Virus record (IMG/VR): IMGVR_UViG_3300020172_001601
Span: 62,001 to 126,000 of that record
Direction: 5' to 3' (one strand)
Length of the DNA stretch: 64,000 nucleotides
Shown: piece after piece, positions 1-64,000 of the stretch
How positions within the stretch are numbered: the first letter of the stretch is position 1
Layout of the letters: each line of letters begins with the position of its first letter
The notes under the pieces: model-generated
Databases searched by the model: none
Seen by the model: only the letters and a program-made list of their open reading frames with translations
Told to the model about the DNA's origin: nothing
Made by a program: the position numbers and the translations under genes

Positions 1-330
1 ACCCAGCTTTCAAAACCTGGGATGCGTGGGAAAAAGCCAGTGAAGAAAACCCACTTTTTGTTCTCAATCTGAAGTGGCCGGAGTTGGGATACACATTGGC
101 CGGATACCTGGGCGATGCTGCCAAGGAACAACCGCCAGCGCCGCCAGCAGGCTTCCAGGACTTGTCCTCGAAGTTCATCCGGGCAGCATCAAACATTCTG
201 TCTTTCAAGGAAATTCCCAAACCCCAGCCTGTGGTCCAAATGACTGATGGCGATGTTCAAAATAAGGTCAAGCAGGCTCTTGATGCCTGCCTTAGAAGGT
301 TACGGGAAGAACGGGAAGACGAAGATATTT
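1..330 (+). CDS. 3' part of a putative prokaryotic E2-like protein (begins before window)
   Basis: Open frame from position 3 reads PAFKTWDAWEKASEENPLFVLNLKW, resembling the C-terminal W..K...NP motif of the E2-like ORFs at 1527, 2639 and 45999. Confidence 0.5.
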
Positions 331-374
331 AATCTGCTTTACAGCCAGACCTATATGGGGTATAATCGGTCATT

Positions 375-1073
375 GTGATCGCACGATATACTCCTGGCAA
401 AGCAAAAGCCATGTTGCTCGAATTAGTGACAATTGAAACACCAGCCGCCTTCAAGGTGGTTAGCAGGGAGGCTATTGATCCGACGAAGTATATTTTCTTG
501 GTCGAAGCGATTGCGCACAAGTTTCGGAAAAGGTTCCGGGGTAAATTCGAGAAGATCGAGGATACCGAGCCATATTCCATTGCTTCAATGGAGTTGGTCA
601 AGGCCGCTGCCGGATACGATCCTGAAGTGAATGAAGACTTTAGCCGGTACGCATTTCGTGCGATGCGAAATGGAATTATCGAAGCCATTCGTCATCGTAA
701 TCGTCAAAAGCGAACTGCTGAATTTGCCAAGTTGACCACTCTTGAGTGGCAAGAATTGCCAGAGAAAGAACAAGTTCTGTCTGCCGATATTCCCTCGGAT
801 GTATATCAGACCTTGATGGCGAATCACCCGGACGATACCGAACAAGATCGTGCTGATAAGGCACTCTTGACGGAAATCTATATCCAGGGCAAAAAGATTC
901 CATTCATTGCGGAGAAGTATGGAATCAGCAGAATGACGGTATACAACCGTCTTCGTCGCATCATTGGAAAAATCCGTCAGCGTCACAGCGACCTGATTGA
1001 GTCACACGGGGGAATACTCGATGAATGTCCTGAAAGAGAGCCTTGTCGTCTTCACCGAAGGGGCGAGGGTTAA
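375..1073 (+). CDS. RNA polymerase sigma-70 family factor
   Basis: Region 2 (LVKAAAGYDPE..FSRYAFRAMRNGIIEAIR) and region 4 HTH (IAEKYGISRMTVYNRLRR). Confidence 0.85.
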   Translation: MIARYTPGKAKAMLLELVTIETPAAFKVVSREAIDPTKYIFLVEAIAHKFRKRFRGKFEKIEDTEPYSIASMELVKAAAGYDPEVNEDFSRYAFRAMRNGIIEAIRHRNRQKRTAEFAKLTTLEWQELPEKEQVLSADIPSDVYQTLMANHPDDTEQDRADKALLTEIYIQGKKIPFIAEKYGISRMTVYNRLRRIIGKIRQRHSDLIESHGGILDECPEREPCRLHRRGEG

Positions 1074-1527
1074 TTTCAAGGTATACGGCCATTTGGTTCC
1101 AGTGTTTGCAGGCTTGCTGGATGGTGAGCCTCAGATATTCGGAGTTGTGTGGGAAGATGCCGCTCAGAAAGAGGCGTTTGCCCGTCAGGTTCGTGATTGG
1201 ATCGCCGCAGATCGTCTCAAGGAATATATCATGGTGGTCGAAGCATGGACCGCCAATATTCCAGAGGGCGACCAGTATAAAGTCCGGGATTGGCTCAAAT
1301 CTCACGGAACCCTGCAAAATTGGCCCGACCGCAGCGAAGTGGTCATGGTCCTATATTGTTCGCCAACCGAAGAAATTGAGTATACAGCAGACATTATTCG
1401 TGGTAGAATCCCGGCACCAATGATCGGGGAATGGAAAATCAGCCAGCGTAAAGTGAAGTTCAACCACGAAGACTTCACTACTCGATTTCAAGGTTTGTTC
1501 CTTAAAAGCAAAGCGGGGCAAAACTAA
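1021..1527 (+). CDS. hypothetical protein
   Basis: ORF with RBS, coupled to next gene. Confidence 0.6.
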   Translation: MNVLKESLVVFTEGARVNFKVYGHLVPVFAGLLDGEPQIFGVVWEDAAQKEAFARQVRDWIAADRLKEYIMVVEAWTANIPEGDQYKVRDWLKSHGTLQNWPDRSEVVMVLYCSPTEEIEYTADIIRGRIPAPMIGEWKISQRKVKFNHEDFTTRFQGLFLKSKAGQN

Positions 1528-2639
1528 TGCCATCACAACAAGAAATCGTCGATGCAGTCGCTCGCCAGTTGAAGGGCAAAGACCTCAGCCAGCAAGCAGT
1601 CATGGTTCTTCAGAAGGCTACGGCACGGGTGCTTGAGCGAATCAAGCAGAACGTCGATGCCCAAATCAAAGAAGACTCTTCGCCCATCGTTGAGAAGTTC
1701 GTCAAGAATGCCGCCACGAAAATGTCGGCAATGACCCAGCAATGGGCCGATGGCGTCAAGAATGATCTTGTCGTATTCCCGGAAGGAACTCGATATATTT
1801 GGCGTGATGGTCAAATGACAACCATCATCGTTGAGCAGCAGCCGCAGGTTCGCCATATCAACGTCTATGGCAAGATTTACTTGCTGTCGCTGCCATACGT
1901 CCAGTTCATCATGACGTTCAAGAACCACCAGTTGACACAATCTCTTCGGGTGACTTGCACCAAGAAACCAATCACTGATCTCGATCAGGCGGCGAACTTT
2001 CTCCCATTGGGAAATATCGACGCAAGCCACCAAGTTTGCATGGGTAGTTTCCGGTGGCCGACGACCGGCACTATGACCGATATTGTGAACGCTGTTATTG
2101 GTGAATTCTGGCAAGGCCAGTTCAACTACGATAACGGTGGGAATATGTTGGAATTTTTCACCGAAAACTTCGGCGTTAAGACGCATTCACGAGAAGAAGT
2201 GCATCCTGGTTTTGTGGCTTGGGCGAAGAAGACCCAAGAGAACGCTTTGTATGCTACCGAGCGTACAACCAAGTTGAAGCCCGGTGCTACCTTCCGTCGA
2301 TTCTTGGCGACTGATAGCGGCGACAAGAATGGGTCGCAGTCCATTGTCAATAACCTCAAGCAAGAAATCATCACGGCGGTTGGAGCCATCGGTGGCGATA
2401 TTCAATCCCTGTTGACCGCAGTGGACTTGGCTACTGAAAACCGTGAGAAGGCTCATGTTGAAACTCTCCAAGGCGTTCTGAAGGAAATCATTGTTCAGGC
2501 ATATGCTGAACTGTGGGAATACTTGCAGAAGCAACTTCAGGATGAGCGTGCCAAGCTGCAAAAGGAAATGCAGGAAGCCGCCAACAAGCTGAAGAATGAT
2601 TTCGTGTATTACATGGACCAAAAGAAAAAGGTGTGGTAA
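1527..2639 (+). CDS. prokaryotic E2 (Prok-E2_D/PRTRC-B-like) conjugating-enzyme fold with coiled-coil extensions
   Basis: LPYVQF...LPLGNIDASHQVCMG...EFWQGQFN motif with putative catalytic Cys; operon with JAB, E1, Ubl. Confidence 0.7.
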   Translation: MPSQQEIVDAVARQLKGKDLSQQAVMVLQKATARVLERIKQNVDAQIKEDSSPIVEKFVKNAATKMSAMTQQWADGVKNDLVVFPEGTRYIWRDGQMTTIIVEQQPQVRHINVYGKIYLLSLPYVQFIMTFKNHQLTQSLRVTCTKKPITDLDQAANFLPLGNIDASHQVCMGSFRWPTTGTMTDIVNAVIGEFWQGQFNYDNGGNMLEFFTENFGVKTHSREEVHPGFVAWAKKTQENALYATERTTKLKPGATFRRFLATDSGDKNGSQSIVNNLKQEIITAVGAIGGDIQSLLTAVDLATENREKAHVETLQGVLKEIIVQAYAELWEYLQKQLQDERAKLQKEMQEAANKLKNDFVYYMDQKKKVW

Positions 2640-3679
2640 TGGCCAATATCCAGGATACGATCCGTCGTATTCAGGAGGAAGCGAAACGCACGGTCGAGGC
2701 TGCTCGTTTTAGCAAAAGCAAGCCGCCGATTCCCAAGGTCGCTGTTACTCCTGTCGCAAAGGTTCCCACGACTGATGAAGTCGTGGCGAGCCTTCGTGAG
2801 CAGCTTTCTACGGCTATCGCTCAAGCATTGTCCACCAAGGCTGCACGCCGTTATATTGGCGACGTGACGGAAGAATTACAGGATATTGCTGCCGAAGCTA
2901 TTGAGAGCGCTCGGAACACAACCGACTTTGGTGGTGCTGTTAAGACTGGTGATAAAGTCATCATCTATCCCAACAATTGCAAACTTCTTGTGCAGAACGA
3001 GAATGGTCGTGGGTCTTTCATTATTGAGGAAGCCCCTCAATATCGAACAGTATTGACTCATAGTGGGCGAAAGCCACAGACCTATCGTATTCCCATGCCA
3101 TACATGGTTTACCTGATTGGTTTCCAATACCAAGGTGGTGAATATTACCATGCTGGTTCCGGTATTGGTTTTGGGAAAGAGCCGATTGATTCGATTGACA
3201 CTCGGATGCTTATGCCAAAGTTGCCGCACACCCAGGGCAATATGCACATTTGTCAGCCGATGAATAAAACCAATCACAAGACCGTAAAAGAGTTGGGCGA
3301 ATATGTAGTTCAGACGTTTTGGAGTACCATCTTCCATTACTCGTTTGCACACTCACGTTGCCAATTCAAAGTCGATGGCAAGAGCATCAACAGTTTTGCT
3401 GATTGGGCTAAGATCAAAAATCCTCTTGATATTCTCAAGGGCGATTTTGAGCGGGGACAATCCGTTCAAGAAGTTTTGGGCCACTTTGGTCAAGTACAAG
3501 AGACTCGTGGAACCAATACTGCCAATCACAAGATTCAGTCAGCGGTAACTCGTGTTGTAAACGGTGTCAACAGAAGCCTTTCGGCTGAAGAATTGTCGGA
3601 TGTTATTCGCAGGACGGCAGAAGAAATCGTCAATGTTGCACTTCAAAATGCCATTGGCGATTCTGCTTTACAGCATTGA
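2639..3679 (+). CDS. second prokaryotic E2 family D-like protein
   Basis: MPYMVY...PKLPHTQGNMHICQP...TFWSTIFH parallels preceding ORF. Confidence 0.6.
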   Translation: MANIQDTIRRIQEEAKRTVEAARFSKSKPPIPKVAVTPVAKVPTTDEVVASLREQLSTAIAQALSTKAARRYIGDVTEELQDIAAEAIESARNTTDFGGAVKTGDKVIIYPNNCKLLVQNENGRGSFIIEEAPQYRTVLTHSGRKPQTYRIPMPYMVYLIGFQYQGGEYYHAGSGIGFGKEPIDSIDTRMLMPKLPHTQGNMHICQPMNKTNHKTVKELGEYVVQTFWSTIFHYSFAHSRCQFKVDGKSINSFADWAKIKNPLDILKGDFERGQSVQEVLGHFGQVQETRGTNTANHKIQSAVTRVVNGVNRSLSAEELSDVIRRTAEEIVNVALQNAIGDSALQH

Positions 3680-3754
3680 AAATCAGTGGTATAATCTTCC
3701 CACTCGATACGTTGTCGGTTTCAAGTTCAACAAGTTCTTTCACTGGAGTACCAA

Positions 3755-4678
3755 ATGGCAGACCAACCTCCTGTTCCCCTCGCACTGTTTCCGGTGTATT
3801 TGTTCGATCATGAATTCGAGCCGCCGAAGACGGGAACGTATTATCTCGTCACCAAGACGGGCATCTATCTGCACAAAGAAACCAAGGCGGGCAATGCACT
3901 CGTCAAGGTCGAAGGTATTCCTTGGTTGCAAGAGCCGACCATTGAATTCCGTCTCAAGCTGCCGAAGATTCCGGGGAGCATCATCGGTCAGGCCCTTACC
4001 TTCTTTCGGAAGGTGTTTCAACAGTACAAGTCCGAAGCGTATGTGACGCTTTTGTACAGTGCCAAGTTGAATCAATATCGTCTCTGGTGTCCGGCACAGA
4101 AGGTGTCCGCTGCCAGCGTCAACTACGACCGCACCGACCAGCCTTCGTTCGAGGATCGTCAGTCCAACGATTGGCAGATGTGTGGCACGATTCACTCGCA
4201 CTGTGACTTCAGCGCCTATCACTCCGGCACGGATATTGGCGACGAAGCCAGCTTCGACGGTATCCACATTACCCTGGGCCACGTCAATCGGGCGCAGTTC
4301 AGTATGGAAGCCAGTGTCGCCATCAACGACAAGCGTGAGAAGTTGGAACCAGAAAACTGCTGCTCCGGCGTTATCCGGGTTTCCAACAAGGAAGTTGTTT
4401 CTCGCCCATACATGACCTGGGGTGAAAGTTGCTTCTTCGATCTCGAATTGTCGGAAGAAGACGCACAACAGCTTGTTGCTGATACGGCCATCATCAACGC
4501 CGAGTGGATGCCCAAGGTCGAACACAATGGCTGGCAGGGCAACCAGATGGGCTTCTACGGTGGTGGAGGCAACTGGAAGGGCAAGGGGTCAAAAAAAAAC
4601 GGAAACGATGATCTCTTCGACCAAGGCCCCGATGAAGGTACTGCCGACTGGTGGCGAAATCAGAATTTCATCGACTAA
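3755..4678 (+). CDS. JAB/MPN (Prok-JAB) metalloprotease, deubiquitinase-like
   Basis: SEA upstream Glu and GTIHSHCDFSAYHSGTDIGDE (HSH..S..D) JAMM motif. Confidence 0.9.
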   Translation: MADQPPVPLALFPVYLFDHEFEPPKTGTYYLVTKTGIYLHKETKAGNALVKVEGIPWLQEPTIEFRLKLPKIPGSIIGQALTFFRKVFQQYKSEAYVTLLYSAKLNQYRLWCPAQKVSAASVNYDRTDQPSFEDRQSNDWQMCGTIHSHCDFSAYHSGTDIGDEASFDGIHITLGHVNRAQFSMEASVAINDKREKLEPENCCSGVIRVSNKEVVSRPYMTWGESCFFDLELSEEDAQQLVADTAIINAEWMPKVEHNGWQGNQMGFYGGGGNWKGKGSKKNGNDDLFDQGPDEGTADWWRNQNFID

Positions 4679-4767
4679 TTGAACCTGATCGTCTTGAACC
4701 TGATCGCCCTTTGGCTCTCTAGGTGTTTAGCAAAAACTCAATCTCCAATAACGAAGGGAATAGCCTC

Positions 4768-5538
4768 ATGGCAACAAAGAAGGCGGCGAAGGACGAATCA
4801 CCCGTCGCCAAGAAGCCGCTCAAGATTAAGGTGATTGGAACGGGCGGCATCGGCCTTTGCCTGCTTCCTTCGCTCTGTCGATACCTCAACTATAACGGCG
4901 AGAAATATCCCGCCGTGGAAGTGAGCCTGATCGACGGCGATACGTTCGAGGAACGCAATCGTGAGCGACAGGACTTTGTTGAGACGGGGCCGAAGGCGTC
5001 CATGACCGCTGCCGAATATCGGGGCAAATTCCCACGACTGATGTTTTGGGACCATCCGGTATACGTCGCCGATCACAACGTCATTCAGTTGATTCGGGAG
5101 AACGATATTGTTCTTCTCTGTGTGGATAATCACAAGACCCGCAAGCTGATTAGCGACCGGGCCGAAGAACTGAAGAATGTTACCGTCATCAGTGGCGGCA
5201 ACGATTGGACTGATGGAAACGTGTTGCTTCATATTCGACGGGATGAGAAGAACCTGACGCCACCTTTGGCGAGCAAGTTTCACCCGGAGATTTTGAATCC
5301 GACCGACGAGAACCCTGCCGACGTGGAACAGAAGGCAGAAGGTTGTGCAGAGTTGGCTGTTGCTGCACCGCAACTGCTGATTACGAACAACTACATTGCC
5401 GCCAACATGCTGGCGGGACTGTACAACGTGATTGACGAAGGGCGATACGAGAAGGTTCTCGCCGCTCCGCACAATTTCGCAGAGGTCTACTGTGATCTCT
5501 CCGTGATGAAGTCCATCCCACGAGAACGCAAGGTGTAA
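4768..5538 (+). CDS. ThiF/E1-like ubiquitin-activating enzyme
   Basis: VIGTGGIG, IDGDTFEERNRERQ, CVDN, GGND, putative catalytic GCAE, PQLLITN. Confidence 0.9.
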   Translation: MATKKAAKDESPVAKKPLKIKVIGTGGIGLCLLPSLCRYLNYNGEKYPAVEVSLIDGDTFEERNRERQDFVETGPKASMTAAEYRGKFPRLMFWDHPVYVADHNVIQLIRENDIVLLCVDNHKTRKLISDRAEELKNVTVISGGNDWTDGNVLLHIRRDEKNLTPPLASKFHPEILNPTDENPADVEQKAEGCAELAVAAPQLLITNNYIAANMLAGLYNVIDEGRYEKVLAAPHNFAEVYCDLSVMKSIPRERKV

Positions 5539-5603
5539 TCCTTCGTTCGGTTCCACAAAACATACAGAAGTTTCTTTCTCAACCGTGACAGGAGTAATTA
5601 GCA

Positions 5604-5936
5604 ATGGCTCAAGAGCAGAAAAAGCCGGGTGGTGGGTTTTCCAACAAGAAGGCGTCGAGCGAGACGCAGTTACCACAAGGTCAGACCAGCGCCCCAAGCG
5701 CTCAGGATGCCTTGGCAAAGCTGGACGCAGCCGTGAAGGTCATTCACGGTGCCAACGACGGGTCGTTCAATCTGGCTGGATCGAAGGTTTCGACCGTTCG
5801 AGCCTCGCTGGTGGACGCCTTCAATATTCCCGGTGACGCTCAAACCTTCGTCAACGGCGAACAGGTCGATGCCAACTACACGCTCCAGAGCAACGACACT
5901 CTGGAATTCGTGAAGCAGGCTGGAGTCAAGGGTTAA
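5604..5936 (+). CDS. prokaryotic ubiquitin-like (beta-grasp) protein
   Basis: VNGEQVDANYTLQSNDTLEFVKQAGVKG C-terminus ending in Gly; disordered N-terminal ~40 aa. Confidence 0.85.
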   Translation: MAQEQKKPGGGFSNKKASSETQLPQGQTSAPSAQDALAKLDAAVKVIHGANDGSFNLAGSKVSTVRASLVDAFNIPGDAQTFVNGEQVDANYTLQSNDTLEFVKQAGVKG

Positions 5937-6053
5937 GGACTCAGAATGAGCGCATAACTAAGGTGGTTATGCAGTGTTTCGATGGTTAACCACAGGCTCA
6001 CAAGCCTGTGGTTACAACCATAGGTATGAGCCTATGTAGAAAGGGTATCTCAG

Positions 6054-6557
6054 ATGAGATTTATTGTAAGTTGTTTTGCTTTGATGGCTGTCATTCCAAG
6101 TGTATGTTTTGCTCAAACGTCATGTGTGAATGGCATTTGCAATACATCAAGGGTTGTTTCTAAACATGATCTTGGTGGATTTAATTTGGCCCCTGGAGAA
6201 ACTTTGGTTTCTGTCAATGGAGTTCCAGTTTCTCAATTGCAAGGGCCTTTGGTTTCGGCGGCGCAAATTGTCAAAGGTTTTGTCGGTGCAGTTGATGCAA
6301 TTAGTAGCCGCATAGTCAATCGTGACTCTGCTGCTTACAACCACGCATTACGAGAAGCGCAAATTCTGGCAAACAACAGGTGGAAAGGCCACCCGTTAGG
6401 AGTAGCCCCTGGTTGCTCTTACTCAGGAACGGGGACAAGTTCTCATCCTGAAGCCCCGAATCACTGTTACGCCGGAAGTTCAGAAAGTCGATTGGTGGCT
6501 AGAGCATGTGTGCTTGGATCAGATGGAAAGTATTATTGGTCTGCTCACTATCGTTAA
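6054..6557 (+). CDS. secreted hypothetical protein
   Basis: N-terminal signal peptide, Cys-containing C-terminal domain. Confidence 0.6.
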   Translation: MRFIVSCFALMAVIPSVCFAQTSCVNGICNTSRVVSKHDLGGFNLAPGETLVSVNGVPVSQLQGPLVSAAQIVKGFVGAVDAISSRIVNRDSAAYNHALREAQILANNRWKGHPLGVAPGCSYSGTGTSSHPEAPNHCYAGSSESRLVARACVLGSDGKYYWSAHYR

Positions 6558-6594
6558 TTGGAAGTCACAGTGGAAGCCAATAAAATAAATGCAC

Positions 6595-6629
6595 AAGGCG
6601 GGCGTGCCATCAGTACGCCCGCCTTGTTT
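6595..6629 (+). terminator. intrinsic terminator-like hairpin
   Basis: AAGGCGGGCGTG/TACGCCCGCCTT stem followed by GTTT. Confidence 0.6.
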
Positions 6630-6694
6630 CGTTACAATTTCTTGTAGTTCATTGAAAGAGCATTGTATACAAATCTACTATTCCGTGGTAAGAT

Positions 6695-7387
6695 ATGTCC
6701 ATGAAAACCACAGCACGCTTGATTTGCATAGGTGACATACATGGTTGTGCCAATACTCTTCGAGTAATATTGAAGGATATTGACCCACAACCAGAAGACT
6801 CTTTCGTATTTCTCGGCGACTATATCAACCGTGGTCCTGACAGCAAGGGCGTGATCGACCAGATCATTGCTCTCGGCGAAAAGTGCCACGTCGATACGAT
6901 ATTGGGAAATCACGAAGAAATGCTCTTGGGTGCATACCAAGGTGGCAAATCCGATCATGCGTTTTGGTGCAAGTTCGGCGGGGACCAAACGCTGGCATCC
7001 TACGGAGTGAATAACGTCAAAGATATTCCCGGCCAGCATTTGTTGTTCATTGCTCATTGCAAAGAATATCTGGAAACAGATGACTTTATTTTCGTTCACG
7101 CTGGTTGCGATCCTGATCTTCCGCTGGACAAGAATGACGGTGCCGCTTTGCGATGGAATAAATTGGATACCAAGCAGACCAAGAAGCACATGACAGGCAA
7201 GACTGTTGTGTGTGGTCACACAGTTCAGCGACAGATATTTGACTTGGGCTATATCTGTTGTATTGATACAGGGTGTGGCGTTTGGCCCGGTGGCCGATTA
7301 ACTGCGATTGACCTTCGCTCCGGCAAGATTTGGCAAGCCGGTGGAAGAAGCAAGAAGGCCACAATCAAGCAGAGGGAAAACACATGA
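6695..7387 (+). CDS. Ser/Thr protein phosphatase (PPP metallophosphoesterase)
   Basis: GDIHG, GDYINRG, GNHEE, FVHAG, CGHT, IDTG motifs. Confidence 0.92.
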   Translation: MSMKTTARLICIGDIHGCANTLRVILKDIDPQPEDSFVFLGDYINRGPDSKGVIDQIIALGEKCHVDTILGNHEEMLLGAYQGGKSDHAFWCKFGGDQTLASYGVNNVKDIPGQHLLFIAHCKEYLETDDFIFVHAGCDPDLPLDKNDGAALRWNKLDTKQTKKHMTGKTVVCGHTVQRQIFDLGYICCIDTGCGVWPGGRLTAIDLRSGKIWQAGGRSKKATIKQRENT

Positions 7388-7821
7388 GCGGATTCAAGCC
7401 AGCAGGAGCCTTCGCATATAAAACCAAGGATGGTCAAGAAACCGTTGCAGCTACGGCGAGTATGGGTTTGGTGCATTGGTATATGAGATCGTTGCCTAAG
7501 TTGGGCGATGTTCCTGATCCTTTGCCGGTCCTCGAAGTGACACCGATGGCGAGGGAGTTTCCTGGGCCATATGAACCGAACTTTTTTACGGTCGTAATCG
7601 GCTGCATCGAGAGAACTTATGGAACAGCGCCGGAAATCGCTTCTGAGTTTTTGAGTCGAGAATGGTACAATAATCTACCAGAACGCCTTAACGACCATAA
7701 GATTGTTGTTCAGGCTCGTCGTGATGCCGACCCTAAAGTGGTCGCTTACGAGGAAGTTTGCCTGGGCATCCTCAAGTGGTTGGCAAAGTATGGAGACATT
7801 ATTGACCTGGAGGAACCTTGA
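7384..7821 (+). CDS. hypothetical protein
   Basis: ATGA overlap with phosphatase stop. Confidence 0.55.
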   Translation: MSGFKPAGAFAYKTKDGQETVAATASMGLVHWYMRSLPKLGDVPDPLPVLEVTPMAREFPGPYEPNFFTVVIGCIERTYGTAPEIASEFLSREWYNNLPERLNDHKIVVQARRDADPKVVAYEEVCLGILKWLAKYGDIIDLEEP

Positions 7822-8067
7822 GCGATTTGGTGATGTGGATATGTATCGGCACGATGCTGATCGTACTCACTGAGATTTTTGGTCCGCTTTATGTAAAGTA
7901 TTTCTGGCATGATCCAGAACGCCGCCTCAAAGAAATTGAGCGGCAAAATGCTTTGCTTGACAGAATCGAAAACTTCTGATATTCTCTGAGCAGTGAAATA
8001 AACCGGGGCAGCGATGCCCTGGTTCTTTTGAAAAACAAAAAGAAAGTCGCCAGAAACCCAAATCGAC

Positions 8068-8194
8068 TTTACAAGCCTTGAAGACCGTGGTAGAATGATT
8101 GCACAACGCTGATGAAACCGACGACGGAATCAAAAAAGAAAAGTTGTCGGAAACCTGAAGTGGACTTTACAAGGATGGAAAGCTGTGGTAGAAT
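8068..8194 (+). promoter_or_regulatory. tandem sigma70-type promoters upstream of ncRNA/tRNA array
   Basis: TTTACA-N17-TAGAAT at 8068-8096 and 8166-8194 within an imperfect ~98-bp duplication. Confidence 0.75.
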
Positions 8195-8324
8195 GATGAC
8201 ACAACGGAAATGATCCAGCAACCTTGCAGCGATGGTTGATGGGTAACAAGGGTGTGTGAGGGAGGCGCTGTGACCTCCGCACTTAATGTAAACCTGTAAA
8301 ATGGTTTCGCCCTTAAAACGATAT

Positions 8325-8415
8325 GGCGAGGTAGCTCAGTCTGTTAGAGCATTGTGAATAGGGGCCGAAAGGTCTACTAACGCAAGGGTCGGTGGTTAAA
8401 ATCCATCCCTCGCCA
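8325..8415 (+). ncRNA. tRNA-like RNA with extended GAAA-capped hairpin in place of anticodon loop
   Basis: Acceptor GGCGAGG/CCTCGCC, D arm, T arm (GGTTAAAATCC); no 7-nt anticodon loop. Confidence 0.7.
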
Positions 8416-8418
8416 CTT

Positions 8419-8487
8419 TGTAAGTCAAATGCCGTCAGGACTACATTTGCAAAACGTAACGTCTTGGCAACCATTTGTTGACTTACA
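8419..8487 (+). ncRNA. Y-RNA-like small RNA
   Basis: Terminal stem TGTAAGTC/GACTTACA, 5' GTCAAATGC, GGACTACATT, 3' ATTTGTTGAC. Confidence 0.6.
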
Positions 8488-8492
8488 TTTAT

Positions 8493-8617
8493 GGACTGTT
8501 AGCTCAGTGGCCTGTTTACAGGGAAGCCGGTTGTATTAGCCGAGAAATCGGATGATACAAACACTTCAGAGCGTCGTAGCAATACGAAGGTCGATGGTTC
8601 GATTCCATCACGGTCCA
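8493..8617 (+). ncRNA. tRNA-like RNA, GCAA tetraloop instead of anticodon, D-loop insertion
   Basis: GGACTGT/ACGGTCC acceptor; TCGTA-GCAA-TACGA; GATGG-TTCGATT-CCATC. Confidence 0.75.
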
Positions 8618-8621
8618 CTAT

Positions 8622-8799
8622 GGGGAAGTAGTAGAATCCAACTCAGAGCAGTTGGAGTGGAAAAGCAGTTTAGGCTCACGGAGCAATCCGCATGTTGATG
8701 GGGAAACCCATAAACATGAACCAAGAGGGGCGACCCTCGAACAACTGCCGAGAATACCGGGGTAACTCGGTGATGCTGGTTCGAGTCCAGCCTTCCCCA
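8622..8799 (+). ncRNA. tRNA-like RNA, GTAA tetraloop, ~110-nt multi-hairpin D-loop insertion
   Basis: GGGGAAG/CTTCCCC; CCGGG-GTAA-CTCGG; GCTGG-TTCGAGT-CCAGC. Confidence 0.75.
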
Positions 8800-8803
8800 C
8801 TAC

Positions 8804-8914
8804 GCAGCGGTAGCTCAAATAGAACCGTTTTACAGGTAGTGGCAACATTACTTGCATTTGGTAGAGCCTTCCGTAAGGAAGAGGTTGAAGGTGAGAGTCC
8901 TTCCCGCTGCACCA
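8804..8914 (+). ncRNA. tRNA-like RNA, GTAA tetraloop, D-loop insertion, encoded CCA
   Basis: GCAGCGG/CCGCTGC-ACCA; CTTCC-GTAA-GGAAG; T arm GAAGG-TGAGAGT-CCTTC. Confidence 0.75.
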
Positions 8915-8915
8915 T

Positions 8916-9047
8916 GCTGGGGTAGTAGAATTGGAATGTATGACTAGGAAGCGACATGAGGTTGTAATGACCTTTAATTCGCCCCCATGACCATACAGAG
9001 AACGCTACAGTAATGTGGAAATGCAGGTTCGAGTCCTGCCCCCGGCA
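8916..9047 (+). ncRNA. tRNA-like RNA, GTAA tetraloop, D-loop insertion
   Basis: GCTGGGG/CCCCGGC; CTACA-GTAA-TGTGG; GCAGG-TTCGAGT-CCTGC. Confidence 0.75.
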
Positions 9048-9077
9048 CTTAACATTCAACACACAGGAGATTGCACG

Positions 9078-9548
9078 ATGGCATCAATTTCGCTTGCGAA
9101 GGCCCTGAAGCTGAAGAACCGTCTGGCTGGTCGTCTGAACAAAGTTCAGAATGATATTGTGACGTACAACTCAGTCCTGACCGAACAAGCGGGCAAAGTT
9201 GATGTTCCCGCTCTGTGCAAACTGCGTGATGAGATCGCCGACAACCTCATCGCATTGAAGACGAAGATCATCGTCTCCAATGCTGAGATTCAGGGCGACC
9301 TGATTCGTCAGGGAGAATTGAAGTCCAAGTTGACGTGGCTTGCCACGCTCGACACCCGTGACGGCAAGGAACGTCATGGCTACCAAAACACCGAAGTAAC
9401 CTGGACGGCCACGCTCAAGAAGAAAGACGTGGACGACGAAACCAGGAAGCTGGAAACCGAGATCGACGCCATCCAGGATAAGCTGGACAGCTTCAACCAC
9501 ACGAAGAAAGTGGAAGTTGCTGATCGTTCGCTCGAACTCGCCAGCTAA
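9078..9548 (+). CDS. DIP1984-like coiled-coil protein
   Basis: ISLAKALKLKNRL...LETEIDAIQDKLDSFNHT pattern; strong RBS (CAGGAG). Confidence 0.6.
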   Translation: MASISLAKALKLKNRLAGRLNKVQNDIVTYNSVLTEQAGKVDVPALCKLRDEIADNLIALKTKIIVSNAEIQGDLIRQGELKSKLTWLATLDTRDGKERHGYQNTEVTWTATLKKKDVDDETRKLETEIDAIQDKLDSFNHTKKVEVADRSLELAS

Positions 9549-9555
9549 CGAGCCA

Positions 9556-9756
9556 CCACGATCCGGGAGAGTAAGAGGGTCTGTGAGGAAACTATCGGGG
9601 GCTTCGGCCACCGATGGTCGTTTCTCCGAAAGGAGAGACATTACATATTGTTCACGGTCAAGGTGACGCCTTATAGTTGAAACCTGATCGACTCAAAATG
9701 TAAGCCTCAAGCTACAAAACTTTTCCCCTCCTGGCTTTCCCTTTTCCGGGTCGTGG
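9556..9756 (+). ncRNA. structured ~200-nt RNA candidate
   Basis: Closing stem CCACGATCCGG/CCGGGTCGTGG with internal UUCG and GAAA hairpins. Confidence 0.55.
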
Positions 9757-9811
9757 CCTTTTCATGAACGGTAACTTCAGACGCTTAGTACGCAACCTTC
9801 GGAGGCAATCC

Positions 9812-10033
9812 ATGAAGACTTACATCTTCACTCTCACAGATGAAGCGCAGGCAGAACCAGCACGGTTCTTGCCGTTCATCGAGAGCGAACTTGCTGCCCA
9901 GGGTTGTAGGAATTTCCAATACCTCACAGAAGTTGGTTGCATCACAGCCGACTTCCCAGGTGAACGGACTTTCGGCCCGATCAACGGTATCGGATCAGCG
10001 GAAGAAAGCGTCGATTGCACGACGCAAGCGTAA
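9812..10033 (+). CDS. small hypothetical protein
   Basis: GGAGG RBS, 73 aa. Confidence 0.6.
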   Translation: MKTYIFTLTDEAQAEPARFLPFIESELAAQGCRNFQYLTEVGCITADFPGERTFGPINGIGSAEESVDCTTQA

Positions 10034-10035
10034 CA

Positions 10036-10202
10036 TGCCTTGGAAGGGGACCAGCATCCTCCCCAAAGTTGACTATATGTTGGTGATAGGTAGCATCTTC
10101 GGATGCCAACCCGCTTTAAGAACAAGCCAAACGTCTAGTGCCGAGTAGCTTGTTCTCCAACATGACTTCTACCTAAAAGGTGGAAGCGGCCCCTTCCAGG
10201 CA
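10036..10202 (+). ncRNA. long-hairpin RNA with central bubble (6S-like architecture?)
   Basis: TGCCTTGGAAGGGG/CCCCTTCCAGGCA closing stem, ATGTTGG/CCAACAT inner stem, hairpin in 3' bubble. Confidence 0.45.
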
Positions 10203-10208
10203 CCTTAT

Positions 10209-10338
10209 AACCCGATGGGCGTGGCGCAGCCCTAGTCAAAACGATATGCTCTACTGATTAGTAGTAGCTGGCGTATACTACGGGACACAATCAGTGGTGT
10301 ATCTACCTTAAACGGTGGGCAGCAGCCCCCATCGGGTT
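10209..10338 (+). ncRNA. structured RNA candidate
   Basis: Perfect 11-bp closing stem AACCCGATGGG/CCCATCGGGTT. Confidence 0.45.
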
Positions 10339-10343
10339 CCTTC

Positions 10344-10649
10344 ATGACACTTGCTGAATTGAAAGACAACTGGCAAAAGTACGGCGTGGATATTCAAGGT
10401 CAGATCAGGCCCTTGAAAGATTGCTTTGTGATTTGTTGGGGACCGATGCCCGATATTCCCGATGCCCTGTTGTTCGATACAGGCGGCGAACAAGGCGCAC
10501 CGGCATATGCGTTGAAGGTGGGAGAGAATGGGGAAGACCTGATTTCGGTCAACCCGGCCAATCCAGCCGAGACGACCGTGCTGGGGAAGTTGGTTCTTTT
10601 GGAAAATTCTGGAAATCGCAGTGAACCTTTTCCAGATTCGACTCTCTAG
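10344..10649 (+). CDS. hypothetical protein
   Basis: ORF 101 aa. Confidence 0.5.
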   Translation: MTLAELKDNWQKYGVDIQGQIRPLKDCFVICWGPMPDIPDALLFDTGGEQGAPAYALKVGENGEDLISVNPANPAETTVLGKLVLLENSGNRSEPFPDSTL

Positions 10650-10799
10650 TAATGTGCGGACGTGGAGGGCCGATATGTGTGGCTTTCTCTCGGCAGTCAC
10701 ATATGGTTAGCGAAGCCGGGAGTTTTTGAAAAAATAGATGACGAAAAAATTTCTTGGAAAAGTGAACCTTTTTTTGAAGTAAGTCGTCTATAATACTGT

Positions 10800-10870
10800 A
10801 GCGGGTTGGAGGAGTGGTTCCTTGCAAGGCTCATAACCTTGAGACACTGGTTCGAGTCCAGTACCCGCCA
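10800..10870 (+). tRNA. tRNA-Met(CAT), initiator-like 1:72 mismatch
   Basis: CAAGG-CTCATAA-CCTTG. Confidence 0.85.
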
Positions 10871-10893
10871 CTAGGTCGAAAGACCTTATATAT

Positions 10894-10967
10894 CGTAGGG
10901 TGGAGCAGTCTGGTAGCTCGCAAGGCTCATAACCTTGAGGCCGCAGGTTCAAATCCTGCCCCTGCCA
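10894..10967 (+). tRNA. tRNA-Met(CAT), initiator-like
   Basis: CAAGG-CTCATAA-CCTTG, C1 mismatch. Confidence 0.9.
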
Positions 10968-11045
10968 CTTTACAAGTCGAAAGACTTGTGGTAGAATCTT
11001 GAAGTTCGATAAACAAACACACGGCTCGTTGCCGTGTCAGGAGAC

Positions 11046-11183
11046 ATGACAATGTTCGTTCAAATTACCAATATCGGTCGCTGGCATAATGGGCAACAAG
11101 CCCAGCCACAGACAACGTGCGCCAAGCCCGCAGTGCGCACCGTCGTCGCCAATAAAGGTAATGAAGATACATTGCCTTCCTGA
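11046..11183 (+). CDS. putative 45-aa leader peptide
   Basis: CAGGAG RBS; MTMFVQITNIGRWH...EDTLPS*; lies between promoter (10969) and terminator. Confidence 0.55.
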   Translation: MTMFVQITNIGRWHNGQQAQPQTTCAKPAVRTVVANKGNEDTLPS

Positions 11184-11245
11184 CCGAACCATACAAGTTC
11201 GGCTCAGGATGCCTGAGCCGGACTGAAACAATATAAAGTTTCAGC

Positions 11246-11287
11246 AAACCCCGCCCAGGCAAGAAAAGCCTGGGCGGGGTTTTTTTG
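11246..11287 (+). terminator. strong intrinsic terminator/attenuator before tRNA array
   Basis: ACCCCGCCCAGGC/GCCTGGGCGGGGT followed by a T run. Confidence 0.85.
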
Positions 11288-11300
11288 TTGGATTTTTTAT

Positions 11301-11375
11301 TGCCGGGGGTTCTGTGCTGGTACGGAAACTTGACTCTGAATCAAGACGACGTAGGTTCGATTCCTACCCCGGCAG
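11301..11375 (+). tRNA. tRNA-Gln(CTG)
   Basis: CTTGA-CTCTGAA-TCAAG. Confidence 0.8.
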
Positions 11376-11439
11376 CTTCAAACTTGGGAGAATGATGATG
11401 ACAATGCACCGATATAAACGTGGAGCCATAACTGCATAT

Positions 11440-11512
11440 GGCTCCGACACCTTTAGTGGATGAGGCCCCGCCTTTTAAGCGGGTCAAGAGGGATCGTTAC
11501 CCTACGGAGCCA
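11440..11512 (+). tRNA. tRNA-Lys(TTT), atypical T loop
   Basis: CCCGC-CTTTTAA-GCGGG; T loop ATCGTTA. Confidence 0.7.
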
Positions 11513-11517
11513 CTTCT

Positions 11518-11602
11518 GCGCTCGACGCTGAATTGGTTGCAGCACCAGACTTTTAATCTGGTTTCCGCAAGGGACGTGTGGGTTCGAGTCCCACCGGGCG
11601 CA
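11518..11602 (+). tRNA. tRNA-Lys(TTT) with long variable arm
   Basis: CCAGA-CTTTTAA-TCTGG; V arm TTCC-GCAA-GGGA. Confidence 0.8.
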
Positions 11603-11627
11603 CTGTAACGAAATGAATGAACACTGA

Positions 11628-12053
11628 ATGAAACTGCAAGAATTGACGGGATTGAGTGACGCTGATCCGATTCATCGTTACTTAGGAATAGTGGATAGAT
11701 TCCTTGGGGAACATGACTGGTTTGAAACTTGTCATAAACTCCAGAAGGACGAAGTGATTGAGGCGATGTGGTTGTGCCTCGGTCATCCAGTTCAATATCC
11801 AATTGTTGAAGATTATTGTCTCGATAACTTCGAGGAATATCTTAAACAAAAAAGTGAACCTGAGATCGCCGATATTGTCTATAAGTTGAGGCGAAGGAAA
11901 GGGGAAGAAGGGATCGACAACCACGGGATTCGGGTAGTTATGATGTGGCTTATTGCCAATATCGACTATCTGAAAGAAAGATACTTGGAGGAAGGATACG
12001 GAAAACGCCATCGGAAAATAACAGCCGGTTGGTATCCAAGTATAGATGATTGA
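11628..12053 (+). CDS. hypothetical protein
   Basis: ORF 141 aa between tRNAs. Confidence 0.6.
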   Translation: MKLQELTGLSDADPIHRYLGIVDRFLGEHDWFETCHKLQKDEVIEAMWLCLGHPVQYPIVEDYCLDNFEEYLKQKSEPEIADIVYKLRRRKGEEGIDNHGIRVVMMWLIANIDYLKERYLEEGYGKRHRKITAGWYPSIDD

Positions 12054-12057
12054 ATAT

Positions 12058-12147
12058 TGTGAGATACGCTAGTTGGTAAGCGGCGAAGCTGTTAACTTCG
12101 TGCAATCCGTCTTGAACGGTACGCAGGTTCGACCCCTGCTCTCACAG
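12058..12147 (+). tRNA. tRNA-Asn(GTT) with long variable arm
   Basis: CGAAG-CTGTTAA-CTTCG; ~22-nt variable region. Confidence 0.75.
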
Positions 12148-12153
12148 CTTTCT

Positions 12154-12240
12154 ATTCCCGAACGGGAATAGAACGATCCCGAACGGGAATAATTTGATGT
12201 TTTTGGCAACAGAATAGTCAAATTATTCCCGAACGGGAAT
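12154..12240. repeat. three copies of palindrome A(T)TCCCGAACGGGAAT
   Basis: Copies at 12154, 12176, 12225. Confidence 0.85.
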
Positions 12241-12244
12241 GAAA

Positions 12245-12318
12245 CGGGGTGTGGGCTAAAGGCGAGCCGCCTGCTTTGGGAGCAGGACAACGAGTGAGTT
12301 CGATTCTCACCACCCCGA
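12245..12318 (+). tRNA. tRNA-Pro(TGG)
   Basis: CCTGC-TTTGGGA-GCAGG. Confidence 0.85.
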
Positions 12319-12325
12319 CTCGGTT

Positions 12326-12344
12326 GGTTCTTTGACAATTTGGT
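12326..12344 (+). promoter_or_regulatory. boxA-like antitermination element
   Basis: GGTTCTTTGACAATTTGGT; near-identical copy at 15556. Confidence 0.55.
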
Positions 12345-12354
12345 GGCAAAAAAT

Positions 12355-12425
12355 GGGGTCGTGGTGAAACGGGATCACGTCTGCTTTGCAAGCAGAAATT
12401 AAGGGTTCGATTCCCTTCGGCTCCA
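12355..12425 (+). tRNA. tRNA-Ala(TGC)
   Basis: TCTGC-TTTGCAA-GCAGA; G3:U70. Confidence 0.9.
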
Positions 12426-12437
12426 CTGGTTGATTGA

Positions 12438-12509
12438 CGGCGTATGTTGTAGTGGACTGCGAACTGCTCTGATAAGGCAGGAGTCCAGGTTCGATTCCTG
12501 GTACGCCGA
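12438..12509 (+). tRNA. tRNA-Ile(GAT)
   Basis: CTGCT-CTGATAA-GGCAG. Confidence 0.8.
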
Positions 12510-12515
12510 CTGAAT

Positions 12516-12583
12516 GGGGTAGCCTACGGGTAGGCTCTGTGCCTTGCAAGCACGGATATGGGGTTCAACTCCCCACTGCTCCA
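12516..12583 (+). tRNA. tRNA-Ala(TGC), reduced D arm
   Basis: CTGTGC-CTTGCAA-GCACGG; G3:U70. Confidence 0.7.
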
Positions 12584-12590
12584 CTGATAT

Positions 12591-12661
12591 AGGTGTGTGG
12601 TGTAGCGGTAGCACGCTGATCTCCAAAATCATCGGTGAGGGTTCGACTCCTTCCACACCTG
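12591..12661 (+). tRNA. tRNA-Trp(CCA)
   Basis: loop CTCCAAA, AGGTGTG/CACACCT. Confidence 0.85.
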
Positions 12662-12714
12662 CTGAGTTTATTGGTTCTCGACAACTCTTCGGAGTATAAA
12701 AACCAATACTGTAT

Positions 12715-12787
12715 TCCCTTGTAGCTCAATTGGTAGAGCGGCACGCTGTTAACGTGAAGGTTCTAGGTTCGAGTCCTAGCGAGGGAG
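12715..12787 (+). tRNA. tRNA-Asn(GTT)
   Basis: canonical cloverleaf, CTGTTAA loop. Confidence 0.92.
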
Positions 12788-12788
12788 C

Positions 12789-12862
12789 TTGGTTGAGAAA
12801 TGTAGGTTCGATTCCTACCCTGAGTAAGAGTAGCATAATATGGCCTAATGCGACTCAACCAA
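12789..12862 (+). ncRNA. circularly permuted tRNA-like RNA
   Basis: Terminal stem TTGGTTGAG/CTCAACCAA enclosing T arm BEFORE D arm. Confidence 0.65.
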
Positions 12863-12866
12863 ATAT

Positions 12867-12942
12867 TGCCGGGTATTCGGTGTTGGTATCCGTTCTCTGC
12901 CTTTGAAGCAGAAGGTCGGTGGTTCGATTCCACCCCCGGCAG
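12867..12942 (+). tRNA. tRNA-Gln(TTG)
   Basis: TCTGC-CTTTGAA-GCAGA. Confidence 0.8.
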
Positions 12943-12945
12943 CTA

Positions 12946-13192
12946 GAGAGTGTAGTGTGAATAGCCGCAGAGGTAAATTCACAAAAGTTGAAGGAAGTGC
13001 AAAGCTAAAACTGCAAGTAACAGTTGCAAAAGCTATAAAAACCGTGAGCGGCTGTAAGGGCCGACAGGCTTGGAGAAAATAACTTTGCATAGAGATCAAT
13101 GAGTAGTGTTTCGAGATAAGCGGTAGGCAGCACAGAGGCTATAGCATTTGCAACCGGAGCCTCCAGTTTAGGTTCGAGTCCTAACGCTCTCA
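12946..13192 (+). ncRNA. 247-nt tRNA-like RNA with very large D-loop insertion
   Basis: GAGAGTG/CGCTCTC acceptor; TTAGG-TTCGAGT-CCTAA; GAGGCT/AGCCTC stem with oversized loop. Confidence 0.65.
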
Positions 13193-13205
13193 CTTGTTAG
13201 TTTAC

Positions 13206-13278
13206 GGTTCCGTGGTGTAGTGGTACTGCATACCTCCCTGTCACGGAGAAGGTACGAGTTCGATCCTCGTCGGAACCG
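13206..13278 (+). tRNA. tRNA-Asp(GTC)
   Basis: CTGTCAC loop. Confidence 0.9.
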
Positions 13279-13280
13279 CT

Positions 13281-13352
13281 GTGATTGAAGCCAAACGGTG
13301 CGGCGTCTCTTTGTGAAAGAGATAATAGTGGGTTCGACTCCCATCAATCACC
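13281..13352 (+). tRNA. tRNA-His(GTG)
   Basis: TCTCT-TTGTGAA-AGAGA. Confidence 0.85.
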
Positions 13353-13364
13353 TGTTAGTTTTTT

Positions 13365-13437
13365 GGGCGTGGAGTTCGGTTGGTAGAACATCCCCCTGTC
13401 ACGGGGAAGGCTGCGGGTTCAACTCCCGTCACGCTCG
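13365..13437 (+). tRNA. tRNA-Asp(GTC)
   Basis: TCCCC-CTGTCAC-GGGGA. Confidence 0.85.
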
Positions 13438-13449
13438 CTAGTTAGTTTC

Positions 13450-13521
13450 GCCTTCGTGGTATAGTGGTATTACGCCTTCTTGGTAAGAAGGAAATCGTGA
13501 GTTCGATTCTCACCGAAGGCT
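13450..13521 (+). tRNA. tRNA-Thr(GGT)
   Basis: CCTTC-TTGGTAA-GAAGG. Confidence 0.9.
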
Positions 13522-13524
13522 CTT

Positions 13525-13597
13525 GATCTTGAAGCTCAAATGGATGAGCGACCACTTGTCTAGTGGAAGGTTGTAGGTTCGACTCCTATTGAGATCG
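13525..13597 (+). tRNA. tRNA-Asp(GTC)
   Basis: CCAC-TTGTCTA-GTGG. Confidence 0.8.
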
Positions 13598-13661
13598 CTA
13601 TGTTCATCAGGTCCGCTAACTTGGTGAACAGAAAGGTTGCGGCGAGTTTAGCGGCTCGTTT

Positions 13662-13738
13662 GAGGTTGTGTTCGTCTAGTGGTCTAGGATGCCGTCGTTG
13701 AAGACGGCGACATGGGTTCAAATCCCATACACAATCTC
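13662..13738 (+). ncRNA. Glu-like tRNA body with 6-nt anticodon loop
   Basis: CCGTC-GTTGAA-GACGG; extended acceptor GAGGTTGTGT/ACACAATCTC. Confidence 0.65.
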
Positions 13739-13753
13739 GCAACTGAATTTTAT

Positions 13754-13832
13754 GGCCGTGGAAACGAAAGCTCCGTGGTGGGGCATCAGACTGCAAATCT
13801 GACGTTAAGAGGTTCGACTCCTCCTGCGGCCT
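13754..13832 (+). tRNA. tRNA-Cys(GCA) with insertion before D arm
   Basis: TCAGA-CTGCAAA-TCTGA; U73. Confidence 0.75.
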
Positions 13833-13835
13833 CTC

Positions 13836-13906
13836 GATTCGGGTTAGTGTAACGGTAGCACGGAGCCGTCAAAGGCTCCAGAGTGGTTCGACTCCACACC
13901 CTTATC
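13836..13906 (+). ncRNA. tRNA-like RNA, short anticodon loop (TAGTGTAACGGTAGCACG family)
   Basis: GGAGCC-GTCAAA-GGCTCC; T arm present. Confidence 0.6.
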
Positions 13907-13913
13907 ACAATAT

Positions 13914-13983
13914 GTTCTGTCCTGCGGATTCAGGCATTGAGTCTACGAAACTCGACTGGAAGGTTCGACTCCTTCACGGAACA
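13914..13983 (+). tRNA. tRNA-Arg(ACG), compact non-canonical fold
   Basis: TTGAGT-CTACGAA-ACTCGA. Confidence 0.75.
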
Positions 13984-13991
13984 CTTGATAT

Positions 13992-14062
13992 GCCCGGTTG
14001 ATGAAATGGTATCGTGTCTGCATTACAAGCAGAATTCGGGGGTTCGATTCCCTCACCGGGTA
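13992..14062 (+). tRNA. tRNA-Val(TAC)
   Basis: TCTGC-ATTACAA-GCAGA. Confidence 0.85.
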
Positions 14063-14075
14063 CTGGATTGAATAT

Positions 14076-14147
14076 GGCCCATTCGTCTACTGGCTAGGAC
14101 CGCTGTTTTTCAGGCAGCAGAAGACGGATCGAAACCGTCATGGGTCA
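14076..14147 (+). tRNA. tRNA-Glu(TTC)
   Basis: GCTGT-TTTTCAG-GCAGC. Confidence 0.85.
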
Positions 14148-14149
14148 CT

Positions 14150-14229
14150 TAGTTGTTGGATAAATTAGTGTAACGGTAGCACGCCTCTCACCAAGGGGAA
14201 GATTGGTTCGATTCCAATACCAACAACTA
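14150..14229 (+). ncRNA. tRNA-like RNA with 5-nt anticodon loop
   Basis: CCTCT-CACCA-AGGGG; terminal stem TAGTTGTTGG/CCAACAACTA. Confidence 0.7.
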
Positions 14230-14301
14230 AATGAGACAAATTAGTGTAACGGTAGCACGCTCCCGTGGAGGGAGAAGATTGGTTCAACTCCAATACTCAT
14301 T
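14230..14301 (+). ncRNA. tRNA-like RNA with 5-nt anticodon loop (paralog)
   Basis: CTCCC-GTGGA-GGGAG; same D and T arms as previous. Confidence 0.7.
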
Positions 14302-14304
14302 TAC

Positions 14305-14377
14305 GCCGCTTTGAGCAGAGTGGGATTGCGCCTGTCTTGTAAACAGGAATGAGTGAGTTCGATTCTCACAGGCGGCT
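14305..14377 (+). tRNA. tRNA-Thr(TGT)
   Basis: CCTGT-CTTGTAA-ACAGG. Confidence 0.8.
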
Positions 14378-14406
14378 CTGAAACATTTAACCTTTGGAGA
14401 AATACT

Positions 14407-15154
14407 ATGGTGCGTCTTTGGCTCGAAACTGTGCGGATTTAGACCAACAGGTAGGTTACACCTGGGGCATTACTTCTCGGTGATTCAACCGGGACAAGCT
14501 GGGTGTACCGTACTGGTGGCAAACTATCATGCACCGGAGGTAAAGAATCTGGAAGTATCCGTGAACGCCTTACGGCAATACGGTGTCCAGACCATAGTGA
14601 TTCAGAAGGACGTGTTTGACGCTGAGTTGTTCTTCCGACTATTGACGCTCGCTAAAATGGGCGACTTGAGCCGGATGACACAATTCAAGTCAACAGAAGA
14701 GGACGATAGGACTGGCCAATTGTTGACCTACCCTGTTCTCATGGCGCATGATGTTGCGGGTTACTCCGAAGTCATTGTGGGCCTGGATCAGAAGCAGCAT
14801 TTGGAATATGCCAGAAAGCTGTTGAGAAAATACAACAGTGTATATGGCACGACATATCCAATCCCGATAGCGAATATCGTGGTGGGACGTGTCAAAGATT
14901 TGCGTGACCCGACGAAGAAAATGTCGAAGTCATCACCACAAGGATGTTTATTCCTTGATGATAAGGTTGATGATATTCAACAAAAGATTCGGAAAGCGAC
15001 CGCAGATGAAGAGGGCCTGAATAACTTGAAGTTTTTGTATGGGGAGTTTGTAAGAGAAACGCCTCCAACAAGTAATCAAGAACTAAAAGAAAAGCTGGCC
15101 GATGGTTTGGTGAAATGCTTTGCAAGCTGTAGTGGCACAGCATCCGGCTCTTAA
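14407..15154 (+). CDS. trpS: tryptophanyl-tRNA synthetase (compact), requiring +1 frameshift at 14416-14421
   Basis: GFRPTGRLHLGHY, YPVLMAHD, VGLDQKQHLE, KMSKS; the SD-associated ATG (14407) is out of frame with the catalytic ORF. Confidence 0.85.
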
Positions 15155-15189
15155 CCGGAAGGTTCAGGGTTCAAGTCCCTGGCGAAGCA
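15117..15189 (+). tRNA. tRNA-Lys(CTT), overlaps trpS 3' end
   Basis: TCCGG-CTCTTAA-CCGGA. Confidence 0.8.
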
Positions 15190-15194
15190 CTCTT

Positions 15195-15276
15195 GCAGGT
15201 ATGGCAGAACGGTTATGCACCTGACTCTTAATCAGGGATCGCAAGATCAACGTAGGTTCGACTCCTACTGCCTGCA
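15195..15276 (+). tRNA. tRNA-Lys(CTT) with long variable arm
   Basis: CCTGA-CTCTTAA-TCAGG; V arm GATC-GCAA-GATC. Confidence 0.85.
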
Positions 15277-15284
15277 CTATTTAC

Positions 15285-15356
15285 GGCGTGTTCGACTTCT
15301 GGTGAGGTCATCTGCCTTTCAAGCAGATTAGATGGGATCGAAACCCATACACGTCA
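15285..15356 (+). tRNA. tRNA-Glu(TTC)
   Basis: TCTGC-CTTTCAA-GCAGA. Confidence 0.85.
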
Positions 15357-15593
15357 CTTGTTGGTGGAAGAGTTCATATACAGTTGCCCAATACTATTTG
15401 CCTTCTAAGCAAATATAGGGCTACCAGGGCCATATGAAGGTCAACTGAAAAAACTGGAATATCGGCCACCCGAAACCAACAAAACAAAAACGGTTAGAGG
15501 GTTTGTACTCGACGCCGTGGATTGCCAATCTTGGGTGGGCGGCATTCCGAAGGCTGGTCTTTGACAATTTGGTAGTTAAATTAAGGCCAAGAA

Positions 15594-15728
15594 GTGCCTG
15601 TGGTGTAAGCTGGTCGGCAGCGTCGTGGAAACACGAAACACTACATTGCACGTTAATCACATTTTCCGGCAAGACCGGCTCTGTGATTAGCGTATAATGC
15701 CAATAGAGGTCGATTCCTCTCAGGCACA
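15594..15728 (+). ncRNA. expanded tRNA-like RNA
   Basis: GTGCCTG/CAGGCAC acceptor, T-like arm AGAGG-TCGATT-CCTCT, long stem GTTAATCAC/GTGATTAGC. Confidence 0.55.
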
Positions 15729-15757
15729 CTTCCCGGTCCAGAAATGGATCGGATTTT

Positions 15758-15901
15758 GGACTTGTCGTTCGTCTAAAATACGCTTCGGCGTATCTCAGGA
15801 CGCCTGCACCGCCAATGCCGTTCGGCGGTTGATGATGTGATTGGTTGGGTTGGAATACTTCTCAAGCCAGGAAGCGCAAGCTGAACTTGCACGACAAGTC
15901 T
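15758..15901 (+). ncRNA. expanded tRNA-like RNA
   Basis: GACTTGTCGT/ACGACAAGTC terminal stem, D-like stem with UUCG hairpin insert, GCAAG-CTGAA-CTTGC arm. Confidence 0.5.
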
Positions 15902-15907
15902 CTTTAT

Positions 15908-15981
15908 GGTGATCGTAGTGTAGCGGCTCTGCACGTCTCCCTGTGAAGGAGAAAGTGGCGGTTCGACCCCGCTCGATCACC
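15908..15981 (+). tRNA. tRNA-His(GTG) with encoded G-1
   Basis: TCTCC-CTGTGAA-GGAGA. Confidence 0.9.
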
Positions 15982-16087
15982 CTTGATATTTTTCAAATTG
16001 GGTCACTCTTTTAAGTCGGCATTGATCGACTACGAGATTTGGATATACTCATCTCGTCCCAAACTTCATTCAGGAAAGAGAGAAATT

Positions 16088-16894
16088 ATGGACCCAAAAT
16101 ATACCGTTGGCCAAAAGGTGCTTTTCGCCAATCAAGAAGCCATCATTCGTAAGCTCGAAGAGAGCGACGGAAAATTCAAGTATTACTGCGAAGTGGGCGG
16201 CGTCCCACTGACCATGTGGATTCCTGAAGATTCCCTTGATGTTGGAAATCCATCCGGCCCGCCATCAGTGTTCTTCAATCGAAGAATGCCACACTTGTTG
16301 ATTGTGGATAACTTCTACAAAGACCCGGATGATGTGCGAGCCTTCGCCCTGGAGCAAGAGTTCAAGCCGAACTTGAGAAACTACAAGGGCGAAAGAACTG
16401 ATGAGCGATTCCTGTGGCCATTCCTCAAAGAAGAATTTGAGCGACTATTGGGCCGTCCGATTGTTGACTGGCTGAATCAGCCTTGCAACGGATGTTTCCA
16501 GATTACTGGTTTCAATGATCCGTTGGTGTGGCACTCCGACTTGCAGAGTTACGCCGCTGCTGTATATTTGACGCCAGATGCCCCGGTAAGTGCTGGGACT
16601 AGCTTCTGGAAAGATACAAATCACGGAAGCCGTCGTCCACCAAATCACCCGCTTGAGTTCGACCGATTTGCTTCAGATGAAGCACGAGCTTTGGCGGCGA
16701 ATGAGATTTACAGCGAATACAATATCCTTCACCCGGATAATTGGGAACTGGTCGATAAAGTTGGAGCCGTATATAACCGGCTTGCAATTTGGGATGCTCA
16801 AATGATCCACTCGGCAAGTTCCTACGAAGGCATGGTAAGTGGCGAGGCTGATAAGGCCCGACTTGTCCAATTGTTCTTCTTTACCGTAAGGTAA
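16088..16894 (+). CDS. 2OG-Fe(II) oxygenase-like (DUF6445-like) protein
   Basis: IVDNFY.DPD, HSD, YAAAVYLTP, GTSF, YNRL, H, RLVQLFF. Confidence 0.75.
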   Translation: MDPKYTVGQKVLFANQEAIIRKLEESDGKFKYYCEVGGVPLTMWIPEDSLDVGNPSGPPSVFFNRRMPHLLIVDNFYKDPDDVRAFALEQEFKPNLRNYKGERTDERFLWPFLKEEFERLLGRPIVDWLNQPCNGCFQITGFNDPLVWHSDLQSYAAAVYLTPDAPVSAGTSFWKDTNHGSRRPPNHPLEFDRFASDEARALAANEIYSEYNILHPDNWELVDKVGAVYNRLAIWDAQMIHSASSYEGMVSGEADKARLVQLFFFTVR

Positions 16895-16899
16895 ACAAA

Positions 16900-17181
16900 A
16901 TGGCTTTCCGGTTGAGCAAAAAAGTCTCTCTCGAAGAGGGCGACAGGATACGAGTTTCAGGTGGTCCATACTTCCTCGCTCAATCTGGAAAAAAGATCAG
17001 CATGGGTGAGCATGGGATTGGAACATTTGCTGGGGCAGAAGAAAATGGCGAAGCGATATACGTCAAGTTTGATCGCATGTCTGCTCCAAGATTTGTCTAT
17101 ATCGGGCCTGAGCGTTTGTCGGCATCAACTGGCACAACGCTCAGGCCCCATAAGATTGTCAAGCTGCGAAAGAAGGTGTGA
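16900..17181 (+). CDS. hypothetical protein
   Basis: ORF 93 aa. Confidence 0.55.
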   Translation: MAFRLSKKVSLEEGDRIRVSGGPYFLAQSGKKISMGEHGIGTFAGAEENGEAIYVKFDRMSAPRFVYIGPERLSASTGTTLRPHKIVKLRKKV

Positions 17182-17513
17182 CCATGTGGTATATTCTTGA
17201 TGAAAATAATGATCCAGTTCCAGCCGACACATTGGTTGCAGCCCAATTCCTGGAAGATGGCAAGCGACGAACTGTTGCTTACGACGACATGCCTGATGGC
17301 AGTTTGTTGTCCACGGTCTTCTTGTGTTTAGATCACGGCATGGGCCGGTCAGACGGTCCTGTGTTGTTTGAGTCGATGTGGTTTGGTGGTCCGCACGATG
17401 GCCATCAGCGTCGGTACAAAACTTGGGACGAAGCCAAAGAAGGTCATGCCGATATGCTGGAGGCATATATGGAATATCAAAGATATAATGCGGAACAATT
17501 GGCGAAGATGTAG
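17178..17513 (+). CDS. phage hypothetical protein
   Basis: STVFLCLDH...LFESMWFGG...RRYKTWDEAKEGH. Confidence 0.65.
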   Translation: MTMWYILDENNDPVPADTLVAAQFLEDGKRRTVAYDDMPDGSLLSTVFLCLDHGMGRSDGPVLFESMWFGGPHDGHQRRYKTWDEAKEGHADMLEAYMEYQRYNAEQLAKM

Positions 17514-17517
17514 TTAT

Positions 17518-17589
17518 GCGACTATGGTGTAGGGGTTGTCACGCTTGCTTGCCATGCAAGAGGACAGGGTTCGAGTCCCTGTAGTCGCT
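17518..17589 (+). tRNA. tRNA-Gly(GCC)
   Basis: CTTGC-TTGCCAT-GCAAG. Confidence 0.85.
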
Positions 17590-17600
17590 CTGGTTTTTAT

Positions 17601-17672
17601 GCGGGTGTAGCTCAGTGGTAGAGCGTCACGTTGCCAACGTGGATGTCGTGGGTTCAAGTCCCATCACCCGCT
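17601..17672 (+). tRNA. tRNA-Gly(GCC)
   Basis: canonical cloverleaf. Confidence 0.93.
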
Positions 17673-17676
17673 CTTT

Positions 17677-17747
17677 GCAGATATGATGTAGTGGTAGCCT
17701 TCGACTTTCCCAAAGTCGCTGTGTGAGTTCGATTCTCACTATCTGCT
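17677..17747 (+). tRNA. tRNA-Gly(CCC)
   Basis: CGACT-TTCCCAA-AGTCG. Confidence 0.75.
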
Positions 17748-17758
17748 CTGTTCGATAT

Positions 17759-17898
17759 GCGTCTTTAGTGTAACTGTTAGAGCCGACCGACCTGAAAGGC
17801 CACCGGGCAACCGAGTTCTTCAGGCACGACAAGCGATAACGGCTGAAGCACGTCGCCTCTGGAGGGCAAGAGACTAGGTGCGAATCCTAGAGGACGCT
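17759..17898 (+). ncRNA. tRNA-like RNA with ~65-nt D-loop insertion and abnormal anticodon arm
   Basis: GCGTCTT/AGGACGC; TAGTGTAAC...AGCACG; CTAGG-TGCGAAT-CCTAG. Confidence 0.65.
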
Positions 17899-17914
17899 CT
17901 TATAATGAAAGTAT

Positions 17915-17986
17915 GGCCCATTCGTCTAGCGGCTAGGACGTAACCCTCTCAAGGTTAAAACAGGAGTTCGATTCTCCTATGGGTCA
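17915..17986 (+). tRNA. tRNA-Glu(CTC)
   Basis: TAACC-CTCTCAA-GGTTA. Confidence 0.9.
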
Positions 17987-17998
17987 CTGTTAATGATT

Positions 17999-18123
17999 GC
18001 CGGGTTAGCTCAATGGTAGAGCGCCAAAAACTACTCTCAGCAATATTTGGGCTTCGGCCATGCTCGTTGGGAATACATTCCACTCGGAGGAGGAGGTCGT
18101 TGGTCCGATTCCAACACCCGGCA
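17999..18123 (+). ncRNA. tRNA/Y-RNA chimera
   Basis: tRNA acceptor, D and T arms with anticodon arm replaced by GCAATATTTGGGC-TTCG-GCCATGC...GGGAATACATT. Confidence 0.7.
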
Positions 18124-18125
18124 CT

Positions 18126-19022
18126 ATGATTTGCGTTTACTTAGTAAATGAAGAACCGGCTTATATTGGGATGTTGTCCCTCAGCCTTAAAATGCTGCGA
18201 CAGCATAACCCTAATGTGCCAGTTATTGTTTACTATGTCCAAGATGGCAAAAGGGATTCACGAAAAATCCCGCTCACTGAAATAACGAGAGCCTTGAATA
18301 AGTTGCCAAACGACTATGCGTCGTTCAGTAATCTCTGCGAAGAACTCAATGTCGAGATTAGAGTTCGCAAGCCAAAACAAGAAGAAGCATATTACTCTCT
18401 GCATCGTTTGCTGTTGCAGGAGATCGAAGAAGAGACAGTGCTTCTGTTAGATGGCGACACCTTTATCTTCGGCAATATTGAGGAATTTCCCAAGATATAT
18501 GCTGGATACGATTTTGTCGCCACACCGAATTCTTGGGGCATGGTTCATCCGGTTCCTGGTTTAGACCCCAGCTTCAAGTCGTTCAACTCCGGCGTGGTGT
18601 TATGTCAGAACGGCATATTCAAGCGTTGGATGAATACAATAGGCGATTACTGTCAGAGATTATATGACGGTCGCCATCCACAGTCAGAATGGTTGTGGAG
18701 TGTAAGTTTAGAGTGTGCTGGCCGAGAAGAGTTGGCGGCGAGTTTGTTTGTTTTAGACAACGGTTTGAAGTACAGATACTTCGAGGATCAGCATGTGCAA
18801 ATGGGGAGTTACGATGGCAACACCCGCATATTGCACACGCTAAGTCCTAGTTGGCATTCGTTGTATAACGAATGCTTCAAACCACAACGGCGAATGCTTT
18901 TTAAGCCACGCTTAAAAAATGATGCAGATGCCAGTCGTGAAGCAGATGATGATCTTGATTATCCACCAGAGGCCGATGGCAATACCGCCAACGCCCAGGC
19001 CGAACAACCAAGTTTTGAATGA
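18126..19022 (+). CDS. GT-A fold glycosyltransferase (GT8-like)
   Basis: LLLDGDT DxD motif, FNSGVV, ILH. Confidence 0.75.
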   Translation: MICVYLVNEEPAYIGMLSLSLKMLRQHNPNVPVIVYYVQDGKRDSRKIPLTEITRALNKLPNDYASFSNLCEELNVEIRVRKPKQEEAYYSLHRLLLQEIEEETVLLLDGDTFIFGNIEEFPKIYAGYDFVATPNSWGMVHPVPGLDPSFKSFNSGVVLCQNGIFKRWMNTIGDYCQRLYDGRHPQSEWLWSVSLECAGREELAASLFVLDNGLKYRYFEDQHVQMGSYDGNTRILHTLSPSWHSLYNECFKPQRRMLFKPRLKNDADASREADDDLDYPPEADGNTANAQAEQPSFE

Positions 19023-19055
19023 TTTAAGTTTAGAAATGAACTTGTCCTTGTCCAT
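18912..19055 (-). CDS. 47-aa membrane protein (not in ORF track)
   Basis: GGAGG RBS; MDKDKFISKLKSFKTWLFGLGVGGIAIGLWWIIKIIICFTTGICIIF*. Confidence 0.6.
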   Translation of the reverse strand: MDKDKFISKLKSFKTWLFGLGVGGIAIGLWWIIKIIICFTTGICIIF

Positions 19056-19106
19056 GTGTACCTCCTTGATACGATAAGGTATATATGCAACAATGATGAT
19101 GATTTT

Positions 19107-19182
19107 CAGGGTGTAGCTCAGTTTGGTAGAGCGCCTGGTTCGGGACCAGGAGGTTTCGGAGGTTCAAGTCCTCTCACCCTGA
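19107..19182 (+). tRNA. tRNA-Pro(CGG)
   Basis: CCTGG-TTCGGGA-CCAGG. Confidence 0.9.
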
Positions 19183-19184
19183 CT

Positions 19185-19290
19185 TGTAGAGACAAATGCT
19201 AGTTGGGTTTACATTGGATGCTAAGGCTCGGACCTAAAAGCTACCGCAAGGTGGCTGCAAAACAACTCAGCGCAATTTGTTGTCTCTATA
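19185..19290 (+). ncRNA. Y-RNA-like small RNA
   Basis: TGTAGAGACAAATGC...GGGTTTACATT...GCAATTTGTTGTCTCTATA. Confidence 0.65.
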
Positions 19291-19291
19291 T

Positions 19292-19366
19292 CAGGGTGTA
19301 GCTCAGTTTGGCTAGAGCGCCCGGTCTGGAACCGGGAGGCCGTAGGTTCAAGTCCTACTACCCTGA
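19292..19366 (+). tRNA. tRNA-Pro(TGG), C at position 33
   Basis: CCCGG-TCTGGAA-CCGGG. Confidence 0.8.
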
Positions 19367-19369
19367 CTT

Positions 19370-19500
19370 TTGTGACAAATGCTCGTTTGGGATTACATTT
19401 GGTTCGACTCCAAGGGGCGGCTCTTTCAAAAACATGCCGCCCAACCAGCACAGGGCAACCTGGGGCTGGGGTCCGATCTCAGCACAATTTGTTGTCACAA
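19370..19500 (+). ncRNA. Y-RNA-like RNA with T-loop
   Basis: TTGTGACAAATGC...GGGATTACATT-TGGTTCGACTCCA...GCACAATTTGTTGTCACAA. Confidence 0.65.
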
Positions 19501-19524
19501 AATACACTTAAAAGAAAGATTGCT

Positions 19525-19896
19525 ATGCCAGAAAAATACAATTCGGTACTTTGGAAGGACTTTCCAACACTCGTTAAAAACGAACTGGAAAGAGCTAGGA
19601 ATAAACACCCCGGCACTCAACATAACCTGCATGAAGGTTATGCGGTCATCCTTGAAGAAGTGGACGAATTTTGGGACATAGTAAAGAGCCAAAGGCCCGA
19701 TCCGGTTCACGCCATTGAGGAATTGGTTCAAATCGCCGCTATGTGCCAAAGGACAGCGGAAGACTTGCTGTTGCGGAAAGAAAAGCGATGCAGTCGTTGC
19801 AATGTCCTATTGTCAGAAAACATTGCTAAGTATTGTGGCGATAGTGAAGAGAAAGAATCTCACAGATGGATGTCTGTTCCAGACGAGAAGACTTAA
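19525..19896 (+). CDS. MazG-like all-alpha NTP pyrophosphatase
   Basis: HEGYAVILEEVDEFWD...EELVQIAAM. Confidence 0.7.
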   Translation: MPEKYNSVLWKDFPTLVKNELERARNKHPGTQHNLHEGYAVILEEVDEFWDIVKSQRPDPVHAIEELVQIAAMCQRTAEDLLLRKEKRCSRCNVLLSENIAKYCGDSEEKESHRWMSVPDEKT

Positions 19897-19898
19897 TT

Positions 19899-19973
19899 CA
19901 GGCTGTAGCTCAGTTTGGCTAGAGCGCTTGCATGGGGTGCAAGAGGTCGGAGGTTCAAGTCCTCTCAGCCTGA
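19899..19973 (+). tRNA. tRNA-Pro(GGG)
   Basis: CTTGC-ATGGGGT-GCAAG. Confidence 0.9.
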
Positions 19974-19998
19974 CTGAATTTCGTATTTTTTTTCTTAT

Positions 19999-20176
19999 TA
20001 CGAATGCGACCATCGAGGCAACAAGAAAGGTGATGTAAGTGCAATGCTTACACTTAGCAAAAATTCTATATTAGCTGAAATGCAAAAATGCGATGTAAGA
20101 TGTGTTCGTTGTCATCGTCTTAAAACAGCGAAAGAATTTGGCTATTACAAAATGATACTTGCTTCCTTGGTATAAC
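19999..20176 (+). pseudogene. 5'-truncated HNH endonuclease remnant
   Basis: ECDHRGNKKGDVSAM...AEMQKCDVRCVRCHRLKT without upstream start. Confidence 0.6.
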
Positions 20177-20231
20177 GGTATTACGCCGCCCTCGTAAAGC
20201 GGAAATGAGTGTTCAATTCACTCAGGAAGCT
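20161..20231 (+). tRNA. tRNA-Thr(CGT)
   Basis: loop CTCGTAA; GCTTCCT/AGGAAGC. Confidence 0.8.
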
Positions 20232-20240
20232 CTGATATAT

Positions 20241-20313
20241 GACAGCGAAGCCAAACGGCTCGGCGACAGTTTCATAAGCTGTTCATTAGTGGGTTCGACT
20301 CCCACCGCTGTCA
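20241..20313 (+). tRNA. tRNA CAT (Met or Ile2)
   Basis: ACAGT-TTCATAA-GCTGT. Confidence 0.8.
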
Positions 20314-20316
20314 CTT

Positions 20317-20415
20317 GGTTCAAATGCAGGCAGGATTACATTTATCGGGCGATGAGCCGAAAGGGTCGCTGGTTCGATTCCAGCCCCAGCAGCTTAGATA
20401 GATTATGTTGAAACC
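20317..20415 (+). ncRNA. Y-RNA-like RNA with T arm
   Basis: GGTTCAAATGC..GGATTACATT...GCTGG-TTCGATT-CCAGC...TGTTGAAACC. Confidence 0.55.
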
Positions 20416-20986
20416 CACACGTTTAATTTGGCAAGACTTGGTTAGTCGGATTGTTCAATTGGGACATGATCGAGATCAAGTTGTGCATGGCTCAATGCCT
20501 GAAAGTACACTGGCTCTTTTGTCAAATGTATTGACAGGGAATGGTTTGCAAATTGGTGGATTTGTTGGCGTGTCTCATTGTTATTTGGCGTGGGCCTTGC
20601 GAGACAAAGGCTCGATATGCACTGTGGACCCCAATTTGAAACATCGTGGTATTGAAAATCCTTTCTTGGTTGCGACCAGGATGGTTTCTGAGTTTGGATT
20701 ATTGAAAAACTCAATGCTGATATGTGGATATGGCCTAAAACAAATGCGGTTGTTTGCGATCTTGGGAGTGAAATTTGATTTCATCATTTTGGATGGCAAT
20801 CATGATTTTCAGATGGTGAATGATGAGATCGAGTGCGCCACACCGATATTGAAAGACGGTGGATATTTGGTCTTGGATGACATCGACCATTGGGACGGTC
20901 CAAAAAAGGTTTACAACAGCGGTCCAGCAGGGTATAATCGGATCGAACTGGATTCGAGGGCTGGACTTTTGCAGAAAATGGGGTAA
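20405..20986 (+). CDS. class I SAM-dependent methyltransferase (Methyltransf_24-like)
   Basis: FDFIILDGNHD...LKDGGYLVLDD. Confidence 0.8.
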   Translation: MLKPTRLIWQDLVSRIVQLGHDRDQVVHGSMPESTLALLSNVLTGNGLQIGGFVGVSHCYLAWALRDKGSICTVDPNLKHRGIENPFLVATRMVSEFGLLKNSMLICGYGLKQMRLFAILGVKFDFIILDGNHDFQMVNDEIECATPILKDGGYLVLDDIDHWDGPKKVYNSGPAGYNRIELDSRAGLLQKMG

Positions 20987-21062
20987 TTCGTCAGAGCATC
21001 CTTTGAGAAGTGAAAAGAGAGTCTGCTGTACTTTTGCAGCACTTTTTTCAAAGGAGATTCAG

Positions 21063-21419
21063 ATGAAGATTTACCAAGTTGGTCCAGACGTTCCTTACGA
21101 TTTGCCTGGGGAGGACAACCAGCAGTTCGAGTGGGTAGTGTTCTGGTATGAGGACGGTGGATACGATGGTTCGGGTGAAGCAGTTGGACTGTGCAAGGAT
21201 GACGGGCTGCTTTACATCAAGGACTTGGGACACTGTTTTTGCTACGGTCCAATGGACGGCGGGTTGGAATCCGGCGACAAGATGACCGTAGAGGATTTTT
21301 TGAAGCACAATGAAAGTGTACTTGCTTATGAACCCAAGGATGAAATCAAAAGCAAGGTAGCAGAACTACTTCAATGGAAGGCTCCGGTCTTCTTTGAAAA
21401 GTTTCACTTCCTTGGCTGA
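21063..21419 (+). CDS. hypothetical protein
   Basis: AGGAG RBS; GYDGSG...LGHCFCYGP. Confidence 0.65.
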   Translation: MKIYQVGPDVPYDLPGEDNQQFEWVVFWYEDGGYDGSGEAVGLCKDDGLLYIKDLGHCFCYGPMDGGLESGDKMTVEDFLKHNESVLAYEPKDEIKSKVAELLQWKAPVFFEKFHFLG

Positions 21420-21481
21420 AATGTGATCGTGAATCCTAAATATTGTGGACTGCTTCGGTGGTCCATATTGTTTAGGAAAAT

Positions 21482-21556
21482 CGGGGTGTAGCTCAGTTTG
21501 GCTAGAGCGCCTGCTTTGGGAGCAGGAAGTCGCAGGTTCGAGTCCTGTCACCCCGA
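21482..21556 (+). tRNA. tRNA-Pro(TGG)
   Basis: canonical cloverleaf. Confidence 0.93.
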
Positions 21557-21659
21557 CTTTCGCCTAAGACAACCAGTGCTGGTCTTGGATGACGTAAAAT
21601 GCTGAAATTCTGCGGGGACTGATAAGGAAAACTAAAGAAGCTGGTCGAGGCGATCTATC

Positions 21660-21929
21660 ATGAAATTCAAACGTCGCAAAACTGACAAGGGATTCCTGTA
21701 CATATTCTGGTGTCCAGGTTGTCGAGCAAACCACACATTTGATGTGCGGGATGGCGAATGGGAATTCGATGGTGATTGGGAAAATCCAACTTTCTCTCCA
21801 TCACTGAATCTCATTCCTCAAGGCGGTCGATGCCACTTGTTTGTCAAGAACGGCATCATTGAGTTCTTAGGTGATTGCAAACATCATTTGTGTGGGCAAC
21901 ATATTCCAATGGTGGAATTGCCTGAATAA
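21660..21929 (+). CDS. DUF6527-like Cys/His metal-binding protein
   Basis: FWCPGC..H..WEFDGD..PTFSPS..CHLFVKNG..DCKH. Confidence 0.65.
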   Translation: MKFKRRKTDKGFLYIFWCPGCRANHTFDVRDGEWEFDGDWENPTFSPSLNLIPQGGRCHLFVKNGIIEFLGDCKHHLCGQHIPMVELPE

Positions 21930-21930
21930 T

Positions 21931-22003
<73 letters not shown>

Positions 22004-22227
22004 CTACCTCTGGTTGTTTTACGACCGGAAGGCTGAATCAACAGTGTATCGGTCGTATTACGACTGATGGGGTTTCGGATCAGACCGGCTTTGGATTAAG
22101 CTAACCCGCAGGGCGTAGCCTCGTGCAACATCTGTCCCGGCAAAACCGTTCTTCGGGTGCCTAGCGAGGGCTGTAGTGAGTGTCAGTCACCCACCCTGGG
22201 GAATCAACGAGTTGTTCCGAATTTTAT

Positions 22228-22298
22228 GGTCGATTGGTGAAACGGTATCACGCTACTATGACACGGTAGACTCAGAGGTTCGACTCCTCTATCGACCA
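22228..22298 (+). tRNA. tRNA-Val(GAC)
   Basis: CTACT-ATGACAC-GGTAG. Confidence 0.85.
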
Positions 22299-22303
22299 CT
22301 ATC

Positions 22304-22642
22304 TTGAATACGACATGGCTACTCACAATTCCAGCATTCATCGTCTTCTGTGCCGGTGCTTATTGCACATATACTAAAGGCATCCGGGAGTCGTGGGTAT
22401 ATTTGCCTGCGTATATTGGCCTGTCTCTCATTTCTTCGTTTATTTGGGTTGTCGTCGCTCGCCGACTTGACACGACAAATAACCTTCTCTTGTTCTCTTT
22501 GGTTTGGGATGTATTGATGGTCTTGGCGTATTACGCCGGGCCTCTCATCTTCAAAGGCGAGAACCTAAGTTGGCAGGCATATGCTGCTGCCGCCCTCACT
22601 GTGACCGGCATATGTTGGTTCAAAATCGCCACGGGCGATTAG
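22304..22642 (+). CDS. small 4-TM membrane protein (DMT/SMR-like)
   Basis: four hydrophobic segments, 112 aa. Confidence 0.6.
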   Translation: MNTTWLLTIPAFIVFCAGAYCTYTKGIRESWVYLPAYIGLSLISSFIWVVVARRLDTTNNLLLFSLVWDVLMVLAYYAGPLIFKGENLSWQAYAAAALTVTGICWFKIATGD

Positions 22643-22953
22643 TTTGTAATTGTCACCATCAAAGGATTCTGGTATGAATACCGCTGACAAATGCGAAGCC
22701 ATCATTCGACGTATCGTTGAACTGGCGAATGCAGGGAAGCCTGTTACATTTGAAGAAGATTGGGGAGGCAATTCGTTGACCATTAACGTGGGATCAGGAC
22801 ATACCCATGTCGGTTACGATGATGCTCCATTTGATCTTCTTGTTGATAATCTTTACAACACGCTTCATGGTGGTCCAGGTTTGTCTTGGGCCGGTCCTGG
22901 CCCTGACGATGAAGTTGATCCAAGCCCCGGCCAATTAGTCTCGTAGGTGATAA

Positions 22954-23286
22954 ATGCTTCCTAGTGATATTGGTATTCAAAGAATGATCCGCAGGGAAGC
23001 GGCAAATGGAATGGCGGTAGCTGAGTTGGAATATCTCGGTCTATCTTTGCGAGTCATCAATACACTTGAAGAAAAGGTTGGCATTGTCTATATCAAGCAA
23101 TTGATCGAAAAATCAAAAGAAGACCTGCTCGATATTCGCCAACTCGGATCAGGCGCAGTCAAACAAATCATTGCAGCCTTGGAACGCTTTCCAGAGCTTG
23201 AAAGCGAGCGACAACGCTGGCACCAAGGCTCAGAAAGAACTGAGTATTACAAGACCCGAATCAATATCAGAGCCATTCTTGCGTGA
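22954..23286 (+). CDS. stand-alone RNA polymerase alpha-CTD domain protein
   Basis: LGLSLRVINTLE..GIVYIKQL..KEDLLDIRQLGSGAVKQI. Confidence 0.8.
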   Translation: MLPSDIGIQRMIRREAANGMAVAELEYLGLSLRVINTLEEKVGIVYIKQLIEKSKEDLLDIRQLGSGAVKQIIAALERFPELESERQRWHQGSERTEYYKTRINIRAILA

Positions 23287-23296
23287 AGGGTAAATC

Positions 23297-24124
23297 ATGG
23301 CAGTCAATCTTGGTCCCCTCGGTCCTTCTGGTCCTCCAGGTTTACTTGGTCCTGTTGGAGTTGATCCAACATGGTATCAACCTTGTCGTGGGGCCGAAGA
23401 TGGCGGCTATACAATTCGCATCTGCCCGCCATTGAAGGGCAGAAAGTTTTGCTTGCGAACTCGCAATCATCGAGTTGGCAGCAAGACGTTTCAATGTCAC
23501 AAAGAGGTCGTTGACAATAAATGGCAAGGCGAATGTGCCATTTGCGATCAATATAGCAAGTTGTGGAAAGAGTATTTGGGCGATGGCTTTGAAATGCTGT
23601 CTTCTACTCCTATGTCCAAGCCAAGATTCTTCCCAGGAAGTCTCGAAGACTTTAAGCGTGAACTCACCGCAATTAAACCCAACGAACGATATTACTTCAA
23701 CATTATTGTTCGTGACGAAGAAGAACGTGGCGTTGTTAAATGGTCCTGCGGCAAGACCATATACACCAAAATCCTTGAAGGCATTGTGGGAAACGAAAGC
23801 AACCCAAATGTGCCTCGGCTTGGTGATATAACCGATCCCAAAAAGGGATATGATCTGCATATCCGAAAGATTGCAAAGAATGGCGGTGGCTCTCACGGGT
23901 GGCCAGATTATTCTGCTTCTCAGTTCTTGCCATCTACGCCGCTGGGTAAACCTAAACAAATCAAATTGTGGTTATCGCAATTGCATGATTTGTCTGCGTT
24001 GCGTATATTGTCTTCTAAGGAGAGCATGGAATCTGCTCTCGAAGACGTGTTTGGGCATCTCGGTGCTGTGAACCCAAAACAAAAATATCGCTCTCTGACC
24101 GACCCATTTGAACCAGCGTGGTAA
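23297..24124 (+). CDS. T4 gp32-like single-stranded DNA-binding protein
   Basis: IRICPP, H/C/CAIC Zn site, RYYFNI, GKTIY, DPKKGYDL, PDYSAS. Confidence 0.75.
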   Translation: MAVNLGPLGPSGPPGLLGPVGVDPTWYQPCRGAEDGGYTIRICPPLKGRKFCLRTRNHRVGSKTFQCHKEVVDNKWQGECAICDQYSKLWKEYLGDGFEMLSSTPMSKPRFFPGSLEDFKRELTAIKPNERYYFNIIVRDEEERGVVKWSCGKTIYTKILEGIVGNESNPNVPRLGDITDPKKGYDLHIRKIAKNGGGSHGWPDYSASQFLPSTPLGKPKQIKLWLSQLHDLSALRILSSKESMESALEDVFGHLGAVNPKQKYRSLTDPFEPAW

Positions 24125-24134
24125 TAGATAACAT

Positions 24135-24548
24135 ATGCTCCCTAGCAAGCTAAAACTCTTTTTTGATGGGTCATGCGAGCCAAAAAACCCCGGTGGAATA
24201 GCTGGGTATGGATGGCGTCTAGTTGACATGGATGGCAACGAGGTCGGGACAGACCGTGGTGAGGTCTGCCGGGGTCCGGGAGCAACAAACAATATTGCAG
24301 AATGGGCAGGTGTAACGAATGGATTGCGTTACCTAAAAGAAAAAGAATGGCAAGGCACGCTGGAAATACTCGGCGACTCTCAGCTTGTCATTCGACAATT
24401 GCTTGGTGAATATAAGGTTCGCAAAGATACCTTAATCCCTTATCATCAAGAGTGCATGGGCCTACTGAAAGACCTTCAGTGGAAGGCAACGTGGATTCCA
24501 CGAGAACAAAATGAGGAATGTGACCGGCTTTCTAAGCACGGAGATTGA
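24135..24548 (+). CDS. rnhA: ribonuclease HI family protein
   Basis: FDGSCE..NPG, TNNIAEW, GDSQLVIRQ, WIPREQNEECD. Confidence 0.9.
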   Translation: MLPSKLKLFFDGSCEPKNPGGIAGYGWRLVDMDGNEVGTDRGEVCRGPGATNNIAEWAGVTNGLRYLKEKEWQGTLEILGDSQLVIRQLLGEYKVRKDTLIPYHQECMGLLKDLQWKATWIPREQNEECDRLSKHGD

Positions 24549-24606
24549 TCGAGGTATATCCTTCCCATATAATTGAACATTCCAGCTTCAAATATGGGAG
24601 ATCAAT

Positions 24607-25854
24607 ATGCAGGTCAATTATCGTGTTTCAGCATCGGGCTATCCTGTTTACCATGTTCAAATGAAAGATGCCTCAGTATGTGAGGCGCATATCGTGTCTA
24701 ACTGTGGGTCTGCCCACGAAGACGCTGATTCTTGGGGCGTGGCACACTTCCTGGAGCATATGTGCTTCCAAGGAACTCCCACTAAGAACAAACATCAAGT
24801 AAGCCGTGAACAGTCCTTGATTGGTTCGTACAACGCATACACAAACCAATTCAATACTGTCTATCACTTCGACGCACTTAACGAAGACTTTGAGAAAGGT
24901 TTTGTTCTTCTTAAAGAAGCCGTCTTCGATTCTTGTTATCCTGAAAAGGAATTCGAGAAGGAAAAGAGTGTTATTGTCGAAGAGTGGAGGATGTATGACA
25001 ATTATCCTTCCGAACACTTTTCTGACTATGTGATCGAGAAGTGCTTTGGGGCCGAAGAAGGCCACCCAATCATCGGCACAGAAGAGTCTATTCGGGGCAT
25101 GAATCCCGAAAAGCTGCACAGATTCAGAAACAAGTGGTACGGCAAAAACAATATCTTTGTTGTTATTGTTGGTAACTTGGATTTTGAAAAGGTGATGGAA
25201 GTCGTTGACAAAACACTCCCGCCAGCACCAGAAGTAGAAACCAGCCCTGTATGTTTGAACGGCGTCTTTGCAGATCAACCGAAGTACACTTTCGAGACTG
25301 ATCGCTTTGAACAAGCTGCATTCGGCATGGTTCGCAAGTGGTCATCGCCAAAAGAGGTTTACAAGAACCGCTATATTGCGAGCTTCTTTTCCTCTGCTTT
25401 GTCTAAGTATATGTACGAGTATATTCGAGACGACCTGGGCTTGTGCTATGGTGTCTGGAGCAGTCGCTTCCGTCACTTCGATAATTCCAATTTGATGATC
25501 TCGATGCTCACCAATAATGGATACTTGGAGAAGGCCGAAACTGAACTGGCGAATTTGTTTTCCAAAATTAAATCAGAGGGCTTCCCGAACGAAGTCTTTG
25601 AGATTGCCAAGAAGAGTTTGACTTATAACCAAGTCAAAACGCTTGATAACGTGGGCGGCATCGCTGGCTCAGTGGTTTTTGGTGTGCTTGGCTCGTCTGA
25701 CAAAGACTGGTTCTTGACTGAAGGACAAAAGGGCATGGACCCTGTTTGGCTCAAGTCTGTGGCCGCACAACTGACCCAGGAAGACCTGAAGGAATTTGCT
25801 AACACTTGGCTCGGCGACTTCACGAAGTTCGCTATGGTTTCAACCAAGAAGTAA
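24607..25854 (+). CDS. M16 family zinc peptidase
   Basis: GVAHFLEHMCFQGT HxxEH; NAYT; EKSVIVEE; IRDDLGLCY. Confidence 0.9.
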   Translation: MQVNYRVSASGYPVYHVQMKDASVCEAHIVSNCGSAHEDADSWGVAHFLEHMCFQGTPTKNKHQVSREQSLIGSYNAYTNQFNTVYHFDALNEDFEKGFVLLKEAVFDSCYPEKEFEKEKSVIVEEWRMYDNYPSEHFSDYVIEKCFGAEEGHPIIGTEESIRGMNPEKLHRFRNKWYGKNNIFVVIVGNLDFEKVMEVVDKTLPPAPEVETSPVCLNGVFADQPKYTFETDRFEQAAFGMVRKWSSPKEVYKNRYIASFFSSALSKYMYEYIRDDLGLCYGVWSSRFRHFDNSNLMISMLTNNGYLEKAETELANLFSKIKSEGFPNEVFEIAKKSLTYNQVKTLDNVGGIAGSVVFGVLGSSDKDWFLTEGQKGMDPVWLKSVAAQLTQEDLKEFANTWLGDFTKFAMVSTKK

Positions 25855-25910
25855 GTGCTTTACAGGTCAGTTGATTTGTGGTACTATCAGACGTAAGGAA
25901 CGGAGATACC

Positions 25911-26414
25911 ATGAAGTACGTCGAAGCATTCTCAATGGAACACCCGGCTCAATATCGAGGCGGGCCTCTAGGCAATATCGTCCCAGGCGAAAACAGTTTA
26001 TTCCTGGGCGGTGGCATCACGGGCTGTTTTGATTGGCAGGCCGAAATGTGTCGCCTATTGAAAGATGTGGACGACCTCGTGGTACTCAATCCTCGGCGCA
26101 AGAACTGGCCGATGAACGACCCTAGCGCCACTGACAAGCAAATCAAGTGGGAATACGAACATCTTCAGACAGCGAACATGATTATGTTCTGGTTCGCCCC
26201 TGAGACGCTGTGTCCCATCACTCTGTTTGAATATGGCAAGTGGTTGGTTCGCAACAAACCACTGTTCGTCGGTTGTGATCCGCAATATAAGCGGCTTCTC
26301 GACGTGCAGGTTCAGACTGCTCTGGAGCGACCCTTCCAGAAAGTTCATACGAGTCTTGAAGAAGTGGCAGATAGCATTCTGCTACATATCGACAGATACA
26401 CGGCGACTGAGTGA
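25911..26414 (+). CDS. nucleoside 2-deoxyribosyltransferase-like protein
   Basis: LFLGGGIT..DWQ, LNPRR, QIKWE, PITLFEYG. Confidence 0.85.
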   Translation: MKYVEAFSMEHPAQYRGGPLGNIVPGENSLFLGGGITGCFDWQAEMCRLLKDVDDLVVLNPRRKNWPMNDPSATDKQIKWEYEHLQTANMIMFWFAPETLCPITLFEYGKWLVRNKPLFVGCDPQYKRLLDVQVQTALERPFQKVHTSLEEVADSILLHIDRYTATE

Positions 26415-26624
26415 CCATGCTAGTTACGACTATTGAAGAGTTGTGGCGTGAAGTCATGAAGGACGAAGTGCCGGGTTCAAAAGCCTACTACAAGGCTGAA
26501 TACTATATGGGGCAAGCTGTTGCTTTGTATGGAGCCGAAACGCTCATTAAGGCTCATAATGAGCGAGAATTGGAAGCAAAGGTTTTTGATGATCCTTTTA
26601 ATTTCTTGGTAAATAGATAAATAT

Positions 26625-26693
26625 GTCTCGGCCTGCGGATCAGGCGTTGGGCCTCCGAAGCCCGAATGAAAGGTTCGACTCCTTTCCGGGATA
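26625..26693 (+). tRNA. tRNA-Arg(CCG), compact non-canonical fold
   Basis: TTGGGC-CTCCGAA-GCCCGA. Confidence 0.75.
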
Positions 26694-26696
26694 CTT

Positions 26697-26765
26697 GCCC
26701 CTGGTGATGGACACAGCAGATCGTTCTAAGGTCAGCGTTGAGGGTTCGATTCCTTCCGGGGGCGC
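26697..26765 (+). tRNA. tRNA-Arg(TCT), reduced D arm
   Basis: GATC-GTTCTAA-GGTC; T arm intact. Confidence 0.55.
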
Positions 26766-26766
26766 T

Positions 26767-26836
26767 TGGGTCAAATGCCATGATGGGAGTACATTCTGTT
26801 AAAATGACCCCTCTCATCGAATAATTTGTTGACCCA
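26767..26836 (+). ncRNA. Y-RNA-like small RNA
   Basis: TGGGTCAAATGC...GGGAGTACATT...AATTTGTTGACCCA. Confidence 0.65.
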
Positions 26837-26894
26837 TTTTTTAGAAATTGTGCCTACCATTGGCACTTACTCAAGCTAAGGGTACGGGCGTGTA

Positions 26895-27323
26895 ATGGCA
26901 GTCAAGAAGAGGTTTGTCGAGTGTGAATGCGGCGAGGTATTCATAGAAGGCAAAAATAATCAACTTGAAGGCAATACAGCATTAGGTCCGTGGCGTCTCA
27001 AAGACAATCGCAAGCGTCAAGGCAAGACTACACAGCAGGGCGATATTTTAGCGGCTATATTTGAACGCAGTGTATTCTGCATCAAATGTAAAAATGAACT
27101 AATGCGAGAAAAACGTCAGTACGAACTGACGCCGCCAGTCACACAGTCTGATGAACCAGTTACATCGTATTCGACTCGTGAGTTTGTGTATCGACAGGCT
27201 CCAAAGCCAACTGCGAGTGACTTGAGCGCTGTGAACATCAGTGTTTCGTCAGAAGGATACAATGCTGGTGAGTTGATCGCCGTAGATCAAGTCATAGCTG
27301 GATATGGTAAACATGGCTCGTAA
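26895..27323 (+). CDS. hypothetical Zn-ribbon protein
   Basis: CECG...CIKC. Confidence 0.55.
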   Translation: MAVKKRFVECECGEVFIEGKNNQLEGNTALGPWRLKDNRKRQGKTTQQGDILAAIFERSVFCIKCKNELMREKRQYELTPPVTQSDEPVTSYSTREFVYRQAPKPTASDLSAVNISVSSEGYNAGELIAVDQVIAGYGKHGS

Positions 27324-27385
27324 GTGTACCGGAAACACGCTGGTCTTCGGAACCAGAAAAGCAGGTTCGATTCCTGCACGGGCTA
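27315..27385 (+). tRNA. tRNA-Arg(TCG)
   Basis: CTGGT-CTTCGGA-ACCAG. Confidence 0.8.
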
Positions 27386-27388
27386 CTC

Positions 27389-27727
27389 ATGAAATATGAA
27401 AAGATGGAAAACTTGCGACCCTGGGAAAAGAATCCTAAACAATATCTGTTATGCAGAAAGCATAGCATGGTGTTCTTAGAGGGTTGGGAGTGTCCAGATT
27501 GTGAGCGGTCCCAGGCTCGAAACATATTCGATCCTTGGGAGCCGAGCGTTGAACAAGATCAACAAGAAGAAAACCACGACCCGCTCATTCTGAGTATGGT
27601 CGCAGCGGCAGCAGAAGAAAAGATTCCTATGCCGGGCGTTTACAAACTTGAAGTATGTCCTCTACACAACTTACAATATGTGGCGGGGCTAAATGAATGC
27701 CCGGAATGTAAATGTTGGGCCTCATGA
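27389..27727 (+). CDS. hypothetical protein with two CxxH..CPxC motifs
   Basis: CRKH..CPDC; CPLH..CPEC. Confidence 0.6.
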   Translation: MKYEKMENLRPWEKNPKQYLLCRKHSMVFLEGWECPDCERSQARNIFDPWEPSVEQDQQEENHDPLILSMVAAAAEEKIPMPGVYKLEVCPLHNLQYVAGLNECPECKCWAS

Positions 27728-27798
27728 TTCGGTAACTCAATTGGCAGAGTAGCAGACTCTTAATCTGTTTGTTGTGGGTTCGACTCCCACCCGGATCA
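27726..27798 (+). tRNA. tRNA-Lys(CTT)
   Basis: GCAGA-CTCTTAA-TCTGT. Confidence 0.9.
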
Positions 27799-27800
27799 CT

Positions 27801-28025
27801 ATGGAAAACTTCAAAGGCATATTGGCTGGAGTTGGAATAAACGACCTACAGATGTTAGGCCGAGCCGTCAGGCCCTTGAACAACAAGGACGTTACTTGGA
27901 ATGGCTCTCAATATTCCATCAATGCCTTTTTCGATCAATTTGGATACGAAACGCCGATTCATTTGACGATAAAGAAAAAGAAAAAGTATCGCTCGATTGA
28001 CGAACCGTTCGAGCCGAGTTGGTAA
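27801..28025 (+). CDS. small protein with shared C-terminal motif
   Basis: ends KKKKKYRSIDEPFEPSW. Confidence 0.6.
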   Translation: MENFKGILAGVGINDLQMLGRAVRPLNNKDVTWNGSQYSINAFFDQFGYETPIHLTIKKKKKYRSIDEPFEPSW

Positions 28026-28028
28026 TAT

Positions 28029-28101
28029 AGTCGCATAGCTCAGTTGGCAGAGCATCACCCTGATAAGGTGGGGGTCGGTGGTTCAAGTCCACCTGCGACT
28101 A
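28029..28101 (+). tRNA. tRNA-Ile(GAT)
   Basis: TCACC-CTGATAA-GGTGG. Confidence 0.92.
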
Positions 28102-28161
28102 CTTGATTTACAATGCCACCCATTCGTGGTACAATAAAGCATTCGTAGCTTTAACCATTGA

Positions 28162-28704
28162 GTGAGTTCGATGAATACTCAGTATTTCTTCATCCATGTA
28201 ATCCTGCTTGGGATTTTGACAGTTGTTGCATTCGTTGCCGCAGTGATTCTAGCAATCATTTGGTATAACGAAAAAGAAGAAAATCCAAGTTGGATGATTG
28301 GCTCAAGAACAAAATGGGGCATAGCGTCTGTGCTTTGTTTTCTTTTGTTCGGCGGCGGTCTTGGTTGGTGGATTGCTTCTGGCAACGAGCCGTGGCGTCA
28401 TGAATATACGTCCCTGCACGATATTAAGGACGTGACGTTCCCTGATGGAACGAAAGTGCAGATGTTTACTTGTGACAATACCCATCACAATGTAACGTCC
28501 ATGTTCGGCAAAGTGATTGACGAGAAGGAATGGCAGATTCGCCGAGTTCGGTGGAGTCCGTTATACCTGGGAGTGAGTTGGTCTTGTTGTACAAGGTGTC
28601 AACAAGGCGATCACTATTTTCTTGAACATAAAAAGGGCGAACAACCCTCTATTGAATTGCAGGATAATCTTCCAGCAGAAAAGCTGCCTCCACCGGCTAA
28701 ATAA
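28162..28704 (+). CDS. membrane protein (2 TM)
   Basis: two hydrophobic helices. Confidence 0.6.
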   Translation: MSSMNTQYFFIHVILLGILTVVAFVAAVILAIIWYNEKEENPSWMIGSRTKWGIASVLCFLLFGGGLGWWIASGNEPWRHEYTSLHDIKDVTFPDGTKVQMFTCDNTHHNVTSMFGKVIDEKEWQIRRVRWSPLYLGVSWSCCTRCQQGDHYFLEHKKGEQPSIELQDNLPAEKLPPPAK

Positions 28705-28812
28705 GTTGAACCCGGTCTGCTAGTGGTGGGCGTTTTTGCTGTTTCCTGCTCCGGTATCAGTTTGAATGTCTCCCGAAGATTAACAGCGTCAGGAGCATTA
28801 CGGGTTTAAGAA

Positions 28813-28885
28813 GCGGAATGCGCATAATGGCTGTTGCCCCTGATTTCCAATCAGGTCTGAATGGGTTCGATTCCCATATTCCGCA
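28813..28885 (+). tRNA. tRNA-Gly(TCC)
   Basis: CCTGA-TTTCCAA-TCAGG. Confidence 0.8.
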
Positions 28886-28889
28886 CTAT

Positions 28890-28961
28890 GCGGGTGTAAC
28901 TCAATGGTAGAGTACCTGCCTTCCAAGCAGGTTGTTGTGGGTTCGAGTCCCATCGCCCGCT
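28890..28961 (+). tRNA. tRNA-Gly(TCC)
   Basis: CCTGC-CTTCCAA-GCAGG. Confidence 0.93.
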
Positions 28962-29044
28962 CTAATCACCCTCCATGCCTCTTTTTGTGATTGCAAGTAG
29001 CAACGCTACCGATTACAATTACGCACACTTTGGAGGGTTTTTTC

Positions 29045-29428
29045 ATGAAACAAGAAACTGAAGATAAGATAGTTGCAGAGTTCCCGGAATACTTTCCTGA
29101 TTTCCGTGGCGATCCGACCAAGACTTGCCTTGCGTGGGGCCTAGCTGTTGGCGAAGGCTGGAGTAACTTGTTCCACCAGTTGTGTCGTGATATAAAAGCA
29201 ACCAACCCACCCGAAGGTTTCAAGTTCGAGCAGGTCAAGGAAAAGTTCGGCGGTTTGCGAGTGTACGCTTCTGGCGGCACGAGCGAGATCGGCAAATTGA
29301 TTGATGCCGCCGAAAACGATTCCTATACGATATGCGAAAATTGTGGAACTAAAGACGGCGTGAAGTCCGAGGGTGCTTGGATTACTACCTTGTGTGGCAA
29401 TTGTCGTGGAACGATCAAAGCTGTATGA
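29045..29428 (+). CDS. phage conserved hypothetical protein
   Basis: GEGW..QVKEKFGGLRVY..CENCG..TLCGNC. Confidence 0.75.
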   Translation: MKQETEDKIVAEFPEYFPDFRGDPTKTCLAWGLAVGEGWSNLFHQLCRDIKATNPPEGFKFEQVKEKFGGLRVYASGGTSEIGKLIDAAENDSYTICENCGTKDGVKSEGAWITTLCGNCRGTIKAV

Positions 29429-29434
29429 GTAAAT

Positions 29435-29507
29435 GCCGGTGTAACTCAGTTGGTAGAGTAGCAGTTTTGTAAACTGCCTGTCGTGGGTTCGACTCCCTCC
29501 ACCGGCT
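29435..29507 (+). tRNA. tRNA-Thr(TGT)
   Basis: GCAGT-TTTGTAA-ACTGC. Confidence 0.92.
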
Positions 29508-29556
29508 CTTTTTGACAAGTCTGATTTGTGACCTATGCTTCAAGCAGGAGGCCACA

Positions 29557-29721
29557 ATGAAAGTGATATGTGCTTGGTGCAAAAAAGATATGGGGCAAAA
29601 GGAACCGTTAGAAGATGATTTGATCTCTCACGGTATTTGCCCCATTTGTGCTTCTGCTATTGAGGCAGAAATACATACTCTTCAGGATATTTGCCCTGTG
29701 GGTTATTGCGATCCACAATAG
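29557..29721 (+). CDS. small Zn-finger protein
   Basis: CAWC...SHGICPIC; GGAGG RBS. Confidence 0.65.
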   Translation: MKVICAWCKKDMGQKEPLEDDLISHGICPICASAIEAEIHTLQDICPVGYCDPQ

Positions 29722-30571
29722 GCAGAAATGGTACACCCGACTTTCCAAATATCGTGAAGTCGCCGCTCTTAGCGTGTACTCGACTGCCATAGGAGCCGTT
29801 GATGTTATTCATAAATGCCCTCAGTTCTGTGGCAGCAATCTTTCCATCCCCGTTCGGGTCGATGGCACTACTCTTCTCAGCCATAGCGTTGAATATCTTT
29901 GCCATGATATTTCCTTGAACATATGCAGCGCTTGTCTCGCTTGCCGATGAAGTAGCAAATATGGTTATGAGTTCTTGCTGGCGAGGCGACAAACTTCCAA
30001 TATCAGGAAGCCCGGCACTCGCATAGCAACTCAGTTGCCACCAGAATATCTTCTGATTGTTCTTCTCAGCAATATCGGCGATGACCTTGAGGACATCTGA
30101 TCTGCGTCCCATGTTGTCTAAGCTGCCACCAGGGAAACCGTGTCCAATAGTGAATAGAATCAATGTGTCGCCCGGTGTTGCATCGGTCTTGATATACTGG
30201 TTCAGATATTGTGACAATGTTTCAATGGAGTACATTCTATCGACGGTTTCTGGATCATTATTTTGGAAGCCCATATACCGACCATCTACGAAGTGGTTGC
30301 CGACCACCTTGATGTTCAGGCCCTTTTCAGAAGCCTTCTGAGCGGCTTTAATGGCTAGATTGGCATCGCCGTCAGCCATGTGTTCTCTGGAGTGCTTGAT
30401 GCACAACAAGCGAATCTTGGGGGTTGGTGCTTCGGCACCGTAGTACCGAGTTTGCACCGTGGGCTGTTGAATAGAATTGACATTGCTACAGCCGACAATG
30501 CCGAATATAAACACAAGCGGAAGTATCCACCCGAATAGGCGTCGATCCATCGTATACCTCATTTTGAACAA
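29657..30571 (-). CDS. lipoprotein with putative caspase/legumain-like fold
   Basis: lipobox IVGC; LILFTIGHG and QLSCYAS His/Cys dyad pattern. Confidence 0.55.
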   Translation of the reverse strand: MFKMRYTMDRRLFGWILPLVFIFGIVGCSNVNSIQQPTVQTRYYGAEAPTPKIRLLCIKHSREHMADGDANLAIKAAQKASEKGLNIKVVGNHFVDGRYMGFQNNDPETVDRMYSIETLSQYLNQYIKTDATPGDTLILFTIGHGFPGGSLDNMGRRSDVLKVIADIAEKNNQKIFWWQLSCYASAGLPDIGSLSPRQQELITIFATSSASETSAAYVQGNIMAKIFNAMAEKSSAIDPNGDGKIAATELRAFMNNINGSYGSRVHAKSGDFTIFGKSGVPFLPIVDRNNPQGKYPEEYVFLPQ

Positions 30572-30611
30572 TCCTTGTTGCTACATCTAGTTATGAAAGT
30601 GGGGACGATAA

Positions 30612-31004
30612 ATGGTAATCGTCGGTAGAATATCCTTAGTCGATCATCCTACGGCTGCTCACCTACAAGTTGGCACAATTCAGGGCAAAACCGTTGTTGT
30701 GGGTCGCCACTATGACGAAGGCACCTTTGGATTTTTCATTCCAAATGGGGCGATTGTGCCGGACAAGCTGGCTGATGAGATGTGGGTGAAGGGCAAATTG
30801 TCCGGCAAAAACAAGGATCGGGTCAAAGCCAGGGAGATGCACGGCGTTTTTTCCGAAGGGCTGTTTTACGGCAGTCGGTACTTTGTGGTACAATCTGGAG
30901 AAAAGGTCTACATCGACACGCCAAGCTGGAACCCTGCCTGGGTTGAGGGTCAAGATGTAGCGAATGAAGTGGGCGTTCTTGAAAGTGGCCCACTATCAAC
31001 TTAA
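30612..31004 (+). CDS. stand-alone tRNA-binding OB domain (similar to N-terminus of DRB0094 RNA ligases/PheT)
   Basis: HPTAAHLQV..VVVG..FFIP..DRVKAREMHGVFSEGL. Confidence 0.6.
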   Translation: MVIVGRISLVDHPTAAHLQVGTIQGKTVVVGRHYDEGTFGFFIPNGAIVPDKLADEMWVKGKLSGKNKDRVKAREMHGVFSEGLFYGSRYFVVQSGEKVYIDTPSWNPAWVEGQDVANEVGVLESGPLST

Positions 31005-31047
31005 AATACTGAGTCAGTAGTCCATACATAAGGAGTAGTGCTTCAAT

Positions 31048-31386
31048 ATGAGTGAAACAATAACGCTCCCGGAGCCAAAAGAGAAAGTAGATAACAAGAC
31101 TGATAATAAGACTAAGCGTCAACCGCCATATAACGTCATTCTGATGAATGACGACGATCATACGGTCGAATATGTCGTGACGTTGTGCCAAAAAATATTT
31201 GGCTTTCCAATAGAGAAGGGTCTATTGAAAGCCAAAGAGGTTCACGAACAGGGTCGGTCTATTTTGTGGACTGGCGCTCTCGAATTGGCCGAGTTGAAGC
31301 AAGAACAAATTCACGCTGTTGGCAAAGACCCGCAGATTAAACGCTGCAAGGGTAGTATGACTGCGGTACTGGAACCGGCAGCGTAA
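31048..31386 (+). CDS. clpS: ATP-dependent Clp protease adaptor ClpS
   Basis: PPYNVILMNDDDHTVEYV..EVHEQGRS. Confidence 0.92.
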   Translation: MSETITLPEPKEKVDNKTDNKTKRQPPYNVILMNDDDHTVEYVVTLCQKIFGFPIEKGLLKAKEVHEQGRSILWTGALELAELKQEQIHAVGKDPQIKRCKGSMTAVLEPAA

Positions 31387-31396
31387 CAGGAGAACA

Positions 31397-31858
31397 ATGA
31401 GAGGAATATTGGTTTCGCTGGCCGTTGTATTCGGTTTTATAATCGTGGTCGCTCTCGTGTATCAAAAACCAAGCGAGCCACAACAGATTGCTGTTATATC
31501 AACAGAATCACCCATCCCCGCTCCCACACAAGTTGAGCCTCAAGTAAAAATAGATAATCCTCCGGCTGTTAAAATGCCGGAGCCAATGGTAATCACGTCA
31601 TATAAAGACGTGAATCGCATTCCAGATGCGGGTCTTCGCACCTTTGTTCGCCGCAAGGCAGATTTTCGTCACGATAATGTTCTCTTCTTTGAGTGGAAGG
31701 GCATTTCTGGTGACAAGATGACTGGTGAGGTTAAAGACAAAAAATACACGATCACTTTGCATCCTGCACATACCGTCATGTTTGGACAAGAAGTTGTGCA
31801 TCGCCAGATATTTGTGATTCCAGCTTCGTACCCTTATGTTTGCGAAGTCGCCAAGTGA
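31397..31858 (+). CDS. membrane-anchored hypothetical protein
   Basis: N-terminal TM, Pro-rich linker. Confidence 0.55.
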   Translation: MRGILVSLAVVFGFIIVVALVYQKPSEPQQIAVISTESPIPAPTQVEPQVKIDNPPAVKMPEPMVITSYKDVNRIPDAGLRTFVRRKADFRHDNVLFFEWKGISGDKMTGEVKDKKYTITLHPAHTVMFGQEVVHRQIFVIPASYPYVCEVAK

Positions 31859-32116
31859 GTGAATGTCTATACTGTAGATCATGAACCTTTGGCTTAAACT
31901 CGCCGTCGCAAGAAGGATTGCAGCGGAACTACAAATCAAGTATTGTGGCGTTCCTTACGGCGACGACTCCGAGCCTATCGAAGACGAGATGATCGAACAT
32001 CTCTGGAACCATCCAGAATACGATGAGGATATGTGGCTCAACGTCCATTGGGACGACTTCGATTGTGTTTGCTGGGTCCAGATTGGGGTCGGTCTTGAAC
32101 TCGTTCCGAGATAAAC

Positions 32117-32386
32117 ATGGCAAGAATCAGTAAAATCATTTGGATCGAAGATGATGATGGGACGATTTCTTTGGACACAATTCCTGGCATGACTCGTCAG
32201 GATATATTCCAAGCATCCCTTATCATGACCGATAAAGGCCGCATTCTGAAAAATCGTACTGGTCCGGCCAATCAAATGATTCCGTCATTCGAGCTTGTGA
32301 AGCAAGCGGTCAAGCCGCCCAAGAAAAAAACCAAGACCAAATATCGTTCGATATACGATTCGATGGATGTGAAAGCTGAATTATGA
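32117..32386 (+). CDS. hypothetical protein with C-terminal motif variant
   Basis: KKKTKTKYRSIYDSMD. Confidence 0.55.
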   Translation: MARISKIIWIEDDDGTISLDTIPGMTRQDIFQASLIMTDKGRILKNRTGPANQMIPSFELVKQAVKPPKKKTKTKYRSIYDSMDVKAEL

Positions 32387-32624
32387 GTGATTCAATTTGG
32401 CTGGAAGCATCGGTCAAGTTTCTCAAGACTTCATGGGAAGAAGTCCAAGACGGTGATGTGGTATATTACCAAATCATTCGGCGTCATCACGATAACAATG
32501 CCCACGGGCCATTTATCGTTGTCGATAAAACCCGTGGCAGATTGCGGAATGGAAATGGGGTTGAATTGAATTTCAATTCTGATAATCTGCAACTATTGAA
32601 GTTCGACCTTGTGTCGATATTGAT

Positions 32625-32698
32625 GGGCGATTAGCTCAGTTGGCTAGAGCGCCACGCTTACACCGTGGATGTCGCAGGTTCGAGTCCTGCATCGCCCA
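32625..32698 (+). tRNA. tRNA-Val(TAC)
   Basis: CCACG-CTTACAC-CGTGG. Confidence 0.93.
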
Positions 32699-32742
32699 CT
32701 CGAATTTACAAGTCATCAATTTCGTGGTATAGTTCCATCACT

Positions 32743-33210
32743 ATGGCACAGAAACTTTTTATTCCGAATCTCGGAACGCTGATGATTTTGGCTGAAGATT
32801 GGACCTTCAAGCTCTATTTTGAGGGTCGCAACTCCACCTTGTTAGAGGCGTTCGGCGGCGAAAAGAAGGCATGGTGGTCCCAACATCGTGGGTTGGACCC
32901 CAAATACTTCGTGAACGGTGAAATCCCGTCCTGTGTCGAGTACGAGAAGGCCATGTCGGAAGAAGAGTTGGGTGAAGCCTACCAATCCTTCCGGGCCACG
33001 AATGCCAGGGACAACCCGTTTATCCGGGTCACGTTTCCCAAAGGCACTCAACTCAAGGTTGACCGAATCTATATTCGCCGAGGCGGTGAATCATTCAGTT
33101 CTGTGACGTTTCGTACCACCAAGATTTCTCCTGATAAGCGCTTCGCAAGCAAGCGATTTTGGGTTAAACTTCGTGAAGCTAATGAAATTGTTGCTGACGT
33201 TATTGGGTAG
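32743..33210 (+). CDS. phage hypothetical protein
   Basis: ORF following promoter at 32705; LKVDRIYIR..FWVKL. Confidence 0.65.
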   Translation: MAQKLFIPNLGTLMILAEDWTFKLYFEGRNSTLLEAFGGEKKAWWSQHRGLDPKYFVNGEIPSCVEYEKAMSEEELGEAYQSFRATNARDNPFIRVTFPKGTQLKVDRIYIRRGGESFSSVTFRTTKISPDKRFASKRFWVKLREANEIVADVIG

Positions 33211-33254
33211 TTCGCCCAAGCTATAAGCAACATACTCAAATTTGGAGACAGTTT

Positions 33255-35201
33255 GTGGAACAGCTAGTGTTTTATGCGGTCGCAGCAGGCGTTGTCCTAC
33301 TCAGTGGTTTGTTTTTGTTTTGGCTCGGCTTCCGATATATCCCCAACCCAAAAGTGGGCATCGTCGAAAAGCTATGGTCCCGCAAGGGATCATTGAGTGA
33401 AGGCAACATCGTTGCCCTCAACGGCGAGGCCGGTTTCGAGGCTGATATTCTTCGAGGCGGTTTTCATTTTGGATATTGGCGGTGGCAGTATTCCGTGCAT
33501 AAACGGCCTCTGATTACCATCAAGCAGGGCAAGATGGGTTACGTCTTTGCTCGCACTGGCGAAGCACTAGGCCCTAGCCAAACGCTTGCCAAGGTCGTGG
33601 ATTGCAATCACTTCCAAAACGTGCAAGCGTTCCTAGAACATGGCCAGAAAGGTCGTCAACGAGCCATTCTTCGTGAAGGCGTATACGCCATCAACTTGGC
33701 TGTATTCAGCGTCATTACCGAAGACGGTATTTTCGCTATTGACGCCGACCGTGATCTGGCCGAATGGCAGCAACACTTGGCAGAAATCAACGGCTTCGAT
33801 CCAGTTGTGATTGGCAGTAATGCCGAGAACAAAACTGACAATATCGGCGTCGTAACTACGCATGATGGGCCTTCCTGCCAACAGGGAGAAATCATTGCTC
33901 CTCCTGTCGGCAATGAAGTTGGTGATGAAAACTATCACAACAACTTCCAGGACGTTGAAGCCTTCTTGAAAGCTGGTGGTCGTCGTGGAAAGCAATACGC
34001 CAGCTTGATCGACGGCACATACTTCATCAATCGTTGGTTTGCCACGATTGAGCTTATCCAGAAGGAAACCATCGAGATCGGCGAAGTCGGTGTCGTGGTG
34101 AGTTACTTCGGTAAGCAGGGCGACGATACATCCGGCAAGCAGTTCCGACACGGCGAACGAGTCCATCAGGGCGAGCGTGGTGTGTGGGACAATACGCTGG
34201 GGCCGGGCAAGTATCCGTTCAATACTTATGCTGGCAAGATCATCCGTGTGCCTACGACAAACTTCGTATTGCACTGGATCACCGGCAAGTCCGAAGGTCA
34301 CAAGTATGATGAGAGCCTGAAGTCCATCGACTTGATTACGAAGGATGCCTACGAGCCGATTCTACCGCTTTCCGTGGTGGTGCATATCGACTACCAGAAG
34401 GCTCCGAACGTCATTCAGCGATTTGGCGACGTGAAGAAGTTGATTACGCAGACCATCGACCCGATGTTGTCGGCGTACTTCCGAGACGTGGCGCACAAGA
34501 AGACTATGTTGGAACTTGTCCATAGCCGTGATGAAATCCAGCAGCAGGCTCGGAATGAACTCAAGGCGAAGTTTGAACAGTTCGACATTCAGTGTGTGGA
34601 CGTGCTGATCGGTAAGCCCGAAAGCAAGTCGGACGATGGCAAGATTGAGAATTTGCTCGAACAGCTTCGTCTCCGTCAGTTGTCGTTGGAGCAGATCGAA
34701 ACCTACGGCAAGCAAGAGGCGGCAGCGGCTAAACGTCAGACGTTGAATGAAGCCAACGCTAAGTCTGAAATGCAGGCAGAATTGACTCAATCCTCAATTC
34801 AGATCAGCATTCAGACGAACGAGGCTGAAGCACAACTGGCACGAGCCAGGAAAGACGCCGAGCGTAAGGTCGTTACGGCCAAAGCCGACAGCGAAAGTAT
34901 TTCGCTTGAAGGCAAGGGTCAATCCGACAAGATCAGCTTGGTTGGTACGTCCGAAGCTGACGTGCTTCGCAAGAAGGTCGAATCGTTCGGCGATGGAAAG
35001 TTGTACGCTTTGTCCTTGGTGGCTGATGCACTGTCTCATAGCGAGCAACCGCTTGTGCCTGAGACGGTTCTTGGTGGCTCAGGTGACAATGGCGGCATGA
35101 TGGCAACTTTGATCGGTTTGATTACCGCCGAGAAACTTGGCGTTAAGATCGGGCCGATTCAGAAACCGGAAGTGCAACCTGCCGAGGCCGAAAAGGTCTA
35201 A
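33255..35201 (+). CDS. SPFH/band-7 (flotillin-like) protein
   Basis: N-terminal TM, repeated domain, SPFH core, coiled-coil C-terminus. Confidence 0.85.
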   Translation: MEQLVFYAVAAGVVLLSGLFLFWLGFRYIPNPKVGIVEKLWSRKGSLSEGNIVALNGEAGFEADILRGGFHFGYWRWQYSVHKRPLITIKQGKMGYVFARTGEALGPSQTLAKVVDCNHFQNVQAFLEHGQKGRQRAILREGVYAINLAVFSVITEDGIFAIDADRDLAEWQQHLAEINGFDPVVIGSNAENKTDNIGVVTTHDGPSCQQGEIIAPPVGNEVGDENYHNNFQDVEAFLKAGGRRGKQYASLIDGTYFINRWFATIELIQKETIEIGEVGVVVSYFGKQGDDTSGKQFRHGERVHQGERGVWDNTLGPGKYPFNTYAGKIIRVPTTNFVLHWITGKSEGHKYDESLKSIDLITKDAYEPILPLSVVVHIDYQKAPNVIQRFGDVKKLITQTIDPMLSAYFRDVAHKKTMLELVHSRDEIQQQARNELKAKFEQFDIQCVDVLIGKPESKSDDGKIENLLEQLRLRQLSLEQIETYGKQEAAAAKRQTLNEANAKSEMQAELTQSSIQISIQTNEAEAQLARARKDAERKVVTAKADSESISLEGKGQSDKISLVGTSEADVLRKKVESFGDGKLYALSLVADALSHSEQPLVPETVLGGSGDNGGMMATLIGLITAEKLGVKIGPIQKPEVQPAEAEKV

Positions 35202-35225
35202 GCAACTCTGACAATTGTTGAATTC

Positions 35226-35261
35226 AACCGATCCCGTGGTCAAACTGCGGGATCGGTTTTT
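35226..35261 (+). terminator. intrinsic terminator
   Basis: AACCGATCCCGTGG/CTGCGGGATCGGTT followed by T run. Confidence 0.75.
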
Positions 35262-35558
35262 CGCTGTAAAAAAGACGAAAATTCGTGGTACAATGGAGGA
35301 CATATGAAAGAGCCATTGAGAGGACCGAACCTGGAAGGTTTTTCAGTTGGTGCGTGGTGTCCGACACCAGATGGCACGGGGAAACCTACAGCGGTCGCCA
35401 TCACTTTGCAGGTGAAGGGATTGGGAGATTTGGTTATGCGACTAAAATCTCCAGAACGTGTCGATGAAATGGTGCGATTGCTCCTACAATATAAGCAGGA
35501 GGTTTGGCCGAAACCGACAACGGATGGTCAGCATAGGCACGCAAGCCTCAACTGATAT

Positions 35559-35629
35559 TGCCCGATGGTGTAATGGTAGCACAATTGACTTTGACTCAAT
35601 TAGACCAAGTTCGAGTCTTGGTTGGGCAA
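35559..35629 (+). tRNA. tRNA-Gln(TTG)
   Basis: ATTGA-CTTTGAC-TCAAT. Confidence 0.9.
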
Positions 35630-35818
35630 CTATGGCAAGATCACTACATAAAGATCAAAGCATCACTCAAAAGAATGATGCCAGCAGCATTGGGAACAAG
35701 CGTCGGAAGGCTCGTAAGGCCAAGACGAATTCCAATAAACGTGACCGTCAATTTCTAAACAAAGACCTAAAGGAACAGATCATGAGCTTGTGCTAACTTA
35801 AACGAAGCCCGGTCCTCG

Positions 35819-36289
35819 ATGGACAAGGCGTTTGAATTTTTCCGTGACCAAATGCGAGGCATCAGGCATGGAGAAATCTCCACTGGCCTCATCGACACAA
35901 TCCGGGTGGAAGCATACGAGCAGCGATTGCCGCTCAAGCAACTGGCCTGGACCTCACCAGATAAAAACAACCGAATCCTAGTGTCACCGTATGACACGGC
36001 TTTATTGGGAGCAATTGATCGTGCCATTAAAGCAGAAGGGTTCAACTCCTATGTTTTCTCCAAAACCCAGGTGGTAGTCAATTGTCCGGTTCGTAGTGGT
36101 GAAGATACAGAACGGGTGATCCAACAGATCAATAAGCTGGCCGAAGAAGCCAGAGTTGTGATTAGGAATATCCGAAAGAAGATTCGCCAAAAAGCCGAAG
36201 AGGATATAGACAAACCACTTCAAAAGTTGACGGATGAAAAGATCAAAGAAATCAATGATCTCGTTGACTACAAGGTGAAGTGCTTATGA
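35819..36289 (+). CDS. frr: ribosome recycling factor
   Basis: MDKAFE..IRHG..LIDTIRVEAY..PLKQLA..PYD..AEEARVVIRNIR. Confidence 0.88.
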   Translation: MDKAFEFFRDQMRGIRHGEISTGLIDTIRVEAYEQRLPLKQLAWTSPDKNNRILVSPYDTALLGAIDRAIKAEGFNSYVFSKTQVVVNCPVRSGEDTERVIQQINKLAEEARVVIRNIRKKIRQKAEEDIDKPLQKLTDEKIKEINDLVDYKVKCL

Positions 36290-36773
36290 CGCATCCGAAT
36301 ATGATCCCGGTCAGTTGTGCCAACTTAGACGAAATGCGTATGCTGGCACAGCAGATGCGTGCCTTGTGTCTCGTGGACCCTGATAAAGTCGAAGGATATA
36401 CGGCCTCGACTACTAAGGAAGAATGCGACAAGCGTTCTTTGGATGTTCAGGCAGACATAATCGCAAGTGGTCATTTGCGATTCATTCACTACCCACCAGA
36501 TGGTCGTATTGTGAATGTTGTATGCACGCTATTGGAACCTGAGAGTGGCGAAAAGGAATGGAACCTTTCCATGAGCCATGCCACTCTTGCCGGGCCGAGG
36601 CGAGTTGAAGACGATCTTGCCAAGATGATTTGTGAAGCGTTCTTGGATGACTTTTACCAAGAAGTTGATCCCAAGGCGTATTGGAAAAACGTGAGGCATT
36701 TCATCAAGGCTGCGTGAAAAACACGATGGTTGGTTTTGGTTTGCGTCAATTATATTATGATTGACTGCTAAAC

Positions 36774-37350
36774 CAGGGATAGGAACCGATGATGGACTCT
36801 TTAGTGTAAGCAACACGCCCAGAGATGGCTTCAAAGGGAAATGCTTGGTAAATCCAATAGGCCACCAGTTCGCTGGGTTCTATGGGCTAGTCCGAGAGAG
36901 AGCGAGTCAAAGGGTGGTATTCCCTGTACGCAAATTGACAACGCCTACGGGATTAACGACCGGGGCCGATAGTCTAGCAGTCCTTCGGCAGTGGGTTTGA
37001 CCCCCACAGGGACCAGCCATCGTGCTTTTAAGAAACGTGCCTACCATTGGCACATATGGAAAGGATCAATGGATATTTACAAACCTATTCGTGACGGGCC
37101 AAACAGCATTTTAATGCTCGTTTGGAGCTACGTTGAGAATCTAATGCCAACAATCTCAATGAGATTAGTTTGGATGCTCCCTGGCCACCGGAAAACCGAG
37201 ATCAGGGTCAATGATTTGAGTGGTTCTTGGCACTGGCAGGCTGTCATGAGTGGGGATTCTGTCATAGAATAGCCGAACTAAGGTTCGCTCAAAGGGAGTG
37301 GACTCGAATAAGGCGAATAAAGGCAGAGCGGGACCACAGATTATCTGCTA
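36774..37350 (+). ncRNA. large (~550-nt) structured ncRNA candidate
   Basis: No convincing ORF, many hairpins, T-loop-like GTGGG-TTTGACC-CCCAC, abuts tRNA-Arg. Confidence 0.4.
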
Positions 37351-37355
37351 ACTAT

Positions 37356-37425
37356 GCCCCGTCCGTTGGATAGCGGCGTCGAGTTTCCTAAACTTGATAA
37401 ATTGGTTCGATTCCAATACGGGGTA
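37356..37425 (+). tRNA. tRNA-Arg(CCT), compact non-canonical fold
   Basis: TCGAGT-TTCCTAA-ACTTGA. Confidence 0.75.
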
Positions 37426-38429
37426 CTTTGGTTTGTCGGAAAGGATTGCCATGAAATATTGCACTTACGTTAGATTCCAAGGCATCCTGGGTTGGTTGCA
37501 TGGATGGTTCTTAGTCGGTATTTCCGACGAACAACGAACATCTGGATATGTGACCGAGTTTGCCCACTTTGGAATCAAAGTGTTGCTGCTCGAAATGCAA
37601 CCTCCACTAACGCCAAGATTTCATTTCGTTCCCAAGGGAGCGAAGATCATGGGATCAGGGACCATATCGGTATACAGAATATGAAAACAATTTTCGATTA
37701 CCTCGATCAACATGGCGTCATTGACGATGAGTCGGTGGCTTATGCGAAACCCGGTGACTATCCGTTCTCTCTGGAAGAGTTCAGGGCATTCACGGATAAG
37801 ATATGGGACGATGCAGGCGGCTGGGATTCATCCGACAAGTACGTTGTCGAAGGTGCATGTTTCGAGACGTATTACATTCCATTCGATATGGAAGGCAAAA
37901 AGTATTGTCTTCACATCATGTATGGACAAGGCTCTGCTTGGACCGTCTTTACGGAGGCCGAGCATATCGAAGCCGCCAAGCGACTTGCTGAATTGGACCT
38001 GAAACTGGAGTTGGAAGACGATGAATAAGTGGCTTATATTTGCTCTCTTTTGTTTGTTGTTATTGGGATGCAAACACAAACCAACCAAGGTGACGAATCC
38101 AACTCCTGGCGGCATTATTGTTGTAGACGAAGAAGGCAACGAATCAGAGTTCCTTCCTTTGACTGAAGATGAGTTTAAGAAACTCCAAGACGATTTGCGA
38201 AAGCAAAAACCATGAATCAATATGTGATCTACAAAAAGCCCAAGGACTACCCAACCAAGTTCGTGGTGCGGCTATGGATCATTGGTCCTGGAACGGCACA
38301 AGCAGGACCATTGATCTGTACCGCAGATACAATTGAGGAAGCACGAGCGAGTATGCCAGATGGCGTCGATCAGCTTCCTACGTTTGATTCCGACGATCCG
38401 GTGATCGCCGAAGTTTGGATGTAAGCTAT

Positions 38430-38506
38430 GTCCCCATAGCTCAACTGGATAGAGCAACAGCCTTCTAAGCTGTAGGTTGCAGGTTCGAGTCCTGCTGGGG
38501 ATACCA
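38430..38506 (+). tRNA. tRNA-Arg(TCT), encoded CCA
   Basis: canonical; ACAGC-CTTCTAA-GCTGT. Confidence 0.95.
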
Positions 38507-39018
38507 TAAAGAAAGAAAATAAATATGTCTTGGGAAGGAAAGCCAAAATGGAACGGAGAGTATGCCAGCTTCGGAAAAATAATGGGCAAACTTTTTCCTG
38601 TGATGGGTGTAGAGCCATTCGTGATTGCCATTGAAGGCAGCGACGATATGTTCTTTATGCTTTTCTCCGATGAGGAAAAGCTGCGAGAAACCAGCACGAA
38701 ATTCCTCAAGAAATTGGGCGCACCAGAGAACCTTTTGAGTGTGGGTCGTGTCACAAGTGAAGAGTTTGTCGATGCCATGATTTCAATGGGGATTCGACTC
38801 ATGTGCGATCCGGTGGTGATTGACGACCACCATACAAAATGGTTGGAGATCGTTCGCCAGGGCGACGTTTACAAATATGTCGATGCCCAATCCAATTGAT
38901 GCTGGTTTGCAAATTTCCAAATCATATTTGGAAAGTATTGAGTCTGGGCGAAGGATTCAAAGCAAAACAATAGATAATTACCTGCGGCTGTTTTTCGTAA
39001 GAGAGATAGCTTTTGCAC

Positions 39019-39121
39019 GGTCGGGTAACTCAGCGGCAGAGTCATCAGTGAATCCGGGTGGTTTTATAGTTGCCATTGCGGAAAGCTGATGAGGTCGCAG
39101 GTTCGAGTCCTGCCCCGGCCA
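39019..39121 (+). ncRNA. tRNA-like RNA with extended hairpin in anticodon arm
   Basis: GGTCGGG/CCCGGCC; CATCAGT..GCTGATG enclosing ~33-nt insert. Confidence 0.7.
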
Positions 39122-39140
39122 CTTGTTATAATGGAGTGAT

Positions 39141-39232
39141 GGGGGTGAACCCAAATGGTTGCGGGAACCGCCTTATAAGCGGCTTACAGTCAGATAAACT
39201 GAGTATACAAGGTTCGATTCCTTGCACCCCTA
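39141..39232 (+). tRNA. tRNA with TAT anticodon (Ile) and long variable arm
   Basis: CCGC-CTTATAA-GCGG; ~24-nt variable region. Confidence 0.75.
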
Positions 39233-39528
39233 CTCAAAGTTGCAATGGGCAAGAACAACAAATACCATAAATTCCCTCCCCGCAAGCAGGTTCCTGTCGG
39301 CGGGGTTTGTCTTTTGTGTCAATGCAATAGACAAGTGCGAATGGCAGCACGACCCTTCGTTAAGGGCAAGTCGATTTCTCATGCCCTTGGTTTTCCGGCT
39401 GCGATGCCTTTGCTTTCTCCCGGAATGATATTCAAAGGCGTCAATAACTTGACAGGTGAAGAAGAATCATTCAAAGTACAATGTGTATTGATTTTGAATC
39501 CAGAACGTAGTTCAGTAGAAAGAATAAA

Positions 39529-40437
39529 ATGAACATCACACGCATTGCTCCGTCGCCGACCGGCGATATGCACATTGGCACTGCCAGAACCGCATATTTC
39601 AACTGGCTCGCAGCACGGGCCAGCGGTGGTAAGTTCATTCTTCGGGTGGACGACACCGATCAGAAGCGAAACGATCCAGCCTATACAGAAGTCATTCTGT
39701 CCACAATGAAGTGGCTAGGTTTGGACTACGATGAGATCGTCTTCCAGAGTTCCAGATTCGACGTATACAAGGCCGCAGCGGGCTTGTTGATCCATGAAGG
39801 CTGGGCCGTTCCAAAAGATGGAGCCACGGTTTTTAACTTGAAGAAGGACCATGTTTTTCCTTCTCATTGGAAGGACGAAATCAAGGGCGACATCAAGATC
39901 AGCGATGATGACATATCCCATATGGATGGGATGGTTCTCATTAAGTCTGATGGGAGTCCATCTTATAACTTTTGTTCGATTGTTGATGATTTGCACATGG
40001 GGGTCAACCTAATCATCCGTGGAGTGGATCATATAACAAACACAGCAAAGCAGGTGATGCTTTGGGATGTCCTCAATAGCGGACAGACGATACCAAGGTT
40101 TGCCCACCTGGGTCTTATTTGCATTGATGGAAAGCCTATGTCCAAAAGAGACGGGGCATCGAGCATGTTGAATTACATGAACGCCGGATATGATTCCGAC
40201 GCCATGTTGAATTTTCTTGCACGCCTTGGTTGGGGGCCAACAAAGGACGACAAGTCCACAACCCTATTGCCGAGAGACAAGATGCTTGAAATGTTTCTAA
40301 CTTCGGGTAAGATGAGGAGTCAGCCAGCTAGTTTCGATTCTGGCAAATTGGAGTCGTTCGACCGCAAGTACAAGGCCCGTAAGGGGACTTGGCGAACGGG
40401 CGACAAGTTGATTTCTGACACTAACAAAGAGGCATAG
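39529..40437 (+). CDS. glutamyl-tRNA synthetase family protein lacking anticodon-binding domain
   Basis: RIAPSPTGDMHIG, LRVDDTD, IIRGVDH, KPMSKRDG; only 302 aa. Confidence 0.85.
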   Translation: MNITRIAPSPTGDMHIGTARTAYFNWLAARASGGKFILRVDDTDQKRNDPAYTEVILSTMKWLGLDYDEIVFQSSRFDVYKAAAGLLIHEGWAVPKDGATVFNLKKDHVFPSHWKDEIKGDIKISDDDISHMDGMVLIKSDGSPSYNFCSIVDDLHMGVNLIIRGVDHITNTAKQVMLWDVLNSGQTIPRFAHLGLICIDGKPMSKRDGASSMLNYMNAGYDSDAMLNFLARLGWGPTKDDKSTTLLPRDKMLEMFLTSGKMRSQPASFDSGKLESFDRKYKARKGTWRTGDKLISDTNKEA

Positions 40438-41086
40438 GCATGAACGAGGGAACTAAACCTGACATTGAACTGGCAAAGGATAAGGCGTGCGAGCAATTCG
40501 TTCGTCGTTGTCGGTATGCCATTTGTATCGAGAAGATCGACAACGCCGGTCTACATGCTGGTGCGCCGATGTACTTCTACTGCAAGGACTGTGGCATTCC
40601 TACAGAAGTTTTGCCCGAAGACTATCTGTTTACGCCATTGCGTCAGTGTAGCCAATGCCAAGGTCTTCACCAACAAGGCTGGCTGGACCATGCCAAGTCT
40701 ATGGCGAAGGATGACGACCTGTAGTATCGAATGAATATCTCAGGGATATGTTATACCCCGGACATACTTTCGGTGCTTGACCGATAGTTAGTCCGGGGTA
40801 TAATTATTTACTATGGATAATGAACAAGTCGTAGAGACAGAAAAGAAACCTCTGACACTCAGAGATGTATGCTTGGGAGTGTTGGGCGTATTCGTGATTC
40901 TGGCGATATTTGCCTTGCCTATTATGTTTCTGATGAATTTCCTGTTACCAGTTTTCGGTGTAGAGCGGCAGATTGACTACCAGCACTCGTTGGCGTTTGC
41001 GGTTCTTCTGTTTTGCATGGGGCGTTGCTTCAGCCCAGCCAAGTGATTTTACAACTGAAGCAAATCAGGGTATAATCCGGGCTGTC

Positions 41087-41455
41087 ATGAAAAAAACCGA
41101 TGCCTACAAATTCTTGAATTCGTTGGTGGAAAAGTATCCGAGCGATGCGGCTCCGATGCTGATTGACATCATTGTGGACTATTTGCTGTTCCCAAAAGGT
41201 GACGGCACCAGTCCCCAACTTACTGGCATTGACCAAAAAGTTGCTGAAATGATGGTTGATTCGAGTCGCAAGATTGAGGCTGTGAAATACGTTCGGGAGC
41301 AACTGCAATGTGGTCTTAAAGAAGCCAAGGACTATGTTGAGCAACGAGTGTGGCCTGCTGGCGTCGGTCCTCAAAGTGAAAAGGCTTTAGAACTACAATC
41401 CCGATATGTACAATCGGTTTTGGACAAAATTCGTGTTGATTATAACGTAGGGTGA
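41087..41455 (+). CDS. ribosomal protein L7/L12 C-terminal-like domain protein
   Basis: KIEAVKYVRE..CGLKEAKDYVE. Confidence 0.7.
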   Translation: MKKTDAYKFLNSLVEKYPSDAAPMLIDIIVDYLLFPKGDGTSPQLTGIDQKVAEMMVDSSRKIEAVKYVREQLQCGLKEAKDYVEQRVWPAGVGPQSEKALELQSRYVQSVLDKIRVDYNVG

Positions 41456-41461
41456 TATTGC

Positions 41462-42034
41462 ATGGCTGGATCGTTAGAAAGATTCGACTTCCAAGGTCGA
41501 AGTCTTGTGCGTGATGTATTCATTGAAACTGGCACTTACCTGGGCCAGACTTCGGAGAATGCGGCTCGTGCGGGGTTCAAGCATGTCCATACCATCGAAG
41601 TCTCCGACAGGATATTTGCACTGGCTCAAGAGCGATTTGCAGGCCGAACAGACGTGACGCCACATCACGGCTCCAGCCCTAATGTGCTGCCAAGCCTTTG
41701 CGATCCTAAATTGTCAACTGTGTTTTATCTGGACGGCCATTACCAAGGTGGGCCGCTTGATGAAAATGATCCGTTGGTTGGGGAATGTCCTCTGATATTG
41801 GAGTTGGATATTATTCGAGCGGTGGCTTGGGAAAAGTTGCCAGTCATCATAATTGATGACTCGAAGATATTCACTATTGCGGCTGAAAGTCGTGATGACT
41901 ATTTGAAAAACTGTCATCTTGATCCGGTCTTTTGGCCAAGTTATCAACAGGTGATTGATGCGTTGGGACCGGCCTATACGGTCTACGAAGAAGATGATAG
42001 GCTGTACTGCATACCTGGGGATGACAATGAGTGA
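41462..42034 (+). CDS. SAM-dependent methyltransferase-like protein
   Basis: FIETGTYLG, HTIE, FYLDGH, IIIDD. Confidence 0.7.
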   Translation: MAGSLERFDFQGRSLVRDVFIETGTYLGQTSENAARAGFKHVHTIEVSDRIFALAQERFAGRTDVTPHHGSSPNVLPSLCDPKLSTVFYLDGHYQGGPLDENDPLVGECPLILELDIIRAVAWEKLPVIIIDDSKIFTIAAESRDDYLKNCHLDPVFWPSYQQVIDALGPAYTVYEEDDRLYCIPGDDNE

Positions 42035-42370
42035 CATGCCAAGGGCGTCTTGGATTCATCGTGTTGATGCCCGCCGATTTCATTCGGCGGCAAGAATGAT
42101 GGAAGACGATTTGGAAGGTGCCTACTTGACCTGTAGGGAAAAGTACGGTGCAGAAGTGGCTGGAGTAGTGTTGGTCACAATACTCCGACAAAAATTGAAC
42201 AACAATCAAGACCAATGGCCTCCACCGGAAGACCTTATTCGCAAGGTGAACAACTTTCTCGTGGAACACGGCTTAATGATTGATTGAATTTGTTGACTGG
42301 ATGTGGGGTGCGAACCTCACCATGACATAGTGTGTCTGGTCAAATAACTCGAAAGGCAATGGTGATTACG

Positions 42371-44077
42371 ATGGCTAACAAGAATCTATTCAAGTCTGAG
42401 CGTGGCTCAATTGTTCCAGCAACGGACGTTCTCAACGAAGCTGGTGGTGTTGCATACAAGATGAGTGCAAAGCAGGCCCTTGCGCAGTACGTCTGCACTG
42501 GCTGCTTGAACGGCACCTACTACACGTCTGCCAAGACGCAACTGGACACTGTTCGTCAGTTGCTTACTGAAGTCGAGCCTGAGTTCCTTGGTCAGTTGGC
42601 TGTGTACTCGCACGAAAAGTCCTTCATGAAGGACTTGCCTGCTCTGTTGGTCGCATTCCTCGCATCCGACAAGGGTGCTGGTGGTGGTCCAACTACGGCT
42701 ACGCAGGAGCGAAAGCTGAAGACGCTCCGTAAGGTTTTCCATCGTGTCATCGACAGCGGCAACATGCTGCGCAACTTTGTGCAGATGATCCGTTCGGCAG
42801 CATTCGGTCGCAAGTCATTCGGTGAAGTGCCTCGCAAGCTGATTCGTGACTGGTTCGAGAATAAGTCTCCGGCTGGTATTTTCTTCCAGAGCATTGGCAA
42901 TAGCCCATCCCTGGCAGATATTATCAAGCTGACCAAGCCGAAGCCGAACACGCCTGAAAAGGCGGCTGTATTGGCGTATCTGCTTGGTGCAGAAACCGTT
43001 GACGGCGAAGATGGCAAGTTGCTTGTTCGCAAGTATCTTGACCGTGCCGACAAGCAGGTGAAGGTTGCGTACTCGCAGCCTTACGACAACCTGCCGGAAA
43101 TCATTCGTGAATACGAAGCGTGGAAGAAGGACAAGAGCCTCCCGGTTCCTGCCATCAACTTCCGCTTCCTGGACAACGAGAAGCTGTCAACTGCTCAGTG
43201 GGCAGATATTGCTTCCAAGGCAAACTGGCTTACGACCCTGAAGAACCTCAACGCATATGCCGACCACGGCGTATTCGGCGTTGAAGGCATGACTGACATG
43301 ATCGCCGCACGTCTCAGCAATGCTGATGAAGTGCGTAAGGTTCGGGTATTCCCATACCAGATCATGATGGCCTACCTCGCAACCGATACGGAAGCGAAAG
43401 TACCGCCCAAGGTCCGTAACGCCATTCAGGATGCTATGGAAGTGGCATGTGAAAACGTACCAGCGTTGGGAAAGGTTAAGTTCTTCCCGGACGTGTCTGG
43501 TTCGATGAGGAGCGCTGCTATTACGGGCGACCGTGGTTCGGCGACTTCTAAGGTTCGGTGTGTTGACGTGGCTGCTCTGTTCGCAGTGGCAATGCTTCGT
43601 CGCAACCCGGAAGCGGAAGTAATTCCGTTCGAGCAGACGGTTCGTGAACTTACACTGAACCCTCGTGACAGCATCATGACCAACGCTACTCGCCTCGCAG
43701 CGATTGGCGGTGGTGGAACCAACTGTTCGGCCCCACTTGCTTTGCTCAACGCAAAGAAGGATTGGTCGGCAGACGTGTTGGTGTATATTTCGGACTATGA
43801 GTCCTGGGTGGATAGCACTGGCTACCACGCTGGTAATGGCAACGGTACAGCACTGCTCAATGAGTGGGTGAAGTACAAGAGCCATAACAAGAATGCCAAG
43901 CTGATTTGCATCGACTTGACCCCTCGTGCAAACCATCAGGTCAAGGAACGTGATGATATTCTCCAGGTCGGTGGATTCTCGGACAACGTATTCAACGTGA
44001 TCGCAAGGTTCGTTGAAGGCGGCTGGTCGAAGGATTTTTGGGTCAAGGAGATTGAAAGCGTTCAACTGGATACTTAA
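42371..44077 (+). CDS. rsr: Ro60/TROVE domain RNA-binding protein with vWA domain
   Basis: NEAGGVAY, TGCLNGTYY, LKNL, VFPYQ, MIDAS DVSGSM, GGGTNCSAPL, ISDYESW. Confidence 0.9.
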   Translation: MANKNLFKSERGSIVPATDVLNEAGGVAYKMSAKQALAQYVCTGCLNGTYYTSAKTQLDTVRQLLTEVEPEFLGQLAVYSHEKSFMKDLPALLVAFLASDKGAGGGPTTATQERKLKTLRKVFHRVIDSGNMLRNFVQMIRSAAFGRKSFGEVPRKLIRDWFENKSPAGIFFQSIGNSPSLADIIKLTKPKPNTPEKAAVLAYLLGAETVDGEDGKLLVRKYLDRADKQVKVAYSQPYDNLPEIIREYEAWKKDKSLPVPAINFRFLDNEKLSTAQWADIASKANWLTTLKNLNAYADHGVFGVEGMTDMIAARLSNADEVRKVRVFPYQIMMAYLATDTEAKVPPKVRNAIQDAMEVACENVPALGKVKFFPDVSGSMRSAAITGDRGSATSKVRCVDVAALFAVAMLRRNPEAEVIPFEQTVRELTLNPRDSIMTNATRLAAIGGGGTNCSAPLALLNAKKDWSADVLVYISDYESWVDSTGYHAGNGNGTALLNEWVKYKSHNKNAKLICIDLTPRANHQVKERDDILQVGGFSDNVFNVIARFVEGGWSKDFWVKEIESVQLDT

Positions 44078-44132
44078 AATATATCCAGCTAGGTTTGGCT
44101 GGGGACCGGGTTGCCGGTCCTCGGCCTGCTTT

Positions 44133-44255
44133 TTGGCGGTAGCTCAATGGTAGAGCAAAAGTAAAAACAAATCTAAGCGATATTTGGGCTTCGGCCATGC
44201 AGTTTGGATTACATTATCCAACTTTAGGTTGTGTGTTCGATTCACACCCCGCCAG
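44133..44255 (+). ncRNA. tRNA/Y-RNA chimera directly downstream of Ro60
   Basis: D arm TAGCTCAATGGTAGAGC, T arm GTGTG-TTCGATT-CACAC, insert GCGATATTTGGGC-TTCG-GCCATGC..GGATTACATT as in 17999. Confidence 0.75.
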
Positions 44256-44631
44256 CTTCCAGCAGACTTTTATTTTCAGGTGATATATGGCTAAAGGCAA
44301 TAACTCTCAGAAGAATGACAAGAAAGACAAAAAGCAACCCAAGAACGCTAAGAAGGCAGCAGCAAATCAGCCCGCTGTTATTGGCAAGTCTAAGGGTAAG
44401 TAATGCCGAAAAGGACAAAACATCCTGACGGCTCTTTGTGTCTTGAAGGAATTCGCAGCATTCGTCGCAACAAGCAAGTCTGTTGCGACGAATTTTACTT
44501 CCGCACTGCAACTTGTGTTTACGACATTAGGTATCAGTGGTATAATCGCCACAAGACTTGGGGCATTCCTGTTTGCGATGGCGGGAGTAGCTTCATTGCC
44601 ATAACCTTCTGTCCACACTGCGGAGCGAAAT

Positions 44632-45486
44632 GTGATCCCCGTCAAAGAAGACAAACTCCGACCAGTCCTGGCCACAATGACAGGGACCAGAGCCGAAGGC
44701 TTGCTTAGGTTCCACGACGATCACATCAGCGAAATCTTATCTGCCAAAGGCTCATCGGGCGGCAATCATCAAGCCTGGAGCGGCGGTCTTCACGACCATC
44801 TTGTGCATTGCTTTGTATTAGCACAAGACCTCTATAAGCTCTTTCATGAGCGTATCGGCCCTGGTCCTCATGCCGGGCAACTCATCAATGGCGTGTACGA
44901 TCCACGTCCAATCCCGTTTTCTCTTGAAAGCGCAATCATTGTGCTTTATTTTCATGACATAGAGAAAATCTTCAAATACGGAAACAAGCCAGAGCGTTAT
45001 CCTCAGCGGCTCATTGAAGCTAAGGACGCATGGTATCTTGGTATTTTGCCAACCAAATACGGTATTGTATTTGACGATCAAGAATATAACGCATTGAAGT
45101 ACGCCCACGGCGAAGGCGATGACCATCGTAAAGATCAAAGAGTTGCCAGTCCCTTGGCGGGCTTCATTCATGCCATAGATTATCTATCGGCACGAGTTCT
45201 GTGGCAGATCAAAGATTTTGATTATGGTCTGGTCCCCAGGGAGCCAGTCTTGCCAGAAGCCGTTCAGAGCCTTCATTCCACTTGCTGTAAGGCAGTGGGC
45301 AAGCGTGTTAGGTACACCGGCACCAATGGCGATGAATACGACAAAATCAGGCATGGCCTCTTTGTCGAGGGCGAAGGGTTGTGTACAGAGCAACATGACA
45401 GTCATGGACTGTGCATTATTGTTCAGCACGATGATCGCACTACCATTTGTGTTGATCCCATTACCGTCGAAATTCTCGGTGACTAA
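44632..45486 (+). CDS. HD-domain phosphohydrolase
   Basis: HQAWSGGLHDH, YFHDIEK, YAHGE, IHAIDYLS. Confidence 0.75.
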   Translation: MIPVKEDKLRPVLATMTGTRAEGLLRFHDDHISEILSAKGSSGGNHQAWSGGLHDHLVHCFVLAQDLYKLFHERIGPGPHAGQLINGVYDPRPIPFSLESAIIVLYFHDIEKIFKYGNKPERYPQRLIEAKDAWYLGILPTKYGIVFDDQEYNALKYAHGEGDDHRKDQRVASPLAGFIHAIDYLSARVLWQIKDFDYGLVPREPVLPEAVQSLHSTCCKAVGKRVRYTGTNGDEYDKIRHGLFVEGEGLCTEQHDSHGLCIIVQHDDRTTICVDPITVEILGD

Positions 45487-45998
45487 TGTTTAAGATCAAG
45501 CATGATTCTTTTGTCTATATTGACGACGCAAAGCGTATTGGCGAATGTCGCTATGACGTTATTGCAACTATTGATTCACGATGGATTGTGGTGTTCACGG
45601 AATTGTTGAAGAATCCAGGGCCGAGCGTCACAAACGCTATTGAGTCTATTGTTCCACAATTTTGCCGATGCACTAGCCTCAAGCCAGAGGAAGTGATGTT
45701 TATTGAGCGATACCAAACACATCCAGATGATCTTGATGTGATAAACTATCAGCCCGATGGCACAACGAGTTGGAGTAGGCTTCCAGAAGATCAAGCTCGT
45801 CCAATCTTGGAGTTGCTATGATTCCGTTGCCGGTAATAAAAGTGGACTATCCTTTGTCTGTGGTTCCGGCGTGGTGCCGGATGCCTATTGAATATCACCA
45901 AGATGGCATTGGTGGTTGTTGGGGAATCTATCACGGGGAAGTGGCAAAATATGGCGAAGCGCATTGCCAAACTTGCGAGTATAAAGCCGCAAGTACAA

Positions 45999-46613
45999 AT
46001 GATCGAAAGTAATTTCTCTCCCATGTACAACGAAGGCGTTACTGTTATTTCACAGCCGCCCACTCGTCGTATTGTTCAAATCAATATGGAGTATCGTGGT
46101 GATGATGAAGACGAAGAGGGATACAACGGAAACTTCTTCCTGAGTTTTCCCTTGATGTATTTTCGTATTCAATACAAAAGATACTTTGAGAAAAACAAAG
46201 AACAATTTGTTGCATCGTCGCTTCACGTCATTTTTGCTGTTGCCGACAACAAAAGCAAAGCATTCATTCCACCACTTCCAAATGTTGACGACTCGATGCG
46301 AGTTTGCATCGAGTTGCCAAAGAAGCGATTTTCAAATATTGACGACCTCTACAAAGAGGTTATTGCTTGCTTTTGGTCAACAGACTTCAATGATGGAATG
46401 TACGACGCTTACGAACAATATGATTGGGAATCCTTGTTGGGCGATCACCGTAAATGGCAAAAGAAAACAAAGAAGCAGCCCACCTGGATTCCAAATGGTC
46501 GCAGCTTGAAGCCAATTGAAAATTTCGACAAGAAGTTTTTCTATGGAGCGTCCTTCAAAAAGAACATCCAGCCAGAAGACTGTTCCGATGACTACGACGA
46601 CGATGGTTACTGA
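45999..46613 (+). CDS. orphan prokaryotic E2 family D-like protein
   Basis: LSFPLMYF..PPLPNVDDSMRVC..FWSTDFN..WQKKT. Confidence 0.6.
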   Translation: MIESNFSPMYNEGVTVISQPPTRRIVQINMEYRGDDEDEEGYNGNFFLSFPLMYFRIQYKRYFEKNKEQFVASSLHVIFAVADNKSKAFIPPLPNVDDSMRVCIELPKKRFSNIDDLYKEVIACFWSTDFNDGMYDAYEQYDWESLLGDHRKWQKKTKKQPTWIPNGRSLKPIENFDKKFFYGASFKKNIQPEDCSDDYDDDGY

Positions 46614-46671
46614 TTTACAACCAGACAAGATTGCGGTATAATCCCTCCTACTCTTTACTTGCGAGGGATCA

Positions 46672-49233
46672 ATGGGTTCGTTCAAAGATACGCTGCAACT
46701 CCCGAAAACCGATATGCCCATCGCTGCCAACTTACCGGCCAGCGAACCCGCCGTTTACGCATCCTGGGGCAACGTCTATTCCCGCTTGAAGCGAGACGGG
46801 AAGAACCCTTTCATTCTTCATGATGGCCCGCCGTATGCTAACGGCGATATTCATATCGGCCATGCTCTCAATAAAATCCTCAAAGACTTCGTTGTGAAGT
46901 TCCAATACTTCAACGGGCGAGCCGTCGAGTTTGTCCCCGGCTGGGACTGTCACGGACTTCCGATTGAATCGAAGGTTTATTCCATCATCCGAGTTGGCGG
47001 CGGCAATCCCAGCAAAGAGCCGTTGGAATTAGTCCAACGCATGTGTCGGAAATATGCCGGTGAGCAAATTGCTAAACAAAAAGAGCAATTTCAAACCCTG
47101 GGCGTAATCGCCGATTGGGAAAACCACTACGAGACGATGAGTCCGTGGTTTGAAAACATGATCTCTCAGCGACTTGCTGAATTGCGGGATCATGGATATT
47201 TGGTTCGCCGCAAGAAGCCTGTCTATTGGTCTTGGTCTTATGGCACTGCACTGGCTGAGGCAGAAGTCGAATATCGTGACCGAGTAGATAATTCGGTGTA
47301 TGTCGTATTCAAAACTGATAAGTTCCCTTGGGGGCTTTTGGTTTGGACCACAACGCCGTGGACACTTCCGGCCAACGTCGCCGTGGCATTGAACCCCAAG
47401 ATGAAATATCTTGCTGTTCGTGTGCGAGATTACAATCTCCCCGTGCTAGTAGCTGCCGATCTTGTCAAGACCTTGACAGATAAAGGAATCATTGAGCATG
47501 TCTTTGACCTTTATAGTGCGCAAGGCGACGAGTTCAATGGTTGGCAATTTCAACATCCTGTTTATCCCGACCAAACCGTGCCGTGCGTAATGGCCGACTT
47601 TGTGTCCGCTGATAGCGGCACTGGTTGTGTACATATCGCCCCTGGTCATGGAGAAGAAGACTATCGAGTAGGGTTGGCGAATAATCTTCCGGTCGTCATG
47701 CCTGTTGACGGAACGGGCAGATACACCGAGGGCAAATACGAAGGTCAATGGATTTTTGATGAAACTGACGGTTCGTATAAAGAATACAACTCGAATCCCA
47801 ATATCCTTGCTGATTTAAGGGAGCGTGGTCTATTGGTTCATACTGAGAAGATCACTCACAGCTATCCCTATTGCAGCCGATCTGGAACGCCGGTCATCTT
47901 CCGTGCTACTGAACAGTGGTTCTTGGACTTGGACAAGATTCGCAATCTGATCTTGGGGCCGATGACTGCTATTGAGAATGTGCAGTTCTATCCAGAGCAT
48001 TCCAAGAACCGTATGGTTCCGATGCTGGAGAACCGCCCTGACTGGTGCATCAGTCGCCAGCGAGTATGGGGCGTGCCGATCTTTGAAGGACCGGACATTC
48101 TTGACGTATGGTTTGATTCAGGATTGACGTGGAACATCCTGGGAGATCGTCAGGCTGACGTTTATCTGGAAGGCAACGATCAGCACCGTGGATGGTTCCA
48201 GAGCAGCCTATGGCTGTCTGTGGCCCTTCAGGGCGTTGCGCCATACAAGAAGGTCATCACGCATGGCTTTGTTGTCGATCAAGACGGCAAAAAGATGGCT
48301 AAGTCCAAGGGCAATGTCGTGTCGCCATTGGAAGTGACTCAAAAGCAGGGAGCAGAAGTGCTTCGCTATTGGGTTGCGAGCATTGACTATACGAAGGATG
48401 CGCAGTGCAGCCCGGAGATCATGAAGCGTGCTGCCGAGGGCCACAAGAAACTTCGTAATACTTTCAGATTCCTAGTGGCAAATATGCCCAAGGAATCTCC
48501 GTATAAGAACGACCAGAATATGGTTTTCCTGCCGGTCAATCGTTGGATTTACGAAAAGACTCAGAAGGTCTTTTCTGAAGTCCATCAGTTGTTTGCCGAC
48601 AACCTGTTCCATGCTGGTCTGCAAAAGTTGACGGAGTATATCAATACTGATTTGAGCGGTATTTACATGAACGCCGTCAAAGACTGCTTGTATTGTGATG
48701 CTGTCGATAGTGTGTCCCGAAAGAATGTTGTTCACGTCATGAGTAAAATCCTCAAGGCGATGATGACGCTTGTGGCTCCGTTGTTTACCTACACGGCGCA
48801 GGAAGTGTTCAATTATTGTCCTGAATGGGTGAAGGGTGACGCCAAGGATATTTTCGATCTTCAATACGAAGCATTGCCAGACTTGCCGCCACACTTGGCT
48901 CGGATGGACGAAGCGTATTGGAAAGAGGCGTTGTCCGCATTCCATACTGAGTTCGACAAGATCAAGACCGCAGGCAAGGCTCGTGATACTTTGGAAGTCG
49001 TTATTGAATCGACTTCTGGTGATACGTTCTTTGTCGGGGCTGAAGATTGGTTTGTCGTAAGTCATTGGGCATCACATCCTTCAACCTGTGAGGCCCTGGG
49101 GGAATTCTCGGTGGGCGACAAGGTTTATCGGATTGTCAAGAGTCAGAAGAATAAGTGCGAACGATGCTGGAAACGCAATGCAGAACAGGAGTTATGTCCT
49201 CGCTGTCTCGGTGTGGTGAATCCGCAGGTTTGA
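46672..49233 (+). CDS. ileS: isoleucyl-tRNA synthetase
   Basis: HDGPPYANGDIHIGH, WTTTPWTLP, DWCISRQR, KMAKS, C-terminal CERC Zn finger. Confidence 0.97.
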   Translation: MGSFKDTLQLPKTDMPIAANLPASEPAVYASWGNVYSRLKRDGKNPFILHDGPPYANGDIHIGHALNKILKDFVVKFQYFNGRAVEFVPGWDCHGLPIESKVYSIIRVGGGNPSKEPLELVQRMCRKYAGEQIAKQKEQFQTLGVIADWENHYETMSPWFENMISQRLAELRDHGYLVRRKKPVYWSWSYGTALAEAEVEYRDRVDNSVYVVFKTDKFPWGLLVWTTTPWTLPANVAVALNPKMKYLAVRVRDYNLPVLVAADLVKTLTDKGIIEHVFDLYSAQGDEFNGWQFQHPVYPDQTVPCVMADFVSADSGTGCVHIAPGHGEEDYRVGLANNLPVVMPVDGTGRYTEGKYEGQWIFDETDGSYKEYNSNPNILADLRERGLLVHTEKITHSYPYCSRSGTPVIFRATEQWFLDLDKIRNLILGPMTAIENVQFYPEHSKNRMVPMLENRPDWCISRQRVWGVPIFEGPDILDVWFDSGLTWNILGDRQADVYLEGNDQHRGWFQSSLWLSVALQGVAPYKKVITHGFVVDQDGKKMAKSKGNVVSPLEVTQKQGAEVLRYWVASIDYTKDAQCSPEIMKRAAEGHKKLRNTFRFLVANMPKESPYKNDQNMVFLPVNRWIYEKTQKVFSEVHQLFADNLFHAGLQKLTEYINTDLSGIYMNAVKDCLYCDAVDSVSRKNVVHVMSKILKAMMTLVAPLFTYTAQEVFNYCPEWVKGDAKDIFDLQYEALPDLPPHLARMDEAYWKEALSAFHTEFDKIKTAGKARDTLEVVIESTSGDTFFVGAEDWFVVSHWASHPSTCEALGEFSVGDKVYRIVKSQKNKCERCWKRNAEQELCPRCLGVVNPQV

Positions 49234-49285
49234 TTTACAACCATCAAAAATCGTGGTAGAATCCCTGTAGGAAGGGAATAGAAAA

Positions 49286-49813
49286 ATGCAAAAGCACAAT
49301 GATCCAGAAGGTTGCAGGTGCGCTCGGTGTGAGGCTATTGCCGGGGGCATGACACCTGATGAAGCTGCCGCTGCTCAAACTGAGTGGGAGAACAAGGCGT
49401 TGGCCGAACGTGGATTTTATGTTCACTACGTCGGTGCCGATTCTTCTTCTCCGACAAACTTTAATGCCCATACTCATGGTATGCAGGCATTTGACAATCA
49501 TCTGGATTTTCAGCTTATTGTCCCTCTGCCGCCAGAATCCGCTCACAATATCATTTGCACACTTGCCGAACGAGTAAAGGCTGGTGAGCGGTTTGTGTCT
49601 GGTCAGAGGTTGGACAAGATTATTCGAGGATTTGAAATCAAGCTGGTCGAGGCTCCTGAAGACGACCGCAAGGTTCTTCGGATTGTATTGCCAGACCCGG
49701 ATGGTAAATTGGAGCCTGAAGAAATCAACGAACAATACGCCGTCCAATACAAGGACGTTGAAGGGGTGAAGCTCCCGAAGCGTCCTTGGATGGCCTACAA
49801 GCCAAGGCGATAA
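49286..49813 (+). CDS. DUF4262-like hypothetical protein
   Basis: NAHTHGM..H.DFQL..VLRIVLPD.DG. Confidence 0.5.
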   Translation: MQKHNDPEGCRCARCEAIAGGMTPDEAAAAQTEWENKALAERGFYVHYVGADSSSPTNFNAHTHGMQAFDNHLDFQLIVPLPPESAHNIICTLAERVKAGERFVSGQRLDKIIRGFEIKLVEAPEDDRKVLRIVLPDPDGKLEPEEINEQYAVQYKDVEGVKLPKRPWMAYKPRR

Positions 49814-50117
49814 AGTTATGACAGAAGACCCTCGTAATGTTGGCTGGTTGTGTCCCGACCACTCACCCAAGCCTGACCCGCAGTATTTCGACAAGCCCTT
49901 TGAATGGTTTGTCGGAAAGAATTGCAAATTGGGTTTTCCAACGGGTCGCACTGAGGCTCCGTTCACTGAGTTCATGTGGGTTTATGTCACTGGTCAAGAG
50001 AAAGACTTCCTGGTTGGCAGGTTGAATAACGATCCTTTATTCGTCGAAGAATATAAGGATGGTGATGGAGTTGCCTTCGAGCGTCATGAAATCTGTGCCG
50101 TTGAATAGGAAGTTTTT

Positions 50118-50708
50118 ATGACCGTAATACTTGACTTTTACCGTGATGAGGCGGCTTGGGATAAAACCAAGACTCCGAACCCTAGCGGCTACACACATTT
50201 TGACATTGTGAGGAATTGGTCAGACGACCAATGGGAAGGCGTACACGATTTCATTCAGTGGGTCTTTCCACTCAAGGAAGAATCAGCATTCAATCCAGAT
50301 GCTCCATTGTTGACTGACGAAGACATAGCGATTTTTCGGGCCGATGACGAATTGAAGCAAGCCTTGTTTCTTTCGTTTCATCGGTTCCTTCGTTTTTTGG
50401 GTCTTCGTTGTCGATACGATCAACCAACCAACAAATGGATCACAACTCCTGTCGCAGCCAATGAACACGGTATTGGCGACGAGTTTTTGACCAAAGCGGA
50501 AATTGAAGAAAAACAAAAGGTGTGGGCATATCCGAACCATAATTGGTTGAGGATCACACGCTGCCTGCACAGCTTGCGTCTCCTGGGATTGGAGTATGCT
50601 GCTGATTCCTTTTTTGATTCACTGTGTAAGTTGTATGACGAGAACCGAGGCATTACGCCAGATACATTCAAGTATTGGCAAGACGCCGCACAAGGAGGAT
50701 TAGAATGA
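50118..50708 (+). CDS. opioid growth factor receptor (OGFr) N-terminal-like protein
   Basis: HDFIQWVFPL, NHNWLRITRCLHSL. Confidence 0.85.
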   Translation: MTVILDFYRDEAAWDKTKTPNPSGYTHFDIVRNWSDDQWEGVHDFIQWVFPLKEESAFNPDAPLLTDEDIAIFRADDELKQALFLSFHRFLRFLGLRCRYDQPTNKWITTPVAANEHGIGDEFLTKAEIEEKQKVWAYPNHNWLRITRCLHSLRLLGLEYAADSFFDSLCKLYDENRGITPDTFKYWQDAAQGGLE

Positions 50709-51790
50709 ACCTATTGCGTGATGTTGTGACCGAGTACGATGAGATACCGATCCAAGAGATCGGCAACGAGTTGAAGCCGGGCATGACTAAAGTGTTTTTC
50801 CCCGCTGAGACAAGGCGGTATGTTCACGTTAGCCGCTCGGCTATTATCCACAATACAAAGAATGGTCGCAATCATCCGACCATTCTGGTTGTGGACGAAA
50901 AAGGCAATAAACTCGCCTTTCATGCTGTGGTCCTGCGAGGGCCAGCAGCCTTGAAGTTTTCGCTGAATGAACCGGGTGTTGATGCCAATGCTTTCCTTGT
51001 TACCAAGGCTGGCATTGAAGCATACACCGACCCTTTTGGGGATGCTCCTGTCAAAGAAGTTCCCTTGTCTGGCGAATTGCCTACTGACAAGGAACCTTTC
51101 TCAATAGGGCGACTTCTTGTAAGGTCTGCCCGGCGAACTAAGCTGGGTGTCTGGAGATTCTTCTCCAGAATTCCTGTTGCATCCTGTTTGTTGCCAGACC
51201 CACCGAGGGACTAAACGTGCGAAGGCTAAATGACAGTCTGAAGTTCAATGAGGGTGAAGAACCTGAAAACGACATGCCGCATATTCACTACGCCACTGAC
51301 GGCAAGGGCCGTTGGTGGAAGACTGAGTACAAGCGGCAATGTCCTGAAGGCGTCTTCTTGCGTGGTCGTTGTCAAGGCGTCGAAGGTCATTTAGGGGTTC
51401 ACTGGAGCTATGATGCTCACGGTAGCTTCTGTTATGACGACAACGACAATGATCCAAGTGAAGGTGGCTGTTCTGGCAGTATCCCGCCAGACCATAAGAG
51501 CTATCGAACGCCATTAGAAATGTCGAGCCATTATTACATGAGTCATAGCACTCATGTTGAAGTGGTTGATCCCGCTGAGATTGCTCGGTTGGAAGCCGAC
51601 GACGTTACTGAAGGTGAATCAGTAAGTCGTCCGGTCGATATGTCGAAACTTTCTCCTGAATATGCTGCCGAGTTACGGCAGCGTTCGGAAGAATACAAAG
51701 AAAACAAACCCAAGCGTCAGAATCCTTGGTGGGCATTCTGGCGTGCTGAAAAACCAAAGATCAACTAACCTTTCTCAGAGAAAGAACACG

Positions 51791-53167
51791 ATGTTTGACT
51801 TCCTCAAGAATACGTTCTTGAACCGTGGCCGATACAAGACGCACTCCGAGGCAGTCGTTGTATCGTGTTTTTACAATCCTCAGAACAGCCCATACCGACT
51901 TCTGGCCTTCCAGAAGTGGTATCACAGCATCAAGCACTTGAACTATCGCATCATCGAGTGCTTGATCGGTGATGCTAAGTCTCAACTCCCGGATGATCCC
52001 AATATCATCCAGGTGCAAACCGACTCTGTTCTATGGCACAAAGAGTCGCTGTTGAACAAGGTCATTGCAGAGCTTCCCGAAAAGTTCAAGTATGTTTTTT
52101 GGGTGGACGCCGACGTATTGTTCACCAACGATAACTGGCTGGTCGATTCCGTGAAGGAACTCGAACGTGGTGCCAATATCGTTCAGCCCTTTGAGTATTG
52201 TGTTCACTTGGAACGCAATCAACTCAAGCCTGGGTTTGATGTGGAAATGGCCAAGAAGACTGCTGGCATGACCAACAAGGAATTGGACAAGAAGAAGCGT
52301 CTCTGGCGTAGCTTCTGTGCCAACATTGTTGATATGCCTCAGCGTGGCAACGACAAAGACTATGACCGCCACGGTCACGTTGGGTTCGCCTGGGGCGCAC
52401 GACGAGAAGTGCTGGAAGCGTGTCCTTTGTTCGACCGTGCCTTAATTGGCGGGGCCGACCATATTATTGCTCACGCAGCAGCCGGTCAAGTTCCTCATAC
52501 CTGCATCACCAACGGCTTTGCCGACAATATTGATGAAGTATTGGAATGGTCCAAGAACTTCTATCGTGTTGTTCAGGGCCAAATCGGATATGCTCCTGGT
52601 GATCTGTATCATATTTGGCACGGCGATATTGCCGCTCGCCAATATCTGAAGCGGATTCAGGATTTCACCGATCAGACGACGAAGATCAAAACTCGTGACA
52701 AGAACGGTCTGCATGTGTCTGGTGGTCGGGATGGTTATGTCCGTCGATACTACCAAGATCGAGAAGTGGCCTATGTAGACGGCTATGACTACGAGGGCTT
52801 CGACGCAGGCTTCTACGAAGACATGGGGTATATGATTGCCGACATTGTTTATATGTTCGGCCAGCCCCAATATTATGACGAAGCAGCGGCTCCAGACTAT
52901 CAGCCCAACGACTTCTTGCCTTTCGATCAGGGTGGTGTTCCTGATTTTCAACAGAACGATCAGGTGCCTTTCGATCAGGGCGGCGCAGGCATCCCGGATG
53001 ATGGGCGTCATATCATCACTGATGAAATGCTTCAGGAAGCAACGATTTCTGGCGATGACGCTGAGTTGGAGACTGCCATCCATCACGCCAGTCAGCCGGA
53101 CGATCAGCCAGACTTCACGCCAGCCGATGCTCTCGATCCTGCTGATGATGGTGGTAATTTCTCATGA
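51791..53167 (+). CDS. glycosyltransferase-like protein with acidic tail
   Basis: LWHKESLLN, WVDADVLF, GFAWG, HIWHG. Confidence 0.65.
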   Translation: MFDFLKNTFLNRGRYKTHSEAVVVSCFYNPQNSPYRLLAFQKWYHSIKHLNYRIIECLIGDAKSQLPDDPNIIQVQTDSVLWHKESLLNKVIAELPEKFKYVFWVDADVLFTNDNWLVDSVKELERGANIVQPFEYCVHLERNQLKPGFDVEMAKKTAGMTNKELDKKKRLWRSFCANIVDMPQRGNDKDYDRHGHVGFAWGARREVLEACPLFDRALIGGADHIIAHAAAGQVPHTCITNGFADNIDEVLEWSKNFYRVVQGQIGYAPGDLYHIWHGDIAARQYLKRIQDFTDQTTKIKTRDKNGLHVSGGRDGYVRRYYQDREVAYVDGYDYEGFDAGFYEDMGYMIADIVYMFGQPQYYDEAAAPDYQPNDFLPFDQGGVPDFQQNDQVPFDQGGAGIPDDGRHIITDEMLQEATISGDDAELETAIHHASQPDDQPDFTPADALDPADDGGNFS

Positions 53168-54139
53168 GATTCCGCAAAGGTCGAGGCAAGGTCAAAGACA
53201 AAGTATCTCTTACTGAAGGCGAAATCGTGCAAGCCTGTCACGATTTCCTTGAGAAGAAGGGATACCGTCTTTCCAATGTCAGTTATTTGAAAATTCCCAT
53301 CAGGGATAACGTGGATTCTTTAGGCCGCAAGAAACGACGAGGGATCGAATTCCAAGTCGATATTGAGGGTCACGAAGAACCAGAAAGATAGGCCATGACT
53401 TCAATTTATGAAAAACATAAACTTGAAGAGAAAGAGCTAGAGTCTCGTCACCAAAAAGAGCGAGAACAACTTAGGCTCTCTCTGAAAGCAAAACAAGCCT
53501 TATGTCCGCATCCATCATGGACACGATATGAGGAACTATTTTATGCTTTGGGCGAAACGTGTCCCGGTGAAATGTGTGACGAATGTGGGCAACAAAGACA
53601 CATTGGCTAAAAGCACCAACTGGTCGTGGATTACAAGCCACGACCAGTTGGCGACCAACAAACCAGCAGGAGTTACTGGCAGATCACAGGTTTGATGTAG
53701 CTTTGAGTATTGAACATGCTGACAACTGCGTTGTCACGAGTTTCAGCGACCCAATACGGAAGCGACGTGTTGGGCTTCCAAAGGGCAAACTTTGTTTCAT
53801 GGTCTTCGACCGATGGAACTTCAGTTCGCCCTTTGTTCGCATTGCGGAACTGGTAGTTGTGCATAAGTTCGTCAATGTACTTAGCACAAATACTGGTTGG
53901 GCTTAGACGATGACCGATGGCATCATGCTCGATAGGCACATTCAACTTGAGGTCGATCCTCTTGAAGTGTTTACAGTCTGCCACATCAGAATACTTGTTC
54001 TCGGTGAAGCGTGTTGTTCGTACAATGTCGCTATGAACAACGACTCCAGGTTGAATGGTGTCGATCCATTCTTTCACAGAGGTTACGTTGCCCTGAAGAT
54101 TCAGGGTGAGATTGATAATCATTCTATCCATATTACTTC

Positions 54140-54919
54140 CTAATTTTTGATGTTAAAGGACTTTGAAACCGTGGTTAAACCATCTGCTGAATCAATTGCG
54201 ATTCGTACTTTGCCAAGCACGGCATCTTGGCTAAGTGTCAGATTCACTCGTTCCAGAGGATCAAAACTCTGTACGAATTCCTGCACCATCTGAATCAGAA
54301 AGGAAGGGGTTATGCCCGGCAGCAATAACTCCTGTTGGTGCATTTGTTTTTTACGAATCTCCAACACCTGAGAGCGTGTATATCTTCGGTGGCCTTTTGT
54401 GGTATACTGTGGTTCAATCTTGCCCTGTTCTTCCCAATTTCTGAGAGTTTGTGACGAGATGCCAAGCAACCTAGCCGCCGAGTCAATACTCATGAGTTCT
54501 TCTGGTTCATCGCTCACCGGCAGGTTATTTGCGATTTTGATCCAGTTGTGGCATTCTTTGCCTTCACTCGTAGCGTCCTTACCCTTGAACTCCTTGATGG
54601 CACGTCTCAGGTTAATTGGAGTATTCGCTTCCTTACTAACCCGCCCGATGAAATCGAGCAGTTCGGGTTCGGACTTATACCATTCCCCTTTGATGCGAAG
54701 ACCGCTGAAGCGTTGGTGTAGCTTCATTTCTTCTGATATATCACCGGGAACAGCGCCCAATACTCTAAAGTTTGTGTCGTTGATTTTCACCGAATTGAAG
54801 CCGATCTGTATTGCTCCGGCCTCGATCTTAGTTGAGTTTTCACCACACCCGCAACAGAACTCGCTTAGGGCCTGGATGAAATAAATTGTCTTCTTCATTG
54901 GTGAATTTCCTTCTTTCAT
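54140..54919 (-). CDS. T5orf172/GIY-YIG-like domain fused to MerR-type HTH
   Basis: LHQRFSGLRIKGEWY; AARLLGISSQTLRNWE..GHRRY. Confidence 0.7.
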   Translation of the reverse strand: MKEGNSPMKKTIYFIQALSEFCCGCGENSTKIEAGAIQIGFNSVKINDTNFRVLGAVPGDISEEMKLHQRFSGLRIKGEWYKSEPELLDFIGRVSKEANTPINLRRAIKEFKGKDATSEGKECHNWIKIANNLPVSDEPEELMSIDSAARLLGISSQTLRNWEEQGKIEPQYTTKGHRRYTRSQVLEIRKKQMHQQELLLPGITPSFLIQMVQEFVQSFDPLERVNLTLSQDAVLGKVRIAIDSADGLTTVSKSFNIKN

Positions 54920-54989
54920 TTGAGGTATCTATACATCACTTGAGAAAAATTCTCAATATTGTGTAGATTTTATCTAAAAGGATTAGAGT

Positions 54990-55430
54990 ATGAACGTAAT
55001 CAATTTCTACAGCACCAAGGGCGAATATGGGTGCTTCTCCAATTTCTCCCGACATTCGGTGAAATTGGACGGCGAAGAATGGCCGACCACGGAGCATTAT
55101 TTCCAGGCGAAGAAGTTCGAGGGAACTCATCACGAGACAGAGCTTCGCAAGGCGTCGTCTGCAATGGAAGTGGCCAAGATGGGACGTGATCGCAAGCGTC
55201 CATTGCGGGCCGATTGGGAGCAAGTTAAGGACGACGTAATGCGAACGGCTGTGCGTGCCAAGTTTACTCAGCATAAGTCGCTTCAGGAAACCTTATTGTC
55301 CACTGGTGATGCCATATTGGTTGAGCATACGGTGAACGATTCGTATTGGGGCGATGGTGGTGATGGAACTGGCAAGAATATGCTGGGGAAGATTTTGGTG
55401 GAGATCAGGGAGGAATTGAAAAAGAAATAG
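54990..55430 (+). CDS. NADAR family protein
   Basis: FSNF, WPTTEHYFQAKKF, AKFTQH, DSYWG, GKNMLG. Confidence 0.92.
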   Translation: MNVINFYSTKGEYGCFSNFSRHSVKLDGEEWPTTEHYFQAKKFEGTHHETELRKASSAMEVAKMGRDRKRPLRADWEQVKDDVMRTAVRAKFTQHKSLQETLLSTGDAILVEHTVNDSYWGDGGDGTGKNMLGKILVEIREELKKK

Positions 55431-56703
55431 CTCGTATATCTTCATCCCTAATCAGAGAGGTTTGCGTGAAGAATTATCATGACCAATATATGAGGACCGA
55501 AGAACTTGATTGGCAATGGAGTTTTGACTCCAAGTCCAAGACTCATACACTGAAGTTGACATATTTGCCCACCAATCAGTCTGTGAGTGGATCAATCGCT
55601 GAAGCGAGAGGGCGAAACCCTCTGTATCAGCGCAAGCGGGAACTACACGATTCGTTAAACGAACAATTGGAAAAACTGGTTTTTGGAGAATGAAATGAGC
55701 GAACCAAATGGGGTTTTCAAGGTCCAGGTTATTCCGTATCCTAACAACGGCGGTCCTGCTCCAGATGGTCCTGCTCCGAGAGTAGAATCAGGGGCCATTC
55801 AGTTTGGCAATGATTGGCCGGGGATGTTTCTTCGTGGCGACAATGCTTTTGCAATCGCCATGACGATTGATGAGATTGGCGCATTTTTGAATGCGATCCC
55901 GGACAAGCTGAAGGTTGAATGTGGTGGTGTTGGTTTGGCGATGGCATTCATGCGACTGAAGAGTTTGCGTGATACCATCATGACTGATGTTGTAAAAATG
56001 GAACCGAAAAATGAAGACGGTAATTGAACAACTGGCCGATTTCATTAAGTCCTCCGAGGACAGCCACACGAACAACCTGTGGTTGCAGGACGATATAATG
56101 AAGGTGTACGTCCGCAAAGGTCGGCACATGGTATATCCAGGCAAGCTCTCTACGACTCTGGATATTGCCGCCGTCGAAGTGGATGAAGACAAGCAAAGTC
56201 AGGGACATTGGACGGCTTTTCTCGATAAGGCCCACGAAATGAATCCGTGGGAGGCAACCTATGTCGAGAATACGTTGAACCCTATTCTTGCTACATCCCT
56301 CATTCGACATGGGTGGATGCCGGTTCCGGGTGCGTATCCAGAATCCTTCTTCATGCCGAAAGATTCGGCAAAGTATTTCGAGCAACAGTTTTTACAACAA
56401 AAGTTTTCTAAGAGAAATGTCTACTGAAACACCAGTTTGCATGGGTTGCTTTGTGAGCAACCCAAATTCTTGGCATCCGTATATGTCGCCGCCAATCTTT
56501 GGTGCAACCGAGCGACCCGGTTTGACCGCCGACGAGAAATTATGTCTCAAGCATTTAGCTGATGCTTGGAGTGTGTTCGTCGATATGGCCGCAAAGCATC
56601 CAGACGACAACAGCGAATTCCATACAGCAATACATGACGCACAAAAAATGATTGCTCTGCGGGTTGCCCGTCGAGTGGACACAGACGTATGGAAGCAGCC
56701 AGA

Positions 56704-57198
56704 ATGATGAAAGTAATATCCGGTGGACAAAACGGTGCGGACCAAGCCGGTATTCGAGCGGCGAAGGCGTGCGGTTTTGAAACTGGAGGATGGTTGCCTC
56801 AAGGCTGTAAAACGCTTGATGGGCCACGACCAGACCTATTGACAGAATACGGCATGAAAGAGCATAGTAGTTCTCTCTACCCGCCCAGGACTGAGGCGAA
56901 CGTCAAGGACAGTTGTGGCACCATAAGGTTTGCCAGGACATTCTCTTCAGCCGGGGAAAAGTGTACTCTCCGTGCGATCAAGTGGTTCAATCGTCCGTAT
57001 TTGAACGTGGATATAAATAAGCCGATAGATAAACAAGAAGTATTGTCTTGGCTTAAAGAGCATGATATAAAGACTCTCAACATTGCTGGGAACTCTGAGG
57101 AAACCGCTCCCGGTATTGGTGATTTTGTCTTTAAGTATCTCATGGGTGTCTTTTCCGACTTAAAAAACGGGCTTGACAACATGACCCATACGGAGTAA
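56704..57198 (+). CDS. SLOG/putative molybdenum-carrier family protein
   Basis: ISGGQNGADQAG, RTEANVKDS, LNIAGN. Confidence 0.85.
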   Translation: MMKVISGGQNGADQAGIRAAKACGFETGGWLPQGCKTLDGPRPDLLTEYGMKEHSSSLYPPRTEANVKDSCGTIRFARTFSSAGEKCTLRAIKWFNRPYLNVDINKPIDKQEVLSWLKEHDIKTLNIAGNSEETAPGIGDFVFKYLMGVFSDLKNGLDNMTHTE

Positions 57199-57203
57199 AA
57201 CTG

Positions 57204-57521
57204 ATGTTGGACAAATTGAGAAGTCTGTTTACGACCCCTATCCAAAAGGAAGAACCGATGGCTGTGACTGCAACGACTGCAACGACCCCGACCCAAACTC
57301 AGTCTCAAAAGACTTGCCCCGTTCAAGGAGCAGTTGAGCAATTGAGCGCTACATCCGAAACTTGTGAAAACACCGGATGCTGCGAGAACACTCTTTGCCA
57401 GGAGTCCGTCCGAGAGCGGGCTTATCTGCTGTGGGAGAAGGCTGGCTACCCAATCGGCGATGGCGTGGATTTCTGGATCACCGCCGAGCAAGAACTGTTG
57501 GCCGATGCCACTGCCGAGTAA
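57204..57521 (+). CDS. DUF2934 domain protein
   Basis: VRERAYLLWEKAG.P.G..DFWITAEQEL. Confidence 0.8.
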   Translation: MLDKLRSLFTTPIQKEEPMAVTATTATTPTQTQSQKTCPVQGAVEQLSATSETCENTGCCENTLCQESVRERAYLLWEKAGYPIGDGVDFWITAEQELLADATAE

Positions 57522-57882
57522 ACCGGCCTGCCTTGATTCTTGGGGCGGGGTTTGGCGAGAGCTAAACCCTGCCTTTTTTTTTGATTTTACAGAATGGTAG
57601 GCTCCGTGGTATAATCCACTGAAAATCTATGAAAGGCGTTCATGGAAAATATAGCCTATTTTTTCGCTGATATTGAGGTTCACAATGCTCGAATCATGGC
57701 AATGGCTGTTTTTCTTCAATTTCCCGTGTCTTTTTTTGAATTTACTCGGCATGTACTTGTCGGTGTTTTCAATAAACGACGAGAAATTGGCCAAAAGATG
57801 CTACTGGATAAATTCGGCGTGCATGTGCATGTCCATTGCGAACATACTGTCAAATTCTTTTTCCGTGGTCGCTACATAGGGC

Positions 57883-58230
57883 ATGGGCAAGAATGATACT
57901 TTGGTTGAAGGACTTCACTACTACATTGACGCAAAGGGCAAGTGGGTATTTACCTCTTACTTTTTGCTCAATCGTGGGTATTGCTGTCACAACGGTTGTC
58001 TTAACTGTCCATATGGTGCTAACATGAAAATCGAACCGGGTCAATATATCTGGAGATCGAAAGATACAGACCTTCCAGTAACAGTTGTTGAGTCCATTGG
58101 CAAAGGCTCGGACGGGCGGTCCTATGTAAAAATCGCCGGTAGCACTACAGCCGTTCCAGCCGATGAACTCATAAAGGTTCCGAATGTGGCACAAGAATCA
58201 CGAAGACCCCAACCGAAGAGACTCTTTTGA
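57883..58230 (+). CDS. DUF5522-like protein
   Basis: VFTSYFLLNRGYCCHNGCLNCPY. Confidence 0.7.
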   Translation: MGKNDTLVEGLHYYIDAKGKWVFTSYFLLNRGYCCHNGCLNCPYGANMKIEPGQYIWRSKDTDLPVTVVESIGKGSDGRSYVKIAGSTTAVPADELIKVPNVAQESRRPQPKRLF

Positions 58231-59146
58231 CGACTTGGTGATTGGGGGTTTACTTATTGTTACCCTTATCCTGTTGGGCGTTATGTCTTTTTATATGATG
58301 ATCTCGTTCATGACAATGACTCGTATTCATCCCATGTAGGCTATATACGGTATGAAAAGGATATGCACATTCAACGAATTCATGGTCTTGAAGGAAGATG
58401 ATCGACGAACTGGTGGAAAGACTGGTTTGTATCCTCTTGGATATGGCGGCATTGGTCTATATCCAGATGCGGACATGATGACTCAATCTGCTGATGCTGT
58501 ATTTTATCTGTCTATTGACAATAGATTGTTCAGCAATGGAGATGCAGCGCCTTTTAGCATTGCCCATTTGCCCGGACATAAACAATATGACAATCCAAAT
58601 TCGGGCGAGAGTGAGCCATTTGACATTCGCCATCTCCCTGGTGATGCTGTTCCTCCGAAAGATAGCCCGTTGGCGGGTAAGTCCATACCGTTCAAGAGTT
58701 TTGTCAAGTTGGTAGAAAAACCAAAAGAAATTTCCCCGCCAGATTCCCCGAACCTTCCCAGGTAGTTAGGGTCTTGTCATGAAGCGTAATCCGATTGCCA
58801 ACTACTGTAAGCAACAAGTAGAGGGCTGGGACAAGCTGCCAGAGTTCATGAATTTCGCCCCTCCTGGCGAAGAGAACTTTTGTTGCAGTTTTCTTCGTCG
58901 TGCTGACGGTATTCAAATGTTGGCGTCGGTGAAAGACCTGAATGCCCTTAATACCATCCATGTCTCTTTGGCTCCTATTCGAGATTGCCGCAAAGACTGG
59001 ACAGATGACGAACACAGCGGACACATATTCGATGTGGCCTTTGAAGTGGTTGAATCCTTTTTCCCCGGTCGAAGGTTTGCACGGCAACCTGATGATCCCC
59101 GCAGACCACAAGTGAAGCATTACTTCGCCATCCTGGAGGCCAATGA

Positions 59147-60796
59147 ATGAACGAATTCCATATTTCGGAAAAAGACAACAACACCACGTTCGTCACAACG
59201 GCGATTGATTATCCGAACGCTCTGCCACATATCGGCACAGCATTCGAGAAGATCGGCGCTGACGTATACGCCCGGTTCCGTCGTTTCCAGGGTCGTGATG
59301 TATATTTCACGATGGGCAACGACGAGAACACTGTGAAGGTTCTCAAAGCAGCAAAAGCCGTAGACAAGCATCCTCAGCCATATGTCGATGAAATGGCCGA
59401 TGCGTTTAAGGCTGTGTGGAAAGAACTCAACATTTCCTTTGACGACTTCATTCAGACCAGTGAAGATCGACACCTGTTGGGTGTTCAGAGATTCCTGCGT
59501 GCTGTGAATTCCGCTGGTTATATTGAGAAGCGACCATACAAGGCTTTGTATTGTGAGGGCTGTGAAGAGTTCAAGAGTCCAAATAGCTTGGACTATGCAA
59601 AGCGATGCCCGAACCATACTGGCACACCTTTGGTGGAACGGGAGGAAGAGAATTACTTCTTTCTTCTGTCTGCATTCAAGCAGCGTGTGGCTGATTTGAT
59701 TTATCCCACTCCATTCCTCACTGCCTTCCTGAGTATTGAGCCTGAGTCTCGCTACAACGAAGTCACTAAGTTCATCGACACGGAACTGACGGATATTTCC
59801 ATCAGTCGCCGTAATGAAGGCTGGGGCATTCCAATTCCGTGGGACGACACCCAAGCCACCTATGTCTGGTTCGACGCTTTGTTGAACTATTTGACTGTGA
59901 TTGGTTTTGGGAACGATTGGGAGAAATTCCAAAAGTATTGGCCTGCTGAAGTTCACTTCATTGGCAAGGACATTACTCGGTTCCACTGTGCATTGTTCCC
60001 GGCAATGTGCATGGCCTATAACGAAGGATGTGATAAGCTGGGTGAGCCTCAATACAAGTTGAAGGCTTTTCCTCAGCGTGTATTTGCACACGGCTTCGTC
60101 AATCAAAAGAAGGGAAGTCAGGTTGTCAAGATTTCCAAGAGCGGAGATTCAATCCGACCTGGAGAACTGATTGAGCAGTTCGGGTCGGATGCGTACAGAT
60201 ACTATTTCTTGTCGAAGTTCAACTACGATACGGACGGTGAATATAGCCTGGACCACTTTAGAGAAGTGTATAACGCCGACCTCGCCAACTCCTTGGGCAA
60301 CCTTGTGAGTCGCACCGTAGGAATGTCGTTGCAGTATTTCGACGGGAAGATTCCACCGATGGTCGCAGAAGGCCAGCCTTGGCTTGATGAGAAGACGGCG
60401 TTGGAATACGAGCAATTTATTGTTGATTGTTGTTCGTATCGGCACGCTATTGAATGGACGTGGAAGATCATCTTCAACGCCAACAAGTTGATCGAGAATT
60501 CAAAGCCGTGGGAATTGGTTAAGTTGCCCGGCAACACCTGTGGTCAGGTGTTGGGCCAACTTGTGGGCAGTCTGAGAATCATCAGTCTGTTGATCCGACC
60601 GTTCACGCCAGCGGTGGCCGAGAAGATTTACACGACGTTTCAGTGGGCTGAAGGATGGAATGAAGTTGATTGGGAGTTCGTTAAGAAGTTGGCGACGAAC
60701 AACTTCCTGGGACTCGAAAACGGTATTGCCATCAACAGGAATGTTTTAGATAATGCTGGAAAGTTTCCGGTGCTTTTTCCGAGAGTCAAATCATGA
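59147..60796 (+). CDS. metG: methionyl-tRNA synthetase
   Basis: TTAIDYPNALPHIG, ISISR..WGIP, YVWFDAL, IGKDI, KISKS, LANSLGNL. Confidence 0.96.
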   Translation: MNEFHISEKDNNTTFVTTAIDYPNALPHIGTAFEKIGADVYARFRRFQGRDVYFTMGNDENTVKVLKAAKAVDKHPQPYVDEMADAFKAVWKELNISFDDFIQTSEDRHLLGVQRFLRAVNSAGYIEKRPYKALYCEGCEEFKSPNSLDYAKRCPNHTGTPLVEREEENYFFLLSAFKQRVADLIYPTPFLTAFLSIEPESRYNEVTKFIDTELTDISISRRNEGWGIPIPWDDTQATYVWFDALLNYLTVIGFGNDWEKFQKYWPAEVHFIGKDITRFHCALFPAMCMAYNEGCDKLGEPQYKLKAFPQRVFAHGFVNQKKGSQVVKISKSGDSIRPGELIEQFGSDAYRYYFLSKFNYDTDGEYSLDHFREVYNADLANSLGNLVSRTVGMSLQYFDGKIPPMVAEGQPWLDEKTALEYEQFIVDCCSYRHAIEWTWKIIFNANKLIENSKPWELVKLPGNTCGQVLGQLVGSLRIISLLIRPFTPAVAEKIYTTFQWAEGWNEVDWEFVKKLATNNFLGLENGIAINRNVLDNAGKFPVLFPRVKS

Positions 60797-60995
60797 GTAG
60801 GTTGTCGTTGGTTCTCGGATTAGTCATTGGGTTTTGGGCGGGCCATTGGTTCGCCCGAACTTCATGGCATCAAAGATGGTACGCTCAGTGGTATGAGGGG
60901 TTTCTCAACGGCGCTGTTGTTGCAGCAATACTGGTAGGCATCTACTTTATTGTCATAAGAAGCCGTAATCAATCTTAGTGGTATAATTAAACACT

Positions 60996-61760
60996 ATGAG
61001 AATCGCATCCGAATTCCACGACTACTACGATGTAGGCATGGCTGAGGGCCAGGATCAATCCTTGGTCTATCAGCGATACCCTATCGTAGAGGAACGGGAG
61101 CATTACCCGTTCGGTTCAATGTATTCAGGCTACAGCCTGAATGCTCGATCTCTTTACGTCCGCTCATATACCATTGGGTTCTGTGGCAAAATGTACAAGG
61201 TATTGGAACTCAATACCTTGGAGAACGGTTCACGCAACGACAAGGAAGGTCGATCTACTCGTAAGTGGGCATACAACCTGCGGGATGTTGACACTTACAT
61301 CCGTCACCATTATCCTAAGCAATACGCTGACTATTTAGAAAAGAATTGGCGGCGTGGCAATGGCTGGTCTGGCGAACAGCGTCAGCACGCCTTTGATTCA
61401 TTCTTCAATGGTCGTAATCAGTGGGATCGCAAGCCTACCGAAGAGGAATTGAACAAGAATGAAGAGTGGCGTCGAAGCTGGTTCGAGAAGCATCGCAGTC
61501 CTATATTCGTAGCTGAGTATTCTACTGTCGCCAACAAATACGGCGGTAGGATCACATATAACGCCCAACTGAAGCCATTTGAGTTTTATCGGGTGTTCGA
61601 TCCTTATCAGGCTTATCAGGAAGTCGCCATGTGGCTTTCTAATCAAGCTGTTCCGATCAAGCCGATTCCAGAGCTTGATGATGTGACAATGGCTGAGAGC
61701 AAAGGTTTCAATAAGTTTAGTTTTAGAAAAGACCCCAGCAGCAAAAAGCGAAAGCACTAG
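60996..61760 (+). CDS. phage hypothetical protein
   Basis: FHDYYD..IGFCGK..DPYQAYQEV. Confidence 0.65.
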   Translation: MRIASEFHDYYDVGMAEGQDQSLVYQRYPIVEEREHYPFGSMYSGYSLNARSLYVRSYTIGFCGKMYKVLELNTLENGSRNDKEGRSTRKWAYNLRDVDTYIRHHYPKQYADYLEKNWRRGNGWSGEQRQHAFDSFFNGRNQWDRKPTEEELNKNEEWRRSWFEKHRSPIFVAEYSTVANKYGGRITYNAQLKPFEFYRVFDPYQAYQEVAMWLSNQAVPIKPIPELDDVTMAESKGFNKFSFRKDPSSKKRKH

Positions 61761-61836
61761 GGGTTGAACGGTGAGTCCAATCGGTAAGGCGCAAGTCGCT
61801 CCGATGTAACTGAGGGTTCGATTCCCTCCAACTCCA
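61760..61836 (+). ncRNA. Ala-type tRNA-like domain without D stem or anticodon (mini tmRNA-like)
   Basis: GGGGTTG/CAACTCC-A (G3:U70), GAGGG-TTCGATT-CCCTC, ATCGG/CCGAT stem capped by GCAA hairpin. Confidence 0.65.
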
Positions 61837-62122
61837 CTATGAATGAAAAACCAGCAGATGGCGTCCGAGGCTTTTTTCTTTACAGTCCGTTTTCGCATCG
61901 GCACTTCTTCCGTGTTTACGGAGAAGTCGATCCGACGACGGGCCATAAGACGTTCACTGATTACAAGGTGTGCGCCGAAGATATAGAAGTCACTATTGAA
62001 GCAAATGGGTTGTCCCTGTATGAAGGGGATGAAGATAAAAACCGTCTCGATTGGTCCAGTCGTGTCTTAGGAAGAGATGGCAAAGACCACCTGGATGTGC
62101 GAACACCAAAAAAGGAACAGTA

Positions 62123-62611
62123 ATGGGACTTGCATTGCGTGTAGATGGAAATACTTATGCTGAGTGGGCATATTCTGGATATGGTCAATTCAGGAAGAAG
62201 ATTGCCGCTCAGGTCGGAATTGATCTCCATCAAATGGAAGGATTTCACAATGTTGATAAGTCAATATTGTCCATTCAGGGTTGGGAAGCCTACCGAGAAG
62301 CAATTGAAACCGATCTGTCCCAGGAGAAGATTAGCTGGGACACAGTGAATGATCCCATCAAGATTTTGCTGAATCATTCTGATTGTGAGGGAGAAATCCC
62401 GGCTGAGGATTGCAAAGTCTTGGCTGACCGGCTTGAGCAAATCATTAAGGAATGGCCTGAGCGGGTTAAATTGAAGACCGATCCTTTCTGGCAGGATCGA
62501 GGCTATCCAGCAGAATTAGACCTGGATGCTTACGACACAACACAGGCAAAGGGTCTTATTGCGGGTTTGCGAGAAGCTGCTAAAATTGGCAAGCCCGTAG
62601 AATTTTCCTGA
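62123..62611 (+). CDS. phage hypothetical protein
   Basis: WAYSGY..LLNHSDCEGEI. Confidence 0.65.
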   Translation: MGLALRVDGNTYAEWAYSGYGQFRKKIAAQVGIDLHQMEGFHNVDKSILSIQGWEAYREAIETDLSQEKISWDTVNDPIKILLNHSDCEGEIPAEDCKVLADRLEQIIKEWPERVKLKTDPFWQDRGYPAELDLDAYDTTQAKGLIAGLREAAKIGKPVEFS

Positions 62612-62961
62612 TACGATCACTCCTTTATTATGTCTGAAAGATATAATGAACCAAGGAGTAAATCATGGACAAAGACTACGCAAAAGCTGTTTCCAACTTC
62701 GAGCAAGCGGGAGCGCACCTGGGAAACTTCGCCACATTATTGTTCACATATCATAAATCGCTATGTGAATCCGGCTTCCAGAGAGACGAAGCATTGGAAT
62801 TGGTGAGAGAACTCCAGACGACCTTATTTGCACAGGCTTTTAATTTCGGCCCACAACCGAGTCAAGATGATGACGACTAAAGTAATCATTGTTAAGCCAG
62901 AAAGATTTGCAGGAACGGTCGCTGTTTATAGGCGACCGTTTTTCGTTACCGGAGCAATACA

Positions 62962-63219
62962 ATGAGTGACTGTGAAGTAGCCCAATTCAAAAGAATAAGC
63001 ATTCCTTTGATGAGGAGGATATATCCTCAGCTTATTGCCAACCAGATATGCAGTGTTCAGCCATTGGCTGGCCCAACTGGTTTAGTGCATTATTTGCGAT
63101 ATAAATATTCTGAGAACAAGGGTGGCATCATCAACACTGATGGCTGGACCATCAAACCCAAGAAGAAAAAGATTTGGCGTGACATCAACGATCCGTGGGA
63201 GCCTTCTAGCAATGGCTAA
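62962..63219 (+). CDS. mini-protein homologous to a segment of T4-like major capsid protein gp23
   Basis: IPLMRRIYPQLIANQICSVQPLAGPTGLVHYLRYKY. Confidence 0.75.
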   Translation: MSDCEVAQFKRISIPLMRRIYPQLIANQICSVQPLAGPTGLVHYLRYKYSENKGGIINTDGWTIKPKKKKIWRDINDPWEPSSNG

Positions 63220-63466
63220 GAATATATGGTATCGTATACGCAAGACGCTTGGGATGTTGTCCTATGAGGAACGTCGCCTTGAATCGACTGAGTGGGCAAG
63301 GAACTCGATCAGGGCGCAAATGATACATCCTGATGTTGTTTTGGACGCATCCAAGATTACAAAGGGGGCCGAGAATATTCCCGGTCCTCAACCCGTTCCC
63401 AAAAAAGAGAAAGTGCGGCCCAGGTCAATTCTCGAAGATTGGGAAGTAACCCAAGATTCGGGCTGA
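63212..63466 (+). CDS. hypothetical protein with C-terminal motif variant
   Basis: KKEKVRPRSILEDWE. Confidence 0.55.
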   Translation: MAKNIWYRIRKTLGMLSYEERRLESTEWARNSIRAQMIHPDVVLDASKITKGAENIPGPQPVPKKEKVRPRSILEDWEVTQDSG

Positions 63467-63510
63467 ACCTTTTGGCAGTGGCGCTCTCTAGGAGTGCAAG
63501 GAGAAATATC

Positions 63511-63915
63511 ATGGCAGTAAAGCAAGTTATCGTTTGGCGACACGATTTGGGTTGTCGAGTCGGGAAGAAGATGTCGCAAGCGGGTCATGCTGCTTTGGCC
63601 GACTTGTCGAACACGATTCGTGACAATGTTGATGCCGAAGGTAATGTATCGTTCAAGCTGTCGCCTGCACAGTTTGAGTGGTATTTGACGAACTTCCGCA
63701 AGATCGTTCTCCGTGTTGACAGTGAGGCCGACCTGTTGCTTCTGTACCATCGGGCGCAGGAAGTGGGGTTGCCGACTGAACTCATCATCGACAGCGGTTT
63801 GACGGAATGGGATCAGCCCACAAAGACTTGCATCGCTATCGGGCCAGCAGAAGATGCCGAGATTGACGAGATCACTGGCGAACGTGGCCCTTTGGGAAGA
63901 TTGAAGTTGATGTGA
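63511..63915 (+). CDS. peptidyl-tRNA hydrolase, Pth2 type
   Basis: KQVIVWRHDL..GKKMSQAGHA, RKIVL, IIDSGLTE, TCIAIGP. Confidence 0.9.
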   Translation: MAVKQVIVWRHDLGCRVGKKMSQAGHAALADLSNTIRDNVDAEGNVSFKLSPAQFEWYLTNFRKIVLRVDSEADLLLLYHRAQEVGLPTELIIDSGLTEWDQPTKTCIAIGPAEDAEIDEITGERGPLGRLKLM

Positions 63916-64000
63916 CCTTTACTGAATGGTGATTTTTGTGGTATATAATACAATACCATGATTGCAACCATCATAATTGCCGCAGCGACCTTTTTCGTCC

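What the first reader, a model, noticed from the sequence alone, without database searches (positions are those of the whole stretch)
62962..63219. Stand-alone Gol-like capsid peptide gene
Seen: an 85-aa ORF with RBS containing ISIPLMRRIYPQLIANQICSVQPLAGPTG. Known (recalled): the T4 gp23 Gol peptide AVMGMVRRAIPNLIAFDICGVQPMNSPTG binds EF-Tu and triggers the Lit protease. Only this segment of the capsid protein is kept, fused to the shared C-terminal motif. Inference: a decoy for capsid-sensing immunity or a dedicated EF-Tu modulator, which fits a translation-control region.
Basis: partly seen in the sequence, partly recalled or inferred. Interest (0 to 1): 0.75.

Follow-up and report, generated by a model that had tools for sequence, protein, structure and literature searches.

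The report
Capsid-derived Gol-like peptide gene with docking tail
A huge freshwater phage keeps a separate, well-conserved 85-residue gene made of the short "Gol" piece of its T4-type capsid protein (which binds host EF-Tu in T4) joined to a lysine-rich docking motif that the same phage clade also puts on its DNA-binding protein gp32 and other proteins; this looks like a new two-part adaptor, but what it binds is untested.

Summary
The ORF at 62962..63219 (+) is real. Residues 6-56 match only positions 1-51 of Pfam Gp23 (E 5e-15), and residues 12-51 align to T4 gp23 94-133, the Gol region.

It is not a pseudogene:
- The flanks hold no other capsid remnants.
- About 35 intact homologues (66-124 aa) exist on contigs up to 602 kb.
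- Synteny next to PTH2 is conserved.
- dN/dS is 0.24, and more distant pairs keep the protein despite saturated synonymous sites.

The N module copies the N-arm/Gol segment of the gp23-type capsid protein of related huge phages (78% identity). The C module (K-rich, then W-R-x-I-x-D-P-W-E-P-S) is a clade-specific linear motif. It also ends this clade's gp32-type SSB, an ATPase-only large-terminase paralogue and several small proteins. Homologues with the two modules in reverse order, or with only the Gol core, indicate two independent binding modules.

Best reading: a bipartite adaptor whose exposed Gol-like peptide binds EF-Tu (T4 precedent only) and whose tail docks to whatever recognises the SSB tail. 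EF-Tu binding is untested; the one complex prediction gave no answer. A simple Lit decoy is unlikely, because free Gol activates Lit.

The parts
62911..62948 (+). 13-bp GC-rich hairpin followed by UUUUU, terminator-like, between the upstream 71-aa ORF and the mini-gene
   Evidence: Fold of 62878-62965: -26.1 kcal/mol, z -3.8, 0 of 200 shuffles as stable. The consensus terminator scan did not list it.
62951..62954 (+). GGAG ribosome-binding site, 7 nt before the ATG
   Evidence: Read directly from the sequence.
62962..63219 (+). Mini-gene, 85 aa (P0001): capsid N-arm/Gol module, variable linker, then lysine-rich docking motif
62986..63081 (+). N module, residues F9-G40 (FKRISIPLMRRIYPQLIANQICSVQPLAGPTG), equivalent to T4 gp23 ~91-122 (Gol). 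Family-invariant residues: F9 P15 Y21 P22 L24 I25 V32 Q33 P34 L35.
   Evidence: PDB alignment; family alignment A1; position-by-position comparison with 117 full-length capsid proteins.
63082..63153 (+). Residues 41-64: remnant of the first E-loop/I-linker strand (LVHYLRYKYS), then a variable linker with indels. One homologue (P0065) lacks this part entirely.
63154..63207 (+). C module, residues K65-S82 (KPKKKKIWRDINDPWEPS): the clade-wide linear motif K-rich + [WY]R[SDT][IL]x[DE][PDE][WF][ED]
   Evidence: The copies differ at synonymous sites, so they are not a DNA repeat.
63212..63466 (+). 84-aa ORF whose start overlaps the mini-gene stop by 8 nt (ATGGCTAA). It ends in the motif variant KKEKVRPRSILEDWEVTQDSG. 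The overlap and the tail are conserved in relatives, but the body is not.
63511..63915 (+). Peptidyl-tRNA hydrolase PTH2, a conserved downstream neighbour
   Evidence: PF01981, E 1.4e-26; synteny.
23297..24124 (+). gp32-type ssDNA-binding protein whose extreme C-terminus is the same motif (KQKYRSLTDPFEPAW-COOH)
   Evidence: PF08804, E 1.8e-12; profile against PDB gp32 entries, E 6e-15; 18 of the 150 listed representatives, including most of the closest ones (227-270 aa, plus one 154-aa fragment), end in a motif-like tail; AF2 pLDDT 87.
27801..28025 (+). 74-aa ORF between two tRNA genes, ending KKKKKYRSIDEPFEPSW-COOH (strongest independent motif copy, 34 bits)
27389..27727 (+). 112-aa ORF between tRNA genes with an internal motif copy (ARNIFDPWEPS)

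Best explanation
The gene encodes a small, intrinsically unfolded two-module adaptor.

Shown:
- Module 1 (residues ~9-40) is a copy of the N-arm/Gol segment of the gp23-type major capsid protein of this group of huge phages.
- Module 2 (residues ~65-82) is a lysine-rich linear motif (W-R-x-I-x-D-P-W-E-P-S). In this clade the same motif forms the extreme C-terminal tail of the gp32-type SSB and is appended to an ATPase-only TerL paralogue, to membrane-anchored small proteins and to several other small proteins.
- The gene is under purifying selection and keeps a conserved position.
- The two modules occur in either order in different homologues.

Inferred:
- In the folded capsid protein, part of module 1 is a structural strand. 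In a stand-alone peptide it is permanently exposed, as it is in nascent gp23.
- By the T4 precedent it binds host EF-Tu (domains II/III, GDP form) and damps its GTPase.
- Module 2 docks that complex onto the partner(s) that recognise the SSB tail, or onto the SSB core itself.
- The protein would thereby link or sequester a translation factor at a phage-defined hub, or occupy the capsid-binding site on EF-Tu before capsid synthesis starts.

The confidence given is for the whole mechanism including EF-Tu. That it is a real, selected, two-module capsid-derived protein I hold at about 0.9.
For: Homology to the Gol region.

The most reduced homologue (P0065, 66 aa) keeps only FKRISIPLVRRIYPQLIANKIVSVQPL, then an acidic linker and the motif. 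Another (P0067) has the motif first and the Gol core second. This indicates two separable binding modules. The minimal kept piece coincides with the peptide that suffices for EF-Tu binding in T4 (PMC3014915).

Residues invariant across the mini-proteins include V-Q-P-L, which lies in the part of gp23 that is ordered in the prohead shell (first modelled residue L106; PMC9546572). AF2 predicts no stable fold for the mini-protein (pLDDT 64, pTM 0.21). Their conservation is therefore best explained by direct partner contact.

Selection and conservation: dN/dS 0.24 for own versus L002; protein identity of 45-65% is kept where synonymous sites are saturated; about 35 clusters of intact homologues; synteny MetRS ... 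mini / overlapping motif ORF / PTH2 / HNH ... RF-1 / RlaP in four divergent phages; tandem duplication in L104.

Motif as SSB tail. Motif on the TerL ATPase-only family (about 36 of the 53 listed homologues). On transmembrane-anchored proteins. Enrichment against shuffles, and 0 hits in 881 kb of other T4-like loci.

In T4, short C-terminal gp32 peptides recruit partners such as Dda (PMC11551737).
Against: - No direct evidence of EF-Tu binding. The host is unknown, and only 14 of 29 Gol positions are identical to T4.
- The partner of the tail motif is unknown. An SSB-type tail points to DNA metabolism rather than translation, and why EF-Tu should be brought there is unexplained.
- The same tail on a TerL ATPase fragment fits a head-assembly or packaging role at least as well.
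- The 'translation island' also holds the SSB, so gene neighbourhood is weak evidence.
- Expression is not shown: the one RNA run covers only the upstream ORF.
- The phage's own full-length capsid gene was not seen, because the record is about 69% complete and lacks the whole head module.
Confidence: 0.4

Rival explanations
1. Head-assembly or packaging adaptor. The N module acts as a free capsid N-arm that contacts scaffold, portal whiskers or neighbouring capsomers. Through the SSB-type tail it couples proheads or the portal to replicating, SSB-coated DNA, or it tunes capsid size. The TerL ATPase-only paralogue with the same tail would act in the same coupling.
For: In T4 the gp23 N-terminus up to L106 is flexible and lies inside the prohead, and probably touches the scaffold. 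A94V and G97S, which change head length, and Met98, which anchors the portal N-whisker, all lie inside the Gol stretch (PMC9546572). A second head-module fragment, the TerL ATPase domain, carries the same tail in about 36 of the 53 listed homologues. The mini-protein tracks the capsid-protein consensus position by position.
Against: The most conserved mini residues (VQPL and the LIA strand) lie in the part of gp23 that is ordered in the shell, not in the flexible N-terminal region. The gene sits far from any head gene, next to PTH2, in all relatives seen. P0065 keeps only about 27 capsid residues.
Confidence: 0.25
2. Anti-defence antagonist. An early-made capsid-epitope mimic occupies a host sensor that recognises the N-terminal part of gp23-type capsid proteins (Lit-like, CmdTAC-like, CapRel-like) without activating it. 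Alternatively it shields EF-Tu from a Lit-like protease.
For: gp23 is a recurrent trigger of abortive-infection systems: Lit (PMC3014915) and CmdTAC (PMC11618068). The fragment is exactly the known Lit-relevant epitope. The family is patchy, with about 35 clusters against more than 7,800 capsid-protein clusters, as accessory counter-defence genes often are.
Against: For Lit, free Gol bound to EF-Tu is the activating cofactor. For CmdTAC, binding of capsid protein to the chaperone releases the toxin. A mimic would therefore trigger these systems rather than block them. The SSB-type tail has no role in this model. The sequence is strongly conserved rather than rapidly evolving.
Confidence: 0.12
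3. Interference with co-infecting relatives. Truncated capsid and terminase fragments act as dominant-negative poisons of competitors' head assembly and packaging.
For: Two different head-module proteins occur as truncated, tail-tagged paralogues. The capsid-protein family is extremely conserved, about 80% identity across thousands of contigs, so a fragment would hit many relatives.
Against: It would equally poison the phage's own near-identical capsid protein. No immunity mechanism is evident. The tail shared with the phage's own SSB is unexplained.
Confidence: 0.06
4. Non-functional remnant of a capsid gene, or a mis-called ORF.
For: It is short and matches only about 50 residues of a roughly 480-aa protein.
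Against: There is no further capsid sequence in the flanks. Intact homologues span 45-89% identity with an ordered two-module architecture. dN/dS is 0.24. The RBS, the overlap with the next ORF and the synteny are all conserved.
Confidence: 0.02

Closest known systems
T4 gp23 Gol peptide (residues ~93-122), cofactor of Lit-mediated EF-Tu cleavage
   Same: Homologous segment: 14 of 29 identities, Pfam and PDB alignments. The minimal conserved core of the mini family coincides with the peptide that is sufficient for EF-Tu binding in T4.
   Different: In T4 it is only part of the 521-aa capsid protein, and no separate gene is known. Here it is an independent, selected gene fused to a second binding motif. 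Neither EF-Tu binding nor Lit activation has been tested.
gp23/gp24-type major capsid and vertex proteins (PF07068), including the 491-aa capsid protein of huge phage LR756511.1
   Same: The N module is 78% identical to residues 68-118 of that protein, and its consensus equals the capsid-protein consensus.
   Different: It lacks the I, P and A domains (model positions 52-376), so it cannot form a capsid shell. AF2 finds no stable fold.
C-terminal partner-docking tails of SSBs (T4 gp32 C-terminal region binding Dda; E. coli SSB-Ct DDDIPF)
   Same: The tail motif is the extreme C-terminus of this clade's gp32 homologues. More distant gp32 homologues carry an acidic D-D-F-M-x-E-L tail in the same place. 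Several unrelated proteins share the tail, as expected of a hub-docking motif.
   Different: The sequence is unlike any described SSB tail: a basic run, then W-R-x-I-x-D-P-[WF]-E-P-x-W. There is no PDB match, and the partner is unknown. The analogy to E. coli SSB-Ct rests on my own knowledge.
C-terminal clamp-binding peptides shared by T4/RB69 gp43, gp33 and gp55
   Same: The same logic: several proteins of one phage carry a similar short C-terminal peptide for one hub.
   Different: This is a recalled analogy only. No clamp was sought or tested here, and the sequences are not alignable with confidence.

Membership tests
Gp23 major capsid protein family (PF07068) | Significant match to the family model | tested here: met
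   E 5.2e-15, 56 bits against a cut-off of 24.4.
Gp23 major capsid protein family (PF07068) | Complete HK97-type body (I-linkers, P and A domains) able to build a shell | tested here: not met
   Only model positions 1-51 of 376 are present. The protein is 85 aa and AF2 finds no fold. It is a fragment-derived protein, not a capsid protein.
T4 Gol peptide | Sequence equivalent to gp23 residues 93-122 | tested here: met
   phmmer alignment to gp23 94-133, E about 3e-4, 14 of 29 identical.
T4 Gol peptide | Binds EF-Tu domains II/III | tested here: inconclusive
   The single complex prediction with E. coli EF-Tu gave 'no answer', which counts neither for nor against. Biochemistry is needed.
T4 Gol peptide | Activates Lit protease to cleave EF-Tu | not testable with these tools
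   No Lit homologue (PF10463) in the 340-kb record. The host is unknown.
SSB C-terminal docking-tail motifs | The motif forms the extreme C-terminus of the phage's SSB and is conserved there | tested here: met
   The gp32-like protein (PF08804) ends KQKYRSLTDPFEPAW. 18 of the 150 listed gp32-like representatives end in a motif-like tail.
SSB C-terminal docking-tail motifs | The same motif on the mini-protein, beyond chance | tested here: met
   An HMM built from mini-protein tails scores the gp32 tail at 15.2 bits and a 74-aa ORF at 34.2 bits; the shuffle maximum is 11.3.
SSB C-terminal docking-tail motifs | Binds defined partner protein(s) | not tested
   The partner is unknown. The only hint is that the gp32-like tail has pLDDT 71-86 in the AF2 model, so it may be placed against the core.
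Pseudogene or gene remnant | Degraded remainder of the gene in flanking frames, and relaxed selection | tested here: not met
   Next best tblastn hit in the flanks has E 0.45. dN/dS is 0.24 and intact homologues exist.

The most novel reading that the evidence does not exclude
A clade of huge freshwater phages has turned the EF-Tu-binding epitope of its own capsid protein into a free, constitutively exposed peptide. It wires this peptide, together with its SSB, a terminase ATPase paralogue, membrane anchors and other small proteins, into one hub through a previously undescribed shared docking motif. This would be a phage-built interaction network that physically links a host translation factor to the phage's DNA machinery.
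Probability: 0.2. Interest if true: 0.85.

Novelty: new variant of a known kind. Interest (0 to 1): 0.68.

Why it matters
The Gol-EF-Tu contact has been known since the 1990s only as the trigger of one abortive-infection system, and why capsid proteins bind EF-Tu at all remains open. A natural, selected, stand-alone Gol-like peptide would be the first sign that phages use this contact on purpose. It is also a compact reagent of about 30 residues for testing that idea.

Independently, the shared lysine-rich W-R-x-I-x-D-P-W-E tail defines a clade-wide docking code whose hub is unknown. It appears on the SSB, a truncated terminase, membrane proteins and this peptide. Finding the hub would show how these huge phages organise replication, packaging and perhaps translation.

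No GenBank phage among 50,697 records shows a second Gol-like locus, and I found no paper describing either feature.

Tried and rejected
- **Complex prediction, mini-protein with E. coli EF-Tu:** 'no answer' (score 0.00, controls not run). This is evidence neither for nor against binding.
- **AF2 of the mini-protein alone:** low confidence (pLDDT 64, pTM 0.21), so no fold search was run.
- **Intron read-through or a small mobile DNA element as the source of the shared tail:** rejected. The tail-coding DNA differs at synonymous sites between copies, and nothing downstream continues the genes.
- **The tail as the return strand of the capsid E-loop (K-x-R-x-L-K-A-x-W-S):** the motif HMM gives no hit on the full-length capsid ORF.
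- **The tail as a T4-type prohead-protease site ([LI]-x-E) or an M16 or C39 peptidase site:** considered only. P1 is often Asp, and no test was possible.
- **Phage-encoded EF-Tu-type GTPase (PF00009) or Lit (PF10463):** none in the 340-kb record.
- **Own full-length capsid, portal and terminase nuclease:** none in the record. The record is incomplete. A 390-kb ENA contig of the same phage and the 602-kb relative could not be searched whole. Matching contig lengths between the capsid-protein and mini-protein hit lists gave nothing within the 120 rows listed.
- **IMG/VR and JGI pattern scans for the tail:** few loci.
- **T4 late-promoter motif TATAAATA:** not informative. The sigma-70 and terminator scans were at chance level.
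- **RNA evidence:** one metatranscriptome contig covers only 62664-62833, so expression of the mini-gene is not shown.
- **ESM Atlas:** only capsid-protein clusters.
- **PDB search with the tail:** nothing.

Full report
**Observation**

The window is bases 62,001-126,000 of a 340,341-bp IMG/VR virus record, estimated 69% complete. The same phage occurs as a 390,142-bp ENA contig and in many freshwater metagenomes.

ORF 62962..63219 (+) encodes 85 aa with a GGAG 7 nt upstream. A strong hairpin followed by a U-run lies just before it.

Residues 6-56 match Pfam Gp23 (E 5e-15), but only model positions 1-51 of 376. PHROG 138 (major head protein) matches likewise.

**Not a remnant**

tblastn with two full-length capsid proteins of relatives finds only this 51-61-residue piece. 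This holds for the 10 kb around it and for the whole record; the next best flank hit has E 0.45.

A search of 5.8 billion proteins returns about 35 clusters of intact small homologues. They are 66-124 aa, share 45-89% identity with the query, and lie on contigs up to 602 kb.

Their alignment shows three parts:
- a strongly conserved N module (F-K-R-I-S-I-P-L-V-R-R-I-Y-P-Q-L-I-A-N-K-I-V-S-V-Q-P-L-x-G-P-T-G-L-x-x-Y-L-R);
- a variable linker with indels;
- a conserved C module (W-x-I-K-x-K-K-K-K-I-W-R-D-I-x-E-P-W-E-P-S).

dN/dS is 0.24 against the closest relative. More distant pairs have saturated synonymous sites yet keep the protein.

Gene order is kept in four divergent phages: MetRS, several small ORFs, the mini-gene, a small ORF overlapping its stop by 4-8 nt, PTH2, a ~165-aa ORF, HNH, then ArgRS or an RF-1-domain protein, then RlaP. 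One relative carries two tandem copies.

**Origin of the N module**

The 595-kb huge phage LR756511.1 has a T4-type head module (protease, scaffold, 491-aa gp23-like capsid protein). Residues 68-118 of that capsid protein are 78% identical to the mini-protein. It has no mini-gene.

That capsid family is very large and uniform: more than 7,800 clusters, about 80% identity among the best 120. The consensus of the mini-proteins equals its consensus position by position, only somewhat more variable. The module is therefore a copy of this phage group's own capsid N-arm/Gol segment.

The window's record contains no portal, terminase nuclease, protease, scaffold or capsid body. The whole head module probably lies in the missing third of the genome.

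A related JGI contig carries both a complete T4-type head module and a tail-tagged terminase paralogue (described below) far from it. This shows that such fragments coexist with the intact module.

**The C module is a clade-wide linear motif**

In this genome the motif ends, or occurs in, these proteins:
- the gp32-type SSB (window 23297..24124; KQKYRSLTDPFEPAW-COOH);
- a 74-aa ORF and a 112-aa ORF that sit between tRNA genes;
- the 84-aa ORF overlapping the mini-gene;
- in shortened form, the ORF after PTH2;
- a 291-aa ATPase-only paralogue of the large terminase at genome position 296 kb;
- two further small ORFs.

The DNA copies differ at synonymous sites, so this is a peptide motif and not a repeat.

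An HMM built only from mini-protein tails of other genomes recovers four other ORFs here at 12-34 bits, against 0.2 hits per shuffled proteome. A motif HMM that also included this genome's own copies found none at 10 bits or more in 881 kb of other T4-like capsid loci. In LR756511.1, the six sampled loci (about 28 kb) have none, and its gp32 homologue lacks the tail.

Three observations generalise it:
- About 36 of the 53 listed homologues of the truncated terminase end in K-K-L-W-R-S-I-W-D-E-W-D-type tails.
- 18 of the 150 listed gp32-like representatives (the own-clade ones, mostly 227-270 aa) end in a motif-like tail, typically ...K-Y-R-S-I-x-[DE]-P-F-E-P-[AS]-W-COOH. More distant gp32 homologues end instead in an acidic D-D-F-M-x-E-L tail like T4's.
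- Another phage attaches the motif to two small proteins with an N-terminal transmembrane helix.

The motif therefore sits where SSBs carry their partner-docking tail. T4 gp32 recruits Dda through a short C-terminal peptide (PMC11551737).

In the AF2 model of the gp32-like protein (pLDDT 87), the tail has pLDDT 71-86. This hints that it is placed against the core, but I could not inspect coordinates.

**Two independent modules**

One homologue (P0065, 66 aa) keeps only the ~27-residue Gol core, an acidic linker and the motif. Another (P0067) has the motif at the N-terminus and the Gol core behind it. AF2 finds no stable fold for the protein. The simplest reading is a flexible adaptor with two peptide-type binding sites.

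**What the N module binds**

In T4, a 29-residue Gol peptide binds EF-Tu domains II/III, prefers the GDP form and inhibits the GTPase. Kleanthous and colleagues proposed that all gp23-type proteins bind their hosts' EF-Tu (PMC3014915).

In the capsid, residues before L106 are flexible and lie inside the prohead. They touch scaffold and portal, whereas the following residues belong to the ordered shell (PMC9546572). The mini family's invariant residues include V-Q-P-L and the L-I-A strand, which belong to that ordered part. In an unfolded peptide their conservation is best explained by direct contact with a partner that sees the unfolded segment. EF-Tu is the only such partner known.

I therefore favour EF-Tu binding, at about 0.4. 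A head-assembly or packaging role comes second, at about 0.25; it is supported by the tail-tagged terminase ATPase paralogue and by the length mutations and portal contact that lie inside the Gol stretch.

A Lit-type decoy is unlikely, because free Gol activates Lit. CmdTAC is likewise triggered by capsid binding (PMC11618068).

The record encodes neither an EF-Tu-type GTPase nor a Lit homologue. The one complex prediction gave no answer.

**Novelty**

None of 1,234 matching GenBank phage records has a second Gol-like locus. IMG/VR holds only this record and one 78-kb relative. Literature searches found no description of a stand-alone Gol-like gene or of the tail motif.

I class it as a new variant of known kinds: a capsid Gol epitope plus an SSB-tail-type docking motif, in a new combination and with an unknown hub.

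Noticed in passing
outside the window: own genome C1:296324-297199 (L093:6324-7199): A 291-aa paralogue of the T4-type large terminase that has only the ATPase domain (44% identical to residues 76-349 of a 633-aa TerL) and ends in the same docking motif (KKLWRSIWDEWD). No nuclease domain is found anywhere in the record. About 45 similar truncated proteins exist elsewhere, and about 36 of the 53 listed homologues carry the tail. It sits in conserved synteny with a C39 peptidase and a 380-aa protein with an HExxH motif.
   Followed up: partly
window 23297-24124: A gp32-type SSB whose C-terminal tail is the shared motif. The own-clade gp32 homologues (18 of the 150 listed representatives) end in a motif-like tail, typically ...KYRSIxDPFEP[AS]W. 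More distant ones have an acidic DDFMxEL tail instead.
   Followed up: yes
window 10800-39233: 49 tRNA genes, including two that ARAGORN calls with two-base anticodons (13664-13738, 13836-13908). Small motif-bearing ORFs (27389-27727, 27801-28025) are wedged exactly between tRNA genes.
   Followed up: no
window 14480-60796, and the region just beyond the window end: A large translation island: TrpRS/TyrRS-like fragment (14480), Glu/GlnRS catalytic domain (39529), a class I Leu/Ile/Val-type synthetase (46672), MetRS (59147), PTH2 (63511), then ArgRS-like and RF-1-domain proteins downstream. It also holds a Ro60/TROVE-vWA protein (42332), an M16 peptidase next to gp32 (24607) and an SPFH protein (33255).
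   Followed up: partly
L104:5729-6201 (Logan contig, 72.7 kb): Two mini-genes in tandem: a long form and a 66-aa short form that lacks the hairpin part. The short form is followed by a small ORF ending ...RWRSIDD.
   Followed up: partly
L109:3401-4126 (ERZ1066133 NODE-9, 161 kb): Two adjacent small proteins, each with an N-terminal transmembrane helix and the docking motif at the C-terminus (KKKPKWRSIDEPFEPQG; KKKGWRAIDEPFEPQ...).
   Followed up: no
L087:10997-11506, the ORF after PTH2 (begins at window ~63958 and runs past the window end): A 169-aa ORF conserved after PTH2 that ends in a shortened motif (KPQRIWRYIDEE-COOH; KPQKIWRSITDE in a relative).
   Followed up: no
L102 (JGI Ga0502764_0000105): The T4-type portal gene of a related phage carries an intein, and a LAGLIDADG endonuclease gene follows the capsid gene. 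The head module of this group is a target of mobile elements.
   Followed up: no
window 62664-62833: The only piece of this region held by a freshwater metatranscriptome run is a 170-nt contig over the 71-aa ORF just upstream of the mini-gene. DNA carry-over cannot be excluded.
   Followed up: no
window 63100-63107: One of only three TATAAATA (T4 late-promoter-like) words in the 340-kb record lies inside the mini-gene, about 110 nt before the start of the overlapping ORF. This is probably chance.
   Followed up: no
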